A stretch of DNA of 64,000 nt from Calditrichaceae bacterium (lineage in GTDB: Bacteria > Calditrichota > Calditrichia > Calditrichales > JBFXGD01), in contig JBFXLE010000016.1 of NCBI GenBank assembly GCA_050173015.1, positions 31,188 to 95,187 on the forward strand, in the 5' to 3' direction. A program made the translations under genes and the position numbers. Positions 1 through 64,000 of the stretch are shown piece after piece. The first letter of the stretch is position 1, and the number at the start of each line of letters is the position of its first letter. The notes beneath the pieces were generated by a model that worked only from the letters and a program-made list of their open reading frames with translations, did not search any database and was not told the origin of the DNA.

Positions 1-1509
1 ATCATAGTGCATATTTTTGATATAGTCCGGATCAATCGTGTCGCTTTGTTCAAGCCATTCCATGATGCGTTGTACGCGATAAGGCGCCATTGGAAGATTA
101 ATGGGAGCCACTTCGCCAAATTTATTAAGATCATTATTGGCCGTCGCGAAATAACCGGAATCAGGGTTATAACAGGATGGGAATGTATCGGGATTCTCAA
201 AACCCTTCCAATCGTTTTCGGGCAGCCAGCCCGGAACCGGGAGAAGTCCGCTGTTGTTTTCCCGGCGAACCGGCATTCTTCCGTTCATCTGATACCCGAT
301 ATTCCCCTCTGTATCCGCAAATACCCAGTTGAACGTGGGCATGGTAATGAGTCGGAACTGTTTTTTGGCTTCTTCCACCGATTTGATTTCTTCTACCCGC
401 ATAAAAATATTGAAGATTTCGGCGCCGGCGCCTTCTCTTCCCGTGAATCCCATGGCCAAATATTTCCCCGGAACATCGGGTGTACCCTCAAGCACCCCGT
501 GATGATTTTCATAGTATGTAAGGGTAATTTCTTCTTTCTTTTTAGGTTTAAGTATTTCGGTTCTTTTTTCAAACGGAATCCACCGGTCATCATACCGAAA
601 TTTCTCATCTTTGCAGTCTTCAATAAAATAATCAATCATATCCATAAAACCGTAGGTGCCGCCCCAGGCCAAATGATTGCTTTTTCCCATTACCATCACA
701 GGTAAACCCGGCATGGTAATTCCCATCACCTTACTGTCGCCCGTTTTCCAGATCATCTCGTACCATAATCCTGGCAGACGGTTAATTTCCAAATGCGGAT
801 CGGTCGCCAGAATTGTTTTTCCTGATTTTGTTTTCTGACCGCTGACAACCCAGTTGTTACTGGATTGGATATTCGGAAGTATCTGATTCCAGATATGCGA
901 TGGAACCATTTCATGCACTAACCGGATTTGTTTTATCAGGTCATAGTCGATTTTTTCTTCAAGATACGGAAACATTGCCCTGATACGGTCTTCATCGAGA
1001 TCATGCTTTATGAGCTGAATCAGCAATTTTTCCATATCGCCCTGCGCCTGGGCCAGCCCGATGTAACCCATGATTTTGGCCGTTAGCAATGAATGTCCCG
1101 GTTCCCACTTTTCCGGTTTATATCCGATCAGTTTATATTCCAACGGCCGCTTTCCTTTGGATATCACTTCGTTTATTCCGGCGCAATACGCGTCGAGTTC
1201 TGATCTGATATCGGGTTTAAGCTTTTTTATCTCTTCTTCGATGCCTCTCTCAAAGCTAATCCAGCGCATATATTTATCAATCTCAATAAGTTCATCCGTA
1301 CCCGCGAGCAGTTCCGAAGCGCGTCCTTGTCCGAGAATCCGAACCATTGTCATCTGCACAAGACGGTCCGACGCCTGGGCATATCCAATCCCAAAACACA
1401 GATCTTCCCGATTGGATGCCGTAATAACCGGGACTCCGGATTGATTTCTTTTGATGGTGATTTTGTTGTGAATGGCCTGTAATTCGAATGTTTTTGTGGA
1501 AGAGTTCAT
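1..1509 (-). CDS. Penicillin acylase family (Ntn hydrolase) protein, truncated by the window edge
   Basis: Translated by hand from the ATG at 1509: MNSSTKTFELQAIHNKITIKRNQSGVPVITASNREDLCFGIGYAQASDRLVQM. The catalytic-type SNNWVVSG..TKSGKTILATDPHL motif is at ~861-790. It is absent from the ORF track because it runs off the left end. Confidence 0.9.
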   Translation of the reverse strand, partial: MNSSTKTFELQAIHNKITIKRNQSGVPVITASNREDLCFGIGYAQASDRLVQMTMVRILGQGRASELLAGTDELIEIDKYMRWISFERGIEEEIKKLKPDIRSELDAYCAGINEVISKGKRPLEYKLIGYKPEKWEPGHSLLTAKIMGYIGLAQAQGDMEKLLIQLIKHDLDEDRIRAMFPYLEEKIDYDLIKQIRLVHEMVPSHIWNQILPNIQSSNNWVVSGQKTKSGKTILATDPHLEINRLPGLWYEMIWKTGDSKVMGITMPGLPVMVMGKSNHLAWGGTYGFMDMIDYFIEDCKDEKFRYDDRWIPFEKRTEILKPKKKEEITLTYYENHHGVLEGTPDVPGKYLAMGFTGREGAGAEIFNIFMRVEEIKSVEEAKKQFRLITMPTFNWVFADTEGNIGYQMNGRMPVRRENNSGLLPVPGWLPENDWKGFENPDTFPSCYNPDSGYFATANNDLNKFGEVAPINLPMAPYRVQRIMEWLEQSDTIDPDYIKNMHYD

Positions 1510-1631
1510 TTTAACCTCATTGAGATTTTTTGATAGTTTCACGGTTAAAACATAACAAGATATTGGCTGAATGAATAGTAAAATCTAAAAAAAACAAACA
1601 AAATAAATTCTGAAAAATCTGCTTACTGATC

Positions 1632-1979
1632 TCATGACCGTTCGGGACCCGGTCCTTTCCATCTGAAAACATCAAGATCTGTCCGCCCGTTTTCACCAAA
1701 GACTACCCCTTCCGCCTCCAGCAGGAGGCGCTGCCGGAGATCACCATTTCCGTCCGAACGCGGGCTTATACCACCCTGACTGTTTATAACGCGCTGCCAC
1801 GGAACATCGCTTCCGGCAGGGAGCGCGGCCATGGCGTAACCCACCATTCGCGGAGTGCATGAGCCGACCATTTTCGCTATCTGACCATAAGTAGCCACTT
1901 GTCCCGATGGTATCCCGCTGACAAGCAGATAAATTTTATCATAGATTGAATGCGGTCGTTTATTTGATTTTTTTATCAT
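1632..1979 (-). CDS. Alkyltransferase-like (ATL/MGMT family) DNA-damage binding protein
   Basis: IPSGQVATYGQIA..PRMVGYA..VPWQRVIN; Trp replaces the catalytic Cys of PCHRV. Confidence 0.88.
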   Translation of the reverse strand: MIKKSNKRPHSIYDKIYLLVSGIPSGQVATYGQIAKMVGSCTPRMVGYAMAALPAGSDVPWQRVINSQGGISPRSDGNGDLRQRLLLEAEGVVFGENGRTDLDVFRWKGPGPERS

Positions 1980-1999
1980 CTTTTGCTTTATAATCTGAG

Positions 2000-2830
2000 T
2001 TATTTTACAAGCCTGATGCCTTTTTCCCCAATACTGATTTTTCCATCCTTATATAATCCACCGATCACTTTCTTAAACATTTTTTTACTCATCCGGAAAG
2101 TTTCTTCAATCTCACGCGGGGAACTTTTATCATTATAAGGAAGGAATCCTCCCGCTTTTTCGAGAAGATCCATTACATCCGGTTTAGAATCGATTACTGC
2201 TTTATATCCAAGCGGTTTGAGACTCAGGTCAATCTTTTTGTCATCTCTGATATTTTTTATATATCCAATCCTGGAATCTCCGACTCTCATTTCTTCTCTA
2301 ATTTCTTCCGCGTACAGCATGCCGGAATATTTATTATCAATGATAGCCATCATTCCCAAATCCGTCTGCCTGTAAATAAGTAGATTGACCTCAAGATTTT
2401 CTTTCAAATTATCCGGATCGCTTTTTAGATATTTTTGTATTTTTGTGGTCGCGAAGAGCCGGTTCGTCTTTGAATCAAGGCAAAGCCGGACAATATAAGA
2501 TTCGCCCTGCGACATTCTAATCTTCTGTTCTCTGAAGGGTACAAAGAGATCTTTTTCCAGCCCCCAGTCCAGGAAAGCGCCGAAACGATTGACATCTTTT
2601 ACTCTTAAAAAAGCAAACTCATCCAGAATCGCTTTTGGCGTAAGAGTTGTGGCGATCAACCGGTCTTCGGAGTCTGTATATATGAATACACTTATCTTAT
2701 CACCCGGTTTTGAATTTTTCGGAACATATTTGGCGGGGAGAAGGACTTCTTCATCCCCTTCTTTCAGATAAAGTCCAAAGTTAACCAGTCGTTCAACCCG
2801 GAGTTCGTTATATTTCCCTATTTTAATCAT
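2000..2830 (-). CDS. CvfB/YitL family S1 RNA-binding protein
   Basis: GLYL..EVLLP, FIYTDSEDRLIATT, GAFLDWGLEKDLFVPF, and C-terminal wHTH DKSSPxEI..MSKKMFKK..GGLYK. Confidence 0.9.
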   Translation of the reverse strand: MIKIGKYNELRVERLVNFGLYLKEGDEEVLLPAKYVPKNSKPGDKISVFIYTDSEDRLIATTLTPKAILDEFAFLRVKDVNRFGAFLDWGLEKDLFVPFREQKIRMSQGESYIVRLCLDSKTNRLFATTKIQKYLKSDPDNLKENLEVNLLIYRQTDLGMMAIIDNKYSGMLYAEEIREEMRVGDSRIGYIKNIRDDKKIDLSLKPLGYKAVIDSKPDVMDLLEKAGGFLPYNDKSSPREIEETFRMSKKMFKKVIGGLYKDGKISIGEKGIRLVK

Positions 2831-2956
2831 TCAATTTCCCTGCAATCTGTAAAATATGAGACATCTGTTCTGACTTTACGACCTATTAACATTTACTCTG
2901 ATGTCGTTCAATTCAAAAATAATATAATAAACCGGATTATAAAAATTATTTATTTC

Positions 2957-3001
2957 TTGACCTGATATTTCATCGTATTACATTTATACCGACCGGTCGG
3001 T
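2957..3001 (+). promoter_or_regulatory. Sigma70-like promoter with a perfect 14-bp palindromic operator (probable TetR site)
   Basis: TTGACC (2957-62), 16 nt, TACATT (2979-84), then the palindrome ACCGACCGGTCGGT at 2988-3001, upstream of the tetR-family gene. Confidence 0.7.
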
Positions 3002-3022
3002 CATTTTAATAATTGAGGATTT

Positions 3023-3637
3023 ATGGCGCCAAGGATTGTTAACAAAGAACAAAAAAAGAATGAAATTATGCTTGCCGCCATGCGTGTTTTTGCCGCAAAG
3101 GGAGCGGCAAAAGCAAAAATGACGGATATCGCCACGGAAGCCGGCATTGGGAAAGGTACCATTTATGAGTACTTTCACGGCAAGGAGGATATATTCGCCG
3201 CGGCGTTTAATTATCATTTTCAGACCATAGAAGATGCCACTCGCGCAACCATTATATCTTCAAAAGATCCCGTGACAAAACTAAATCTGCTTGTTCAGCA
3301 CTCGCTCCGGATATTTTTAAGTGATTCAGGGGAATTCGCGGAAATAATGATGGATTTCTGGGCGGAGGGGATCAGAAACAAAGATTCAAAAATATTAAAA
3401 ATTATCGATCTGAATCAAATCTATATCAATTACCGTAAATATATTTCAGATATTCTGGCTGAAGGGATTCAATCCGGAATTTTTAGAGTATTGGATACAA
3501 ATGCCATGTCATCCGTCTTGATCGCGGCTCTTGATGGATTGAGTTTGCAATGGATTATGGCGCGCGAAACATTTGATCTCCAAAAAGCGGCAGACATCAT
3601 GCTCGACGGATTTTTAAACGGAATCATCAAATCATAA
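3023..3637 (+). CDS. TetR/AcrR family transcriptional regulator
   Basis: N-terminal HTH AAMRVFAAKG..MTDIATEAGIGKGTIYEYFHGKEDI. Confidence 0.95.
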   Translation: MAPRIVNKEQKKNEIMLAAMRVFAAKGAAKAKMTDIATEAGIGKGTIYEYFHGKEDIFAAAFNYHFQTIEDATRATIISSKDPVTKLNLLVQHSLRIFLSDSGEFAEIMMDFWAEGIRNKDSKILKIIDLNQIYINYRKYISDILAEGIQSGIFRVLDTNAMSSVLIAALDGLSLQWIMARETFDLQKAADIMLDGFLNGIIKS

Positions 3638-3648
3638 AGGCGGGGACG

Positions 3649-4404
3649 ATGAAAATTCAACTGCTAATTATCCTGTTAATTTTAGCGCCGGTTTTGATCT
3701 TTTCTCAGGACAGCGGCGAATCGGCCAAAGAAATTGTCCGAAAGGCAAATGATCTGCTCAGGGCAAACAGCAGTATCGCCCAGGTGACCATGGAAATCGT
3801 TAAGCCCGACTGGTCCAGAAAATACTCAATGAAAATCTGGTCGCTGGAACCGGAGTACGGCCTTGTTCTCATCACTTCTCCGGCAAAAGACAAGGGTTTG
3901 GTGACTTTGAAACGGGAACAGGAGGTTTGGAACTGGATCCCGGCGGTACAAAGAATGATTAAAATTCCGCCGTCCATGATGCTGCAGTCGTGGATGGGTT
4001 CCGATTTTACCAATGATGATCTTGTGCGCCAGTCCTCTGTTGTAGATGACTATGAGCATCGTATCCTGGAAGAAGAGAAACTGAATGAATATACCTGCTA
4101 TAAACTGGAGCTTATACCAAAACCGGAAGCGGGCGTGGTCTGGGGAAAAATACTGTTGTGGGTTTCGAAAGACAGCTATCTCGAGCTGAAAAGCGAGTAT
4201 TATGATGAGGACGGTATCCTGATAAAATATATGACCGGAAGCAATGTCAGGAAAATGGGCGACAGAATCATTCCGTCACGCTGGGAAATGATTCCGGTCG
4301 ATAAACCGGGCCAAAAAACCGTATTTGAATATGAGGACATGAAATTTAATGTCAAAATCGACCGTGCGTTCTTTTCAGAACAGAATATGAAACGTGTCAG
4401 ATAG
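3649..4404 (+). CDS. Outer-membrane lipoprotein-sorting (LolA-like) periplasmic protein
   Basis: Signal peptide; SPAKDKG..L, WMGSDFTNDDL and C-terminal FFS motifs typical of the LolA-like family. Confidence 0.85.
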   Translation: MKIQLLIILLILAPVLIFSQDSGESAKEIVRKANDLLRANSSIAQVTMEIVKPDWSRKYSMKIWSLEPEYGLVLITSPAKDKGLVTLKREQEVWNWIPAVQRMIKIPPSMMLQSWMGSDFTNDDLVRQSSVVDDYEHRILEEEKLNEYTCYKLELIPKPEAGVVWGKILLWVSKDSYLELKSEYYDEDGILIKYMTGSNVRKMGDRIIPSRWEMIPVDKPGQKTVFEYEDMKFNVKIDRAFFSEQNMKRVR

Positions 4405-4416
4405 GAAAGGAACGCC

Positions 4417-5631
4417 ATGTATTTTATATTAAGCTGGCGGAATTTGTGGCGTAACAAAAAACGGACAGTTATTGTGGGCGCGTCCATATTTTTTGCCGTT
4501 ATTCTCGCAGTTTTTATGCGTTCCGGCCAGCTCGGATCTTACAGCTATATGATTCACTCATCGGCAAAACTTTTCACCGGCTATTTACAGATTCAGGGAA
4601 AAGATTATTGGGAAAACCGTTCACTTGACTACAGCATTGTAATTGACGATCATCAAAGGGGAAAAATTGATAGTCTTCGGTATATCACTTCCGCGACTCC
4701 CCGGCTTGAGTCATTCGCGTTAATTTCATATAAAAAGTTGACCAAGGTGTCACAGGTGATCGGTATCGATCCCGGTTTAGAGGACCGGATGAACGGTTTA
4801 AGTGACCGGGTTATCAGTGGGCAATATCTTGATAACGGAGAAGAAGGCATCCTGGTTGCAGAAGGCCTGGCCAAAATGCTGAAGGTGAATACCGGTGACA
4901 GTATCATCATTTACGGACAGGGTTATCACGGGCAGATTGCCGCGGCCCGTTTACCTGTTAAAGGGATAGTAAAACTTCCCTTTCCTGAGATGAATAACGC
5001 CCTGGTATATCTCAGCCTGCAAAACGCGCAGGAGGTATATTCCGCTCTCGGACGCGTCACCTCCCTCTCTCTCATGATCAATGATATCAGAAATTTGGAT
5101 GAAGTCCTTATTGAAATCAGGAAGATATTCGGATCCGATTATAACGTCATGACCTGGGATGAGATGATGCCGGAACTGGAGCAGAGCATTCAGATGGACA
5201 ATGTCAGCGGCATCATTATGCTTGCCATTCTGTACATCGTTATCGCATTTGGCGTTTTTGGAACAGTGATGATGATGACCACCGAGAGAACACGCGAATT
5301 TGGCATTTTAATTTCCGTGGGTATGAAAAAATCCAAACTTATCGCGGTCACGACCATAGAATCGATAATGATTTCCTTTCTGGGGGTTATCGTAGGATTT
5401 CTCGGCAGTATCCCGGTCATTTATTATTTCTATTATAATCCGATCCGGCTGACAGGAGAAATGGCGAGAGCGTATGAAACACTTGGCATTGAAGCCATCA
5501 TGGCCTTTAGCGTCGACCCCGGTATTTTCCTGGGGCAATCCGTGGTGGTACTGATTATTGCTCTGACCACCGCCATGTATCCGTTTCTTTTCATCAACCG
5601 TTTAACAGTTGTAGAAGCGATCACTAAATAA
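4417..5631 (+). CDS. ABC transporter permease, LolE/FtsX/MacB type
   Basis: WRNLWRNKKRT start, large periplasmic loop, ERTREFGILISVGM. Confidence 0.92.
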   Translation: MYFILSWRNLWRNKKRTVIVGASIFFAVILAVFMRSGQLGSYSYMIHSSAKLFTGYLQIQGKDYWENRSLDYSIVIDDHQRGKIDSLRYITSATPRLESFALISYKKLTKVSQVIGIDPGLEDRMNGLSDRVISGQYLDNGEEGILVAEGLAKMLKVNTGDSIIIYGQGYHGQIAAARLPVKGIVKLPFPEMNNALVYLSLQNAQEVYSALGRVTSLSLMINDIRNLDEVLIEIRKIFGSDYNVMTWDEMMPELEQSIQMDNVSGIIMLAILYIVIAFGVFGTVMMMTTERTREFGILISVGMKKSKLIAVTTIESIMISFLGVIVGFLGSIPVIYYFYYNPIRLTGEMARAYETLGIEAIMAFSVDPGIFLGQSVVVLIIALTTAMYPFLFINRLTVVEAITK

Positions 5632-5643
5632 TCAGGGGGATGA

Positions 5644-6858
5644 ATGCTGATCACGCTTGCCTGGAAAAATATCTGGAGAAATAAAAAACGCAGTCTTATC
5701 GTCTTTGCCGCCATTATTTTTGGCTTGTGGGGCGGGCTGATTTCCGGCGCTATCATGATGGGTTTCGGTGAATCAATGGTCAACTCAGCTATTGACCGCG
5801 ATCTTTCCCACATCCAACTGCATAAAAAGGGGTACTCCGAGAACAAGGAAATTACGGATTTTATCCCTGACGCTCTCGCGATCATGGACACGCTTCGCCA
5901 TATGTCCGCGGTCAGTAATGTTGCCGGACGTACCGTCATCGAAGGTATGGGCGCCTCCCCTGCTTCGGTCTTTGGTGTAAAAATTATCGGGATTGATCCG
6001 GCGGAGTCTGTGAAAGTCACTGATATCCATAAAAAGCTGATTGAGGGCAATTACTTTGAAACGAACGACAGAAACCCGGTTGTGATCGGCGCGAAACTTG
6101 CTGAAAGACTAAAGCTGAAACTGCGGTCTAAAATCGTACTCAGTTTCCAGGGACTTGATGGTTCGATAATTTACACAGCCTGTAGGGTTGTTGGAATCTT
6201 TAAATCGGAATCAAGCCTATTTGATGAGATGCATCTGTTTGCGCTGCAGGAAGATTTGTTCCGACTTCTAAATACGGAACCGATTATTCATGAAATTGCC
6301 GTTCGCGTCAAATCCGCGAGACTTTTGCCGGTAGCATACGGCGAAATAAAATCAGATTTTCAGAATCTGTCGGTCATGAACTGGATGGAGATCGCCCCGG
6401 AGATTGCCTTTACCGCCTCCTATATGGAAGGCTTCACATATTTATTCGTAGCCATCATCCTGCTCGCTCTGCTTTTCGGAATAACCAACACCATGCTGAT
6501 GTCAGTGGTCGAACGCGTCAGGGAGCTGGGGATACTCATTGCCGTGGGTATGAAAAGAAGCAAAGTTTTTTTGATGATTCTCTGGGAGACAATAATGCTT
6601 TCCGTCACCGGCGGCATATTAGGCATGATAACCGGAGGAGTTACCATTTTTTATTATTACAGGTCCGGGATGGATTTTTCAATTGTCGCTGACAGCATGG
6701 CAAGTTTTGGCGCAAGCGCGGTTGTGTATCCATTTTTGCCCTTTTCAATGTATATCATCATCACATTTATGATCATCATCGCCGCGAATATAGCGGCAAT
6801 TCTGCCGGCCTGGAAGGCGATTCACTTACTGCCGTCCGAAGCCATTCGCGTTTATTAG
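5644..6858 (+). CDS. ABC transporter permease, LolE/FtsX/MacB type
   Basis: AWKNIWRNKKRS, NTMLMSVVERVRELGILIAVGM, PAWKA..P.EAIR. Confidence 0.92.
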   Translation: MLITLAWKNIWRNKKRSLIVFAAIIFGLWGGLISGAIMMGFGESMVNSAIDRDLSHIQLHKKGYSENKEITDFIPDALAIMDTLRHMSAVSNVAGRTVIEGMGASPASVFGVKIIGIDPAESVKVTDIHKKLIEGNYFETNDRNPVVIGAKLAERLKLKLRSKIVLSFQGLDGSIIYTACRVVGIFKSESSLFDEMHLFALQEDLFRLLNTEPIIHEIAVRVKSARLLPVAYGEIKSDFQNLSVMNWMEIAPEIAFTASYMEGFTYLFVAIILLALLFGITNTMLMSVVERVRELGILIAVGMKRSKVFLMILWETIMLSVTGGILGMITGGVTIFYYYRSGMDFSIVADSMASFGASAVVYPFLPFSMYIIITFMIIIAANIAAILPAWKAIHLLPSEAIRVY

Positions 6859-6893
6859 AGCGGTAGATTAAAATATAACCAGGAGATGAAAGC

Positions 6894-7580
6894 ATGGCGC
6901 TTATTGAACTGTCAGGGCTGGAAAAAACATATAATACCACGGCTGTCCCGGTTCATGCCGTAAGAAATATCGGGTTAACTTTTGAAGCAAAAGAATTTAC
7001 CGCGATCGTCGGCCCTTCGGGATCGGGAAAGACCACACTGCTCAATCTCATCGGCGGTTTGGATAAACCGACAAGAGGAAAAGTAGTCATCGGCGGTGTG
7101 GATATTTCCACAATGAAACCCGGTGAACTTGTGAATTACAGGTTGCATCATATCGGCTTTGTTTTTCAGGCGTATAATCTCATTCCTGTATTTAACGCGC
7201 GGGAAAATGTTGAATTCATAATGTTGCTTCAAAAAATACCCAAAGAGGAGCGCGACCGCAGGGCGCTGGAGCTTCTGAAGGCCGTTGGTCTGAGTGACCG
7301 GACGGACGCGAGACCTTCTCAACTTTCAGGGGGACAACAACAGCGTGTGGCCGTGGCAAGAGCGCTCGCTTCACGGCCGGCCTTTGTGCTTGCCGATGAA
7401 CCCACGGCGAACCTGGATTCAGAATCAGCCGAATCTTTACTGGATTTGATGGAAGAATTAAATCAGTCATCCGGCATGACATTTCTTTTTTCGACTCATG
7501 ACGCGAGAGTGATAAAACGCGCGCATCGGGTGATAACATTAAAGGACGGCGCGATATTTTCAGATGAGAAGAGAAACTAA
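6894..7580 (+). CDS. ABC transporter ATP-binding protein, LolD-like
   Basis: Walker A GPSGSGKT, LSGGQQQRVA, DEPTANLD, STHD. Confidence 0.95.
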   Translation: MALIELSGLEKTYNTTAVPVHAVRNIGLTFEAKEFTAIVGPSGSGKTTLLNLIGGLDKPTRGKVVIGGVDISTMKPGELVNYRLHHIGFVFQAYNLIPVFNARENVEFIMLLQKIPKEERDRRALELLKAVGLSDRTDARPSQLSGGQQQRVAVARALASRPAFVLADEPTANLDSESAESLLDLMEELNQSSGMTFLFSTHDARVIKRAHRVITLKDGAIFSDEKRN

Positions 7581-7584
7581 GCCT

Positions 7585-8769
7585 ATGCGTCATCCAATAT
7601 TTTTAATCATATTATTTTATTTGACTTCTTTCGGACAAGCCGATGATTACGAGGTTAACGGATATGCCAAATATCTTTTTTCTTCATCCCGGCTGGCCGG
7701 TGATGAAAACCGTCTTAATGATCACTTACTTCATGCCCGGCTCAATACCCGCTGGTCCCCGACTTTTTCATTCTACTCCGTACTGGAAACAAGATTACGC
7801 GGGTATTATGGTGACTCCGTCAGTGAGGTTCCCGGGTTCAAAGATCTTATAAAAAACAAATATGATTTACTTGATCTGGATGCCGTGCTTCTTGATAAAA
7901 GTGACTCCTACATATACGCGGAAATTGACCGTTTGTATTTTGATTATACCACGGGAAAACTGGAGATGACCATCGGCAGGCAGCGAATCGCCTGGGGCAC
8001 ATCGCTCGTCTGGAATATCACCGATTTATTCAATCCCAAGTCCGTTCTGGATTTTGATTATGAAGAGATGCCCGGCGCCGATGCCCTTCGACTTCAGTAT
8101 TACACCGGCGCGGTCTCAAAAGCCGAATTCGTCATAAAACCGGGAGAAAACCGGTATACGAGAACAATTGCCGGATTATGGTCCATCAACACAGCCGGTT
8201 ATGATATTTTTTTTATCGGAGGCTTGAAAAACAACCGAAAAATAGCGGGATTTTCCTGGGCAGGTGATATTCGGGGAGCCGGATTCAGGGGTGAGATAAC
8301 ATTCAGCGATCCCCCTAAAAAAGGGACACCGGCGGAATTCATGATACCTGATTTATACGGCAGCAGCATAACAGAAGAAAACAGGAACAGTCTTAGCGTC
8401 GTCCTCTCCGGAGATTATACCTTCGAAAACTCATTTTACATTCACACCGAGATGCTGTATAATAACGTCGGAAAAACGAAAAACACCGGTCTCTTCTCCT
8501 ATCAGGCAGGCGATGCGGGCCTTCTCTCACCCGCCCGCTGGTCCGTTTATCATGAATTTTCCTACAATATTACTCCGCTCACCAGAGGAACCGTGTTTTT
8601 GATATACAATCCGTCTGACCGTTCATCAATTACCGTACCGCTGATCAGCCATTCTTTAACGGAATCCGTCGATCTCATGCTGATCGGTTTTCTCTCATCA
8701 GGTAAACGATTTACGGAATACGGTGATGCCGGTGACTCCTTCTTTTTAAGGATGAGATATTCATTTTGA
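7585..8769 (+). CDS. Putative outer-membrane beta-barrel protein
   Basis: Signal peptide, alternating aromatic beta-strands, IGRQRIAWG motif and C-terminal YSF; start taken at the ATG at 7585. Confidence 0.7.
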   Translation: MRHPIFLIILFYLTSFGQADDYEVNGYAKYLFSSSRLAGDENRLNDHLLHARLNTRWSPTFSFYSVLETRLRGYYGDSVSEVPGFKDLIKNKYDLLDLDAVLLDKSDSYIYAEIDRLYFDYTTGKLEMTIGRQRIAWGTSLVWNITDLFNPKSVLDFDYEEMPGADALRLQYYTGAVSKAEFVIKPGENRYTRTIAGLWSINTAGYDIFFIGGLKNNRKIAGFSWAGDIRGAGFRGEITFSDPPKKGTPAEFMIPDLYGSSITEENRNSLSVVLSGDYTFENSFYIHTEMLYNNVGKTKNTGLFSYQAGDAGLLSPARWSVYHEFSYNITPLTRGTVFLIYNPSDRSSITVPLISHSLTESVDLMLIGFLSSGKRFTEYGDAGDSFFLRMRYSF

Positions 8770-9012
8770 GCCCGTCTCCTATGATTATCAATAAAGTATT
8801 TTTTATGTATATCAAAAACCCGGAGAAATTCATAATAATAATTTGAATCTCTTCTGTTTATGCCGACAATCCTCATCAATTTATAATCAGATGTATAGTG
8901 GAAGAGAAATCGGAAACTATTTATTAAAAAACACATATTCAATCTTGCATACTGAAAATTTATTCTTAAATTTAGCAGCTATATTAGATTGATACTTATG
9001 GAGTAAGCGCTG

Positions 9013-9606
9013 ATGCTTGAATCTATCGGAATGTCTGTGTCACAGGAAGTTATGACATACCTGATCATTCCTGTTTTTATTATGATCGCCAGAATATTTG
9101 ATGTGAGTCTTGGCACTATCCGGATCATCATGATATCGAGATCGAACAGACTCATCGCGGCATTCCTTGGTTTTTTTGAAGTCATTATCTGGTTGATCGC
9201 CGTAACACAGGTGCTTCAGAATCTACAGAATGTGGTCTCTTATATCGCGTACGGGGCCGGATTTGCGATCGGTAATTATCTGGGTATATCTTTTGAAAAC
9301 AAACTGGCCATCGGAATGCAGACCATTCAAATTATTACTAAGGATAATTTTAAAACCTTATCGATGCTTTTGCGGGAAGAAGGATTTGGTGTCACCAACT
9401 TACAGGCCAATGGTCAGAAGGGTCAGCTCGACTTTATTCATGTCGTGACCTCCCGGAAGAGGACAAAAGAGGTACTCGCGATTGTCAAACAGTTTGATCC
9501 GATGGCATTTATATCTATAACGGATCTCAGGTCATCCTATGCCGGTTTTAATGGAAGCAGATCCCGAAATTCATGGTGGCCGCGCGGCATTGTAAAGAAA
9601 AAATAA
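9013..9606 (+). CDS. UPF0316 (DUF5698/DUF2179) membrane protein
   Basis: ARIFDVSLGTIR, GFFEVIIW, YGAGFAIGNYLG, C-terminal DPxAFI. Confidence 0.85.
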   Translation: MLESIGMSVSQEVMTYLIIPVFIMIARIFDVSLGTIRIIMISRSNRLIAAFLGFFEVIIWLIAVTQVLQNLQNVVSYIAYGAGFAIGNYLGISFENKLAIGMQTIQIITKDNFKTLSMLLREEGFGVTNLQANGQKGQLDFIHVVTSRKRTKEVLAIVKQFDPMAFISITDLRSSYAGFNGSRSRNSWWPRGIVKKK

Positions 9607-9709
9607 CGGAGATTGTATTCATCTTCGTTTGTTTTATTTGCATGAAGTTATGGAGATCGGTATAATTAACCCGGTAACTACAAATTATTAAGATTAATCC
9701 GGAGGCGGT

Positions 9710-10168
9710 TTGAAAAACGCAAAAATTTACACTGACGGCGCGTGCTCGGGGAATCCCGGTCCCGGTGGATATGGTACTATCGTCGAGATAGACGGAGAAC
9801 GAACTGAGCTTTCAAAGGGATATAAAAAGACTACAAACAACAGAATGGAACTTCGCGCTGTTCTTGCCGGTCTTGAATTACTGAACGAACCCCACGAGGT
9901 TGAAATTTATTCTGATTCAAAATATGTCATCGATGCCATAAGACTCAAATGGGCAGAACGCTGGAGAGCTAATGACTGGATGCGAAATAAAAAAGAAAAA
10001 GCGCTTAATCCCGATCTTTGGGGAAAACTTCTCGATCTGCTAAAACCTCATAAAGTAACTTTGAATTGGGTGAAGGGTCATGCCGGACATCCGGAGAATG
10101 AACGTTGCGACGAGTTGGCCGTGGCTGCGAGTCTCGGTCTTGATTTAGAAGATGATCCCAGAAGCTAA
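9710..10168 (+). CDS. rnhA: Ribonuclease HI
   Basis: YTDGACSGNPGPGG, TTNNRMEL, SDSKYV, WVKGHAGHPENERCD. Confidence 0.97.
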   Translation: MKNAKIYTDGACSGNPGPGGYGTIVEIDGERTELSKGYKKTTNNRMELRAVLAGLELLNEPHEVEIYSDSKYVIDAIRLKWAERWRANDWMRNKKEKALNPDLWGKLLDLLKPHKVTLNWVKGHAGHPENERCDELAVAASLGLDLEDDPRS

Positions 10169-10177
10169 ATGCGGACA

Positions 10178-11092
10178 TCAGATATTCTTGAGTAACTTTT
10201 TTGAATTAAGATACTGATTTAAAAATTGCTCAAGAGCTTTAATGCCGATCAATGGATAATCAGCTGTTGGTAAGATCGTCACATGATCATTTTTAAAATG
10301 TTTTGAAATACTTTTGACGTTCACGGTATGGTCATACCGGTTGATGAAAATGCTGTTTATCTCAACCTTAATTTCCTTCAATTTGTTCTGAATCAATGCT
10401 GATTCCGCGAGAGAAAGACGGTCAGGATTTAAAACCAGATTGATTTTACTCGCTTTTTTATTTTCAAAGTGCTCTTTTGTTTTCTGATATCTAGCGATCA
10501 GAATATTTAATTTATTGATAACCCTGTCTTTTTCGAATTCCTTTTTTCCGAACTTTATTCTGGTGACTAATTCCTTTTTTAAGATTAATTCTTTTCTTAA
10601 CTCCAGTAATCTCCTCAGCCAGATCAAAGACAGTCCCGGCAGCGCGAAGAACTTCAGAGTAAGCGCTGTAGGAGGCATATCAAACAAGAAAAAGTCAAAT
10701 CCTTCTTCATTTTTAATGATACTATCAAAGGCCAGAAGCAGGGCATATTCTTCAATCCCGGGTGAATATTTAATTGTTGAAAAATATTTTTCCAGATTGT
10801 ATGCCGTTAAATATCCGTAAGCCTTATACATCTGTTTTTCAACATCACTCAAATACCTTTTAACCCAGTAGTCCAGATCCACCTCTTTGATCGATAAATT
10901 CCTGCGCACTTCGACAGATTTTTCGGCAAGTTTTGTTTCAAATATATCCGATTGGTTGTGAGCGGGATCCATTGAAATCAAGAGTACACGGTGATTATTC
11001 TGTGCCAGGGCGAGCGCGATAAGGGCGGAAGCAGTTGATTTCCCCACACCGCCTTTACCTAAAAAAAAGATTGACTTGTTTGTTTTTGACAT
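10178..11092 (-). CDS. ArsA/GET3 family ATPase (single domain)
   Basis: GKGGVGKS, SMDPAH, SPGIEE, DMPPT motifs. Confidence 0.9.
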   Translation of the reverse strand: MSKTNKSIFFLGKGGVGKSTASALIALALAQNNHRVLLISMDPAHNQSDIFETKLAEKSVEVRRNLSIKEVDLDYWVKRYLSDVEKQMYKAYGYLTAYNLEKYFSTIKYSPGIEEYALLLAFDSIIKNEEGFDFFLFDMPPTALTLKFFALPGLSLIWLRRLLELRKELILKKELVTRIKFGKKEFEKDRVINKLNILIARYQKTKEHFENKKASKINLVLNPDRLSLAESALIQNKLKEIKVEINSIFINRYDHTVNVKSISKHFKNDHVTILPTADYPLIGIKALEQFLNQYLNSKKLLKNI

Positions 11093-11095
11093 ATA

Positions 11096-11401
11096 TTATC
11101 CTACATCAAAACCCGAAAAAAGCTCCGACATCGGTGCGTGCGCCGTGTCAATTTTATTTAACATTACCAAAAATTCTTTATCCAGTTCAGGAATCAGATC
11201 AAGAGTGATCTGCATCGGCGGCGACGGGAGTCCGATAAAAGATCCTAACACAAGCATACCAAAAATATTTTCTAATTCTGTTAATTCCATTTCTATGATC
11301 TCTGTCGCTTTGTAACGTGAAATTTCTCCAATCGTATTTTTCTGTCTAAGAAGGAAAGCCCACATTTTTTTTACTCTATTTCCTTTTTTAATTGAGTCCA
11401 C
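11096..11401 (-). CDS. Small hypothetical protein in the cstA-ArsA cluster
   Basis: Probable GTG start at 11401 after GAAAGG; contains ELTELENIFGMLVLGSFIGLPSPP; tightly coupled to neighbours. Confidence 0.65.
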   Translation of the reverse strand: MDSIKKGNRVKKMWAFLLRQKNTIGEISRYKATEIIEMELTELENIFGMLVLGSFIGLPSPPMQITLDLIPELDKEFLVMLNKIDTAHAPMSELFSGFDVG

Positions 11402-11408
11402 CCTTTCT

Positions 11409-11864
11409 TTATCTCTTGGTATCAACACGAAAAATCCGTTCCTCCGTGAATATTCTCGTTTTTGACGGATAATAGTAATAAACGGCATAAAATACAAACA
11501 GAGCCGTCCCGGCCAGATGAATTTTATATATATCATAAAGACAAGCGGCAAAGAGGATATAAGCCGATATGGAGGCTATGTATATTGTTGTCTTTTCAAA
11601 TTTTATGAACTCGCCGCGTTCCAGTTTTTTTCGGTGACGAACTCTTCCGATAAACGCCAGTCGATAAACTAACGGGATAATGATAGAAAAAAGGCCCGCA
11701 GAAAAAAACAAAGCAGGTGAAATAAATTCAGCTGTTCCCTCTATCCTTATTTGAGTGGCGCCTGTAAATCTCGCGAAATACAGAATCGCGATTAAAAAAA
11801 ACGGCGGCAATATTAATTTCCGGTAAGTCCCGGATAAAATCGTTCTGTTATCCATTATATTCAT
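11409..11864 (-). CDS. Hypothetical membrane protein (about 4 TM)
   Basis: Four hydrophobic segments ending AVYYYYPS; start uncertain (11864 or 11855). Confidence 0.65.
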   Translation of the reverse strand: MNIMDNRTILSGTYRKLILPPFFLIAILYFARFTGATQIRIEGTAEFISPALFFSAGLFSIIIPLVYRLAFIGRVRHRKKLERGEFIKFEKTTIYIASISAYILFAACLYDIYKIHLAGTALFVFYAVYYYYPSKTRIFTEERIFRVDTKR

Positions 11865-11956
11865 AGTTCTCAATTTTAAAGAATGGGAAATTCGCCTCAA
11901 TCAGATTTACAAAAAAAGCCCGGTTTCAATCCGGGCGAAATTATTTATTTTATCTT

Positions 11957-13702
11957 TCAAACTATATCTACAGTCTCTTCCGTCAATTCCGGAACCCGAT
12001 TTGGAGAGAAAAATTTTATCAACCCCTCCCCTATCACCCATAAAACAATAAAAATAATCACCCCGTTCACTATCTGTAGTAATAAATTTTGGCTTGTTCC
12101 AAACTCTACCTGATTCATGACGGAAGCCCATAGTGTCATCACACTCATAAAAATGGCCGGCACTCCCGCGATCACCCATTTCAGGCCGCCTTTGCTTTTC
12201 AGATATAACGTAATGATGATCAATGCCAGCGCGGCGAGGGTCTGATTAACCGCTCCGAACAACGGCCACAAAGTTAATGCCCCTTTTCCGCTGCTGCCTG
12301 AAGCGAACGCGAGCAAAGCGGCTGTAATTACCACAAAAGCCGTAGAGATATAGCGGTTCCTGAATAGCTCTATTTTCATGTCAGTACCAAGCTCAGTCAC
12401 TACATACCTTTGTATACGCGTCGCCGTATCCAGAGTAGTACCGGCGAAACTGGCGACAAACAATCCCATGACTACGATCCCTATCTGTTTTGGAATACCG
12501 ATGGTGGCCATCATATTCGCGGCCCCTACTACAAACGCGCTGACTTTGGAACCCAAACCGGCAGCGGCGGTCCAGGAAGAATAATGGGTTGACCATGCCT
12601 CGATACCGTACAATGTGGTACCGGCCTGATTGGTATATCCCATTCCAATTCCCGCGGAAACAGCGATGATGACAAGTGTGGCCAGACTGCCTTCGACCAG
12701 CATTGATCCATATCCCACAAACAGGGAATCCGACTCCGATCTTACTTGCTTTGCCGTAGTCCCCGACGCCACCAGCGAATGGAATCCGGAAATGGCGCCG
12801 CAGGCAATGGTAATGAAAAGAAACGGCCACATGGGAGGCGCGTTTTCAGGTGACATTTGCACGGCAGGCGCGACGACTTCCATATTTCCGAATATGGACG
12901 CGCTAAAAGCTCCAAGCCCCAGTAAAACCATCGCCACTATTAACTGATAGGCGTTTATAAAGTCTCTGGGCTGAAGAAGGGTGGTAACCGGCAGGACGGA
13001 GGCGATGTACGCGTAAATCAACAATATGATTGTCCAGATGCCTGTAGGCGCTATGCCAAAGAATGAGGGCATGGCAAGGGGCATATAATTTCCCACGATT
13101 ACAGAACCATACATCACAAAAAGCGCGATGACGGACCAGGTAAATATATTTTTTCCCTTCTTATATATCAGGTGGCCAAGATAAACAGCGATCGGAATTT
13201 GCAGCCAGACCGGAAACACCGAGGACGGATACATATTAAATATGATCGCGATTACGAGACCAAAAATCGATATCACAATCCACAACGCAAGGAAAACGAT
13301 AACAAAGAAAAAGAATCTGGTACGGCTGTTGATATATTTCGCGGTAAATTCCGAAATGGACTTTCCCTGATTTCTTAAAGAGATGACCAACGCTCCAAAA
13401 TCATGCACCGCTCCCATGATCGCCGATCCAAGAAACACCCAGATAAGCGCCGGCAACCATCCCCATATAATAGCGATGGCCGGTCCGACGATAGGCCCCG
13501 TACCAGCGATAGATGTAAAATGATGGCCAAAAATCACTTCCTTTTTTGTGGGAACAAAGTCGATGCCGTCTTCGTATTTTACGGCAGGTGTTTCCGCGTT
13601 CCCGGAAAGATGAAAAATTTTCCTGCTGAGAAACTTTCCGTAAAACCTGTACATAATGATATAGCCGAAAAATACGACTGCCATCATGAGTAAAATTTCC
13701 AT
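11957..13702 (-). CDS. cstA: Carbon starvation protein A (peptide/pyruvate transporter family)
   Basis: DGIDFVPT, FGHHFTSIAGTGPIVGP, GAVHDF, LLQPRD, ACGAISGFHSLV, TTLDTATR. Confidence 0.95.
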   Translation of the reverse strand: MEILLMMAVVFFGYIIMYRFYGKFLSRKIFHLSGNAETPAVKYEDGIDFVPTKKEVIFGHHFTSIAGTGPIVGPAIAIIWGWLPALIWVFLGSAIMGAVHDFGALVISLRNQGKSISEFTAKYINSRTRFFFFVIVFLALWIVISIFGLVIAIIFNMYPSSVFPVWLQIPIAVYLGHLIYKKGKNIFTWSVIALFVMYGSVIVGNYMPLAMPSFFGIAPTGIWTIILLIYAYIASVLPVTTLLQPRDFINAYQLIVAMVLLGLGAFSASIFGNMEVVAPAVQMSPENAPPMWPFLFITIACGAISGFHSLVASGTTAKQVRSESDSLFVGYGSMLVEGSLATLVIIAVSAGIGMGYTNQAGTTLYGIEAWSTHYSSWTAAAGLGSKVSAFVVGAANMMATIGIPKQIGIVVMGLFVASFAGTTLDTATRIQRYVVTELGTDMKIELFRNRYISTAFVVITAALLAFASGSSGKGALTLWPLFGAVNQTLAALALIIITLYLKSKGGLKWVIAGVPAIFMSVMTLWASVMNQVEFGTSQNLLLQIVNGVIIFIVLWVIGEGLIKFFSPNRVPELTEETVDIV

Positions 13703-13998
13703 ATCTCACCTTAATTTCATGAATGGGACAAAGTTCTGATCTATGCCTGTTTCATTAAAACCGTCTTTATAAAGCATGAATTCCGATATCGCTTTATCTT
13801 TAATCATTGAAAAATATAATACAAATCCCTTTTGTTTCAAACGATCAATAATATATTTTTTGGCGATTATCCCACTGAATTTTTATTGAAGTCAAAATGA
13901 CAAAATTTACAACCACACCGGCACATACTTTTACCAAAAAAAAAGACGGCCGGATAATTATCCGCGCCGCCGGTATGAGTGTTACAATAGCATTTTCA

Positions 13999-14958
13999 TT
14001 ATTTCAGAACACCTTTTTCCTTCCAAAACTTCTTCGCGCCCGGATGCAAAGGCGTCACAATTCCTTTGATTCCGTTTTCCGTGCTCATGGCTGTTGCCGA
14101 AACATGGGCTTTCACCATATATTCAAGCCCCTCTTTGTTAAAAATATTTAGTAAAAGTTTATAAACATCGTCGTCGGACACTTTTTTATTCACAACAAGA
14201 ATGGCGGTATCCTGAAATGTGATCACATCTTCAGATTGCCCTTGATAAGTATCAGCCGGAATTATGACTTTTGTAAAATACGGATACTTTTTAAATAATC
14301 CCGCTTCTTCTCCGGCATTGTATGTATTGAGAAGCATAATATCCGTTTTTGACGCGGCGTCACTTACGGAAGCATTTGGGAATCCCGCAAAAACCCAGAA
14401 AGCGTCCAGCTGCCCGTTTACAAAGGCTTCGTCCGCTTCAAGATAACCCAGATTTTCACGCCCCATTTTATCCCAGATGCCAATTTCGCTGAAATAGATC
14501 TCTGCATTTTCGGCAGCGCCGGAGCCTACATTTCCAACACCGACACGTTTATCCAATAGCTCTTTCGGGTGTGTTATACCCGCCTTTTTCTTCACAACCA
14601 GCTGAGCAGGCGCTCCGTAAAGATAGGCTACCGCCATTACATCGTCATATTTGCTTTTGTCGTTCTTTAATTTTCCCTCTTTTGCGTCATAAACATGAGC
14701 GGAATACGCGATCCCAAACCCTGAGCTTCCTGAATTCACCAGACGTATATTTTCAATTGAACCGTTTGAAGACATTGCGAGTATTTTCAGGTTACTTTTT
14801 TTTGCCAGATTCTGTATGGCCTGGGCATAATACTGGAAGGTTCCGCCTGAAGGTCCTCCGGATATTTTATAAACTTGTGAAATAGCAGCTTCGGGGAACA
14901 TCCAGATTGTTGATATGGCAAGAATCATGAAATACTTTAGAAAACGGTTACTCGGCAT
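13999..14958 (-). CDS. TAXI family TRAP solute-binding protein
   Basis: GGPSGGTFQYY, SNGSIENI, IPADTY.GQ, PLHPGA..FW. Confidence 0.92.
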   Translation of the reverse strand: MPSNRFLKYFMILAISTIWMFPEAAISQVYKISGGPSGGTFQYYAQAIQNLAKKSNLKILAMSSNGSIENIRLVNSGSSGFGIAYSAHVYDAKEGKLKNDKSKYDDVMAVAYLYGAPAQLVVKKKAGITHPKELLDKRVGVGNVGSGAAENAEIYFSEIGIWDKMGRENLGYLEADEAFVNGQLDAFWVFAGFPNASVSDAASKTDIMLLNTYNAGEEAGLFKKYPYFTKVIIPADTYQGQSEDVITFQDTAILVVNKKVSDDDVYKLLLNIFNKEGLEYMVKAHVSATAMSTENGIKGIVTPLHPGAKKFWKEKGVLK

Positions 14959-15169
14959 AATTCAACTCCTTTTCTTGGATCAGGCATTCTGGGTTTAATT
15001 TATATGATACAAGTACATTAAATCCATCCTAATTGGAGCCGTCTGTCATAACTTTTCTGGAAATACCCCGCCCCGATGATACTTACTAACCGCGACAGAT
15101 TATTCACGGTTTTATAAAAAGCAATTATTGAAATTCATCTGAATGGCCGTCTGCTTTTTTAAATAAAGC

Positions 15170-15208
15170 AGCCGGTCTGTGATATTAAAAATTAAACACT
15201 GACCGGCT
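15170..15208 (-). terminator. Stem-loop downstream of the CBS/ACT gene
   Basis: AGCCGGTC...GACCGGCT inverted repeat. Confidence 0.5.
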
Positions 15209-15245
15209 TATGTGCAAGTTTAAAAGAAATTATCGTCCCTGAGCA

Positions 15246-15896
15246 TCAATCCACCGTAAGCTCAACGGTTTTATACTCTTTCTTTAATTCCGCGATAATA
15301 CTTTTTAATATCTTTTCATCCGCCTGAAATCTGATGAGAACCTCCCTGCTCCCTTCCGGAAGACCATGCTGAGTTGTGAGAATACTGATACACTTAAAAT
15401 TTTCTTTCCTCATCAGATCGCATACTTCCTTAATGGATCCCGGTGTATCGGGAATGACCAGTGATATCCTGTAAGCCGCGACACGGGCGCCGGTTATGTT
15501 AATCAATGCCTCAAAGATATCCTGTTCCGTCACTATTCCTATTAACTTCTGCTTGTTATCTACAACAGGCAATCCGCCAATTTTATTATCATGCATCAAT
15601 ATTGCCGCCCGCTCGATCGTTGCCTCCGGCAAAACGGTGATGGGTGACCGGGTCATGATATCCTTCACTTTAATTCTCGACATCAGATAATGTAGTTCCC
15701 AGATATCCAGCGAAGAAGCTTTTGACGGTGACGCCTCTTTTAGATCCCGGTCAGAAACAATGCCAACCAGTTTGTCTTTACGCATTACCGGCAAACGGCG
15801 GATCCGGTTTCTCTTAAGCATATTAATCGCCTCAGAAAGTGATTCATTTTCATCTACAGTAATTACTTTTTTACTCATCCATTTATGCACAAGCAT
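15246..15896 (-). CDS. CBS-pair + ACT domain protein (AcuB-like)
   Basis: RRLPV..LVGIVSDRDL, IGGLPVVD..LIGIVTEQD, ACT-like DTPGSI. Confidence 0.9.
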   Translation of the reverse strand: MLVHKWMSKKVITVDENESLSEAINMLKRNRIRRLPVMRKDKLVGIVSDRDLKEASPSKASSLDIWELHYLMSRIKVKDIMTRSPITVLPEATIERAAILMHDNKIGGLPVVDNKQKLIGIVTEQDIFEALINITGARVAAYRISLVIPDTPGSIKEVCDLMRKENFKCISILTTQHGLPEGSREVLIRFQADEKILKSIIAELKKEYKTVELTVD

Positions 15897-15919
15897 AATT
15901 ACTCCTGCTATTCTTTTTA

Positions 15920-16624
15920 CTATATACCCAAATACGCGGACTTGACGTGTTCATTATGTAAAAGTTCCTTACCGGTACCGGAGATTGTTATCTTTCCGTT
16001 CTCCAGAACATAGGCTCGGTCGCAAAATGTCAGAGTGGACTGGACATTTTGTTCGACAAGCAAGACAGTCATTCCATTTTTATTAATATTTCTGATAATA
16101 TTGAAAATTTCCTGGACAAGAACCGGCGCAAGCCCCAGACTTGGTTCATCCAGCATTAAAATTTTAGGCAGGGACATGAGGCCCCGTCCCACAGCCACCA
16201 TCTGCTGCTCTCCCCCGCTTAAGGTACCCGCCAGCTGTTTTCTGCGTTCTTTCAATCTTGGGAACAATCTGTAACATTCTTCAAGTGTTTCAGCGCGCTT
16301 GGTTCTCGCGTCACCGTGAAGGGAACCCATTATTAAATTTTCTTCGACTGTCATCTCATTAAAAAGACGGCGGCCTTCCGGGACATGAACAACTCCCTTC
16401 TTTATAATTTCATCCGGAGCGGTATCTGTCAAACTATCCCCATTGAAGGTAATTTCACCGGAACCTGCTTTTTGTAAGCCTGATATAGTTTTGAGAGTCG
16501 ATGATTTTCCCGCGCCGTTTGCCCCAACCAGAACAACAATTTCCCCATCATTTACATCGAACGTAATATCCCAAAGCGCCTGTAAATCTCCATAACTCAT
16601 ATCAACATTTGTTACCTTAAGCAT
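15920..16624 (-). CDS. livF: Branched-chain amino acid-type ABC ATPase
   Basis: GANGAGKS, VPEGRRLF, LSGGEQQM, DEPSLGLAP, LVEQN. Confidence 0.92.
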   Translation of the reverse strand: MLKVTNVDMSYGDLQALWDITFDVNDGEIVVLVGANGAGKSSTLKTISGLQKAGSGEITFNGDSLTDTAPDEIIKKGVVHVPEGRRLFNEMTVEENLIMGSLHGDARTKRAETLEECYRLFPRLKERRKQLAGTLSGGEQQMVAVGRGLMSLPKILMLDEPSLGLAPVLVQEIFNIIRNINKNGMTVLLVEQNVQSTLTFCDRAYVLENGKITISGTGKELLHNEHVKSAYLGI

Positions 16625-17360
16625 TATAAGGATTCTCCATATTATAATCTGATCCCAGATAAGCCTCGATGACTGTTGGATTTTTTGAAACCTCCGCGGG
16701 TGTTCCTTCTGTTATTGTCGCTCCGTACGCGATAGCATGGATCCGGTCGCTGATGCCCATGATAACTTTCATAATATGCTCAACAATGATGATCGTAATA
16801 CCGAGTTCACGTCTTATTTTATTAATAATATCAATGGCCTCATCCAGTTCCGACGGGTTCAATCCTGCAGCCGTTTCATCCAAAAGAAGTAGCGAAGGCT
16901 TTGTTGCCAGCGCTTTGGCAATTTCCAGTCTTTTCCGCCCGGCTATGGGAAGACTTCCGGCTTTCATTTGACTTACTGAAGATAACTTGCAAAAATCGAC
17001 AACCTCCCGGGCAACATCCCTCGACCTCTTAAAGGTTGACTCGCGCGCGAATGCCGCGGCCATCACATTCTCTTCCACAGTCATTCTCTTCAGCGGTTTT
17101 ACAACCTGAAACGTGCGGCCTATACCAAGTCGGGCAATCTCAAATGTTTTTTTGTTTGTGATATTCTGGCCCTTAAAGATGATTTTACCTGAACTAACGG
17201 GGTAATATTGATTGATAAGATTGAATAAAGTTGTTTTACCGCTGCCATTCGGGCCGATAAGTCCAAAGATCTCTCCCTCCTGAACTTCAAGAGAGACATG
17301 ATTTACGGCCATCAGGCCGCCGAATGATTTTGTGACACTGTCAAGAGTCAGAATACTCAT
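16617..17360 (-). CDS. livG: Branched-chain amino acid-type ABC ATPase
   Basis: FGGLMAV, GPNGSGKT, GIGRTFQ, VEHIM, V.EAYLG. Confidence 0.92.
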   Translation of the reverse strand: MSILTLDSVTKSFGGLMAVNHVSLEVQEGEIFGLIGPNGSGKTTLFNLINQYYPVSSGKIIFKGQNITNKKTFEIARLGIGRTFQVVKPLKRMTVEENVMAAAFARESTFKRSRDVAREVVDFCKLSSVSQMKAGSLPIAGRKRLEIAKALATKPSLLLLDETAAGLNPSELDEAIDIINKIRRELGITIIIVEHIMKVIMGISDRIHAIAYGATITEGTPAEVSKNPTVIEAYLGSDYNMENPYNA

Positions 17361-18352
17361 TATTTTATCTCCGGAACCCTTTTGAACCTAAATTTTTTAG
17401 CTATAATTTTCCAGTCGCCCACGATACCACCGGCCAGATACAGGATCACAAATATTACCAGTAGCCCAAAGACCAATGAGTGAATTCTTGAGACCCAGAT
17501 GGGCGCGAATCCAAAAAACGATGAACGGAAAAGTTCCTGAACAAAAACCATCACAACAGCGCCGACCGCCGGTCCCCAAATCGTTCCTACTCCGCCGATT
17601 ATCCCAACCAGAATGGTGATAATCGAAATATTATGAAGCGCAAAAACCACTTCCGGATCGATAAATCCCATATAGATCATATAAAATGCCCCTGCCGTCC
17701 CTGCCCAGAATGTCGATATGACCGTCGCGACATTCTTGTATTTTTTTGTATCAATCCCAAGCGCTTCCGCGGCATCCTGATCCTCCCTGATGGACAGAAA
17801 GTAGAACCCGGATTTTGATCGCATTACCGCCTTTATGGAAAAAACAGCGCCGGCCGCAAGGAACAAGGCGACAAAATAATAGGGATATTTGCTCACCCAT
17901 GTCGTCATATACAGAATTCCGTTATGTCCGCTTGTCAACCACTCTTCTTCACCAAATATCAACCGCAAAATCTCGGCTGATGCCAGGGTTCCGAGAGCAA
18001 AATAAGGACCCCTCAGCCTGAACACCATAATTCCAAGCAAATACCCTATGAATATGGCCGCAAGACCGCCGGTGAGCAATCCCCACCAGGGTGATATTTT
18101 AAAGTGATAATAGGGTAAAGCCGCCGCGTATGCTCCGATACCGAAATATGCCGCGTGACCAAATGAAACAAGTCCCGTATATCCCGCGAGAAGATTCCAT
18201 GAACTACCAAGAATCACCCACATGAGAATGAATATCAGAAGTCCCTGTATGTATGGGGAGAAGTGAAAAATAAACGGCAGAACAATCGCGACGGCAAGAA
18301 TGCCCAGCTCAACCCGCGATACCCCCGGTAAAATTGATTTTTTTTCAACCAT
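17360..18352 (-). CDS. livM: Branched-chain amino acid-type ABC permease
   Basis: WNLLAGYTGLVSFGHAAYFGIGAY, RLRGPYFALGTL, IREDQDAAEALGI. Confidence 0.92.
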   Translation of the reverse strand: MVEKKSILPGVSRVELGILAVAIVLPFIFHFSPYIQGLLIFILMWVILGSSWNLLAGYTGLVSFGHAAYFGIGAYAAALPYYHFKISPWWGLLTGGLAAIFIGYLLGIMVFRLRGPYFALGTLASAEILRLIFGEEEWLTSGHNGILYMTTWVSKYPYYFVALFLAAGAVFSIKAVMRSKSGFYFLSIREDQDAAEALGIDTKKYKNVATVISTFWAGTAGAFYMIYMGFIDPEVVFALHNISIITILVGIIGGVGTIWGPAVGAVVMVFVQELFRSSFFGFAPIWVSRIHSLVFGLLVIFVILYLAGGIVGDWKIIAKKFRFKRVPEIK

Positions 18353-18361
18353 TTTCAGTAC

Positions 18362-19237
18362 CTATACCTTTGTCAATCGTTTTAAACCACCAGGAAAAAA
18401 CACCAGTACAAGAAGGAAAATTATAAGTCCAACCGCGTCACGATAGCCCATAGAGATGTAAGTCGCGCCAAAAGTTTCAGCGATCCCCAGGACAATACCG
18501 CCCGCGATTGCGCCGACGGTCGAACCTAATCCTCCCAGAATAGTGATTACAAAAGCCTTCACGGTGAAAATAGGACCGACATCCGGATATAAATAATATA
18601 CCGGCAGAAGCAGTGATCCCGCGGCCGCATCCAAAGCGCTTCCCAGCCCATATGTGAGGATCGTGATCTTTCCCGCGCTCACTCCCATCAACGTTGCCGC
18701 CTCTTTATCCTGCGCGGTGGCCCTTATTGATCGTCCCAGGTCCGTTTTTATCAGCATCCAGAACAAACTGACAGTAAGAAAAATAGCTATAATAAACGCG
18801 ATGACTAAAGGCGCGTGGAATGAGATTCCTGAAAAATGCCAGGCAATATCAGTATAGGATGTCTGAATAGAACGATAATCACTTGAGAAAATCGAACGGG
18901 CCAGTTCCACCAGCACCATACCAATACCCACAGTCATGAGCACCTGATTTTCAGGCAGTATTGAATCTTTTTTTATCAGAGGGTGCAAAAGATACTTGCT
19001 GAGACCTTCCGCGAATAGAAATACTAACGGAATAGTAATGAATATGGATATATATGGATCGAGGCCGACAAATTTCCACAATACCCAGGTAATATACATG
19101 GCAACCATGAGAATCTGCCCATGAGCCAGATTTATAATCCCGAGCACGCCCATAATCAGCGTCATCCCTATTCCGATAATCGCGTATAAACCGCCGATAA
19201 GCAATCCTGACACGAGTGTTTGCAAAAATAATTCCAT
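18362..19237 (-). CDS. livH: Branched-chain amino acid-type ABC permease
   Basis: GMTLIMGVLGIINLAHG, GRSIRATAQD..AA.LMGV, ILGGLGS. Confidence 0.92.
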   Translation of the reverse strand: MELFLQTLVSGLLIGGLYAIIGIGMTLIMGVLGIINLAHGQILMVAMYITWVLWKFVGLDPYISIFITIPLVFLFAEGLSKYLLHPLIKKDSILPENQVLMTVGIGMVLVELARSIFSSDYRSIQTSYTDIAWHFSGISFHAPLVIAFIIAIFLTVSLFWMLIKTDLGRSIRATAQDKEAATLMGVSAGKITILTYGLGSALDAAAGSLLLPVYYLYPDVGPIFTVKAFVITILGGLGSTVGAIAGGIVLGIAETFGATYISMGYRDAVGLIIFLLVLVFFPGGLKRLTKV

Positions 19238-19267
19238 CAACAACCCCAAAAAAGTTGGATTAGTAGA

Positions 19268-19332
19268 GGAGGAGAAAAAAACCGGTTATAAATCTGCTGA
19301 GAACGACCATGAAGAATAACCGGCTCTCCTCC
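19268..19332 (-). other. Intercistronic stem-loop between the SBP and permease genes
   Basis: GGAGGAGA..CCGGTTAT / ATAACCGG.TCTCCTCC inverted repeat; position typical of an mRNA-stabilising or attenuating hairpin. Confidence 0.55.
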
Positions 19333-19345
19333 GAATCACCAAACA

Positions 19346-20584
19346 TCAATTAGCCCAAATCGTTTTCCAGTCAATCGGATAGTTGAACTCAGCATTCGCC
19401 AAGGCTCTCGGCCATATAAGCTTCAATTCATCGTCAACCCATTGTACTACATAGGTATCCATTTTATTCTGGTGAATTTTATTGCCGTATGAAACAAATT
19501 TCACCGGACCGAACACGGTCATCATATCCGTATTATCAAGCGCTTTTTTGATGGATTCCGAATCGTATTTGCCTTCACAGCGCTTCAACACGTCCTCGAC
19601 CACCTGGGCCGCGGCATACGCTTCCGCACCGTGGTAATCGGGTCCGTCGCCACCGAATTTAGAAATGTAATCATCAAAATATTCTTTAGCGCCGGGAATG
19701 GGCAGAGTCTCATGCCATAATGTGGCGGAAAGAACCATTTTCGAAGCCGCTCCCGCGTTTTCCTTAAATGCCGGCATTGTATAACCCGCTCCGGCCCCCA
19801 CGAACAGTTTGGGCTGGAAATCCAATTCACGGGATTGTTTCATTAATAACGCCGCGTCCATAACATATGAAATCATATACATCATATCAGGATTAGATTT
19901 TTTCGCATTCATCAGTAATGGTTTAAAATCAACTGTCCCGCTTGAATACGAATCCAATCCCTTTACTTCGATTCCAAGTTTTTCACTTGATTCTTTAAAC
20001 GAATCCGCGCCTTTGGTACCGAACGCCGTGTTTTCGTGGAGAATATAAACAGACTTTGGTTTAACAACTTCCGTCAGTAATCCCTCCAGGCCTGATGCGT
20101 ATTCCGATACCGGTGGATTGAGTCGGTAAACATAAAACCTGTCACCGTCATTTACGGTCAGGTTAAAGTCTTCGGGCTGAGTAATTTTGTCCACAGAACC
20201 GGTATTCACCAGAAATGGAATTCTGTACTGCTGAGCGACCGCGGCGGCGGCGAAAGTAACCGAAGAACTGTATCCGCCTGCAATGAGCGGCACTTTATTT
20301 ACATTAATCAGTTTTTCCGCGGCTGATCGCCCCACATCGGGTTTACCCGTATCGTCTTCATAAACAAATTCCAGCATCCTGCCGTTGATACCACCCGCGG
20401 CGTTAATTTTATCTTTTGCCATTTCATAGGAGTTTTTCTCCATTTCACCAAAATTCGCCTGAGAACCGGTTAACGGAAGCAAAACACCGATTGTGATTGG
20501 ACCGCTTTCTTTTTTGGCGCATCCGTCGAGTCCAATCATCATAAAAATGATAGAAGCAATAACCAGAATCTTAAAAATCTTCAT
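19346..20584 (-). CDS. ABC substrate-binding lipoprotein, LivK/LivJ family
   Basis: Signal with Cys (LDGC), IGVLLPLTG, INAAGGINGR..EDD, GGYSSS. Confidence 0.92.
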   Translation of the reverse strand: MKIFKILVIASIIFMMIGLDGCAKKESGPITIGVLLPLTGSQANFGEMEKNSYEMAKDKINAAGGINGRMLEFVYEDDTGKPDVGRSAAEKLINVNKVPLIAGGYSSSVTFAAAAVAQQYRIPFLVNTGSVDKITQPEDFNLTVNDGDRFYVYRLNPPVSEYASGLEGLLTEVVKPKSVYILHENTAFGTKGADSFKESSEKLGIEVKGLDSYSSGTVDFKPLLMNAKKSNPDMMYMISYVMDAALLMKQSRELDFQPKLFVGAGAGYTMPAFKENAGAASKMVLSATLWHETLPIPGAKEYFDDYISKFGGDGPDYHGAEAYAAAQVVEDVLKRCEGKYDSESIKKALDNTDMMTVFGPVKFVSYGNKIHQNKMDTYVVQWVDDELKLIWPRALANAEFNYPIDWKTIWAN

Positions 20585-20659
20585 GTTACCCCCACCCGGG
20601 TATCCCGGGTTTAAATTTTTGAATAAATGAGGAAGGTTCTGTTATTTATAAATAAAAAT

Positions 20660-20686
20660 CAGGGGACTGTTCTGAAAAGCCCCCTG
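20660..20686 (-). terminator. Terminator-like hairpin after the porin gene
   Basis: CAGGGG...CCCCTG stem followed by a U-rich tract on the minus strand. Confidence 0.55.
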
Positions 20687-20695
20687 GAAAGTGAA

Positions 20696-21700
20696 TCAGA
20701 AAACCAGCTGAAACATTATGTAGAATATATTATTGTCGATATTCGCGTCTTCATCCTGAATGACATAGGCTGCCGTAATATTTGACGCAGACCATTTTTC
20801 GGGAAAAAACGCGTATGAGGCACCGAAAGTGATATCCGTTTCTTCGTTCTTATCAACATCCGTATTTGGATCAACCTGTTCCCAACGCGCCAGAAGTTCG
20901 ATGTTATTCTGAATACGATAAGCGCCAAAAATATAATATCCGTTAAAGGTGACATCTTTAGGTCCGTTTTTATCTACAACCGCTACATACTCCGCTTTTA
21001 CCCGATAAGGGAGCGGCTCAAAATAAAGATAACCCGAATAACTGGAATATTCATTAAAATATTTGTTGCCCATACCATAATACCCGCCGGCTTCAAGACC
21101 CTTTACAGTGGCAGGTTTATAGGTCAGCATACCACTCACCGCGGCGCCCGTGGTCTGTGTGCTGGCCGTTGATTTATGGGAAGGTTTGATATTTACCGCT
21201 CCATCGCCATTATGCAGGGTGATATTATAACTGATATCACTAAATTTGCCCAATAAAGCCATACCATAATCACGATAATCCGCGCCAATAGTCATCGAAC
21301 CCCATTTCTGGGCCGAAACCGGACGCTCAATAATATCTATGACTGTATGTGAAGTCAAACCACCACCGCGCATACCTGCTCCGATAAATCGGCCGACCCT
21401 GAGCTCAGCGTTTTCAGATAATTTGTATTGAATACGAGCATCAAGCAATTTGGGAGTGGTAAGTTCCATTTGAACAAATGCTTTTAGATTTGGTCCCATT
21501 GTTCCTGTGAAGCGCAGCCTGACCCTGCGGAGTCCAAATCCTGCTTCGGCAGTATCCGTGTCCGTTTGCGCGAAACTTCCCCAAAATTGGACCGTACCAT
21601 TTGTTTTTACCGTAATATCGGGCATTTCACCGGCATGAGAGATATTTGTAAAGAGGAAAAACAAGGCAAATGAAAATAATAGTGTGGTAAATTTTCGCAT
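20696..21700 (-). CDS. Porin (OprO/OprP-like) outer-membrane protein
   Basis: Signal peptide, F.LRRVRL, LLDA, ELLARWE, C-terminal FQLVF. Confidence 0.8.
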   Translation of the reverse strand: MRKFTTLLFSFALFFLFTNISHAGEMPDITVKTNGTVQFWGSFAQTDTDTAEAGFGLRRVRLRFTGTMGPNLKAFVQMELTTPKLLDARIQYKLSENAELRVGRFIGAGMRGGGLTSHTVIDIIERPVSAQKWGSMTIGADYRDYGMALLGKFSDISYNITLHNGDGAVNIKPSHKSTASTQTTGAAVSGMLTYKPATVKGLEAGGYYGMGNKYFNEYSSYSGYLYFEPLPYRVKAEYVAVVDKNGPKDVTFNGYYIFGAYRIQNNIELLARWEQVDPNTDVDKNEETDITFGASYAFFPEKWSASNITAAYVIQDEDANIDNNIFYIMFQLVF

Positions 21701-21806
21701 TCCGCCTCCTAAAATGAAATTAAATTATAATGTCAATTAGCAAATACGTAATCCCTTAGCAGATAAATACACCTTTCATTTAAATAGACCAACATCCATG
21801 TGATAA

Positions 21807-21822
21807 TGCAACGGGTATGCCA
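21807..21822 (-). promoter_or_regulatory. Sigma54 (-24/-12) promoter of the porin-LIV operon
   Basis: Minus strand reads TGGCATACCCGTTGCA (GG-N10-GC), between the NtrC-type gene and the porin. Confidence 0.85.
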
Positions 21823-21942
21823 AAGAAATGATTTGGTTGAAGAACAGCGTCAAGCTTTGTCTGAGCTTAAATTGCGTTGATAAGGTGGGATGAAAAAAAT
21901 TCCGGGGAACTCAACAAAATGGCTAAAATTGACCAATAATGG

Positions 21943-23337
21943 CTAAGAATCACCATTCCCGATATTAAATTTACTTAATTTATACCGGAGCGTCTCTCTT
22001 GGTATTTTTAGAATTCTGGCTGCTTTGCTCGTGTTTTTACTACTAAGCGTATAGGCCATCTCCAGCAGCTTAATCTCAGTTTCTTTCATAATTTCGTCTA
22101 ATGAACGTCTTCCCAAATCAGATTTCCGGGGAAAATCGCCGGATTCGTTTTCAAACTGAGCATTTATCAATTCACGGGGAAGATGCCGTACTTCGATAAT
22201 AGATTCTTTTTGAAGAATGCAGATTCGCTCCATAATATTTTTTAATTCGCGCACATTGCCGGGCCAGCTGTATTGAAGCAAAATATTTTTTGTATCATCA
22301 GAGCATCCTTTGATTTTTTTATTAAATTTCCTATTGAAATGATCGAGGAAAAATTCCGCCAGTATGAAAATATCATCGGGACGTTCCCTTAATGGAGGAA
22401 CTTCAATTCGCAATACATTCAGTCTGTAATACAAATCTTCTCTGAATTCTTTATTGATGATTGCTTCTTTAATATTTTTATTTGTTGCCGCGATGATTCG
22501 CAGATTCACTTCGATATCATTGGTAGAACCCAGACGCCGGAATTTTTTATTTTCTATAACCCTTAAGAGTTTTGCCTGGAGCGCCAAACTCATCTCGCCG
22601 ATTTCATCCAAAAACAGTGTTCCATCATCCGCGCGTTCAAGCAATCCTGTTTTTCTGCTTTTTGCATCTGTAAAAGCGCCCTTTTCATATCCGAACAATT
22701 CACTTTCAAGCAGTGTCTCCGGTATCGACGCGCAATTTACTTCTATAAATTCTTTTTCCGCTCTTGGGCTTAATGTATGCAGAGCCGATGCCACCAGTTC
22801 TTTACCAGAACCGCTTTCGCCGGTTATTAGAACCGTTTCGGTACCGTGCTTTGCGTATTCTGAAATCTGGTGTTTAACATGTTCCATTACGGAACTCGAA
22901 CTTAGGATCAGATCCATGCCTTTTTTTTCCTGCTTCTCCTTCAGCTGCTTCACCGTTCTCTTGAGACTCTGGGTTTCCAATGCCAGGCGCGTGATTAGTT
23001 TAATGGCGTCTGCCTTAAACGGTTTCTTAATGTAATCATAAGCGCCCAGTTTAATCGCTTCGACTGCCGATTCAACAGAGGCGTATCCGGTGACGACAAT
23101 CACCAGCAGGTCGGGTTGGATTTGTTTCATCTGTTCAAGAATCTTAATTCCATGCATATCAGGTAGATTTAAATCCAGTAAAGCAAGATCGATCTCTTCC
23201 TTTTTTACCGTTTCCATTGCTTTTTTGCCGTTACTCACCGTCAAAACACGGTATTTTTCCTCCGTGAAAATACGTTTTAAATTTAGCCTGATAAATTCTT
23301 CGTCATCAACCACGAGAACGGTTTTTTGTTTTGTCAT
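21943..23337 (-). CDS. Sigma54-dependent response regulator (NtrC/AtoC family)
   Basis: REC domain, GESGSGKE, GAFTDA, FLDEIGE, WPGNVREL, Fis-type HTH. Confidence 0.96.
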   Translation of the reverse strand: MTKQKTVLVVDDEEFIRLNLKRIFTEEKYRVLTVSNGKKAMETVKKEEIDLALLDLNLPDMHGIKILEQMKQIQPDLLVIVVTGYASVESAVEAIKLGAYDYIKKPFKADAIKLITRLALETQSLKRTVKQLKEKQEKKGMDLILSSSSVMEHVKHQISEYAKHGTETVLITGESGSGKELVASALHTLSPRAEKEFIEVNCASIPETLLESELFGYEKGAFTDAKSRKTGLLERADDGTLFLDEIGEMSLALQAKLLRVIENKKFRRLGSTNDIEVNLRIIAATNKNIKEAIINKEFREDLYYRLNVLRIEVPPLRERPDDIFILAEFFLDHFNRKFNKKIKGCSDDTKNILLQYSWPGNVRELKNIMERICILQKESIIEVRHLPRELINAQFENESGDFPRKSDLGRRSLDEIMKETEIKLLEMAYTLSSKNTSKAARILKIPRETLRYKLSKFNIGNGDS

Positions 23338-23352
23338 GAAATTTCCTTCCGC

Positions 23353-26300
23353 TTATGCCTTTACAGACCCATTAGGAACAGGCAGATAAATTGCGAATAC
23401 CGTTCCTTTACCCTCAATGCTTCGCACTTCTATTTTCCCACGGTGCTCAGAAATAATACTGTGGGTGATGGATAATCCCAGTCCTGTTCCGCCTCTTTTT
23501 TTAGTATAAAACGGATCAAAAATTTTCTCCTGATCACTCACTGAAATACCCGGTCCTGTATCTTCGATAATAATTTCAATCCAGGAATTGCCGTTTTCAT
23601 TACTTTTGACTCCCTGATATGAACCGCCCAGACGTCCGTTTTCAGAGAAAGATGTAGATACGGTTAATTGACCTCCCTGAGGCATGACCTGTATGGAATT
23701 TATAATAATATTTAGCAGGGCCTGACGTATTTTTTCAGAATCCATCATAATATCGGGGACTTGCGGATTTAATCCGGTATTAACAATTATATTAGAATTG
23801 TTGCACTGTTTATCAACAAACCGCAATGTCGTGTCAATAAGTTTGTTAATATCCTTTAAGGCCAACTGACCTTTCGAGGGGGCGGCATAATCCAATAATT
23901 CGTTGATTAAATTTTCGAGCCGTTCCACTTCGGTCAGGGCCTGTTCAACGACCATTGTGATCTCAGGCGTATTGGAAACTTTGTCATGCAGATCATCAAG
24001 GAATAAACTAATCCCGGTTAGGGGATTCCTTATTTCATGAGCGATTCCGGCGGCAAACCGACCGAGAGAAGCCAGTCTGTCAATACGTTTCAGATGGTCG
24101 TCGATATGTTTTTTATCAGTCGTATCCTGCAGTATGACGATGACCCCGGTACTCTCTCCTTTTGAGTTATGAAGAACAGAAACGTTCACCATTACAAAAC
24201 GGATACCTTCGGTTGTATATAATTCGAGATTATAACCGTGGTAAAATCCTTTTGACTTTATGGATTTCTGAACTTCATCAATCACATACTGATGATTTTT
24301 GAAAACCTGCCAGACAGTCCTTCCGATGATCTCACCGCGGTTAACATTCAAAATCAGTCTTGCTGATCTGTTGATACTGGTAATTTTTCCGTTTGTATCA
24401 GTGGTGATAACCCCGTTGAGCATGTACCTCAATACATCTTCAACAAAATTTTTCTGCTGTATTATTTCCTGATACAATTGTGTGTTTTCAATGACTCTGG
24501 CCGCCTGATTAGCCAGAATCTGAAGCGAATTTATATCCAAATCCGAAATTATCTCTTTAGTCAACAATTTATCGGCGCCAAGAATACCGATAATTGTCTC
24601 TTTAATTTTCAAGGGAATAAATACAAAGGAATTACTCTTTCCAAGCTTTCTTATTTTATTGTCAAGCGGTGTCGCTTCTGAATAGACCTTAAAATCATCG
24701 ACCCTGATAATCCTGCCGGTCTTTACAACCCGTGTCTCGATACAATCAAATCGCTGCAGATTGTACTTTGATCTGCGCGCCAGGCGTTCCTGTTCCTCAG
24801 AAAAACCAAATGTTTCTCGGCACTCAAGATATTTTCCGCTATCATCTATCAGATAAAGGATGGCGCGGTCAAATCCCATACTTTCGACTGAATTTTGAAG
24901 GATTAGCCTGAGTACTTTATTGATATCAAAGGTAGTCCCGAGAATATTGCTGATTTTTTGGATTGTTTTGAATATTTTGACCTGGTATTCCAGATCCCGC
25001 GCGTAATTTTCAGTTTCGTTTTTTGAAATTTCAAGCGTCTTCATCGAACTCAGCAATTCTCTCTTGCTTTTTTTAAGTTCATAAGCCATGAAGTTAAAAA
25101 CCATTCCTAAAACGCCAATTTCATCTCTTCTCTGAATATTGATGACTTCATCGAGATGCCCATCCGCCAGTCTGCCGGCCGCGTCTGTAATTTTTAGAAG
25201 AGGGCGTGAAAAACTCCTGGAAATAAACCATGAAGATATTCCGGCAAACGCGAAGGTGATTAATATAAACCAGACAATATTATTGCGGATGAACATGATA
25301 ATTTTGCTGAAATCATTGGCAATTGAAAGAGCGGGATGTTGAAAACGCCCTATTTCCGCGCCGATCGTAATGGCGCCGAAAATCCCGAATTTTTTATAAT
25401 CTCCTCTATCGTAAAATATCGGGGCATATGCCATCACTTTCTTTATTCCGCCCACATTCGTAGTCACTACCGCTCCCGAAGCGCCCTTGCGAACCTGTTC
25501 GGCGACATAGGGATATCCCTGATCAATAAATCCCGCTTCATCGAGATTAAATGGTATTCTCCCTTCCGCCACCGCTTCCGGCGGAGAATCCGCTTTATAA
25601 GGCGGAACCCATTCTCCGTTCTTATCCAACCCCCGTATATCCCAAAATTTCGGGTGCGTAATGATCCATCCTTCATCATCAAACATAAAAGCGTAATCTC
25701 CCGAACTATAAACCGGGAATACCGTCGTCGTTTTCTGATTGGGCAGGATGTGTTGGGTAAATTCCATAAGATGCCTGTGATCCAACGCCAGCGTCACAAT
25801 CCCCCTGAACTCACCGTAGTCATAAAGCGGAGCGGCGAAACGCACTACTCCATGGTATTTCTTGCCTTCAACGGCTTCGTCTATGGTCGCGGCGTTCTGA
25901 AGTTGTTCCTTCCGGCTGACATGAAAACCCGTTACATGAGATACATATATTTCATTCCCGGTCAGTTCCGCGGTTTCCTGAAAATATGTTTCGGCTAAGT
26001 ATGTGGTATTTTTCGGATTTCGCACATTCTTTAGTGATTTTTTTGGAATGAGTATATTATCCTGTATTTTTAATTTTTCATTTCCTTCGGCGTCAATGAT
26101 GGCGATTTCTTTATAAAGGGGAATAAGGACCCTTTCTTCAGACGGATACTCATTGGTTCCGCCTCTCACCCAGATCTCCGATTTATGCTGATTATTGAAA
26201 TAATGATAATTTGTTTCAGTCGGAATGACATCTTTGAGCGACATAAGATCATGTTCGCACTGTTTCAAAAATTTTTGCATCATTCTGGCGGTTAGCACTG

Positions 26301-26535
26301 CCTGCAATTCCATTGACTCCTGTGTCTTTTGATCAATGGACTGTAAAACCTGATTGTAAATATCACTTTTAAGCGAATTCATCGTGTACAACGTAAAAAA
26401 TCCGAATATTAATAAAGGCAGTATGGCAATTACAAGAAACGACAGCAGGAATTTTTTAAAGATGCCGAGGCTAAAATCCGGCAGATAACTCAGATATTTG
26501 TTTTTTTGTGGTGATTCTGACGGGTACTCGTTCAA
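23353..26535 (-). CDS. Membrane sensor histidine kinase (periplasmic Cache-like, HAMP, GAF, PAS, HisKA, HATPase)
   Basis: Two TMs, RRDEIGVL HAMP, AHEIRNPL, NIIINS, DTGPGI, GTGLGL. Confidence 0.95.
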   Translation of the reverse strand: MNEYPSESPQKNKYLSYLPDFSLGIFKKFLLSFLVIAILPLLIFGFFTLYTMNSLKSDIYNQVLQSIDQKTQESMELQAVLTARMMQKFLKQCEHDLMSLKDVIPTETNYHYFNNQHKSEIWVRGGTNEYPSEERVLIPLYKEIAIIDAEGNEKLKIQDNILIPKKSLKNVRNPKNTTYLAETYFQETAELTGNEIYVSHVTGFHVSRKEQLQNAATIDEAVEGKKYHGVVRFAAPLYDYGEFRGIVTLALDHRHLMEFTQHILPNQKTTTVFPVYSSGDYAFMFDDEGWIITHPKFWDIRGLDKNGEWVPPYKADSPPEAVAEGRIPFNLDEAGFIDQGYPYVAEQVRKGASGAVVTTNVGGIKKVMAYAPIFYDRGDYKKFGIFGAITIGAEIGRFQHPALSIANDFSKIIMFIRNNIVWFILITFAFAGISSWFISRSFSRPLLKITDAAGRLADGHLDEVINIQRRDEIGVLGMVFNFMAYELKKSKRELLSSMKTLEISKNETENYARDLEYQVKIFKTIQKISNILGTTFDINKVLRLILQNSVESMGFDRAILYLIDDSGKYLECRETFGFSEEQERLARRSKYNLQRFDCIETRVVKTGRIIRVDDFKVYSEATPLDNKIRKLGKSNSFVFIPLKIKETIIGILGADKLLTKEIISDLDINSLQILANQAARVIENTQLYQEIIQQKNFVEDVLRYMLNGVITTDTNGKITSINRSARLILNVNRGEIIGRTVWQVFKNHQYVIDEVQKSIKSKGFYHGYNLELYTTEGIRFVMVNVSVLHNSKGESTGVIVILQDTTDKKHIDDHLKRIDRLASLGRFAAGIAHEIRNPLTGISLFLDDLHDKVSNTPEITMVVEQALTEVERLENLINELLDYAAPSKGQLALKDINKLIDTTLRFVDKQCNNSNIIVNTGLNPQVPDIMMDSEKIRQALLNIIINSIQVMPQGGQLTVSTSFSENGRLGGSYQGVKSNENGNSWIEIIIEDTGPGISVSDQEKIFDPFYTKKRGGTGLGLSITHSIISEHRGKIEVRSIEGKGTVFAIYLPVPNGSVKA

Positions 26536-26745
26536 ATTATTCTTTCTGAAATGATTTTACTTGAGATTCTCCGAACAATAAATATTAAGATTTTGATATT
26601 TCAAAATCAACTGTGATTCAATTCACAAGACATCAGCTCATCTATTTACTTTGCGGTTCTATTCTTACAACGTGAAAATCTCTGTCTTTATTTTGCCTTA
26701 ACCCGCAAAACTCATTTGTTTTTTGATGAGAATTTTTTATATTTG

Positions 26746-26761
26746 GTGTACTTATGTACAC
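26746..26761. promoter_or_regulatory. Palindromic operator GTGTAC-N4-GTACAC (candidate LexA/SOS box)
   Basis: GTGTACTTATGTACAC immediately after a TATATT -10-like hexamer and before the GGAG RBS of dnaE. Confidence 0.6.
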
Positions 26762-26773
26762 TTGGAGATAAGA

Positions 26774-29700
26774 ATGAACGGATTCGTACACCTTCATACA
26801 CACAGTTATTACAGCCTCCTGGATGGTATTTCTTCTCCGGAAGAACTGGTTATTGCCGCCAAAAAAAGCGGCATGAAAGCGCTCGCGCTAACCGATCATA
26901 ACAGTCTTTACGGCGCGATCGAATTTTATCAGACCGCGAAAAAATACAATCTGAAAGCGATCATAGGCGCCCAATTGCGGCTTTCGGACGGCTTTGATCT
27001 CATTTTTCTGGTAAAAGATGATACCGGTTACCGGAATTTATGCAATATGATCTCAATCGGGCAGTTAAACGGGGGCCATCTTAAATTCCGGTTAGACCTT
27101 AAAGATGTTTTTCGTTATAAAGACGGATTAATTGTTTTGTCCGGCGGTCACAAAGGAAAGATTTTTCATTTGCTCCACAGTCGTCGGTTTGATGAGGCAA
27201 TAAATGAAGCCTGTCTGTTGCAAAGTCAGTTCGGAGAAGATTTTTTCCTCGAAATGCAGCATTTTTCACCACAGCATACTATTATCAATCTAAGGCTCCG
27301 TGATATATCGGCGGAATATAAAATTCCGCTGGCGGCGACCAATGATGTCCATTTTGTTTCACTGAAAGACTGGTCACTAAGGCGTGTTTTACATGCAATC
27401 GACGCCAACACAGTCTCAGGCAAGATCGAAACCGCGGGAAGTTCCGAGCAGCACCTAAAATCCACCGGGATGATGGAAGAGATGTTTGGAGTTTTTCCTA
27501 CAGCTCTGACGAACACTCAGCGCATCGCGGGAATGTGCCATTTTGAGTTTGATCTTGGAAAGCCTATTTTCCCTTCGATTGAACTACCGGAGGGTGAAAC
27601 AGGATTTTCATATTTATGGAAAAAAAGTTTTGAAGGCGCGACCAAACGTTATAAACCGTTGACCCGCGAAGTCATTAAGCGGCTTCAGTATGAACTGCAA
27701 ACCATCCATGACCTTGGATTTGCTGAATACTTTTTGATTGTCAAAAACATCGTCGATTACTGCCATAAGAGTCATATTCCGTGTGTAGGGCGCGGATCAG
27801 CCGCCGACAGTCTCGTTTCTTACGTGCTTGAAATTACCCAGGTCGATCCCATCCGCCACAATTTGTATTTTGAACGCTTTCTTAATCCGGAACGCGCCGA
27901 TCCGCCGGATATTGATCTGGATATTTGCTGGAAGAACAGAGACCGCGTACTCACCTATGTTTATGAGAAATACGGCAATGACCGGGTCGCCATGATTTGC
28001 ACTTTCAACACCTTTCAGGTGCGTTCGGCCATACGTGATGTGGCCAAAACCTACGGTCTGCCCGAAGATGAAATCGGCAAACTGACCAAACATCTGCCGC
28101 ACCGCGCTATCGAACAGCTTGAAGAAACGATTAACAGCCTGCCGGAATTACGCGAACTGCGCCACAATCTATCCCTGTATGAGGAAATCATTCGCATCGC
28201 CCATCGTATTGCCGATTTTCCCCGTCATCTTTCCATTCACCCCGGAGGTGTTATTATCGCGCCGGACCGGATCACCAATCATACCCCGCTGGAAATGGCC
28301 GGAAAAGGAATTGTTATCTCTCAGTACGATATGTATTCCATCGAAAAACTGGGGCTGGTTAAAATGGATCTTCTCGGCGTGCGCTCGCTTAGCGTTATTA
28401 CGGACTGTATCCGAACTGTGAAGAAAAAAACTGAATCCGGCGATCTGAAAGCCGTTGCGGAAAAACATAAAAAAACGCCCGATTTTCTCCTAAAAAACAG
28501 CGATGAACTCTCTCCGCTTGATCTAAAAACGATTCCCGGGGAAGATCCCCATGTTACCGCTTATATCCGTTCCGGACAGACCATGTGTTGTTTTCAGCTG
28601 GAAAGTCCCGCCATGCGCGGGTTGTTAAAAAAAATGATGATCGAAGGCGTCGACGATGTCATTACGGCGGTTGCGCTGATACGGCCGGGGGCATCGGGCA
28701 GCGGTATGAAAGAGATTTATATAAGACGGCGCGCGGGACTAGAAAGAACCACATATATCCATCCTTCCATCGCTCCCGCCCTTGAGGAGACTTATGGGGT
28801 CACCATTTATCAGGAGCAGGTGCTGCGCATTGCCCATCTGGCCGCCGGCCTCAGTCTTGGACAGGCTGATACACTTCGCAGGGCCATGACAAAGTCACGT
28901 AATAAAAAAGAATTTTTAAACATTCACGGGGCGTTTATTCAGGGCGCTTTAAAAAACGGACTGGACAATCCACAGGCTGAAACAATCTGGCAATTTCTAT
29001 CGCAATTCGTCGGCTACGGCTTCAACAAAGCCCATTCGGCCACATACGGCACGATCGCCTATCAGACCGCTTTTTTGAAATATTATTTCCCTCTGGAATA
29101 TATGTGCGCCGTACTTAACAATCAGGGCGGCTTTTATTCCCGGATGGCTTATACAGAAGAGGCGCGGCGTATGGGACTGAAGCTTTTGACTCCGGATGTC
29201 AATTATTCGGAAGCTGATTTTAGCTGTGATAACAACGCCATCCGGACAGGGCTCGGAACGGTGTTTGAACTTACAGAAAAGACAATTCAGTCAATCATTG
29301 CCGCCAGAAAAATCAAACCTTTTTCCGATTTATTTGATTTTATCAGAAGAACCCGGGCAAACGAAAAAGAGATCGGACACCTTATCAAAGCCGGGGCTCT
29401 GTCGTCCATCCATCCCAGCGCGCCCCAGCTTCTGCTGCTCAACAGGCTGTATTTCAAAAACAAAAAAAAGACGGCTGTTGTACAGTATGTGGCCGGTGAA
29501 ACTGAACTGGAACCATTTAACGATTATCAAAAAATCATCAACGAAATGGAAATGCTCGATTTTGCCGTCACCGATCACCCCCTGGCTCTTTTTGAACAGC
29601 ATATTTCCGCTGACAGTATCATTCCCTCAACACAAATTGAATCTCATAAAGGTAAATCCGTCACCTGTATCGGTTGGCTGGTCACATCACGGCGCGTTGC

Positions 29701-29962
29701 CACATCCAAAAATCAATATATGAAGTTTCTCACACTGGAAGATCGTTTCGGCTTGTTTGAAGTCGTCCTTTTCCCTGCCGTTTATAACAGGTTCGGTCAA
29801 CTAATCCGCACCCACGGCCCCTATATTATTACCGGAAAAGTGCAGTCCCGTTTACCCGGAGAAGCCAATCTGATTGTTGATAAACTGGAAATTGTTGCCA
29901 TGGACAAAAAAGAGATCGAATTTCTTCTGCAAAAAAGAGAACCGCTGGAATGGAGCGATTAA
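26774..29962 (+). CDS. dnaE: DNA polymerase III alpha subunit, probably the error-prone DnaE2-like copy
   Basis: PHP HLHTHS/LTDH, GRGSAA.S, FERFL..ER..PPDIDLD, PRHLSIHPGG, YGFNKAH, OB-fold MKFLTLED; start at the ATG at 26774 after GGAG. Confidence 0.9.
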   Translation: MNGFVHLHTHSYYSLLDGISSPEELVIAAKKSGMKALALTDHNSLYGAIEFYQTAKKYNLKAIIGAQLRLSDGFDLIFLVKDDTGYRNLCNMISIGQLNGGHLKFRLDLKDVFRYKDGLIVLSGGHKGKIFHLLHSRRFDEAINEACLLQSQFGEDFFLEMQHFSPQHTIINLRLRDISAEYKIPLAATNDVHFVSLKDWSLRRVLHAIDANTVSGKIETAGSSEQHLKSTGMMEEMFGVFPTALTNTQRIAGMCHFEFDLGKPIFPSIELPEGETGFSYLWKKSFEGATKRYKPLTREVIKRLQYELQTIHDLGFAEYFLIVKNIVDYCHKSHIPCVGRGSAADSLVSYVLEITQVDPIRHNLYFERFLNPERADPPDIDLDICWKNRDRVLTYVYEKYGNDRVAMICTFNTFQVRSAIRDVAKTYGLPEDEIGKLTKHLPHRAIEQLEETINSLPELRELRHNLSLYEEIIRIAHRIADFPRHLSIHPGGVIIAPDRITNHTPLEMAGKGIVISQYDMYSIEKLGLVKMDLLGVRSLSVITDCIRTVKKKTESGDLKAVAEKHKKTPDFLLKNSDELSPLDLKTIPGEDPHVTAYIRSGQTMCCFQLESPAMRGLLKKMMIEGVDDVITAVALIRPGASGSGMKEIYIRRRAGLERTTYIHPSIAPALEETYGVTIYQEQVLRIAHLAAGLSLGQADTLRRAMTKSRNKKEFLNIHGAFIQGALKNGLDNPQAETIWQFLSQFVGYGFNKAHSATYGTIAYQTAFLKYYFPLEYMCAVLNNQGGFYSRMAYTEEARRMGLKLLTPDVNYSEADFSCDNNAIRTGLGTVFELTEKTIQSIIAARKIKPFSDLFDFIRRTRANEKEIGHLIKAGALSSIHPSAPQLLLLNRLYFKNKKKTAVVQYVAGETELEPFNDYQKIINEMEMLDFAVTDHPLALFEQHISADSIIPSTQIESHKGKSVTCIGWLVTSRRVATSKNQYMKFLTLEDRFGLFEVVLFPAVYNRFGQLIRTHGPYIITGKVQSRLPGEANLIVDKLEIVAMDKKEIEFLLQKREPLEWSD

Positions 29963-30001
29963 TATCACCCCGGCAACAGTTTTTTATTTTTATCTTGCAT
30001 A

Positions 30002-30107
30002 TATAAACACATTGCTTATATTTCATATTATATAAGTTTTTTACTTATTTTTAGTTTTATATAAGTCAATTAATTATAAACATATAAATATAATAGAAAG
30101 TCTTATA
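30002..30107. promoter_or_regulatory. Array of four TATAA-N9-TTAT(A/T) palindromes at a 29-bp period upstream of satD
   Basis: 17-mers start at 30003, 30032, 30061 and 30090. The first overlaps a TTGCAT(29995)-16 nt-TATATT(30017) promoter. Confidence 0.7.
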
Positions 30108-30113
30108 ACAGCA

Positions 30114-30758
30114 ATGCAAAACCAATATCTCGTTATAATCGGTGATATTATCGGATCAAGGGGGATCAAAAACCGTAAACAGGTTCAGCAAAGATTCATG
30201 AACGCGCTGAACGAGTCATCGGCTGCATACGGGACATTTGTGGTCTCGCCTCTGACACTAACCATTGGTGACGAATTTCAGGTGGTGTTATCTGATTCGG
30301 CAATGCTGTTCGACACGCTTTATCAGATTGAATCGAGCATGGAAGGAATCTCCCTGCGTTACGGTTTCGGGCTGGGCGGTATTGACACGGAAATCAATAG
30401 AGAAAGCGCGATCGGAATGGATGGACCGGCATTTCATTATGCCAGGAACGCGGTAGAAACCGCAAGAGATATGAACAAAATATACGTATTCAAGTGCGCG
30501 GATAAATCGACTGAAGCGAGAATAAATATATTGCTGGACTGGTTAAATGTAACAACTGCAAAATGGAATATTCAAAAAAAGAGTATATTGTTTTATTACA
30601 GAAAAAGCTGGACCCAGACGAATATTGCCGGAAAAGTCGGAATGACCCAGCCGGCAGTTTCACAACATCTCAAGGATCCGGCATTTCCGCTTGTAAACCG
30701 TACACAAATAAGTATTCAGGAAGACATGAATAATATAATCTCGGGTCGGACAAGATGA
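30114..30758 (+). CDS. SatD family protein (nucleotide-cyclase-like fold + C-terminal HTH)
   Basis: IIGDIIGSR, TIGDEFQ, DGPAFHYAR, HTH TQTNIAGKVGMTQPAVSQHL. Confidence 0.88.
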   Translation: MQNQYLVIIGDIIGSRGIKNRKQVQQRFMNALNESSAAYGTFVVSPLTLTIGDEFQVVLSDSAMLFDTLYQIESSMEGISLRYGFGLGGIDTEINRESAIGMDGPAFHYARNAVETARDMNKIYVFKCADKSTEARINILLDWLNVTTAKWNIQKKSILFYYRKSWTQTNIAGKVGMTQPAVSQHLKDPAFPLVNRTQISIQEDMNNIISGRTR

Positions 30759-31522
30759 ATATACAAATCATTTATCTGGCAATTTATCTGACGGGCCGTC
30801 TTTTATTTTATGACATGAATCTGATCATCTCTCCGCACGCCCGCCTGAAGAAACGATTCATCATCAAACGAATCTTATGGGGATTAACCGGAATAATGTT
30901 GGCGGTAGATTTATCATCTGCGTTGCTGATATTCTTTATTCACTCACTGATGGTATTAATAGACTCGCTTCTCGTTCCGGGAAAAACACACAATGCTAAA
31001 CTTTTCTTTCTCCTTCACCTGTTTATCGGTCTTATTCTTTTGCCGCTGCAGCTCTCTTTTATGGAAAACTGGCTTCCCGCGATGCCCAACGAATTGGCGG
31101 CAATTATATTTGAAGGATTAAAAGGGAGCGCCTTTCATAAATTCACTCTACCCGATATAAAAATTGATTACGTGGTTCTCATTCTTACGGGATATGTATT
31201 TACTATCAAAGAAAGTACAATCCTTATCCGTCTGATTCTTAACCGGATTCAGGCGGTACCTACCCAAAAAAACTTCCCTGATGAAACTGATGCCGATGAG
31301 TATGACCGCGGTAAGCTTATCGGTAATCTGGAACGTACGTTTATTTATTTTCTGATCATATTTGATCAAATTGCCGCGATTGCCGTTATTATCGCTCTAA
31401 AGTCGCTGGCCAGATTCAAGGAAATGGATGATAAAAATTTTGCTGAATATTTTTTGATCGGTTCCCTGCTCTCATTATTTCTTGCCGCGTTGCCGGCGGT
31501 ATTGGTACTTTTATTAATCTAA
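30755..31522 (+). CDS. SatD-associated multi-pass membrane protein (DUF3307-like)
   Basis: ATGA overlap with satD; GKLIGNLER..KSLARF..FAEYFLIGSLLS C-terminal motif. Confidence 0.8.
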   Translation: MNIQIIYLAIYLTGRLLFYDMNLIISPHARLKKRFIIKRILWGLTGIMLAVDLSSALLIFFIHSLMVLIDSLLVPGKTHNAKLFFLLHLFIGLILLPLQLSFMENWLPAMPNELAAIIFEGLKGSAFHKFTLPDIKIDYVVLILTGYVFTIKESTILIRLILNRIQAVPTQKNFPDETDADEYDRGKLIGNLERTFIYFLIIFDQIAAIAVIIALKSLARFKEMDDKNFAEYFLIGSLLSLFLAALPAVLVLLLI

Positions 31523-31598
31523 ATGCTCCGTATTACAAAAATTGATAATCCGTCCCGAAATATTTATTTTCCGGAAAACGATGTTTAGGGAATTTCAG

Positions 31599-32093
31599 AT
31601 GACCCAAAAAAGAACCTTCATTTCAATCTCATTGATATTACTTATCAGCTTTGATCTAATATCTAAAAATTTTGCGGCTGATTTTCTTAAAACCAGGGAA
31701 TTTATTCCGGTTATCGGGGACATACTGGTGTTTAGGTATGTGGAGAACCATTCTATGGCGTTTAATTTACTTTCATCGATGGAAACAGAAGTACGTTTTT
31801 ATACCATTCTTGCCATAAAACTAAGTATTTTACTGATCCTGATCATTATCGCGATGCGGAAAAATTCATTTTCCGTGCTGCGTTTAACCGCCTTTACACT
31901 AATAATCGCGGGCGGTATCGGTAATTTTATCGACCGCGCCGTCAATGGTTACGTAATTGATTTTATTCACTTATTTTTCTCTGACACGATAAATTTTCCA
32001 GTTTTTAATCTCGCGGATATTTTTATTTCGACCGGAATCATCATCTTGCTATTCTGGGGCAAACCGCTTACTTTATTTGCAAAAATTGATTAA
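31599..32093 (+). CDS. lspA: Signal peptidase II
   Basis: D..SK, N..MAF, GGIGNFIDR..GYVIDFI, FPVFNLAD. Confidence 0.92.
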   Translation: MTQKRTFISISLILLISFDLISKNFAADFLKTREFIPVIGDILVFRYVENHSMAFNLLSSMETEVRFYTILAIKLSILLILIIIAMRKNSFSVLRLTAFTLIIAGGIGNFIDRAVNGYVIDFIHLFFSDTINFPVFNLADIFISTGIIILLFWGKPLTLFAKID

Positions 32094-32105
32094 AAAGGAG
32101 TCCTG

Positions 32106-32594
32106 ATGGATCAGAATACGGCGGTAGCTTTTTCCAAATTTAAAACCAGACTAAGTTCTCTTTCTGAATTTGAGCGCTTGAAACTAATGGATTATATGGG
32201 TAAAAACCAGCCCATCGTGATGACTTACCTCATGGCGGCGACGGAAAGCCTGAAAAGCCAGACAGCGCGAAAAACTCTCTTTGATCTCGGCCTTGCGCTT
32301 TTGATGACGGTTTCTGAAAACCAAAGCAACATTATCGAATACACCGCGCTTGACGGTCATAATAAAAAAAATATCCGGATTTTTGAGTCCGTGCTCAAAG
32401 CAGACGATGATCATTTTCTTGATTCTTCAATATCGATCGTTCATGAATTCGCTCATTCCGAATTACTTCTCGAGATAATCGAAGCTTTAACAGAGTGGAC
32501 AAGAGCCGAATCACAGTTTAAAAAGAATTATTATACAATGATGTTAATTTATCTTAAAACAATCATCGATTGCTTTGCGGAAACAGAAGAATAA
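32106..32594 (+). CDS. Hypothetical protein
   Basis: 162-aa ORF with an AAGGAG RBS; no motif recognised. Confidence 0.65.
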   Translation: MDQNTAVAFSKFKTRLSSLSEFERLKLMDYMGKNQPIVMTYLMAATESLKSQTARKTLFDLGLALLMTVSENQSNIIEYTALDGHNKKNIRIFESVLKADDDHFLDSSISIVHEFAHSELLLEIIEALTEWTRAESQFKKNYYTMMLIYLKTIIDCFAETEE

Positions 32595-32632
32595 CTGTTG
32601 ACTTTTCCCGTATAAGTTATCCGGCACAACAA

Positions 32633-33397
32633 ATGAAAAGAGAATTCACGCATAAGTCCGTAAATTTAAGATTTTATGCGGAGCTGAATGATTTCCTGCC
32701 TGTTGATAAACAATTCACTCAGTTTAATCAGAAATTTAAAGGCTCTCCGTCAGTAAAAGATTTAATCGAAGCAACGGGTGTCCCTCACCCCGAAATCGAT
32801 TTGATTCTTGTTAACGGTGAATCAGTGAATTTCACTTACAAAATTTCTGATCATGATAATATTTCCGTTTACCCTGAATTTGAATTATTTAACATCACGC
32901 CGCTCATAAGGTTGCGGCCGGAGCCTCTTCGTATTACAAAATTTATCATTGATGTAAATCTTGGAAAACTGGCAAAACACCTGAGAATTCTCGGTTTTGA
33001 CACGTGTTACAACAATAAATTTCAGGATCAGGAAATTGTGAGAATCGCGCGGACCGAACACCGAATCATTCTGACGAAAGACATCGGACTGCTAAAAAAC
33101 AAAGCCGTTACGCATGGCCTTTGGATAAGATCGGCGGATGTCAGGGAACAGCTTGGAGAGCTCCTTGAAAAACTGGACATCAAACCACAGATCATCCCTT
33201 TCACAAGATGCGTGAATTGTAACGGAGAACTCATTACCGTATCAAAAGAAACCGTCAGGGAAAAGCTGGAGCCGCGCACAAAGAAATATTTCAGTGAATT
33301 CCGGCAATGTCCGGATTGTGAGAAAATTTACTGGAAAGGATCCCATTTTAAAAGAATGCATAAAATTATTGATGATATCGTCGAAAGAAAGTCATAA
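32633..33397 (+). CDS. Mut7-C ubiquitin-like + PIN RNase domain protein
   Basis: RFYAELNDFLP, SVKDLIE..GVPHPEIDLILVNG, DVNLGKLA..LR.LGFD, CxxC..CxxC..YWKGSH. Confidence 0.92.
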   Translation: MKREFTHKSVNLRFYAELNDFLPVDKQFTQFNQKFKGSPSVKDLIEATGVPHPEIDLILVNGESVNFTYKISDHDNISVYPEFELFNITPLIRLRPEPLRITKFIIDVNLGKLAKHLRILGFDTCYNNKFQDQEIVRIARTEHRIILTKDIGLLKNKAVTHGLWIRSADVREQLGELLEKLDIKPQIIPFTRCVNCNGELITVSKETVREKLEPRTKKYFSEFRQCPDCEKIYWKGSHFKRMHKIIDDIVERKS

Positions 33398-33402
33398 AAA
33401 AA

Positions 33403-33447
33403 ATCCCGCGTCTTTATCCTTATTTTAATTTCGAATTGACGCGGGAT
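33403..33447. terminator. Terminator between convergent genes
   Basis: ATCCCGCGTC...GACGCGGGAT stem preceded by an A tract. Confidence 0.65.
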
Positions 33448-33467
33448 CATATCTGATTCTAAATATA

Positions 33468-34358
33468 CTATTTTACGGAAGAAATCTGTTCATCCGCATG
33501 ATAAGAACTCCTGACCAGCGGTCCGGATTCCACATGTTTGAATCCCAGCTCCAATCCAATGCGTTTAAGCTCTTTAAATTCCTCCGGGTGATAGTACCTT
33601 GTTAACGGGTAATGCATTTTAGTTGGAGGAAGATACTGACCAATGGTCAGGATATCACAGCCGACATTTCTTAGCTCTTTCATCGCCTGAATAATCTCTT
33701 CTTTCTCCTCCCCGACACCCACCATCATACCGGATTTTGTCGTAAATCCCCGTTTTTTCGCGTGGTCCAGAACAGAAACGGACCGTTCGAAAAAGGCCTG
33801 AACACGGAGCGCTTTTTGTAAACGCTTAACCGTTTCAACATTGTGATTCAGAATATCCGGTTCAGCGTCAAGCACAAGATCCAGATCATCAAAATCACCC
33901 TTAAAATCGGGTATCAGCACTTCGACCGAGCATCCAGGGGCCTGCTGTCTTATCTGCCGGATCGTTTCCGCGAAGATGGAAGCCCCGCCATCGGAAAGAT
34001 CATCGCGCGCGACTGAGGTGATCACCGCATGACGCAAATTTAGCTTCTTTACCGCTTCACCCACCCGGTAGGGTTCTTCGATATCATATTCCGTCGGTTT
34101 TCGGACATCAATATTACAGAATGTACAGCTCCTCGTGCAGATTTCACCCAGGATCATAAAGGTTGCTGTTCCTCTGCCCCAGCACTCACCCAGATTCGGA
34201 CAGCGAGCGCTTTCACAAACTGTATTAAGGCTGCTGCCTTTTACCAGATGTCTTAGTTCCGTGAATTCATGATTACTTCCCAGCTTCACTTTCAGCCATT
34301 CAGGTCTGCGTAAAGCGATATTCTGCTCTATATTTAAAGGATTTGTCTTTTTTGCCAA
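33468..34358 (-). CDS. lipA: Lipoyl synthase
   Basis: TVCESARCPNLGECW, CTRSCTFC, NHNVETV, GPLVRSSYHA. Confidence 0.97.
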   Translation of the reverse strand: MAKKTNPLNIEQNIALRRPEWLKVKLGSNHEFTELRHLVKGSSLNTVCESARCPNLGECWGRGTATFMILGEICTRSCTFCNIDVRKPTEYDIEEPYRVGEAVKKLNLRHAVITSVARDDLSDGGASIFAETIRQIRQQAPGCSVEVLIPDFKGDFDDLDLVLDAEPDILNHNVETVKRLQKALRVQAFFERSVSVLDHAKKRGFTTKSGMMVGVGEEKEEIIQAMKELRNVGCDILTIGQYLPPTKMHYPLTRYYHPEEFKELKRIGLELGFKHVESGPLVRSSYHADEQISSVK

Positions 34359-34422
34359 TGATAATTCCTTTGTTATAATATCACTTAAAACACAAAAAAT
34401 ATTCTGATTTTGATCAAACAGA

Positions 34423-35427
34423 TCAGAATCGAATCAGGCTCGAAGCCCATGTAAAACCGCTGCCGAAAGACGCCAGACTTACGAGGCTGTTATCTTTAAT
34501 GAGTCCCATTTCCATCGCTTCGCTCATGGCGATTGGAATTGATGCCGCGGTCGTATTGCCATACCGTTCTATATTGCTGAAAACTTTTTCGGGAGGTAAT
34601 TCAAGTCTCATCTGGACGGCTTCTGTGATACGCTTGTTGGCCTGATGCGGAATCACAAGATCGATATCATCTTTTGTATATCCGGTGGCATCAAGCGATT
34701 CCTGGATCACTTCCGGAAATCGTGTCACCGCGTTTTTAAAAACATGTCTGCCGTTCATATACGGATAAATAGATCCCTCTTCAATCATTTGCACGGTCAA
34801 TCTGCCGGGCTTTACACTCCCGGGATCTTCGGCCCACAGATGTTTTGAAAAACGACCGTCCGCGTGAAGATGACTTGTCAGCACACCTTTTTTCTTGTCA
34901 TCGGTGGCAGTCATCACCACGGCGCCGGCGCCATCTCCGAAAAGAACCGCCACATCGCGCCCGCGGGTTGTTAAATCGAGACCCGTGCTGTGAACTTCGC
35001 TGCCTACAACCAAAATGTTCTTATACATGCCGGTTTTTATAAACTGATCGGCGGTTGCCACTCCATAAACAAAACCCGTACATTGATTTCTGATATCCAT
35101 CGCGCCGACTCCGTAAAGCTCAAGATGTTCCTGCATAGGACAACCGGAACCGGGAAACACAAAATCGGGACTCAAAGTCGCAAAAATTATAAAATCAATG
35201 TCTTCCGCTTTCATTCCGGCCATATCCAGGGCTTTTTTTGCTGCCTGCGCTCCCATATAAGATGTTGTTTCTTCACCCGCAGTCACGAATCTGCGTTCAA
35301 CAATACCTGTTCTCTCACGGATCCAGGCATCAGAAGTATCCATTATTTTTTCTAAATCAAAATTTGTAACAACACGATCCGGGAGATAGCGTCCTACTCC
35401 CACGATTTTTGAATTTTTCATACTCAC
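34423..35427 (-). CDS. fabH: 3-oxoacyl-ACP synthase III
   Basis: WIRERTGI, catalytic Cys in QCTGF, FGDGAGA, PHQAN, GNTTAASIP. Confidence 0.95.
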   Translation of the reverse strand: MSMKNSKIVGVGRYLPDRVVTNFDLEKIMDTSDAWIRERTGIVERRFVTAGEETTSYMGAQAAKKALDMAGMKAEDIDFIIFATLSPDFVFPGSGCPMQEHLELYGVGAMDIRNQCTGFVYGVATADQFIKTGMYKNILVVGSEVHSTGLDLTTRGRDVAVLFGDGAGAVVMTATDDKKKGVLTSHLHADGRFSKHLWAEDPGSVKPGRLTVQMIEEGSIYPYMNGRHVFKNAVTRFPEVIQESLDATGYTKDDIDLVIPHQANKRITEAVQMRLELPPEKVFSNIERYGNTTAASIPIAMSEAMEMGLIKDNSLVSLASFGSGFTWASSLIRF

Positions 35428-35524
35428 CTTCCTGAATTATGTTATTTTTTAAATTGAGAAAATATACAAATTTTTATCCTTAAATTAAAGTGAGTGATTT
35501 ATGGAATCATCCCTGACTTTTATT

Positions 35525-36394
35525 TCATAAATATTTCTTTATAAACCGGTCAACACCTTCCACCAGTTTTGGATCATTTAATAATGACGAATGAGAATGC
35601 CCTTCCATCTTCAGAGATTCCACATTTTCCCTGTTTGCCGATTTAACAAGCGTTTCCATGTCCTCACAGGGTACAGTCTCATCGCGGTCCCCATGAACGA
35701 CCAATACAGGATTCTGAAACGTCTTAATCGTATGAGAGGGTGTGAGCAGGCTAAATTTCTTTCCCAGTCTGACTTCAATAAACGTGAGGATACTGGTTGC
35801 AAAACCCCTTGGCATTTTTTTCTTTAAAAATATATCCAGCATGAACGCTTCCAGATCCGCAAATGTTCCTATGGTAACAACCCCTCCGATTCTTTTGTCA
35901 TTCGCGGCTTTATAAAGCGATGCCGCTCCTCCCAATGAGTGCCCTAACAATATTATCTTTTTATCAGAACCGGAACCATTACGGACATAATCTACAACCT
36001 GATCGAGATCTTCTTTAAATTTTATCATAGACGAATAACCGTCATCATCGCTTTCGCCGTGATTGCGGCAATTCAGCAAAACAACCCTCCTGCTGTTCAC
36101 AAGTCCCCGGGTCAACGTCAGCAGCCTATCCGAAGTACTTGCCCATCCATGCACCCCTATGATTACCGGACCGTCAGCGGTTGAATTGATATCCCAAATC
36201 TGAATTTTTTTGCCGTGTTTTGTTTTCAGAAACAAATTCTTGTATTTCAGCCCGTAATCCACCGGATTTTTGGAATTTGATATATGCGGCAGATTAAAAG
36301 ATTTTTGCAGCACGTAATTAAACATGATATACAGCGCAATAATCCCGGTAAAGCTCAGAAAAATAATCGATAGTATAACATTCACAGCCTTCAC
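35525..36394 (-). CDS. Alpha/beta hydrolase with N-terminal membrane anchor
   Basis: HGW, GHSLGG nucleophile elbow, HGDRDETVP, HSH. Confidence 0.88.
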   Translation of the reverse strand: MKAVNVILSIIFLSFTGIIALYIMFNYVLQKSFNLPHISNSKNPVDYGLKYKNLFLKTKHGKKIQIWDINSTADGPVIIGVHGWASTSDRLLTLTRGLVNSRRVVLLNCRNHGESDDDGYSSMIKFKEDLDQVVDYVRNGSGSDKKIILLGHSLGGAASLYKAANDKRIGGVVTIGTFADLEAFMLDIFLKKKMPRGFATSILTFIEVRLGKKFSLLTPSHTIKTFQNPVLVVHGDRDETVPCEDMETLVKSANRENVESLKMEGHSHSSLLNDPKLVEGVDRFIKKYL

Positions 36395-36582
36395 TCCTCC
36401 TAAGCCATCAGATTTTCATGTATTGCAGTACCGGACAATAAAAAATCGAATGAATTTTATCAAATAATTTCATTTATTCTTTTGAATCTTTATATTCAGT
36501 TTCGTAATCAAATTCTTGAATGATTACTAAGGTAAATATATCCTGTACTAATAATTATTGTGCTATTTTTACGGATCAGACA

Positions 36583-37530
36583 ATGAATTTTATTATAATG
36601 CATTTTTCTTCATGGTTCAAAAAATTATTTATATTGCTTCTGATAATTGTATTTTTTTCATGTGACGAAGACAACAGTATCACCCCGCCCGATAATAAAA
36701 CACCTGACTTTCATGTGACGGCATACGGTGATTCAAGCAGCTTCGAAATCGCTACCTGGAATATAGAAAACTTCCCGAAAGCTTCGTCCACAACCATTAA
36801 TAATCTGGCAAACATTATAAACGATCTCGATGTGGATCTCATTGCCGTTGAGGAAATTACAAACACAGGTTCCTTTAATTCACTTCTCACGAACCTGAGC
36901 GGCTGGGATGGAGCATTATCAGCGGATGTGTATAATGACGGATCGTATCAGAAAACAGGTATAATGTACAAAACCGAAATCGTCAATGTTTCTGATGTCA
37001 GAAATATTTTTACAAATGACAGCTACGCGTTTCCCCGTCCTCCTATGACCGCTTTTGTAGAAATAAAAGACAGTACGGGAATCAAATATGACTTTAACAT
37101 CATCGTTTTGCACCTAAAAGCCTATGGAGATTCATTGTCGGTCGACAGACGCCGGCAGGCCTGTTTACAATTGAAAGATTACATCGATCAACAGATCGCA
37201 TTAGGTGATGATGCTGATTTTATCATTCTCGGCGACTGGAATGATCAACTTACCGATGCTGATTCTGTAAATGTTTTTATGCCGTTTTTAATGGATTCAA
37301 CCGGATATACTTTCCTAACTGAAGGAATATCAGACCAGTATTCTTATATTTCAGACTATTACAATAGTTTAATCGATCATATCCTCATCACTGGTGACTC
37401 CGCTCCTGAATTTTCTTCCGGAAATACAGATATATTGTATCTCGATTCAGAGTTTTCCGATTATGAATCTACCATATCGGATCATCGGCCCGTGGTTGCT
37501 AAATTTAAAGGTTTTGAGTTAGAATATTGA
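36583..37530 (+). CDS. Endonuclease/exonuclease/phosphatase family lipoprotein
   Basis: Lipobox FFSC, TWNIENF, AVEEI, HLKA, GDWND, IDHI, SDHRPV; start uncertain. Confidence 0.88.
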   Translation: MNFIIMHFSSWFKKLFILLLIIVFFSCDEDNSITPPDNKTPDFHVTAYGDSSSFEIATWNIENFPKASSTTINNLANIINDLDVDLIAVEEITNTGSFNSLLTNLSGWDGALSADVYNDGSYQKTGIMYKTEIVNVSDVRNIFTNDSYAFPRPPMTAFVEIKDSTGIKYDFNIIVLHLKAYGDSLSVDRRRQACLQLKDYIDQQIALGDDADFIILGDWNDQLTDADSVNVFMPFLMDSTGYTFLTEGISDQYSYISDYYNSLIDHILITGDSAPEFSSGNTDILYLDSEFSDYESTISDHRPVVAKFKGFELEY

Positions 37531-37549
37531 TGCATTGCTTTAAATGGGT

Positions 37550-37960
37550 TTATTCAATTTCAACCTGATCCTTCGACCGGATAAATGATTTATAGAGTAA
37601 TGAAAAAATTATTATGCCGCTGATATCGGCAATCCAGTCATAGACATCGGATGTTCTGCCCGGAACATAATACTGATGCCACTCATCCGAAAACGCGAAA
37701 ATCATGCCCGCAACAAAAACAATCCACATTAAATATCTATGCACGAAATCGCTTTTTGTCATTATCAGTCCCCTGGTGAAAGTCAATCCCCAGATTCCAA
37801 ACACTACAAAATGAAGCATTTTGTCGATAAAACTGATTCCAACATCCGGAAGATAAATAGAACTCACAGAAGATTGAATTGTGATAATAAGTGTCAGCAA
37901 GATCCATGGAAAATGAGCGTCAAATTTTCTTAGCAAAATCATCTCCAAATTTTTATGCAA
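37550..37960 (-). CDS. VanZ family membrane protein
   Basis: DKMLHF, SDEWHQYYVPGRTSDVYDWIAD. Confidence 0.88.
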   Translation of the reverse strand: MHKNLEMILLRKFDAHFPWILLTLIITIQSSVSSIYLPDVGISFIDKMLHFVVFGIWGLTFTRGLIMTKSDFVHRYLMWIVFVAGMIFAFSDEWHQYYVPGRTSDVYDWIADISGIIIFSLLYKSFIRSKDQVEIE

Positions 37961-38179
37961 TGGGTGGTTAAAAAATTAATAGAATATACGCAATACTATA
38001 AATAATATAACAAACATTAAAAATGTTGTCAATGTGATAATTTAAGATTATTTTCAAATGAACACTATAAAATACCCACGATAATATTTCTAAAATCATT
38101 TAACCTAGCTGGTTTTGTGCCGATTATTTTTTGACATTAGGAAGGCTGTTATCTAAATTAATTGGGTTTTGAGGAAATT

Positions 38180-38599
38180 ATGGCGATAACCAAAAAAGAT
38201 AAATATACATATATTTTTCCAAGTAGTATTGACTATCTGGAAAAAATAGAGGCAATCTCGGAGAAAATTGCCGGAGAGATCGGTATGGATGAGTCTTCAT
38301 CTGATGATCTGTCCATTGCCGTTACCGAATTGGTCAACAATGCCATCCATCATGGCAACAAAGATGATAAAAGCAAAAAGGTTACCGTTACATTTTCCCC
38401 GGGTAAAAAGCAGATCAAAGTCTCCATAAGAGACGAAGGAAACGGCTTTATCCCCGAAAAGGTCAAAGATCCGGTGGCGCCGGAAAATCTGCTCGCAGAA
38501 AGCGGAAGAGGTATTTATCTTGTTAGAGCTTTAATGGATGATCTAAAGATAAATATAACCGGCTCCGGCTCCGAAATAGTCATTATCAAAAAATTTTAA
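38180..38599 (+). CDS. Anti-sigma factor / RsbW-like Ser kinase
   Basis: ELVNNAIHHGN, IRDEGNGF, ESGRGIYLV. Confidence 0.9.
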   Translation: MAITKKDKYTYIFPSSIDYLEKIEAISEKIAGEIGMDESSSDDLSIAVTELVNNAIHHGNKDDKSKKVTVTFSPGKKQIKVSIRDEGNGFIPEKVKDPVAPENLLAESGRGIYLVRALMDDLKINITGSGSEIVIIKKF

Positions 38600-38626
38600 T
38601 ATTCAATAATAATTACAGGTATATAG

Positions 38627-39730
38627 ATGTCAAACAAAACCGTAGTCGTGGCGATGAGCGGTGGCGTTGATAGTTCCGTGGCGGCAGTTCTTCTAAAAGA
38701 ACAGGGTTATAACTGCATTGGTATAACAATGAAGCTGTGGGACTATGAGCTGGTTGGTGGAAATATTAACCACGAGAGCGGCTGTTGTTCACTCGATTCC
38801 ATAAATGACGCGCGAATGGTTTGCGCGAAAATAGATATCCCGCATTATGTGTTAAATTTCAGCCGGGAATTTCATACCGGCGTCGTTGACGATTTTATCA
38901 ACGAATATATCGCCGGACGCACTCCGAATCCCTGCGTCCAGTGCAACCTTAAAATCAAATGGAAGACATTGATTGAGAAGGCTGTGGAATTAGGAGCCGA
39001 TTATATCGCGACCGGACATTACGCGCGCGTAAAACACAATGAACAAACCGGCAGGTACGAATTACACAGGGGTCTGGATCCGAATAAAGACCAGTCTTAC
39101 GCGCTCTGGGGAACCCGGCAGGAAAGTCTTGCCCGGACGTTACTGCCTCTTGGTGAACTAACTAAGCCACAGGTCAGAGAATTGGCGCGAAAATATAATC
39201 TCCGTACCGCGGAAAAAAGTGAAAGTATGGAAATCTGTTTCGTCCCGGATAATGATTACAAACGATTCCTTAAAACCGTTGTCCCGAAATTGGAAGAGAA
39301 AGTAGATGAAGGAAACCTTGTCAGTGTCAACGGCGACAAATTAGGGTCTCACCATGGATATCCGTTTTTTACAATCGGTCAGCGCCGGGGAATTGGAAAA
39401 GGTTTTGGAAAACCGATGTATGTTGTGGAAACCAATCCGAAAAACAATGAAGTCATCATCGGCGAAGAAAAAGATCTTTATTCAAGCGAACTCATAGCAA
39501 AATCAGTAAATTTTATCGGAATAAGCGACGCGGCGAACGGAGTTCGGGCCACAGTAAAAATCCGATATAAGGATCAGGGCAGCCCGGCTACTCTCTTCCC
39601 CGCCGGAGATGGTAAGGTTAAAGTCACATTCGATAAACCCCAGAAGGCGGTAACACCGGGTCAATCGGCTGTATTTTATAATGGTGATTCCGTTCTGGGA
39701 GGTGGAATCATCGAATCTTTTAAACGCTAA
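38627..39730 (+). CDS. mnmA: tRNA 2-thiouridine synthase
   Basis: AMSGGVDSS, TPNPCVQCN, ATGHYA, KDQSY, ESMEICF, TIGQRRG, TPGQ. Confidence 0.97.
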   Translation: MSNKTVVVAMSGGVDSSVAAVLLKEQGYNCIGITMKLWDYELVGGNINHESGCCSLDSINDARMVCAKIDIPHYVLNFSREFHTGVVDDFINEYIAGRTPNPCVQCNLKIKWKTLIEKAVELGADYIATGHYARVKHNEQTGRYELHRGLDPNKDQSYALWGTRQESLARTLLPLGELTKPQVRELARKYNLRTAEKSESMEICFVPDNDYKRFLKTVVPKLEEKVDEGNLVSVNGDKLGSHHGYPFFTIGQRRGIGKGFGKPMYVVETNPKNNEVIIGEEKDLYSSELIAKSVNFIGISDAANGVRATVKIRYKDQGSPATLFPAGDGKVKVTFDKPQKAVTPGQSAVFYNGDSVLGGGIIESFKR

Positions 39731-39759
39731 CATCAGACTAAAAATAGCAGGTTGAAAAT

Positions 39760-40575
39760 ATGTCAGTGTCCAAAAACGTAAAAAAAATAACCGTCCCAAT
39801 CATAATGGATATGAAACGTCAGGGTGAGAAAATTGCTATGCTGACTGCTTACGACGCTCTTATGGCGCAGATATTGGATGACAGCGGCATTGATATCATT
39901 CTGGTCGGCGACTCCGGCGGTATGGTGATGGGCGGCCGGGATAACACCCTGGCGGTAACCATGGATGAGATGATTCAATACACCTGTTCCGTGCGGCGCG
40001 GAGTTAGTAAAGCGTTGCTTATTGCCGATATGCCGTTTTTATCTTACCAGGCTGATATGAGCGAAGCGATCAGGAATGCCGGTCGTTTTCTTCAGGAGGC
40101 AGGCGCGGAGGGCGTGAAAATTGAGGGCGGAAAAGTAGTCGCCGGCCTCGTTCAAAAACTGGTTGATTACGGTATCCCGGTTATGGGTCATCTTGGGCTG
40201 ACGCCACAGTCTATCCACCAGTTCGGGGGGTACGGACTAAGGGGAAATAACAGGAAAATCGCCGAAGAATTGATAGAAGACGCAAAAACACTGCAGAACG
40301 CCGGAGCTTTTTGTATCGTTCTCGAGAAAATACCGGCTGAGCTTGCAGCAAAAATTTCAGGAATGCTTGAAATTCCGACAATCGGGATTGGAGCAGGAGT
40401 CGATTGCGACGGCCAGGTTCTGGTGAGTCATGACATGCTGGGTATGTACAGTAAATTCAAACCAAAGTTTGTTCGAAGATATGCCGAAATTGGTGAACAG
40501 ATGTCAACGGCTTTTAAAAATTACGTCACCGAAGTCAAAAACAATAAATTCCCGGATCCAGATGAAAGTTATTGA
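39760..40575 (+). CDS. panB: 3-methyl-2-oxobutanoate hydroxymethyltransferase
   Basis: LTAYD, LVGDS, DMPFLSY, VKIEGG, GHLGLTPQ, IGIGAG..CDGQVLV. Confidence 0.97.
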   Translation: MSVSKNVKKITVPIIMDMKRQGEKIAMLTAYDALMAQILDDSGIDIILVGDSGGMVMGGRDNTLAVTMDEMIQYTCSVRRGVSKALLIADMPFLSYQADMSEAIRNAGRFLQEAGAEGVKIEGGKVVAGLVQKLVDYGIPVMGHLGLTPQSIHQFGGYGLRGNNRKIAEELIEDAKTLQNAGAFCIVLEKIPAELAAKISGMLEIPTIGIGAGVDCDGQVLVSHDMLGMYSKFKPKFVRRYAEIGEQMSTAFKNYVTEVKNNKFPDPDESY

Positions 40576-41410
40576 AAATATTTCTGAAATGCGGGCCTGG
40601 TCTGAATCCCGGCGAATTTCCGGAAAAAGTATCGGTTTTGTGCCCACCATGGGTTATTTACATGAAGGGCATCTTAGCCTTATAAGAACAGCCAAAGAAA
40701 AATGCGATTATGTGGTTGTCAGCATTTTCGTAAATCCCGCGCAGTTTGGTCCCAATGAAGATTTCTCCAGATATCCCAGAAACTTCGAAAAGGACCGGCT
40801 TATGTGCCTGGAAGAAGGTGTTGATATAATCTTTAACCCGACTGCTGAAGAACTTTATCCCACCGGATATAAAACCTATGTTGTTACTAATGACATTTCC
40901 AATATACTATGCGGGGTCTCCCGCCCCGATCATTTCAGGGGAGTCACGACAATTGTCGCGAAACTGTTTAATATCGTTAAACCGCATATAGCTGTTTTCG
41001 GACAGAAAGACGCGCAGCAGTCCATAATCATCAGGCAGATGATTTCCGATCTTAATTTTGATATTGAGACCATTATTGCCCCGATTATCCGGGAACCTGA
41101 TGGTCTGGCAATGAGCTCCCGGAACAAATATCTTTCCGAGACCGAAAGGAAAGAGGCTTTTGTCCTTTTCCGAAGTTTAAAACTCGCCAGACTGGAGATG
41201 ATAAATAAAAACAGTGATGTTGAAGATATCCGAAATAAAATGACACAACTGATTACATCTGAATCATCGGGAAAAATCGATTATATTGAGTTTCGTGACG
41301 CGAATACTCTTGAGGCGAAAACCATTGCCGAAGGGAATGTGCTCGTGGCGATAGCAGTCTATTTTGGTAAAACGCGCTTGATTGACAATGTGATTGTTCA
41401 TACCGATTGA
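40562..41410 (+). CDS. panC: Pantoate-beta-alanine ligase
   Basis: VPTMGYLHEGH, SIFVNP.QF, FGQKDAQQ, GLAMSSRN, RLIDN; the ATG at 40562 overlaps the end of panB. Confidence 0.97.
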   Translation: MKVIENISEMRAWSESRRISGKSIGFVPTMGYLHEGHLSLIRTAKEKCDYVVVSIFVNPAQFGPNEDFSRYPRNFEKDRLMCLEEGVDIIFNPTAEELYPTGYKTYVVTNDISNILCGVSRPDHFRGVTTIVAKLFNIVKPHIAVFGQKDAQQSIIIRQMISDLNFDIETIIAPIIREPDGLAMSSRNKYLSETERKEAFVLFRSLKLARLEMINKNSDVEDIRNKMTQLITSESSGKIDYIEFRDANTLEAKTIAEGNVLVAIAVYFGKTRLIDNVIVHTD

Positions 41411-41466
41411 ATATTGGTAAAATTTATAAAAAGTAATCATCAAATTTCATAAAACGAGGAAACATA

Positions 41467-42204
41467 GTGAGTAAATTAGTAGCTGTTATTCTTGCCGCCG
41501 GAAAAGGTAAAAGAATGAAATCGGATCTCCCGAAAGTACTGCATAAAATAAATGACCGTCCGATGGTCCACTATGTCATTGATCTTGCAAAAAATGTCGG
41601 CTCGGAGAAAACAATCCTGATCATTGGGCATGGAAAAGAACTGGTGAAGGATGCATGTAAATATATGGATGTTAAATTCGCCGTCCAACAGGAACAACTT
41701 GGTACAGGTCATGCCGTTTCCATGTCAGCAGATGAACTGTACGGGTATGATGGAGATGTTCTGGTATTATCCGGAGACGTGCCCCTTTTAACCGCCGATA
41801 CAATCCGTGAACTTATTAAAACCCAACAGGTAAGCGGCGCGGCGGCAACGATTCTGACATCAGAACTCGATGACCCGACGGGCTACGGGCGGATTATCAG
41901 AGATGAAAACAACTTCGTCAGAAATATTGTTGAACATAAGGATGCCACTCCCGAAGAATTGACAATCAGGGAAATTAATGTCGGTATTTACATCTTTAAA
42001 TCAGTTGATCTGTTCAAAGCGCTAAAACTGGTCCGAAATGACAATAATCAGGGTGAATACTATCTCCCGGATGTCGTTCCCATCTTTCTTTCTGAGGGAA
42101 AAAAGGTCAATGCCGTAAAGACAAATAATTTTAATGAAACACGCGGTATTAACGATATTGAGCAGTTGAAGGAAGCGGAAACAATTTTAAACAGTGAACG
42201 TTAA
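41467..42204 (+). CDS. GlmU-like nucleotidyltransferase, N-terminal (uridyltransferase) domain only
   Basis: ILAAGKGKRMKSDLPKVLH, QLGTGHAV, GDVP, PTGYGRI, NNQGEYYLPD; stops at 245 aa with no hexapeptide-repeat domain. Confidence 0.88.
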   Translation: MSKLVAVILAAGKGKRMKSDLPKVLHKINDRPMVHYVIDLAKNVGSEKTILIIGHGKELVKDACKYMDVKFAVQQEQLGTGHAVSMSADELYGYDGDVLVLSGDVPLLTADTIRELIKTQQVSGAAATILTSELDDPTGYGRIIRDENNFVRNIVEHKDATPEELTIREINVGIYIFKSVDLFKALKLVRNDNNQGEYYLPDVVPIFLSEGKKVNAVKTNNFNETRGINDIEQLKEAETILNSER

Positions 42205-42272
42205 CGATTTATAGTGTTGATTTAGAGACCTGTGTTTAATAACTTATGTCCACATTGTAAATGGGGGTAAGT

Positions 42273-42758
42273 ATGAATAAATTTTTTGTCAAAAGCATAA
42301 TAACCCTGTTATTGATATTTATTCCGGTCGCCGGATTCAGCCAACTAAAAAAGGATGTTGAAAAACCGGATTTTACGACAATGCTCAGCAAACCGTCAAC
42401 TGATTTTTTATTTGGGTTTCTTGATCCGAATAAAATGCATATGAACCATTCCTTCTCCATGTCTTACAGCACCATGGCCGGTGAGGGAATGATGTTAAAT
42501 TCGTACACTAATATGATTAATTATCAATATTCTGAAAATTTATTATTAACAACCGAATTAGGACTGCTCACTTCACCTTACAACACGTATCAGGACGAAA
42601 GTGATCTGGGAAAACCGAAATTCTTTGGCGGCGCCGAACTCACATATAAAATGAGTGAAAATTCAAGTTTATCGCTGAAAGTTGAATCAAAACCATATTA
42701 CATGTACACCCGGGAGCCTTTTTTAGGCAGATATCATTTTGATCAGTTTCAAAAATAG
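42273..42758 (+). CDS. Hypothetical secreted or outer-membrane protein
   Basis: Signal peptide followed by beta-rich sequence. Confidence 0.65.
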   Translation: MNKFFVKSIITLLLIFIPVAGFSQLKKDVEKPDFTTMLSKPSTDFLFGFLDPNKMHMNHSFSMSYSTMAGEGMMLNSYTNMINYQYSENLLLTTELGLLTSPYNTYQDESDLGKPKFFGGAELTYKMSENSSLSLKVESKPYYMYTREPFLGRYHFDQFQK

Positions 42759-42782
42759 CATAAAAGGTGAATGATATTGTAG

Positions 42783-42825
42783 AACCGAACTTTATGTCAG
42801 CGAGGCTGAGTTCGGTTATTTTTTT
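42783..42825 (+). terminator. Rho-independent terminator
   Basis: AACCGAACT...AGTTCGGTT followed by a T tract. Confidence 0.7.
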
Positions 42826-42855
42826 GTCATCTAAAATCAGGAGTCAATCAAAACC

Positions 42856-43467
42856 TTGAGACATCGCCGACGTTATAACACCCAGACTATCAGAAGAAAG
42901 AACCAGACAACCACTACGCGACCTGTTGTCCGTGAAAACTCAGGTACCACAAAGAAATTCTTTACCTATGTTACCGTTTTGCTCATCGCTGCCGCTGCCG
43001 TCTATGCCATTTCTGAATATTTATTGCCGGTATTTGAACAGGAACCGAACCAGCCCGTCGTCGAACTGAAGACAAGACCGCAACAGGAAACACCGTCTAT
43101 CCCGGCGAAGAAGGAACCTGCCGATCAAAATCAATACTATTCCCCTATTAAGAAAAAAATTCAGATTGAGGTGCTTAACGGATGTGGTGAGCAGGGTATC
43201 GCTAAATTGCTGTCGGATAAATTAAAATCTGAAAATTACGATATTGTTAACAGCGGCAATTATCTCGAAAAAGGAAAATTGCAGTGGAATGTCGCAAACA
43301 CAAAAATTATTGATCAGATTGGAGACTTTGATAAGGCTGTTGAGCTTGCCAGGTTAATGGGAGTGAACACTTCGCTCGTTGAATCTGTTAAAAACCCTTC
43401 CCCGATCGCTGATATAACAATTGTTATTGGTAAAGATCACCAAAATCTGAACATTATGAAAAAATAA
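42856..43467 (+). CDS. LytR C-terminal domain membrane protein
   Basis: Single TM, IEVLNGCG..GIA, DITIVIGKD; sits next to rsfS. Confidence 0.85.
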   Translation: MRHRRRYNTQTIRRKNQTTTTRPVVRENSGTTKKFFTYVTVLLIAAAAVYAISEYLLPVFEQEPNQPVVELKTRPQQETPSIPAKKEPADQNQYYSPIKKKIQIEVLNGCGEQGIAKLLSDKLKSENYDIVNSGNYLEKGKLQWNVANTKIIDQIGDFDKAVELARLMGVNTSLVESVKNPSPIADITIVIGKDHQNLNIMKK

Positions 43468-43490
43468 AATTGATATTTACGGAGGAAAAT

Positions 43491-43844
43491 TTGTCTGCTA
43501 CTGAACTGGCGCAGAAAGCGGTTGAACTGGCACTTGAAAAAAAAGGCCATCAAATTGTAAAAATGGATATTTCAAAACTAACGAACATATCAGATTATTT
43601 TGTGGTAATTTCCGGCGATTCAAACGTTCAAATTAAAGCAATTGCGGAGCATATAGAAGATGGATTACGCAATGAAGGCGTTCATCTTTATCATAAAGAA
43701 GGTTATCAAAACCTAAGCTGGGTATTACTTGACTATGTTGATGTCGTAATTCACGTTTTTAACAATGAATCACGGGCATATTACGGAATCGAGAAACTTT
43801 GGGGCGACGCGAAAATTGAACTTGTCACGGAGCCTGTGAAATGA
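43491..43844 (+). CDS. rsfS: Ribosome silencing factor
   Basis: DYFVVISG.S..QIKAIA, WVLLDYVDVVIHVF, R.YY.IEKLW; TTG start after GGAGG. Confidence 0.95.
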   Translation: MSATELAQKAVELALEKKGHQIVKMDISKLTNISDYFVVISGDSNVQIKAIAEHIEDGLRNEGVHLYHKEGYQNLSWVLLDYVDVVIHVFNNESRAYYGIEKLWGDAKIELVTEPVK

Positions 43845-45475
43845 CGACTGAGAAGTATATTATAAATGAATTAGAGCGTTTTCTAAAAGCTCAAAAAATT
43901 TCAGATCTTGAAATCGTCCTTCAGAGACCCAAGGAACAACAGTTTGGCGATTACTCGTCCAATCTCGCGATGCAGCTTGCCCGTCATTTAAAAAAAAACC
44001 CTAAACAAATCGCGGAAGATATCAAGGCATTTTTTGATCTGAATCCTGAGTATATATCCGGAATCGAAATTGCCGGGCCTGGTTTTTTGAATTTTTTTGC
44101 GTCCAACTCAAACCTCTATCATCAATTAGAGATTATACTGGATAAGGGAGCGAGTTACGGCCGGTCCAACATAGGTCAGGGACAGAAAGCGCTTGTGGAA
44201 TTTGTCAGCGCGAATCCGACCGGACCTCTGACTATCGGACACGGCAGACAAGCCGTCCTCGGAGATACGGTTGCACGGCTCCTTGATGCTGTCGGCTATG
44301 AAGTAACGAGAGAGTATTATTTTAACAACGCCGGCCGGCAGATGCGTGTTCTCGGCAATTCAGTGCGTCTGAGGTATCTGGAACTCACCGGTATGGAAAT
44401 TGAGTTTCCGGATGACCATTACCAGGGTGAATACATTATTGAAATCGCGCGCGAACTCCTGAATGAATTCGGTGATTCACTTAAGGACAAAACAGACAGT
44501 CCCATTTTTAAGGACCGGGCCGAACAAAGTATTTTTACCGATATCAAAAAAACAATTAAGCGCATTGGTTTTGAGTTCGATGTATTTTTCAATGAGAAAT
44601 CACTTTATGATGACGGCAAAATTGACTCAACCATTCAGGGGTTAGCTGAAAAAAAACTCGTGGCGGAACGGGACGGAGCGACCTGGTTTCTGACTACAAA
44701 ACTGGGATTTGACCAGGACCGGGTTATCATCAAAAATACTGGAGAACCGACCTACCGTTTGCCGGATATGGCCTATCATGTTGAAAAATATAAGCGCGGT
44801 TTCGATAATATAATCGATATATTCGGCGCCGATCATATCGCGACCTATCCTGATGTACTGGCCGCGCTCGAAGCGCTGGGTTATGATACAAAAAAAGTAC
44901 ATGTTCTTATTCATCAGTTCGTTACCCTCACCGAAAATGGCGAAAAAGTGAAGATGTCCACACGGAAAGCGAATTTTGTTACCCTCGATGAACTGCTTGA
45001 TGAAGTCGGCGCGGATGTTACAAGGTACTTCTTTATCATGAGACACATGAATTCACATTTAAATTTTGATCTTTCACTCGCAAAAACCCAGTCAGATGAA
45101 AATCCGGTTTACTATATCCAGTACGCCCACGCCCGGATTTGCAGTATTATTTCGCTCGGTGAATCTAAAAACATTGAATTGGACAAAAAAGCAAATCTAT
45201 CTTTGCTGGCCGCTCCGGAAGAGATCAATCTGATCAAGCATCTGATAGATTTCCCTGTGGTGCTTGAAGCCAGCGCTGTAAATTACGAACCTCACAGAAT
45301 GGCAAATTACCTCTTCGAGGTCGCTTCACTTTTTCACAAATTTTATACGGTTTGCAGAGTCATTACAGAAGATTCCGAACTAACTGTAGCGAGGTTGGCT
45401 TTAATTGACGCCACAAGAATTGTTATTGCCAATGGATTGGAGAAACTTGGAATATCCGCTCCGGTCCGGATGTAA
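43841..45475 (+). CDS. argS: Arginine-tRNA ligase
   Basis: FGDYSSN, AGPGFLN, EFVSANPTGPLTIGHGR, GADH, KMSTRK, YIQYAHARI, SAPVRM. Confidence 0.97.
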   Translation: MTTEKYIINELERFLKAQKISDLEIVLQRPKEQQFGDYSSNLAMQLARHLKKNPKQIAEDIKAFFDLNPEYISGIEIAGPGFLNFFASNSNLYHQLEIILDKGASYGRSNIGQGQKALVEFVSANPTGPLTIGHGRQAVLGDTVARLLDAVGYEVTREYYFNNAGRQMRVLGNSVRLRYLELTGMEIEFPDDHYQGEYIIEIARELLNEFGDSLKDKTDSPIFKDRAEQSIFTDIKKTIKRIGFEFDVFFNEKSLYDDGKIDSTIQGLAEKKLVAERDGATWFLTTKLGFDQDRVIIKNTGEPTYRLPDMAYHVEKYKRGFDNIIDIFGADHIATYPDVLAALEALGYDTKKVHVLIHQFVTLTENGEKVKMSTRKANFVTLDELLDEVGADVTRYFFIMRHMNSHLNFDLSLAKTQSDENPVYYIQYAHARICSIISLGESKNIELDKKANLSLLAAPEEINLIKHLIDFPVVLEASAVNYEPHRMANYLFEVASLFHKFYTVCRVITEDSELTVARLALIDATRIVIANGLEKLGISAPVRM

Positions 45476-45490
45476 AAATCAGGAGAAAAA

Positions 45491-46390
45491 ATGAGTATAT
45501 TAGTTGTCGGCTCCATCGCCTTTGATACGGTTGAGACGCCTCACGGTACAGCCAATGATTCCCTGGGAGGATCTGCTCTCTATTTCAGCGCAGCCGCCAG
45601 TTATTTTAGTAATGTAAATGTGGTCGGTGTTGTGGGATCCGATTTTGACATGTCCCGCATCTCATTTCTAAAAAAAAGAAATGTTAATTTTGACGGACTC
45701 TATGTCGAAAGCGGTGAAACCTTCAGATGGGGTGGACGTTATCATCAGGATATGAACAGGCGCGATACGTTATACACCTATCTGAATGTTTTCGAAGATT
45801 TCCAGCCGAGAATTCCAGCGCAGTACAGAGACGCGGAATATGTTTTCCTGGCCAATATTGACCCCGAGCTTCAGTATCAGGTACTTGAACAAATTAACAA
45901 ACCAAAATTAGTTGTACTCGATACCATGAATTTCTGGATTAGCGGTAAGAGAAAAATTCTTGAGGAAGTCATAAAAAAATGTGATATCATTATTCTGAAT
46001 GATGAGGAAACCCGAGAGCTGACAAATGAGCTGAATCTGATAAAAGCCGTCCGTAAAATCACGGAAATGGGGCCAAAAACTCTCGTGATAAAAAAAGGTG
46101 AACACGGAGCTCTTTTGTATAATGAGGACAAATTTTTCTTTACTCCAGCCTACCCGATTGAAAAAGTAATCGATCCAACCGGAGCCGGTGACTCATTCGC
46201 CGGGGGATTTTTGGGTTACATCGCCCAAAGCGGCAATCATTCCGACGAAACGCTTAGAAAGGCGCTTATTTACGGAAGTTCTATTGCCTCATATAATGTG
46301 GAAGATTTTAGCTTTAAAAGCCTGATCAGCTTAACCCAGGAACAGCTTGAACAAAGATACAGCGAGTTTGAATCGCTGACCCGTTTCTAA
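45491..46390 (+). CDS. PfkB family sugar/nucleoside kinase
   Basis: GGSA, KKGEHG, DPTGAGDSFAGG. Confidence 0.93.
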   Translation: MSILVVGSIAFDTVETPHGTANDSLGGSALYFSAAASYFSNVNVVGVVGSDFDMSRISFLKKRNVNFDGLYVESGETFRWGGRYHQDMNRRDTLYTYLNVFEDFQPRIPAQYRDAEYVFLANIDPELQYQVLEQINKPKLVVLDTMNFWISGKRKILEEVIKKCDIIILNDEETRELTNELNLIKAVRKITEMGPKTLVIKKGEHGALLYNEDKFFFTPAYPIEKVIDPTGAGDSFAGGFLGYIAQSGNHSDETLRKALIYGSSIASYNVEDFSFKSLISLTQEQLEQRYSEFESLTRF

Positions 46391-46391
46391 T

Positions 46392-46429
46392 AAAAAAGGG
46401 ATTGCGGTTAACCACAATCCCTTTTTTTT
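46392..46429. terminator. Bidirectional terminator
   Basis: AAAAAAGGGATTG..CAATCCCTTTTTTTT between convergent genes. Confidence 0.85.
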
Positions 46430-46448
46430 ATTTTTAAATGGCTGCTTA

Positions 46449-47591
46449 TTAAGACACAGGAAGCATTATTGTAAAAGTACTGCCTTTTCCCGGCGTACTT
46501 TCAACCGCGATTTCCCCGGAACAGGTGCTCAAAATTTCGCGCACCAATGAGAGACCGACGCCTATCCCGCCACCCATGAATCCGGTTTTGGAACTGGAAT
46601 GATACATCACATCCTGGACCTCATAGAAGGGTTCAAAAATTAGATCTATTTTGTGAGCCGGAATGCCTATTCCGGTATCTTCAATCATTATAAAGACTTT
46701 ATTTTTCAATGGAATTTTTTTCAGATGTAAAGCTACCTTACCATTTTCATCCGTGAATTTAAGCGCGTTTTGAGTAAGTTCCCGTATCGCTCTCTTTAAT
46801 AAAGCAGGATCGGCATTTACAATCGCCGGTTCATCTTCAGGATTAAAATCAAATACGATGTTCCGCTGGCCGAATAACACCTTAAATTCTTTATAAACAG
46901 ATTCCAGTATGCTATTTGCATCAAATTCGGTGTTTTTGTATTCCCTTATTGCTTTATCGAAATTTGACAAATCATGCATGCTGTCAAGCATATCAATCAT
47001 CTCCTGGATGGTTCCGGACATGATCCCCATATACTCATCCAAATCAGGATCAGTATTTCTGTCGATCTGCATTTCAATAAGCTCATAATAGCCTTTCAAC
47101 ACGGCCAGAGGCGTTCTCAGCTCATGAGTGGTAATGGTAATAAATTTATCCTTCAGCTCGTTCAATTCGCTCAGCCGTGTGTTCAAATCCCGTAATTTTT
47201 TGTTTTCCCGATGCGCTTCGATTTGCTGATGACATTTACTGAGGACAATTTTTACATGCTCAATGGATACCGGTTTGGTGATATAATCAAATGCTCCTTG
47301 TTTCATGGCGCTGATCGCATTATCGATAGTCGCATATCCGGTCATAACGATCACTTCGATCTGGGGAGCTTTTTTCTTGATTCGTGTGAGTGTCTCAAGA
47401 CCATTCATCACGGGCATGTTTAAATCAGTTATAACGATATCATAATTTTTCGCCATTATTTTTTGCAGTCCGTCCATGCCATTTTCTGCTGTATCAGCGT
47501 TGTAACCGAGTATACTGAGCATACTGAGATAACTCTCGCGAACATCCGGTTCGTCTTCAATAAGTAAAATATGAGGTCCTTTACTTTCCAT
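46449..47591 (-). CDS. Hybrid REC-histidine kinase (cytoplasmic)
   Basis: REC domain (IEDE, TDLNMP, KP), THELRTPL, NALKFT, DTGIGI, G.G.GLSL. Confidence 0.93.
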   Translation of the reverse strand: MESKGPHILLIEDEPDVRESYLSMLSILGYNADTAENGMDGLQKIMAKNYDIVITDLNMPVMNGLETLTRIKKKAPQIEVIVMTGYATIDNAISAMKQGAFDYITKPVSIEHVKIVLSKCHQQIEAHRENKKLRDLNTRLSELNELKDKFITITTHELRTPLAVLKGYYELIEMQIDRNTDPDLDEYMGIMSGTIQEMIDMLDSMHDLSNFDKAIREYKNTEFDANSILESVYKEFKVLFGQRNIVFDFNPEDEPAIVNADPALLKRAIRELTQNALKFTDENGKVALHLKKIPLKNKVFIMIEDTGIGIPAHKIDLIFEPFYEVQDVMYHSSSKTGFMGGGIGVGLSLVREILSTCSGEIAVESTPGKGSTFTIMLPVS

Positions 47592-47765
47592 ATCCCACAA
47601 ATTCTTTCTTATTTATGTCGGTTATAAAATAAACACAGGTATTGTAATTCTATTTATTCAGTCTAAACTTAAAATATTTCTTGATCATAGTTGTATCTGA
47701 ATTGATGAGACGAAAACATACCGGATCATTCATTAACATCCCATACATTAGAAACCGCATGATCC

Positions 47766-48011
47766 TTATTTATGATTTTCCCCTCTGGTTCTTTCGGGGA
47801 AATCAATGATCATTGTTCTGATACGTTCAAGTTCATTGTTGATACGTTTAATATATCCATTTGTTTTATTATCTTCACAATCTAATGTATCCTGCAACAA
47901 AAAAACGGAAGCATTTAATATATTCAATCTGGTTCTGAGTAATTCTATAAATTTTTGATAGTCGTCCTGACTTCCTGTCGGCAACCCGATCATATCCTTT
48001 GTACCTTCCAT
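47766..48011 (-). CDS. Small protein resembling a His-less HisKA/DHp helical hairpin
   Basis: FIELLRTRLNIL..FLL..YIKRINNELERIRTMI; AAGGA RBS upstream. Confidence 0.55.
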   Translation of the reverse strand: MEGTKDMIGLPTGSQDDYQKFIELLRTRLNILNASVFLLQDTLDCEDNKTNGYIKRINNELERIRTMIIDFPERTRGENHK

Positions 48012-48284
48012 ATAATCTTATCTTTATCCTTAAAATATTTTTTCTGATCTGATCTTTAATTCATTGATAAAATGATCATCGACACCTAAGTATAAGTTTT
48101 GAGTTTTTTTTAATTTTTGAACATAATTAATTATATAAACATCATTACGATTTATTGTTTTCTCCAAACTTCTACGAATTTATGGCATTTTTGATTCAAA
48201 ACCGGCGTTTAACATTATGAATAACCGGTCAACTTAATGATGCCGGTTCTTGCTTTCATACATTTTATTTTGCAAAATTGAATT

Positions 48285-49313
48285 ATGGTAAAAAGCGAAT
48301 TAAAATTAGCAAACTGGTGGGATGAGCTGGAAAATGGCAAAGTGTTGTGTACGCTTTGCCCCAGATATTGCAAAATTGGCAAAGGCCAGTCAGGATTCTG
48401 TTTTATCCGCCAGAATATAGACGGAAAATTATACTCCGCCGGCTACGGCAGACCAACGGGATTTGCGGTGGATCCTATTGAGAAGAAACCATTAAATCAT
48501 TTTTTCCCGGGATCATCCATCCTTAGCTTTGGAACAGCCGGTTGTAATTTAGGATGCAAGTTTTGCCAGAACTGGTCCATGAGTAAAAGCCGGCTGGATG
48601 ATTTAAATGCCATGAACGCAACTCCGGAACAGGTGGTAGATCTTGCTATCAGGCGAAATGTTCCTTCCATAGCCTATACCTACAATGATCCGACAATTTT
48701 CGGGGAGTATGTGAGGGATATTTCCAGAATAGGCCGTGATAAAGGCATTAAATCAGTGATGGTTACATCCGGTTATATTGATAAGGAAGCGCGAAAAGAC
48801 GTTTATAAATATATTGATGCCGCCAATGTGGATTTGAAGGCGTTCACCGAAACTTTTTATCATAAGCTCACCTTTTCACATCTTGGTCCAGTTCTCGATA
48901 CGCTCAAATGGCTTCGTCATGAAACTGATATCTGGTTTGAAATTACGACTCTTCTTATCCCCGGCGAAAATGATTCGCAGGATGAAATCAAAAAAATGTG
49001 TGAATGGGTTCTTAATAATCTGGGTGATGAAATCCCATTACATTTTACCGCTTTCCATCCTGATTTTAAGATGCGTGATAAAAATCCCACGCCTCCGTCA
49101 ACACTCAAAAGCGCCCGAACTTTGGCACTGTCCATGGGCATAAAATACTGCTATGTGGGCAACGTTCATGATTCTGAGGGTCAAACCACCTATTGTCCGG
49201 AATGTCACACCACCCTGATCGAACGGGATTGGCATACGGTTTTCAGGAATAAAATTCAAAACGGCCTGTGTCCTGAATGCAGAACGCCTATTGCCGGTTT
49301 GGGTATCTCATAA
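48285..49313 (+). CDS. amrS: AmmeMemoRadiSam system radical SAM enzyme
   Basis: CTLCPRYC, DPIEKKPL.HF.PG, GCNLGCKFCQNW, AANVDLK, FHPDF, YVGNV. Confidence 0.93.
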   Translation: MVKSELKLANWWDELENGKVLCTLCPRYCKIGKGQSGFCFIRQNIDGKLYSAGYGRPTGFAVDPIEKKPLNHFFPGSSILSFGTAGCNLGCKFCQNWSMSKSRLDDLNAMNATPEQVVDLAIRRNVPSIAYTYNDPTIFGEYVRDISRIGRDKGIKSVMVTSGYIDKEARKDVYKYIDAANVDLKAFTETFYHKLTFSHLGPVLDTLKWLRHETDIWFEITTLLIPGENDSQDEIKKMCEWVLNNLGDEIPLHFTAFHPDFKMRDKNPTPPSTLKSARTLALSMGIKYCYVGNVHDSEGQTTYCPECHTTLIERDWHTVFRNKIQNGLCPECRTPIAGLGIS

Positions 49314-49350
49314 AAACATAATATTTTTTAAAAAAAATCAACTGAATATC

Positions 49351-49379
49351 TTGACTCATATGCAAGTAGTCCGTATATT
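49351..49379 (+). promoter_or_regulatory. Sigma70-like promoter of tRNA-Asn
   Basis: TTGACT-17 nt-TATATT, 26 nt upstream of the tRNA. Confidence 0.75.
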
Positions 49380-49405
49380 TTGCACTTCTATTTTGAAACA
49401 ATCAT

Positions 49406-49478
49406 TCCGGCGTAGCTCAATCGGCAGAGCGGGTGGCTGTTAACCACTAGGTTGTAGGTTCGAGTCCTACCGCCGGAG
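49406..49478 (+). tRNA. tRNA-Asn (GTT)
   Basis: Acceptor stem TCCGGCG/CGCCGGA, D arm GCTC..GAGC, anticodon loop CTGTTAA, T arm GTAGG-TTCGAGT-CCTAC; CCA not encoded. Confidence 0.97.
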
Positions 49479-49481
49479 CAT
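49455..49481 (+). repeat. att site (tRNA-side copy of the 27-bp core)
   Basis: TAGGTTCGAGTCCTACCGCCGGAGCAT, identical to 55088-55114. Confidence 0.95.
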
Positions 49482-49522
49482 AAGGTCTTGTTAAAGTTGA
49501 ACTTAGCAAGACCTTTTTTTTT
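49482..49522 (+). terminator. tRNA terminator supplied by the element
   Basis: AAGGTCTTGTTAA..TTAGCAAGACCTT plus a T tract. Confidence 0.85.
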
Positions 49523-49523
49523 G

Positions 49524-49548
49524 CTGAGAACTAAATGAGAACTAAAAT
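49524..49548 (+). repeat. Putative integrase arm-type site (2 x TGAGAACTAAA)
   Basis: CTGAGAACTAAATGAGAACTAAAAT, identical at 54938-54962. Confidence 0.8.
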
Positions 49549-49700
49549 CTTAAAATATGAACACAAAAAAAAGAGTCCGGAAAATATAATTCCTGAACTC
49601 TTTGTTCTTTTTTATGGACTCAAATAATAGATTAAAATTTTGACCTGATGCCTGGATAGTGTTTTTTTTATACGACCGCTTGTTCGGTTCTGGTTCAATC

Positions 49701-50009
49701 CTATTCTATTACAATTACATCATGTTCTTTGTGCTGAACCATTCGTTCAAGTGCCTTACCTTCTGTCCTGTCCGCGATGAACTCTATCGCCCAGCGTTCA
49801 CCGGCAAGTGCTAATGATATGACCTTTTCTAATATCATTTCTCTGTGTGTCCGCCCGTCTTCTACTTCGTCCAATTTTGAATTGAGAATATCGGCAATGG
49901 CTAAACCCTTCTTAGGCCTTCCTGAACGGTTGCCTTCCTGATTGCCCTTTGCGAATTGCCCCCTGCTATTCCGATTTTTTGCCGTGTTTAGTACGGATAA
50001 ATTATTCAT
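49701..50009 (-). CDS. Terminase small subunit-like / DUF5681-like protein
   Basis: RNSRGQFAKGNQEGNRSGRPKK..L..L..KVI.LALAGE..AIEFIADRTEGKA; GGAG RBS before the ATG at 50009. Confidence 0.6.
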   Translation of the reverse strand: MNNLSVLNTAKNRNSRGQFAKGNQEGNRSGRPKKGLAIADILNSKLDEVEDGRTHREMILEKVISLALAGERWAIEFIADRTEGKALERMVQHKEHDVIVIE

Positions 50010-50247
50010 TGTGTCACTCTCCAATATTTTGTTTTATAAGGATTTTACTTATATCGCTTGACGACGTTTAACGCATATGGTGGTACTCGCTCATACTGTG
50101 ATTAATTAGGCCTGAATGCCTTGTCGCGCTCCGTTTGAGTTCTGTTAGTCCCAGGAATGTAAAATATAGATTCATTTCTTTACTGTACGCTCTACTTTTT
50201 TTAATCCCGATTTTTTAGAATGTTCATAATATTATAATTCTTTTTAG

Positions 50248-50261
50248 TGTACGTTTGTACA
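50248..50261. promoter_or_regulatory. TGTAC-N4-GTACA palindrome (same motif as upstream of dnaE)
   Basis: TGTACGTTTGTACA beside the repeat array, ~240 bp upstream of the TerS-like gene; minus-strand TATAAT at 50231-50236. Confidence 0.5.
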
Positions 50262-50270
50262 TCTTAACAA

Positions 50271-50378
50271 GTGGGACAGGTGGGACAGGTGGGACAGGTG
50301 TCCCAGGTGTCCCAGGTGTCCCAGGTGTCCCAGGTGTCCCAGGTGTCCCAGGTGTCCCAGGTGTTACAGGTGTTACAG
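50271..50378. repeat. 12 x 9-bp tandem array, putative iteron origin
   Basis: 3x GTGGGACAG, 7x GTGTCCCAG, 2x GTGTTACAG; the last unit overlaps the helicase stop codon. Confidence 0.9.
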
Positions 50379-51407
50379 GTTGTTGCGCTTCAATGCTCGG
50401 CCTACTCTTTTGTGATTAGTATTTAATAATTTCGCTATCTCTCTGTTTGAATAGTCCGGATTCTCCCTTTTCATCTCGATAATATCGGTATTAAGTTTTT
50501 CTGAATCTTCTGCTGATAACTGCTTCAAATGCTCATATTCACTACCGTAACCAGTGAACGCAAACTCAATAAAATTCTCGGCCTTTTCTATCTGGCAAAC
50601 CAAAACATTTTCGCTATGATATATAATTTCTGTAGCTCTTGCCTTGATTTGTTTTAAATATCTCATACCGGTGTCGCGCGTACTTTCACCGATAGCGAAC
50701 GCACTATCACAGAAATTAATTAGCATTTTACTTCCCTGTAAATCATTCCTGGTTAGTGGTTTTGATAAATCGCGTTTCGGTGTGTGCGCTAAAGCCAAAA
50801 TTGAAAGCCCGTATTTTGATTTTAACGCGTGAAGCTCTTTCATTAAAGGTAGTGCGGTTCTGGCTTTTTCTGTTTCATTTCGCAGGTAAGTAATATTATC
50901 TATAATGATTATTTTTACATCGTTTTCAATTATAGATTGCTCTAATGAATGTGACAGATACGATTCAAAATCATTAAAACTTTCTGGTATATCTGCATAC
51001 GGATTCATTTCCGCCCTTAAAAAATTATCGCTAAAGATATAATGATTTGAATAATTTTCTGAATAGCGATTTTCAAATTGTTTGTCGCTCAATTCGAAAT
51101 CATAGTATAAAACCTTTTGTGGCTCGGCGTCCATTTTTAATATGGAAATATCTTGCCCCCTGCTGATTGAATCGGCAATCTGAACGGCTAAAATAGATTT
51201 GCCTAAATTGGTATCAGCGAAGAGAATACAAAGTTCATTCTCAAACCAAAATTCACCGAATAAGGTTCTGGGAATCGGTCTTTTCTTTGCCTGCTCTATA
51301 AATCTGTTGGCTGATAAGATTTTAAATAATTCCCGTGGCTCCGGTTCATCATTTACGGTTACATCGAGTTCGCTTAAAATTGGATCATGGTAAATAGTGT
51401 TGTTCAT
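50373..51407 (-). CDS. AAA_25/RecA-type helicase (Rep) with C-terminal HTH
   Basis: Walker A ADTNLGKS, YYDFE, IIIDN Walker B, AHTPK, LKQIKAR; HTH YSNREIAKLLNTNHKRVGRAL. Confidence 0.82.
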   Translation of the reverse strand: MNNTIYHDPILSELDVTVNDEPEPRELFKILSANRFIEQAKKRPIPRTLFGEFWFENELCILFADTNLGKSILAVQIADSISRGQDISILKMDAEPQKVLYYDFELSDKQFENRYSENYSNHYIFSDNFLRAEMNPYADIPESFNDFESYLSHSLEQSIIENDVKIIIIDNITYLRNETEKARTALPLMKELHALKSKYGLSILALAHTPKRDLSKPLTRNDLQGSKMLINFCDSAFAIGESTRDTGMRYLKQIKARATEIIYHSENVLVCQIEKAENFIEFAFTGYGSEYEHLKQLSAEDSEKLNTDIIEMKRENPDYSNREIAKLLNTNHKRVGRALKRNNL

Positions 51408-52428
51408 TTTTAATTCCTTTTAAAGTTTGTACTTCCGCTTCATATTTTGATAGTCCGCCTTGATACTCCATTATCGCGGCGCGTTCTTCAAATATTTCTC
51501 TTTCATATTCTGACAAGTCCTGAATTGCCTGCTGTAATTCGCGTAACCTGCTTATAAGATAATCTGCGATGTCCCATCCTTCCGCCTGGTTACTAAAAAG
51601 ATCAATTACCTTTGCATGAATAGAAATTGATTCTAATGATTCCTTTGTCCTGTCTGCGTTCTCTCGTCCTGGTTTATCATTATCGAATAGAATTGATACG
51701 TTCCTATTCCTTAGCACTTTGGCCTTGTCACGAGTTAGTCCGGTAGTTCCGCCCGTGGCAATCCAAACCTTGTCCGGCATCGCGTATGATCCGACAATGA
51801 CCGTTTTCTCAGATTCTACCATTATGACCGGTGTGTTCCTTGTCCGGTTGTGAAGTTGAAATTCTCCGAATAGACAAGTTTCATAATTCTGCTTCTTTGA
51901 AAACATGAATTTCGGAAATATAGCCTTGTCCCTATGAAGATTTTCCGAGTAAACAAATTCTTTCGCGTTTACAAATCGGCCTTGTATGTCCTGATAAAAA
52001 AACAAGGTTCGGTTATTCCGCCCACGTCCCAGGTTACACCTAATCAAATGACTTTCCGGTATCCCCAACTCCATTAAACCGGCTGCGAACCTGTCGCGCT
52101 GTAAATCTGTCTGGCTCGCGAATACCTGATATTCGCTTATATATTGCCGTGGCTGTATGGACTCTGTTTTATTCGCTCCCTGTCGCGTTCCTGGCTTATC
52201 TGTGGCGCGTTTGGTGGCAGGGGGCATGACATAACCCGTCGCGCTGTGCGATGTCTTTATATGCGCTGTCTGTGGCTCTGTGTGGCTTCCTGGAACGGGT
52301 ATAAATTCACCACATGCAAAGCATTTTCCGTATGGTTGCCGTTCGTGCCCGCGAATAGGTGCGAATCCGCGCCTGGCATTACAGGCAGGGCATCTTGTGC
52401 GGATATTTGAAAAGATTAATTCTGACAT
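51385..52428 (-). CDS. Primase-like protein (Zn finger + DUF6371/Toprim)
   Basis: CPAC..CFAC Zn finger, CLFGE, VESEKT, WIATGG, Toprim FDNDKPG, WDIADY, C-terminal FEERAAIMEY.GGL. Confidence 0.8.
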   Translation of the reverse strand: MSELIFSNIRTRCPACNARRGFAPIRGHERQPYGKCFACGEFIPVPGSHTEPQTAHIKTSHSATGYVMPPATKRATDKPGTRQGANKTESIQPRQYISEYQVFASQTDLQRDRFAAGLMELGIPESHLIRCNLGRGRNNRTLFFYQDIQGRFVNAKEFVYSENLHRDKAIFPKFMFSKKQNYETCLFGEFQLHNRTRNTPVIMVESEKTVIVGSYAMPDKVWIATGGTTGLTRDKAKVLRNRNVSILFDNDKPGRENADRTKESLESISIHAKVIDLFSNQAEGWDIADYLISRLRELQQAIQDLSEYEREIFEERAAIMEYQGGLSKYEAEVQTLKGIKNEQHYLP

Positions 52429-52431
52429 CTT

Positions 52432-52743
52432 TTAAAATCCGTTCACATATTCCGCGGCATCGGCTTCTATTTCATCATTCGATTTATAGCGGCCTGATTT
52501 ATTCATAATATAGTTATTCAAATCTTCAACCTTGAAATAAATACGGCGTCCGCTCGGCTTGTAAAACGGAATGATCTTTTTAGATGATAGCTGGTATAAT
52601 GATTGCTTAGGAATGCCGATATAGTCCGCGGCTTCACTAACGCTCATGAACGGCTTGTCGCGCTTGAGTGTTAAGGTTTTTAATTCCTGAATCTCGGAAA
52701 GAAGTTTCTCTAAGGTGTGTGAAATGTGTGTGAAGTCTGCCAT
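52432..52743 (-). CDS. Excisionase / MerR-like HTH (HTH_17) protein
   Basis: MSVSEAADYIGIPKQSLYQL..IPFYKP..RIYFKVEDL. Confidence 0.88.
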   Translation of the reverse strand: MADFTHISHTLEKLLSEIQELKTLTLKRDKPFMSVSEAADYIGIPKQSLYQLSSKKIIPFYKPSGRRIYFKVEDLNNYIMNKSGRYKSNDEIEADAAEYVNGF

Positions 52744-52853
52744 AATTTTCCCTCATAGTTAATTGTACAACGATTTTATTAATAACTATAAGGGGCATAT
52801 TGAAAACGGTGTGCCATTAGCAATTAGCAAAAATCCGCTAATCGCTTATAATA

Positions 52854-53693
52854 TTAATAGTTGAGTAGTCCCTTCTTTTTGATATTGTTTCTTACAGTGG
52901 TGTGGTGAATACCAAGTATTCTTCCTATCTTTGTATAATTTATTCCGCCGTTATTTTTTCTGTTTTCATCAATTATTCTTCTCCATTCAATCTCGGTCAT
53001 ATTTCTATAGTCTAAGTTCATTTTTTTACTTTTATCTCGTAAGATTAACGCTACGTTGTTTGCTGTCGCCAACTGATTGTTTATCACTTCATTGTCTCTA
53101 CGTAGCTTTTCGTTCTCACGTGTCAATCTTGAAAATTCCGATTCACCATTTTCAACCATCGCATCTATAACATATTTTGTAATACCATCATGTTTTGATT
53201 TCAACCCTGAATATTCATCTTTGATTAAATAATAATCTATGTTTTTTAATTCTTGTTCGGCAACAAATAACGTTGAATCAAATTTATCTGTGGGCTTGCG
53301 ATTCAAGAAACCCTGAAAGATGGCGTGTATAGATAATCTGGTGGTATTAAAACGTTTAATAAGTTTGAGACTGATTGCGTTTGTGCGGATAAAGTTGTCA
53401 TATCGTTTATAATTTTTTAGAAACACAGAAGAAAACAGATATAAATTGACAAGACAGAAATCCCTATATTCCTGAATTTCATCATCTACCAGCTTGTTTT
53501 TATTCAGTGCTTCGTTCGCGTCGTCCGGTAATTTTGCAAGAAAAGATTCGACTAAAAAGATAATATCTTCTCTATACTTTGAAATTTTTTTATTCTTTTT
53601 CTCCAATTCTTCAAATAGTACTCTGACCGCAATCCCTTTACTAACACGTATTAAGTTTAGGATTTCATAAAATTCTTTATTTTCATTATCCAT
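52854..53693 (-). CDS. Hypothetical AT-rich element protein with a coiled coil and C-terminal HTH
   Basis: RLTRENEKLRRDNE coiled coil; INYTKIGRILGIHHTTVRNNI HTH. Confidence 0.7.
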   Translation of the reverse strand: MDNENKEFYEILNLIRVSKGIAVRVLFEELEKKNKKISKYREDIIFLVESFLAKLPDDANEALNKNKLVDDEIQEYRDFCLVNLYLFSSVFLKNYKRYDNFIRTNAISLKLIKRFNTTRLSIHAIFQGFLNRKPTDKFDSTLFVAEQELKNIDYYLIKDEYSGLKSKHDGITKYVIDAMVENGESEFSRLTRENEKLRRDNEVINNQLATANNVALILRDKSKKMNLDYRNMTEIEWRRIIDENRKNNGGINYTKIGRILGIHHTTVRNNIKKKGLLNY

Positions 53694-53728
53694 TTGCTTA
53701 TATTCCTTGTGTGTTCATTTTTAATTCA

Positions 53729-53757
53729 AGCCGGTAAGCGTGTTTGCTTCCGGCTTT
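53729..53757 (-). terminator. Hairpin downstream of the integrase
   Basis: AAGCCGG...CCGGCTT inverted repeat. Confidence 0.55.
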
Positions 53758-54911
53758 TATATTTTTGGTAGTCTGTCTATCGCCTTATCTTTATCGCTGT
53801 CGATTAGTTTTGCATATATCTGCGTTACTCTCACGTCCTTATGCCCGAGTAATTTACTTACAGTATAAATATCTACTCCGGAAGCAAGTGCAAGACAAGC
53901 AAAGGTGTGTCTTCCTGTATGCCAACCTATATTTTTATTTATTCCTGCTTCTGCTGTCCATTTCTTAAGATGTGCTAATGCTTTATTCTCAGCAATCAAA
54001 TTAAAGACCTTGTTCTCAGGCTCAATCGGTTCTACTCTTTGTGTGATTATAATTTCGTTTGCTGTCGCTGAAAGTTTAAGCCTTTGTACTCCGCTCGTTT
54101 TCTTCTGGATGAAATTGATATATTCACCCTGAACTTCTTTCCATATTAATTTTTTAATATCGCTAATCCGTAATCCGGTAAAGCATGAAAATAAAAAGGC
54201 TCGCTTGGTTTGCTCGTTCGCACAAGATGTTTGGTTCAATTTCTGTATCTCTCCAAACGTGAGAAATTCCCGCTGCGTTTCAATTTTGGAAATTGTCACA
54301 AATTGTGCCGGACTTTTGATAAGAATGTTTTTCTTTACCGCGATATTTAAACAGGTTTTCAACTTTCCGAAATACTCGTTCGCTGTATTCGCTGACAAAT
54401 TAGATTTTAGATATTCCGCGAACTTTTCGCAGAAGTCTGTCGTCATATCTAAAAAGGTGATATTCTTATTCCGCGTGAATTTGGTTAAGTGTCTTAATGT
54501 GTGTCTCCAATTTTTTTGGTCTGATTTGGAACGGTCTTTGATCTGATGTTCAAAGAATTTAAGAAAATTCATCTTCTGATTTTCGTGCATTAATCTAAAG
54601 CCAAACTTGTTTTGAAAATATTCGCTGTCGCGTTTCTTCTGGATTTGCTCGGCCTTCGTTAGTGCTTCCTTATCCGCGCGCTTAGTGTTGCGCTTCCCTT
54701 CGTAATATATCCCCAGAAATTCCTTTTCCTGCTTTCCGCCCCGATTCAATTCTAAATAAAAATAATATCGTCCGGAGAATGCTTTTTTAACTCTAAGCCG
54801 AATGGCAGCGTTTTCATTTATTGAAGCAAGGTGTTCTTTCAGGCTCCATTTCTTTGATTTTTTTTGCTCATTTTGCGGTTTTATTGACAAAACGTTATTG
54901 GCTTTGTCCAT
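53757..54911 (-). CDS. int: Tyrosine recombinase (phage integrase family)
   Basis: N-terminal arm-binding-like region, FTGLRISD, QKKT, HTGRHTFA, LLGH, TQIYAK catalytic residues. Confidence 0.96.
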   Translation of the reverse strand: MDKANNVLSIKPQNEQKKSKKWSLKEHLASINENAAIRLRVKKAFSGRYYFYLELNRGGKQEKEFLGIYYEGKRNTKRADKEALTKAEQIQKKRDSEYFQNKFGFRLMHENQKMNFLKFFEHQIKDRSKSDQKNWRHTLRHLTKFTRNKNITFLDMTTDFCEKFAEYLKSNLSANTANEYFGKLKTCLNIAVKKNILIKSPAQFVTISKIETQREFLTFGEIQKLNQTSCANEQTKRAFLFSCFTGLRISDIKKLIWKEVQGEYINFIQKKTSGVQRLKLSATANEIIITQRVEPIEPENKVFNLIAENKALAHLKKWTAEAGINKNIGWHTGRHTFACLALASGVDIYTVSKLLGHKDVRVTQIYAKLIDSDKDKAIDRLPKI

Positions 54912-54937
54912 GTTTCTTAATCCTTTACGCTTATTTT

Positions 54938-54962
54938 CTGAGAACTAAATGAGAACTAAAAT
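54938..54962 (+). repeat. Putative integrase arm-type site
   Basis: Exact copy of 49524-49548. Confidence 0.8.
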
Positions 54963-55087
54963 TGCTAAAAACAACCAAAAACAATTAATATTTAGGACTT
55001 ACGATTTTCGTACTAAATTACTGTTTTTTATTGCTTTTGGTAACTATCAAAAAATAACGAAAAATAACAAAAAAGGCAAGAATATTA

Positions 55088-55114
55088 TAGGTTCGAGTCC
55101 TACCGCCGGAGCAT
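55088..55114 (+). repeat. att site (distal copy; displaced tRNA 3' end)
   Basis: Exact 27-bp copy of 49455-49481. Confidence 0.95.
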
Positions 55115-55115
55115 T

Positions 55116-55156
55116 AAGACCTTGTTAAACTTAAACTTAGCAAGGTCTTTTTTTTT
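55116..55156 (+). terminator. Terminator after the distal att site
   Basis: AAGACCTTGTTAA..TTAGCAAGGTCTT plus a T tract. Confidence 0.85.
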
Positions 55157-55368
55157 GCCCCAGAACTAAACCGGAACATTGTGTTGGTTTTCATTTCACT
55201 TCTTTATTTTAACAAACGCCTTCTGCCCTTAAAGTTGCCGTTTTATTAATTTGTCCCTATATTTTACGAAATATCCGAAAACTCTCCTGTTGATTTTCAT
55301 AGCGTTTTGTATCCACCGGATGGGATTGTAGAAATTATCATGGGGCGGCGAATGACAGGAAACAAGTT

Positions 55369-56094
55369 ATGTCCAAAAACATGAATACCCGAGCAGTTAT
55401 ATGGGATTATGACGGCACGCTTGTCGATACCAGACAAAAGAATTTGAATGTCACAAAAAAAATCATCGAGAAGATCAGCGGGAAAAATTCAGATGAGTTT
55501 CCTGCCCTGCAGTCCATCCCAAACTATCAAAGGGCAAATATTAAGTCTGCCAACTGGCGCGAACTTTACAGAAACGAATTTCTGTTAAATGACAGTCAGA
55601 TTGATGAAGCGGGCAAATTATGGACAGAATTTCAACTGGCGGATCATACTGATGTGCCGTTTTTCCCGGGGATTGAAAAGGTGATTCGTCATCCCGGAAT
55701 TAAAACTCAGGCAATCGTATCTCAAAATTCAAAATCAAACATTGTCACTAAATTAAAAGAAAATAACCTGTTGTCTTTTTTTAATTTAATCATTGGATAT
55801 GAAGAAGTTGATATACGAGAGCAAAAACCCAACCCGCGCGGATTGTTGTTATGTATCGATAAGCTACGTATATCAAATCCCTGTACTATTTTTTATGTGG
55901 GCGACCATGAAACAGACGTTCAGTGCGTGATCAACACAAAAATGCATCTGGAACAGCAAAAAAGCGGATGGAACATACTTAGTATCGGCGCGCTTTACGG
56001 AGCAGAAAACAACGCGGATTCATGGCAGGCAAAACCGGATTACAAGGCGCAGAACGCGGCAGATATCCTTCAGATCATAGCCGACCATCAGTAG
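55369..56094 (+). CDS. HAD family hydrolase
   Basis: WDYDGTLVDT, VSQN, KPNP, VGDHETD. Confidence 0.9.
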   Translation: MSKNMNTRAVIWDYDGTLVDTRQKNLNVTKKIIEKISGKNSDEFPALQSIPNYQRANIKSANWRELYRNEFLLNDSQIDEAGKLWTEFQLADHTDVPFFPGIEKVIRHPGIKTQAIVSQNSKSNIVTKLKENNLLSFFNLIIGYEEVDIREQKPNPRGLLLCIDKLRISNPCTIFYVGDHETDVQCVINTKMHLEQQKSGWNILSIGALYGAENNADSWQAKPDYKAQNAADILQIIADHQ

Positions 56095-56122
56095 CAAGAA
56101 ATTATTATTTCCTGAAATAAAC

Positions 56123-56152
56123 AAGCCCTGTCCGGTTTGAACAGGGCTTTTA
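56123..56152. terminator. Terminator between convergent genes
   Basis: AAGCCCTGT..ACAGGGCTT followed by T residues. Confidence 0.8.
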
Positions 56153-56163
56153 TTTTGCGTCAA

Positions 56164-59100
56164 TTAATTAAACAGGTAACGAATTCCGATTTGCGCCCGC
56201 CAGCGTGAATCCAGTCCCGGGTCATCAATATAAGTCTTACTCGGGCCCTGATAATGGAATATGGGATCTCCTTCCGCCGTAAATTTAGGACTTCCGTCTG
56301 TATTGGTGGCAAGTTCCAGCGGGGAAGTGGCGGCTGAACTGGCAACCTCTCTTACGCCCCAGTCCGAATTAATCAGATTCGCGACATTTAAGATATCCAG
56401 GCTGAGCTGGAATGTGTGTTTGTGACCGTTCATATTAATGGCGAAATCCTGCAGAATCCTCAAGTCGATATTACTAAACCATGGGTTGATGGCGCCAAAC
56501 CGTTCGGTAATCTCACCGCGATGCTCTTTTAAATAATCATCCTGTTCGATAAATTTATTAAACCGGCTCCACTGTTCCGCAGCAGTGACAAGATTACCGT
56601 TATCATCAGTGTAATCTTCAAAATTGATTTCACTTTCATCGCGCGGGACATAAATGAGGTCATTTCCCGCCATTCCATCACCGTTTACATCGCCTGAATA
56701 GAGGAACGAATACCTGTTTCCCCCAGCGCCGAAGAACCTGTTACCCTCCGCATATTCGAAAAACATTCCAAAATGGGTGGCCCAACTCTTCGACCAGACA
56801 TGACGGTAAGTGGCTCCGCCAATAAACCTGTGCCGGTTTCCAAACTCTGAATAACCCAATTCCGGTTTGTTCGGATTACCTTTTGTTGGATTCTCCGCCC
56901 ATAAAACACTGGCAATCTCTGTGGATTTAAGAGTGTTTTTCGCCTCGAGGAATGTATACGAAAATGTCGTGTTTAGTCCCATATCAAATGACTTGCGCAA
57001 CTGAGCGGTAAAACTGTAATTATAGCCTTTTCCGGTATTATCAATCACGTACACTCCGGCTCCGCCATCCGGATTCAGTTCGTTACTCCCCGCGCCACCA
57101 TAATAAGGGCGTCCGTCAATCGGCATGAACCGGACGGGACTGACGAGATCGGCATTTCTCACAAAAACAGAGTTGATATCGTCACCATAAATAAATTCAA
57201 GAGTGCCTAATAGTCCCCACCATGGAAGTTTCTGATCAACGGCCAGGTTGGTCGTCCATACCTGTGGCCATTTGAAATCATCATCCATGGCATTCAGGTC
57301 AAACGATCTTTGATGCGCGGGTAAATTCGGATTCTGCCCCGGATTGGAGATGTTGTTTCCAACCCAAACAAAAGGTACACGTCCGGTAAAAATACCCGTT
57401 CCGCCGCGGACCTGAGTACTCCTGTCTCCCTTCACATCCCAGTTAAAGCCAAATCGTGGAGAAAACAAGGGTGAGGAATCCGGCAGTTTGCTTTGATCTA
57501 CCGTCTCGGGATTACCATTTTCATCCAGCAAGGTCAATCCCCTGGAAAACGGATTATCGACTACATCATTAAAGTAGAATGGAAGATCAACCCTCAATCC
57601 AAGTTTCACATTAAAGTTTGGCGTAAGTAAATATTCATCCTGAGCATAAACCGCCAGCTGTCCCACATCTATATCTTCGCCCTTGTACGGGCCGGTCCCA
57701 ACCATTCCTCTCAGATCGATCGGATCACTGGGATCCGTCGCCGCAAAAAAATCATCCAATGAGGGAAACATACTGCCGTTGGGTATCCCATCGCCTTCAA
57801 AATCAACAAAATAAGGCAGGAAAAATACCCCATGACGGAATATATTAAATGAGTTAAAGAATGAATAGGTCTCAAACGTCGTTCCCGCGGTCAACACGTG
57901 CTTACCCTTAAAATAGGTCACATTATTCGTGAACTGCCATACATCCTGATCAAGAATATTGTTAATCGAAAACGGCTCATGTCCAAGCGTGGTATAGGTT
58001 ACCCCATTTTCAGCGATATCGATCGTTGGGAAATCTTCACTGAATGGATTTCTAAAATCCCTAAAACGGTTATAGCTGGCAAAGAACCGGTTTGTAACCT
58101 TCCCAAAACGGCTGTTCACCTCAAGCGCGTAGGAATTGAGTTCGTTGTTAATCTCATAACCTGAATTCTTAAAAGGCAAGCTGCTCTGATTCGGTCCCCG
58201 GCCGGTTCCGCCAAAACTTAATACAAACGGATGCGGAGGAAGGTCTCGACGCGCGTCAAGATAGTTATACCTGAAAGAGGCGTTATTGTTTTCATTGATA
58301 TTCCAGTCCAGTTTAAAAAGCAGCTTTTCATTATTAGTCTCATGAACATACCCCTCATACGGACCCGGATCGTACCCATACACATCGATCATCCTTTGTC
58401 TAATGGAGTCCATGATCGCCGCTCTGACACGTGACTCCCCAAATTCGACATTGCCGTCACGATCCGCCGCAAAATTTGTTCCCGGGTCATCTCTTCTCTC
58501 AAGCTCGCCGTTAATAAAGAAGAATAATTTATTTTCAATAATCGGTCCGCTCACCGTGAAGCCCGATTGATTGAACGAGAGATCCGGATTTGCGATCACC
58601 TCCGCACCTTTAACTTTATTACCGATAAAATTCTCATTCCTGTAAAAACTATAGAGAGAACCTTTAAATTGATTTGTACCGCTTTTGGTCACTGTATTGA
58701 TACCGGCGCCCGTGAATCCGCCTTCTCTTACATCAAACGGCGCCACAGAAACCTGAACCTGCTCAACGGCATCATACGGAACCGGCTCGGCATTGGCCTG
58801 ACCACCCGGAGATGGATCATCCAGGCCATAGGGATTATTAAAATAAGATCCGTCAAGCGACAGATTGTTATAAAGCCAATTTCTCCCCCCGATACTAAAG
58901 TTGCCGTCACTGCGCGGATCCAAACGGACTAAATCCCTTGTACTACGTTTAACTGAAGGCATCTGTGCTACTTCTTCAGGGTTGATAAATGTTGCCGCCC
59001 CTGTTCTGTCACTGTTCATCACCTCGTCACGCTCCGCGATTACTTCAATGGTCTCGCCTGTCAATGCTTCTTCACGAATCTTAAAATCGATCCGGACGGT

Positions 59101-59415
59101 TTGTCCTAAATTTAAAAATACATTCCGTTCTTCCATTGTAGTATAACCGACAAAGGTCACTGAGACCGTATAAGGTCCGCCCACCCGCATATCAAGAATA
59201 TCGAAAACTCCCCCTGATCTAACAGATGCGCCATAGGACGTTCCGCTTGGCTCATGAACCGCGACAACATTTGCCCCTTCCAGGGGTACACCCTGGTCAT
59301 CTGTGACGATCCCGTTTAACGCGGCCTTTGTAACACCCTGAGCATGAATATTCAAAGGCATTAATAATACCATGTACACGAAAATCAAACTAAAGACAAA
59401 TTTGGCAATCTTCAT
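56164..59415 (-). CDS. TonB-dependent receptor (Oar-like, with N-terminal carboxypeptidase regulatory-like domain)
   Basis: Signal peptide, GGPYTV, APFDVREGGFTGAGIN.VTKSGTN, YAQDE, SPRFGFNWD, C-terminal QIGIRYLFN; GGAGG RBS. Confidence 0.92.
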   Translation of the reverse strand: MKIAKFVFSLIFVYMVLLMPLNIHAQGVTKAALNGIVTDDQGVPLEGANVVAVHEPSGTSYGASVRSGGVFDILDMRVGGPYTVSVTFVGYTTMEERNVFLNLGQTVRIDFKIREEALTGETIEVIAERDEVMNSDRTGAATFINPEEVAQMPSVKRSTRDLVRLDPRSDGNFSIGGRNWLYNNLSLDGSYFNNPYGLDDPSPGGQANAEPVPYDAVEQVQVSVAPFDVREGGFTGAGINTVTKSGTNQFKGSLYSFYRNENFIGNKVKGAEVIANPDLSFNQSGFTVSGPIIENKLFFFINGELERRDDPGTNFAADRDGNVEFGESRVRAAIMDSIRQRMIDVYGYDPGPYEGYVHETNNEKLLFKLDWNINENNNASFRYNYLDARRDLPPHPFVLSFGGTGRGPNQSSLPFKNSGYEINNELNSYALEVNSRFGKVTNRFFASYNRFRDFRNPFSEDFPTIDIAENGVTYTTLGHEPFSINNILDQDVWQFTNNVTYFKGKHVLTAGTTFETYSFFNSFNIFRHGVFFLPYFVDFEGDGIPNGSMFPSLDDFFAATDPSDPIDLRGMVGTGPYKGEDIDVGQLAVYAQDEYLLTPNFNVKLGLRVDLPFYFNDVVDNPFSRGLTLLDENGNPETVDQSKLPDSSPLFSPRFGFNWDVKGDRSTQVRGGTGIFTGRVPFVWVGNNISNPGQNPNLPAHQRSFDLNAMDDDFKWPQVWTTNLAVDQKLPWWGLLGTLEFIYGDDINSVFVRNADLVSPVRFMPIDGRPYYGGAGSNELNPDGGAGVYVIDNTGKGYNYSFTAQLRKSFDMGLNTTFSYTFLEAKNTLKSTEIASVLWAENPTKGNPNKPELGYSEFGNRHRFIGGATYRHVWSKSWATHFGMFFEYAEGNRFFGAGGNRYSFLYSGDVNGDGMAGNDLIYVPRDESEINFEDYTDDNGNLVTAAEQWSRFNKFIEQDDYLKEHRGEITERFGAINPWFSNIDLRILQDFAINMNGHKHTFQLSLDILNVANLINSDWGVREVASSAATSPLELATNTDGSPKFTAEGDPIFHYQGPSKTYIDDPGLDSRWRAQIGIRYLFN

Positions 59416-60010
59416 AAGCAACCTCCAAAATTGCATGGGATTAATTAAAATAATGATTAATTAAAAATCCCCCGGGATATCAATATCGGTCCCCTCCTTT
59501 CCTCGATATGATGTTGTCAGAGAATTATTTTAAAGTAAAACCTTATAGATGTCTTTTTACCGCCGGGAAATCTAAACATATAGATTATCTATCCGCCAGA
59601 TTGACCGAAACCGCTCTCTTGGAAATCCCTTTTGTTCTCCGGATGATACAACTAAAGATTTTTGATGGGCAGAATCTGCCGTTTTCAGCTGATTAGAGTG
59701 TGAGAAGATTCGTAATTCGTTTCAGAACCCGAAATGAACACTTAATTATAATAAATCGTATTTAGCCATACAATAAAATAATTTTTATTTCCTGAACTTG
59801 TACTTTTCTCAAATCAGGTAACGAAAGTTAGATAAACTAACCAACCTTTTGCAATCTAATTATATTAGCGATTATATCTTCATGATTGATTTCCGGACAG
59901 GTATTCTAAAATGATGGGAAATATGATTCATTTTATTCGCAATTTCTTTGATCTCCGGCAAGAAAAATCGTATTTTCTCACAGTCTGAATATTATCCATT
60001 CGGAGAAATT

Positions 60011-60574
60011 ATGCGGTTTATATATTTGATAGTAATGTTTGCAATATTTTTGAATTTCTTGTCCTGCGGGCAATCTCCCGAAAATACCATCAAATCTCAG
60101 GACAGAGAAGAACCGGTAAAACCCTATCAGTATTCCTATCTTATTGAAAATGAGCCTGACATTTTATATGGTGAAATTATTTATCTTCCGATCTATTCAG
60201 AAATTTTTTACAAGGATCAGAAGAGCACCATTCAATTATCCGCTACCCTGAGTATCCACAATACCGATCTTAACAACCCTGTCACTCTGAAAAAAGTGTA
60301 TTATCATGATACAAAGGGTCACTTGATACGAAAATATATTGATACAAACAAAGAACTTATGCCGCTCGAAACATTGAATATAATCATTGAGGATACGGAT
60401 AGAACAGGCGGCACCGGAGCAAATTTTATCGTCGAATGGAACACCGAGAATGAAGTGAGCAGCCCGATAGTGGAGGCATTGATGGTCACCACAAAAATGG
60501 GTCAGGGGATATCTTTTACATCGACCGGTAAAGTCGTGAAAAAATTTGGAAAAAGTATTCCGGCCAGGCATTAA
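60011..60574 (+). CDS. DUF3124 family lipoprotein
   Basis: Lipobox LSC, YLPIYSEI, LSATLSIHNTD, GGTGANFIVEW, PIVEA.M, GISF. Confidence 0.85.
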   Translation: MRFIYLIVMFAIFLNFLSCGQSPENTIKSQDREEPVKPYQYSYLIENEPDILYGEIIYLPIYSEIFYKDQKSTIQLSATLSIHNTDLNNPVTLKKVYYHDTKGHLIRKYIDTNKELMPLETLNIIIEDTDRTGGTGANFIVEWNTENEVSSPIVEALMVTTKMGQGISFTSTGKVVKKFGKSIPARH

Positions 60575-60738
60575 AATCATATCCGGGATACATTGACACA
60601 GGTACGCGCCATAACGATCGTAATTGTAATAAACTCAATCCAATTTGACATACCGGGCGGAATCGGGTATCATCCTCCCGGTCTGTATCATTAAATTTGA
60701 TTTCTATTATTCAAAATCACATTAACCAAGAAGTTTAT

Positions 60739-61932
60739 ATGGAATCCATCAAGGAAATATTCAGAATAGGAAACGGTCCGTCAAGCAGCCATACGATGGG
60801 ACCCAAAAAAGCAGCGCAAATTTTTAAATCCAAATATCCCGAAGCGCGCAGATTTGAAGCAACTTTATACGGGAGCCTTGCCGCCACCGGAAAAGGACAT
60901 CAGACGGATATCGCCATCACCGGAGCTTGTTATCCCAAAGAGGTCAAAATATTGTGGAAAGCCGACACTTTCCTGCCAAATCATCCAAACGGCATGCGAT
61001 TCAGAGCGTTAAGCGCCGATTCAACGAGCATGGGTGAATGGACCGTTTACAGCGTCGGCGGTGGAAAAATCACCGACTATGTGAGCGATGAGAAAGAGAG
61101 CAGCATCTATGAGCTGACAACTATGAATGATATTCTTAAGTGGTCAAAGAATACCGGTAAATCGTTTTGGGAATATGTTGAATCCGTGGAAGGTCCTGAA
61201 ATTAATGATTATCTTAGAGAAGTCTGGGCCGTCATGCTAGGAGCCATCAGCAGAGGAATCGATCAGGATGGTATCATTCCGGGGGGTCTCAAATTAAACA
61301 GAAAAGCATCTTCCTATTATGTAAAGGCAAAAAATTATAGCGGTTCGCTCAAAAGCAAAACACTGATATTTTCATATGCCCTGGCGGTCGCGGAAGAAAA
61401 CGCCGCCGGAGGAATAATTGCGACAGCTCCCACCTGTGGATCATCAGGGGTACTGCCGGCAGTTTTGAAAACTTTAAGGGATAGTTTCGATTTTTCTGAA
61501 CGGAAAATATTACGGGCGCTGGCCACCGCGGGATTGATCGGGAATATTGTAAAGAAAAACGCGTCCATATCCGGAGCAAAAGTCGGTTGCCAGGGTGAAA
61601 TCGGAACTGCCTGCGCCATGGCTTCGGCTGCCGCGACTCAGTTGCTGGGAGGCACACCTTCACAAATCGAGTACGCGGCGGAAATGGGCATGGAGCATCA
61701 TCTGGGTTTGACCTGTGATCCGATTGCCGGACTGGTTCAGGTGCCGTGCATCGAACGAAATGCCTTTGCTTCCGAAAGAGCTCTGAACACAGCGACTTAT
61801 GCCCTTTTATCTGACGGCAGACATCTGGTTTCATTTGATAAAATCGTCAAAACCATGAATCAGACAGGGCATGATTTACCAAGTATCTACAAAGAAACTT
61901 CAGCAGGCGGACTGGCCATTCTTGATTTATAA
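60739..61932 (+). CDS. sdaA: L-serine ammonia-lyase (Fe-S, fused alpha/beta)
   Basis: GPSSSHTMGP, LYGSLAATGKGH, APTCGS, GCQGEIG, LGLTCDP, PCIERN, KETS.GGLA. Confidence 0.95.
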   Translation: MESIKEIFRIGNGPSSSHTMGPKKAAQIFKSKYPEARRFEATLYGSLAATGKGHQTDIAITGACYPKEVKILWKADTFLPNHPNGMRFRALSADSTSMGEWTVYSVGGGKITDYVSDEKESSIYELTTMNDILKWSKNTGKSFWEYVESVEGPEINDYLREVWAVMLGAISRGIDQDGIIPGGLKLNRKASSYYVKAKNYSGSLKSKTLIFSYALAVAEENAAGGIIATAPTCGSSGVLPAVLKTLRDSFDFSERKILRALATAGLIGNIVKKNASISGAKVGCQGEIGTACAMASAAATQLLGGTPSQIEYAAEMGMEHHLGLTCDPIAGLVQVPCIERNAFASERALNTATYALLSDGRHLVSFDKIVKTMNQTGHDLPSIYKETSAGGLAILDL

Positions 61933-61949
61933 AAACATACACTCACCGG

Positions 61950-62645
61950 TCAGAGAAAACTAATATTGATTCTGCCCGCCTGGGAGCGGCCGGCGATCTC
62001 CCTGATGTCTTTATTTTCAAGTATTTTTTTTTCAATATCCTCTTTTACGACATTGATCATCGCCAGCCCGATTTCTTCCAGAGTACATACATACTTCGGG
62101 AAAAGGATTTTCCAGAGCGGATAAAACGGCGCTAAAATGTGGTATATTTTATACACGTTCTTTAATCCTTTTGTCGGCTGGATGTATCCTGGACGAAACA
62201 TATAAGCGGACTTAAATGACATCCTCATAAGATCATTCTCAGTTTTCCCTTTCACCCTGGCCCACATCACCCGCCCTTTTTCTGAACTATCGGTTCCGGA
62301 TCCCGAGACATAGCAGAAGGTCATCTCCGGATTCTGTCGGAGAAGAGTATCAGCCACGTGAATGGTTAAATCATAAGTAACATGACGGTAATCATCTTCC
62401 TTCATTCTGATAGATGACACTCCCATACAAAAGAAACCGGCATTATATCCGGAAAGACGGTGTTCTATATCCGAAAAATCATGAAAATTGGTATGAATAA
62501 TCTCGCTTAGTTTTTCATGCCGGACACCGCAGGATCTTCTGTTTACAACAAGGACCGATTCAACATCGGGATGCCTGAGACATTCATGCAGCACACCTTC
62601 GCCTACCATCCCTGTCGCGCCAAACAAAACCGCCTTTATTTTCAT
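61950..62645 (-). CDS. NAD(P)-binding epimerase/atypical SDR
   Basis: GATGMVG Rossmann motif, WARVKGKTE, FRPG. Confidence 0.88.
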   Translation of the reverse strand: MKIKAVLFGATGMVGEGVLHECLRHPDVESVLVVNRRSCGVRHEKLSEIIHTNFHDFSDIEHRLSGYNAGFFCMGVSSIRMKEDDYRHVTYDLTIHVADTLLRQNPEMTFCYVSGSGTDSSEKGRVMWARVKGKTENDLMRMSFKSAYMFRPGYIQPTKGLKNVYKIYHILAPFYPLWKILFPKYVCTLEEIGLAMINVVKEDIEKKILENKDIREIAGRSQAGRINISFL

Positions 62646-62693
62646 AATCAGTTTCTCTTTATTCGAAATATTAAAAACTATTTGACAATTAAT

Positions 62694-63599
62694 TTAGAAT
62701 TGGTATTTAACATCGGTTAAATCCTGGGAGACTTCCCATAGTTTTGCCGCGATATTATTATCATGTGAGAGAGCGTTTGACTGCACTTTTTTTGGATACC
62801 CCTTCCATTCTTTCCAGCCCGAAGGGCCAAAATAATCGGCACCACTAACATCCGGTGCCGTTGCCGCGTAGAGAGTCGGCAGCGCGCCCATATCAATCCC
62901 CTGCGCGAAAAATTTATTCATAAACATAAACAATCTGTTATGCCTTTGCAGTTCGGTCGCCGTCCAGCCGGGATGCGCCGCCGTTGCTGTGACGCCGGAA
63001 TTTTGTGCGTCCAGTCTTCTTTGCAGTTCATAGGTAAAATACAAATTGGCGATTTTACTGTCACCATACGCGGCCCATGCCCTATAGCGTCTGCCTTCCC
63101 AGTTCAGATCGCTGAAATCAATATTTCCGTACCGGTGCGCCGCGCTGGAAACGTTCACGATACGTGAATCATTTGTGTTTTTTAACAGGTCCATCAGTAA
63201 TCCTGTCAGCGCGAAATGGCCAAAATGATTGGTGCCCATCTGAAGTTCGAAACCATCGGTTGTTTTTGAGTATGGAGGAATCATGACCCCCGCGTTGTTG
63301 ATGAGCAGATCAAGCCGTGAATATTTTTTTTTGACCGCTTCGGAAAATTTGCGGACTGATTTAAGATTAGCCAAATCCAGTTCCATAACTTTGATGTCTG
63401 CCGATTTGTGCCGGGCCATGATTTTATCAGCGGCGGCTTTACCCTTATCAAGACTACGCACGGCGATTACGACCGTCGCATTCTTTTCCGCCAATACCCG
63501 GGCCGCTTCGTAACCTATACCACTGCTGGATCCGGTGACAATAACCACCCTGCCATTCTGATCCGGAATATTTGTACTATCCCATATTTTTTGTGCCAT
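62694..63599 (-). CDS. Short-chain dehydrogenase (retinol dehydrogenase-like)
   Basis: TGSSSGIG, NNAGVM, NHFGHF, YGDSK, HPG. Confidence 0.93.
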   Translation of the reverse strand: MAQKIWDSTNIPDQNGRVVIVTGSSSGIGYEAARVLAEKNATVVIAVRSLDKGKAAADKIMARHKSADIKVMELDLANLKSVRKFSEAVKKKYSRLDLLINNAGVMIPPYSKTTDGFELQMGTNHFGHFALTGLLMDLLKNTNDSRIVNVSSAAHRYGNIDFSDLNWEGRRYRAWAAYGDSKIANLYFTYELQRRLDAQNSGVTATAAHPGWTATELQRHNRLFMFMNKFFAQGIDMGALPTLYAATAPDVSGADYFGPSGWKEWKGYPKKVQSNALSHDNNIAAKLWEVSQDLTDVKYQF

Positions 63600-64000
63600 T
63601 TGATATCCTTACTCATTTTTTTCTATTTATATGGTATTATTATTTCACTAACCCGGGAGATTTCCTGAGACACAAGCCTGACTTTTTAGAAAGTAGCATT
63701 TTTTACGGTAAAGTCAAACCATCAATTGCTTAAATGAATTCCCCATACTTATTTTTAGCGATCCAGTTTAAGAAAAAAGACAAAAGAATTAAGAGTTTAA
63801 GTTTCAACTATTGTGTTGCGGAATTCTTCGGGGCGAATTTTCTGTCCGGGATAAAGAACTAACCCTCCCCTCAATCCCCTCCCTTATGCCAGGCTGTTGC
63901 AGAGGGGGAATACTAAAGGCTTATACTCGCGTATAAGTTTTTAGCAGGGTAAAAATTTTTTCTAACGATTCTCATAACGAGTTTCGTCAGTATGATCTTT

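Follow-up and report, generated by a model that had tools for sequence, protein, structure and literature searches.

A 5.6-kb integrative replicon in the tRNA-Asn gene of a Calditrichaceae bacterium, a candidate minimal phage satellite

In the phage satellites of the SaPI/PICI type, an iteron origin comes directly after the genes for a primase and a replication-initiator helicase, and a small terminase (TerS) redirects packaging. [quoted passage not shown] PICMIs, the minimalist satellites of Vibrionaceae, are reported to be packaged as multimers in unmodified helper capsids, the helper being a virulent phage and not a prophage (PMC10803314). [quoted passage not shown] The locus analyzed here had been proposed as a possible new family of satellites. 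This proposal was not upheld, since small TerS-bearing satellites of like design have already been described, namely VEIMEs, PICI-like tycheposons, and PICMIs.

The locus belongs to a window of 64,000 nucleotides from a Calditrichaceae bacterium (contig JBFXLE010000016.1). Six intact ORFs, all on the minus strand, are located between att repeats beside a tRNA-Asn gene (gtt, 49406-49479, plus strand), which is the sole tRNA found by ARAGORN within the window. The repeat search aligned 49452-49481 with 55085-55114 (30 nt, 97%, spacing 5633). As only the third base differs, the exact att repeat is 27 bp long: the attL core at 49455-49481 is identical to the attR core at 55088-55114, the displaced copy of the chromosomal tRNA 3' end. 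The last 25 bases of tRNA-Asn are inside the core, so the 3' end of the gene after integration comes from the element. Beyond the core, 86% homology runs on through a terminator hairpin (49481-49524 vs. 55115-55158). The element-borne hairpin with its T-run (49482-49524, plus strand; hairpin called by the terminator scan at 49482-49515) replaces the chromosomal tRNA terminator, and the original chromosomal hairpin (55116-55158, plus strand; called at 55116-55149) is now parted from the tRNA by the island. In the alignment with the empty site of a genome of the same genus, G001, the attR-side hairpin matches and the attL-side hairpin does not; in the stem of the latter, two pairs are swapped in compensatory fashion compared with the chromosomal hairpin. 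The island thus comes with a tRNA end and a terminator of its own. Additionally, TRF found two identical arrays of TGAGAACTAAA x2, at 49525-49546 and 54939-54960, which are candidate arm-type integrase sites P' and P, respectively. The 54-nt stretch around the second array is 78% alike with 49517-49570.

Empty tRNA-Asn sites, which the original prediction proposed to look for in related genomes, were found. In G001, a radical-SAM gene, tRNA-Asn, and a HAD gene are contiguous, with a 71-bp overlap between the two matches. In contigs of a near-identical strain (runs X2 and X3, from another study than the probable source run), position 49454 is joined to 55088, and exactly 5,633 bp are skipped; the joint contains 27 ambiguous letters, and its flanks have 0-1 mismatches. 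The island is therefore a discrete unit of 5,633 bp that has moved recently and sits in the 3' end of tRNA-Asn. The repeat search, the ORF list, and the X2/X3 joint agree in this with the exact 27-bp repeats, the predicted circle length, and the six intact minus-strand ORFs first noted. Neither the excision product nor the raised coverage was found in the contigs of the probable source run, from which rare forms are dropped: island depth (37.9-39.3) equals flank depth, and the circle (attP) junction is not listed.

Pfam and PHROGs matches bear out the identities first given to the integrase, Xis, primase, and helicase genes. The tyrosine integrase (53757-54911, minus strand) is of the Bacteroidota type (Phage_int_SAM_5, 1.6e-22; Phage_integrase, 8.1e-18; phrog_1, 1e-48; weak Arm-DNA-bind_5 match) and is homologous to the integrases of two further loci, L187 and L188 (about 1e-62). 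An Xis/AlpA-like HTH_17 protein (52432-52743, minus strand; HTH_17, 4.5e-12; Tn916-Xis, 1.6e-3; phrog_66, 1e-8) is, by these matches, a candidate recombination directionality factor. The gene between them encodes an orphan protein of 279 aa, ORF279 (52854-53693, minus strand), with a C-terminal HTH and only weak HTH matches in Pfam and PHROGs. No homology was found between ORF279 and the unrelated genes that occupy the same position in relatives; it is a candidate regulator. In agreement with the first reading that genes for capsid, large terminase (TerL), tail, and relaxase are absent from the island, none of these families was matched by its six proteins in Pfam or PHROGs.

The replication module consists of two genes overlapping by 23 nt. 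The primase (51385-52428, minus strand) contains a zinc ribbon, DUF6371, and Toprim (DUF6371, 2.7e-24; Toprim_3, 2.6e-6; phrog_47 DNA primase, 1.7e-11). The replicative helicase/initiator (50373-51407, minus strand) has an AAA_25 (DnaB-like) core and a weak C-terminal HTH (AAA_25, 2.3e-18; phrog_19, 3.4e-16). In the loci L020 and L021, a DnaG zinc ribbon, Toprim, and AAA_25 are joined in a single protein; by comparison, primase and helicase are split in the island, as originally stated. Direct reading and TRF revealed an origin-like array of 12 units with a 9-bp period in two convergent blocks (50267-50384). Read along the coding strand, the units are 2x CCTGTAACA, 7x CCTGGGACA, and then 3x inverted CCTGTCCCA. 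TRF resolved the direct block at 50295-50373 (period 9, 8.8 copies, 97% matches) and the inverted block at 50267-50300 (3.8 copies of the inverted unit), and the helicase stop codon falls inside the first unit. The AT-rich spacer between the array and the next gene (50025-50266, read directly) may serve as an unwinding region and as a promoter or pac region.

Twelve relatives of the helicase (56-63% identity) were found on small IMG/VR contigs, a membership that is a computational label and not proof of encapsidation. Six of the 12 were assembled as circles of about 6-9.7 kb with terminal repeats of 96-127 bp. A convergent array with a 9-bp period extends from the helicase stop codon onward in all 12. 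Helicases with the motif ELGISH..RIL pair with the array core TGTAACA (7/7) and those with ISLGAVNKYLK pair with GTTCAC (4/4), while the helicase and array of the window form a pair of their own. Thus, the array core covaries with the C-terminal HTH of the helicase, and across 13 elements the array behaves like an origin. The predicted iteron array is real in this sense, but its two convergent blocks of 9-bp units are not classical long iterons. The island is an integrative replicon with its own integration and replication modules.

The sole island gene outside this backbone encodes a DUF5681 protein (49701-50009, minus strand; 102 aa from the ATG at 50009, TTG at 50024 in the ORF list; PF18932, 2.9e-8, above the cut-off). 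In phage contigs, DUF5681 genes are located directly upstream of the large terminase. A downstream ORF was present at 126 DUF5681 loci, and at 101 of them it was on the same strand and at least 350 aa long; these 101 neighbors match Terminase_6N (89), Terminase_6C (70), and Terminase_3 (50). With a custom HMM, TerL was the next gene after DUF5681 in 34 of 61 metagenome loci and 71 of 74 IMG/VR loci. The upstream neighbors are mostly ParB_N/N6_N4 methylases, and no TerS family was found among 23 families from 70 such neighbors. Going round the circle, the order primase-helicase, DUF5681, integrase is common to the island and the metagenome contigs L020, L021, and L059. In a quick DUF5681 tree, satellite-context rows are interleaved with TerL-linked rows, and the starred branches force at least three changes. 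Modeling of four copies gave self-association through a helical core (0.56; runs 0.54, 0.62, and 0.56), with contact agreement of at least 53% and partner pLDDT of at least 62; the best of three controls was 0.00. Among 30 solved homomers, 20 reached the mark for self-association, as did 1 of 23 single chains; this calibration is unlike the DUF5681 job with its four copies and own alignment.

These contexts suggest that the DUF5681 protein is a candidate small terminase redirecting the packaging of a helper phage. The original label "TerS-like" holds insofar as the family occupies the small-terminase position and backbone relatives carry curated TerS genes; the protein itself is DUF5681 and has no match to a curated TerS. 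The proposed TerS fold was not recovered: the best structural match (VIA) was the NV1 small terminase at Z 3.2-3.4 only, tied with unrelated rows, and Foldseek gave no matches. By tblastn, no DUF5681 relatives were found at E<=0.01 among 50,697 deposited phage genomes. Among the backbone relatives, L191 encodes a Terminase_2 small terminase (2.4e-14), and L195 encodes a Terminase_4 small terminase (6.3e-14) together with a Peptidase_S78 prohead protease (4.9e-31). Since L191 has an A5-type small protein in addition to its canonical TerS, not every small basic protein in this position need be a terminase.

On balance, we lean toward the island being a minimal phage satellite with an integrative replicon as its backbone. 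The island circle would be excised by the integrase together with the HTH_17 Xis-like protein, the integrase probably using the two TGAGAACTAAA x2 arm sites flanking the core in attP. The C-terminal HTH of the AAA_25 helicase would bind the convergent 9-bp TGGGACA/TGTCCCA array and open the adjacent AT-rich DNA, the DUF6371/Toprim primase would prime, and host polymerase would replicate the island. A DUF5681 oligomer could then act as the small terminase, binding an island site and recruiting TerL from a DUF5681-TerL-type helper phage during infection, and multimers of the 5.6-kb unit would be packaged in helper capsids in the way reported for VEIMEs and PICMIs. ORF279 would likely be the regulator holding the element silent before arrival of the helper. 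Counting against this reading are the flank-level depth of the island, the search for a helper phage that found none in the host genome, and a conjugatively mobilised transposon as closest characterised kin of the backbone.

A phage-independent, self-replicating plasmid-like integrative element, similar to "cryptic" tycheposons and spread by vesicles, transformation, or vertical descent, is rather unlikely. The complete integration and replication modules and the 6-10-kb circular relatives would suit it, as would the failure to find a helper phage in the 97.5%-complete genome, which lacks Terminase_6N, TerL (custom HMM), HK97 capsid, and a second DUF5681 gene; tycheposon-type elements are also described as enriched in vesicles (preprint, 10.1101/2020.12.28.424599). 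However, the sole non-backbone gene comes from a family tied to TerL in phages, and the curated TerS and prohead protease of sister elements have no obvious use outside phage piracy. Over 94% of its length, the island helicase shares 43-44% identity with the product annotated as "AAA family ATPase" in eight Bacteroidales plasmid records. The Tn4555-like 10,057-bp circle CP103138.1 (PLSDB) is annotated with an excisionase, AAA ATPase, DUF6371 protein, mobilization protein, cfxA, HTH protein, integrase, and transposase, and phmmer linked it to the island helicase (1.9e-75), integrase (3.3e-38), primase (8.9e-15), and Xis (3.8e-8, to the annotated excisionase). By these matches, the island backbone is homologous to the conjugatively mobilised Bacteroides transposon Tn4555, its nearest characterised backbone relative.

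A Tn4555-lineage IME whose own relaxase was lost or never present would be mobilised by conjugation in trans, if at all; its helicase and primase would serve excision or transfer and not replication linked to a phage, and DUF5681 would be a DNA-binding accessory protein. We consider this improbable, despite the backbone homology to Tn4555, an IME with a MobP relaxase. Tn4555 Mob had no matches at E<=1e-3 in the six frames of the island, its 12 IMG/VR relatives, or all other loci, and no relaxase family was among the matches listed for 94 proteins of 10 small relatives (25 of 35 Pfam families). Neither the PF03432 relaxase nor the PF02534 coupling protein was found in the host genome. The slot of mob in Tn4555 is taken by DUF5681, Terminase_2, or Terminase_4 in the island and its relatives, and TRF found no 9-bp array after the ATPase gene of the Tn4555-type record, where the gap is 3 nt, in contrast to the island and its 12 closer relatives. 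The decayed mobilisable element first named as the rival is thus right about a relaxase-bearing kin, but the island and its 12 closest relatives lack that relaxase. Phage-like genomes with the replication module of the island may exist, as L192 and L200 each have, on one contig, the genes for helicase and primase with a DUF5681-like gene and a TerL-like ORF coming after them. A decayed prophage stump, which kept integrase through terS and lost terL and the rest, is nevertheless very improbable: none of the six ORFs, the two att sites, or the arm repeats is broken, near-identical strains have or lack the unit as a whole, and six circular 6-10-kb relatives share the same small gene set, which indicates that small size is native to the family.

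Read as a satellite, the island resembles SaPI/PICI elements in the succession of primase, helicase, and iteron origin and in a candidate TerS that would redirect packaging. It differs in its protein families, in the 9-bp units arranged in two convergent blocks, in the absence of the capsid-size genes of SaPIs, and in being about a third of SaPI size. The Tn4555 type has a homologous integrase, Xis, AAA_25 ATPase, and DUF6371 in similar order and a circular intermediate (PMC5704250, CP103138.1). It differs in gene content, having a MobP relaxase and oriT, a targeting gene, cfxA, and a transposase, and in its low site specificity (PMC5704250, CP103138.1). The island lacks these genes, is tRNA-specific, and has the 9-bp origin-like array. 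PICMIs are like the island in size (about 6 kb, six genes) and in the order of integrase, variable gene next to int, AlpA/HTH_17 protein, and primase. The PICMI model needs a DUF3987/DUF5906 primase and the fis locus, neither of which the island has; in the published account none of the six genes of PICMI115 is named TerS, while the island has a separate helicase, the iteron array, and the DUF5681 gene (PMC10803314).

VEIMEs, compared by the description in the paper, are also small integrative elements with overlapping gene kinds. They were defined by concatemers recovered from virions, whereas the island is known from assembled contigs, and they are marine, whereas the host of the island belongs to a small phylum and is non-marine by its landfill-metagenome label. 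The interleaved DUF5681 tree fits the published description of VEIME TerS sequences, which are closest to TerS of phages occurring together with them (PMC9618062). PICI-like tycheposons, likewise compared by description, are reported from Prochlorococcus and some Proteobacteria, and tycheposon integrases form a distinct clade, whereas that of the island is of the Bacteroidota SAM_5/Arm-DNA-bind_5 type. Like the island, they insert at tRNA genes, where part of the tRNA is left as a copy, have an inward-facing tyrosine recombinase at one end and a small primase/helicase module with an excisionase, and contain terS (or MCP) as the sole phage-related gene, without further cargo (Hackl et al., 10.1101/2020.12.28.424599).

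The tRNA-Asn(gtt) gene at 49406-49479 on the plus strand is the sole tRNA gene of the window. A repeat search paired 49452-49481 with 55085-55114 over 30 nt (97% identity, spacing 5633). Since the pair differs only at its third base, 27 bp remain as the exact repeat, and direct comparison showed that 49455-49481 and 55088-55114 are identical. Both the exact 27-bp att repeats and the six intact minus-strand ORFs of the original prediction were recovered, with the ORFs filling the space between the repeats. The island is flanked by a radical-SAM gene together with the tRNA-Asn on one side and by a gene for a HAD-type hydrolase on the other. The empty tRNA-Asn site that had been suggested as a check was found twice. 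In G001, a genome of the same genus, the radical-SAM gene, tRNA-Asn, and the HAD-hydrolase gene are contiguous (flank identities 89% and 82%), and the two flank matches share a 71-bp overlap, which is the duplicated stretch. Additionally, contigs of X2 and X3, two sequencing runs from a study other than that of the probable source run, join 49454 straight to 55088 and skip 5,633 bp. Because their flanks show only 0-1 differences, these contigs represent a near-identical strain without the island.

The duplication runs past the 27-bp core through a terminator hairpin. In the alignment with the G001 empty site, the right hairpin (55116-55149) is the chromosomal version and the left one (49482-49515) is a variant with a compensatory two-pair stem swap. 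Therefore, the element supplies its own tRNA 3' end and terminator, with the crossover lying within the 27-bp core. These direct sequence comparisons indicate that the island is integrated and mobile, a discrete unit that has recently moved. An identical pair of TGAGAACTAAA x2 arrays was detected as tandem repeats at 49525-49546 and 54939-54960. In the predicted excised circle these arrays would flank the core, and they are good candidates for arm-type integrase sites. A chromosomal stretch just to the right of attR (55149-55177) resembles the arm-repeat region of the element (76% over 29 nt), and a similar stretch is present in the G001 empty site; this likeness could be due to chance or could be a remnant of older integrations. 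In the contigs of the probable source run, the depth of the island (37.9-39.3) is similar to that of its flanks (40.8 on the left, 25-33 on the right). The attP junction and raised coverage proposed earlier as further checks were both absent: no circle (go-back) or concatemer junction was listed and depth was not raised in the assembled contigs of four runs, a form of data that loses rare forms.

All six genes of the island are located on the minus strand. The tyrosine integrase (53757-54911) matches Phage_int_SAM_5 (1.6e-22), Phage_integrase (PF00589, 8.1e-18), and, weakly, Arm-DNA-bind_5. It is followed by ORF279 (52854-53693, 279 aa), an Xis/AlpA-like HTH_17 protein (52432-52743; PF12728, 4.5e-12), a DUF6371/Toprim primase (51385-52428; DUF6371 2.7e-24, phrog_47), an AAA_25 DnaB-like helicase with a weak C-terminal HTH (50373-51407; 2.3e-18, phrog_19), and a DUF5681 protein (49701-50009; PF18932, 2.9e-8, above the Pfam cut-off). 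For ORF279, only a weak C-terminal HTH was found in Pfam and PHROGs; its ESM Atlas score is at most 0.84, the pLDDT of its own model is 0.52, and no relation to the same-position genes of relatives was found by hhalign. A promoter scan was uninformative, with 15 sites against 17.1 expected, and no RNA dataset entry was listed for the island. The last ~45 residues of the primase (window 51385-51560, primase residues about 290-345) resemble ORFs that stand alone in 15 related genomes and are 65-118 aa long. A second match in the own genome lies on contig C14 (C14:80951-81073), and E-values over all matches range from 1e-4 to 7e-7. By sequence, these last ~45 residues look like a small mobile domain.

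The helicase and, in a second step, an alignment of four sequences were used as queries and yielded 15 IMG/VR loci, 12 of them with helicases 56-63% identical. The contigs of these 12 relatives are mostly 5.9-9.7 kb long, and six of them (L185, L186, L187, L193, L194, and L195) carry exact 96-127-bp terminal repeats, the assembler's circle mark. By clustering, the shared backbone includes the helicase (12/12), a DUF6371-type primase (10 contigs), an Xis-like protein (11), and an integrase (11); the remaining two relatives have a BT4734_N/PriCT_2 primase instead of the DUF6371 type. The gene order in the relatives is int, variable gene, xis, helicase, primase, and small cargo, and the island differs in that the primase precedes the helicase. 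Helicases 46-47% identical to that of the island were also found in three IMG/VR contigs of 101-295 kb (L197-L199). The family is therefore present in large phage-like genomes as well. Among 86 genomes of the phylum, the helicase was found at E<=1e-10 only in the own genome. The catalytic part of the primase was found in two genomes of the same order (39% and 45% identity), beside AAA_25 helicases and without DUF5681. Tra​ces of tRNA-like att cores were rare among the relatives checked: the T-loop motif is absent from L185-L196, L017, L020, L021, and L059, and a tRNA piece was found only in L059, a DUF5681-bearing metagenome element, where 40 nt directly after the integrase gene (L059:3695-3734) match the 5' part of an own-genome tRNA at 95%.

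An array of 12 units of 9 bp, adjoined by an AT-rich spacer, is located at 50267-50384. On the coding strand, two copies of CCTGTAACA, the first of which contains the TAA stop codon, precede seven copies of CCTGGGACA and three inverted copies of CCTGTCCCA, and AT-rich DNA comes next. Each of the 12 relatives likewise has, in the gap behind its helicase gene, a 9-bp-period array of two convergent blocks, starting in or at the helicase stop codon. Across the island and the 12 relatives, covariation was seen between the repeat core and the 20 C-terminal residues of the helicase. Seven helicases ending in '...ELGISH..RIL...' pair with TGTAACA/TGTTACA, four ending in '...ISLGAVNKYLK' pair with GTTCAC/GTGAAC, L192 has its own pair, and the island helicase, ending in '...NHKRVGRALKRNNL', pairs with TGGGACA/TGTCCCA. 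The architecture is that of an iteron origin, with repeated units beside an initiator gene, an AT-rich neighbour, and covarying specificity. Because such covariation is expected of an initiator and its iterons, the array is taken to be the predicted origin and the C-terminal HTH of the helicase its putative reader. At the level of architecture, as judged by direct comparison of the sequences, the predicted iteron array is real and conserved.

The cargo of sister elements was surveyed by a Pfam census of 94 proteins called on ten small relatives. Among the 25 families listed of 35 found, backbone families predominate (HTH_17 13, AAA_25 10, DUF6371 9, integrase domains 8-9); three phage-type families occur once each (Peptidase_S78 prohead protease, Terminase_2, Terminase_4), and no relaxase is present among these 25. 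The Terminase_2 protein (122 aa, 2.4e-14) is encoded in L191. The Terminase_4 protein (145 aa, 6.3e-14) and the prohead protease (4.9e-31) are both encoded in L195, a circular contig of 9724 bp with a 123-bp terminal repeat. L195 combines the same helicase and iteron design with a BT4734_N/PriCT_2 primase and represents a more complete, PICI-like form of the family. When the count is restricted to curated matches above the cut-off, a packaging gene was found in three of 13 elements: the island, L191, and L195. Two other IMG/VR contigs, L192 (5929 bp) and L200 (4778 bp), encode the family helicase and/or primase, then a DUF5681-like gene, and then a short TerL-like ORF. In L192, a weak DUF5681 match is followed by a weak Terminase_6N ORF, and the DUF6371 primase is broken up over three ORFs. 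The two contigs may be phage fragments or, alternatively, satellites equipped with a terminase ATPase of their own. A small basic protein of 83-197 aa, herein referred to as A5, is common to L185, L191, L193, and L194. A 120-aa phage relative of A5 (L203), encoded one ORF upstream of a Terminase_6C protein, matches the N-terminal half of PF18932 (1.2e-7), and this match is the sole link between A5 and DUF5681; hhalign found no relation of the DUF5681 alignment to the A5 family or to the 89-aa protein of L185. A5 was not counted as a terminase because hhalign shows nothing and L191 has a canonical TerS as well.

In the protein collection, 49 relatives of the DUF5681 protein were found at E<=1e-3 among 60 candidates, all unnamed or labelled hypothetical. 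With a 23-sequence profile, 92 stretches were confirmed in metagenome contigs and 238 in IMG/VR, and 80 of each set were kept. ORFs were called on these 160 loci: a downstream ORF was found in 126, and in 101 it lies on the same strand and has at least 350 aa. These 101 neighbours match Terminase_6N (89), Terminase_6C (70), Terminase_3 (50), and Phage_integrase (3). By a TerL HMM built from these downstream terminases, TerL is the immediate next gene in 105 of 135 loci (metagenome 34/61, IMG/VR 71/74); the remaining metagenome loci have another gene (19), a contig end (7), or TerL as the second-next gene (1). Upstream neighbours of at least 200 aa (n = 70) match N6_N4_Mtase (37), ParB_N (35), and Mom (11), and no TerS family is present among their 23 families. 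With TerL directly downstream and no TerS family upstream, DUF5681 therefore occupies the small-terminase position in those phages. This holds for the family and not for the copy in the island, whose closest relatives do not adjoin TerL.

The circular gene order of the island (primase-helicase, DUF5681, integrase) was found in L020, L021, and L059, with primase and helicase fused into one protein in L020 and L021; in L017, DUF5681 is followed by an integrase. In a quick maximum-likelihood tree, in which the branch of the island is long, satellite-context copies of DUF5681 occur in at least three places among TerL-linked copies. The same interleaving with phage copies is described for VEIME terminases (PMC9618062). 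A well-supported DUF5681 subgroup not beside TerL was found in seven metagenome contigs (L055, L060, L068, L074, L075, L076, and L078), placed between a 548-600-aa ORF and a ~250-aa ORF. No match to the DUF5681 protein was found by tblastn in 50,697 deposited phage genomes at E<=0.01, and a profile scan of the genome collection gave only four loci, none in this lineage. A DUF5681 protein is listed among the proteins from a structural proteome analysis of a Salmonella phage. Within the order, DUF5681 was found in two of 39 genomes, the second (G013) having a partial match on a phage-like 8-kb contig. In this contig (G013:C169, L212, 8095 bp), one ORF bears the N-terminal motif of DUF5681, and a same-strand TerL-like ORF ~5 kb further downstream is truncated at the contig edge. 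The contig may point to phages of the lineage.

Two AlphaFold models of the DUF5681 protein (pLDDT 69.5 from 23 sequences, 77.8 from 101 sequences) both have a disordered basic N-terminus with an invariant G-R-P motif and three helices (38-82 in the 77.8 model). The Foldseek search proposed earlier found nothing in PDB at E<=0.001 for either model. The best BFVD rows are uncharacterised or DUF5681 phage proteins (E 3e-3 to 3e-2), with named terminases only at E>5, and a PDB sequence-profile search gave rows at chance level only. When 48,161 chains were compared by VIA-align, 7joq_I, the small terminase of NV1, ranked first for both models, tied with unrelated rows and at Z far below the trust level of the tool (first model: Z 3.4, rmsd 8.0, 51 aligned; second model: Z 3.2, rmsd 3.5, 56 aligned). 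For the second model, 2ao9_A was second (Z 3.1) and the SPP1-like TerS 3zqp_A was at rank 13 (Z 2.2), also tied with unrelated rows. The four-copy model scored 0.56 (runs 0.54, 0.62, 0.56) against 0.00 for the best of three controls, with contact agreement of at least 53% and pLDDT of at least 62. In the calibration, whose set-up differs from the one used here, 20 of 30 solved homomers attained the self-association mark, as did 1 of 23 single chains. The modelling supports self-association through the helical core; the modelled assembly is not a ring. No curated TerS family (Terminase_2, Terminase_4, etc.) is matched by the DUF5681 protein, which hits only PF18932 and two PHROGs of unknown function. 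Of the original label 'TerS-like', the part that stands is the family's TerS position beside TerL; a curated TerS match is lacking, and the fold match reaches only Z 3.2-3.4.

Three alternatives to a phage satellite were considered. The first is a Tn4555-type element without a relaxase; the nearest characterised relative of the island by sequence is a conjugatively mobilised element. A tblastn search with the helicase found eight Bacteroidales records among plasmids (43-44% identity over 94% of the protein) and two human-faecal 'Bacteriophage sp.' scaffolds among phages, the 6.3-kb one being a fragment of the same Tn4555-type transposon. The plasmid records (PLSDB CP103138.1, CP103131.1, and six others; 10-15-kb circles and larger plasmids of gut Bacteroidales) carry Tn4555-type genes with cfxA. 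Five of the eight are typed 'non-mobilizable', including CP103138.1 despite its annotated mobilization protein, and the small ones resemble transposon circles that were excised and then deposited as plasmids. The annotation of CP103138.1, a 10,057-bp circle (excisionase, AAA ATPase, DUF6371 protein, mobilization protein, cfxA, HTH protein, integrase, transposase), corresponds to the gene content of the mobilizable transposon Tn4555. Tn4555 is described as an element mobilised by CTn341, with a tyrosine integrase, an RDF plus a further excision protein, the targeting gene tnpA, and a MobP relaxase (PMC5704250). Its integrase, Xis, AAA ATPase, and DUF6371 protein are all homologous to those of the island (phmmer against CP103138.1: helicase 1.9e-75, integrase 3.3e-38, primase 8.9e-15, Xis 3.8e-8). 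In contrast, its MobP relaxase has no counterpart in the island by phmmer in six frames or by Pfam in the six proteins, and neither has its TnpA-like HTH targeting gene upstream of int; the HTH protein of CP103138.1 matches proteins of seven relatives and nothing in the island. Moreover, in the Tn4555-type record the ATPase and DUF6371 genes are only 3 nt apart and a 9-bp array is absent, whereas the island has the array. The Tn4555 Mob protein gave no phmmer match in six-frame ORFs of 49400-55200, of the 12 relatives, or of all other loci. Homologous elements that always carry a relaxase had been named as evidence against a satellite, and this is not the pattern found in the island and its 12 relatives. 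A Tn4555-type element without a relaxase is considered quite unlikely.

An integrative plasmid independent of phage would agree with the island's own helicase, primase, and predicted origin, and with the host genome (97.5% complete, 54 contigs), which has one DUF5681 gene, one DUF6371 gene, and no Terminase_6N, TerL by custom HMM, or HK97-type capsid. The same contigs have no PF03432 relaxase and no PF02534 coupling protein, so that neither a resident helper phage nor a conjugative element was found in the binned genome, of a kind that often misses mobile elements. Such a plasmid leaves aside the terminase-adjacent position of the DUF5681 family, and we consider it unlikely. The exact repeats, the intact ORFs, and the circular relatives of similar design make a prophage stump highly improbable. 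No match to capsid, large terminase, tail, or relaxase families was found for any of the six proteins in Pfam and PHROGs, in agreement with the original prediction. The best-supported explanation, and on balance a probable one, is that the island is a minimal phage satellite. Int and Xis would integrate and excise it, its own helicase and primase would replicate it from the iteron origin, the DUF5681 protein, as a small terminase, would pirate the large terminase of a helper, and the DNA would be packaged as multimers; the terminase role, the helper, and encapsidation are what we infer here.

A broader reading is held at somewhat less than even confidence: one integrase-Xis-helicase-primase backbone, distributed in Bacteroidota-type hosts and a small sister phylum, may switch its transfer route by swapping one small module. 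With a Mob/oriT module it would be a conjugatively mobilised transposon (Tn4555), and with DUF5681, Terminase_2, or Terminase_4 with or without the prohead protease, a phage satellite. In the satellite branch, the ATPase would be, by gain or by retention, a replicative helicase that binds the origin and has a 9-bp iteron code that evolves fast, and DUF5681 would represent a small-terminase family that is widespread in aquatic phages and has gone unrecognised. If this is true, DUF5681, common in aquatic viral contigs (238 confirmed IMG/VR stretches), gains a function as small terminase, and minimal satellites reach a poorly studied phylum and a non-marine habitat. The 13 elements would form a clean comparative system in which origin repeats and the initiator recognition helix change together. 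Phage satellites and conjugatively mobilised transposons, usually treated apart, would share a backbone and differ only in the transfer module, which would bear on the kinship of resistance-carrying Bacteroides transposons with phage satellites and on the interpretation of small 'viral' contigs in virome catalogues.

Literature searches found no Calditrich- phage satellite with an integrase, no Bacteroid- phage satellite with a primase and terminase small subunit, only unrelated work on DUF6371, and nothing of this family in the checked parts of the literature on phage satellites in Bacteroidota. No account of the backbone, iteron code, DUF5681 terminase, lineage, or Tn4555 homology was found, and the supplements on VEIMEs and tycheposons may contain such elements. 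VEIMEs, PICI-like tycheposons, and PICMIs are already known as small satellites that combine an integrase, Xis/AlpA, a primase/helicase, and TerS (PMC9618062; 10.1101/2020.12.28.424599; PMC10803314). The SatelliteFinder model for PICMIs includes an integrase (PF00589, PF00239, or PF07508), AlpA (PF05930 or PF12728), a DUF3987 (PF13148) or DUF5906 (PF19263) primase, and a site downstream of fis (PMC10803314). The island has the integrase (PF00589, 8.1e-18) and the AlpA-type protein (PF12728, 4.5e-12). It departs from the model in two of four requirements, the primase family and the fis locus: its primase is DUF6371/Toprim only, with neither PICMI family at E<=0.1 in the six proteins, and its flanks are the radical-SAM/tRNA-Asn and HAD-type hydrolase genes. 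VEIMEs, strictly defined, are helper-dependent concatemers packaged in virions, whereas the island is known here from assembled contigs. New here are this backbone, the 9-bp iteron code, the candidate terminase DUF5681, a host of this lineage and habitat, and homology to Tn4555. In architecture, the island agrees with a PICI-like tycheposon, which has an inward tRNA-targeting tyrosine recombinase at one end, a replication module, and terS or MCP as its sole phage gene; in the island, the corresponding gene would be the putative terS.
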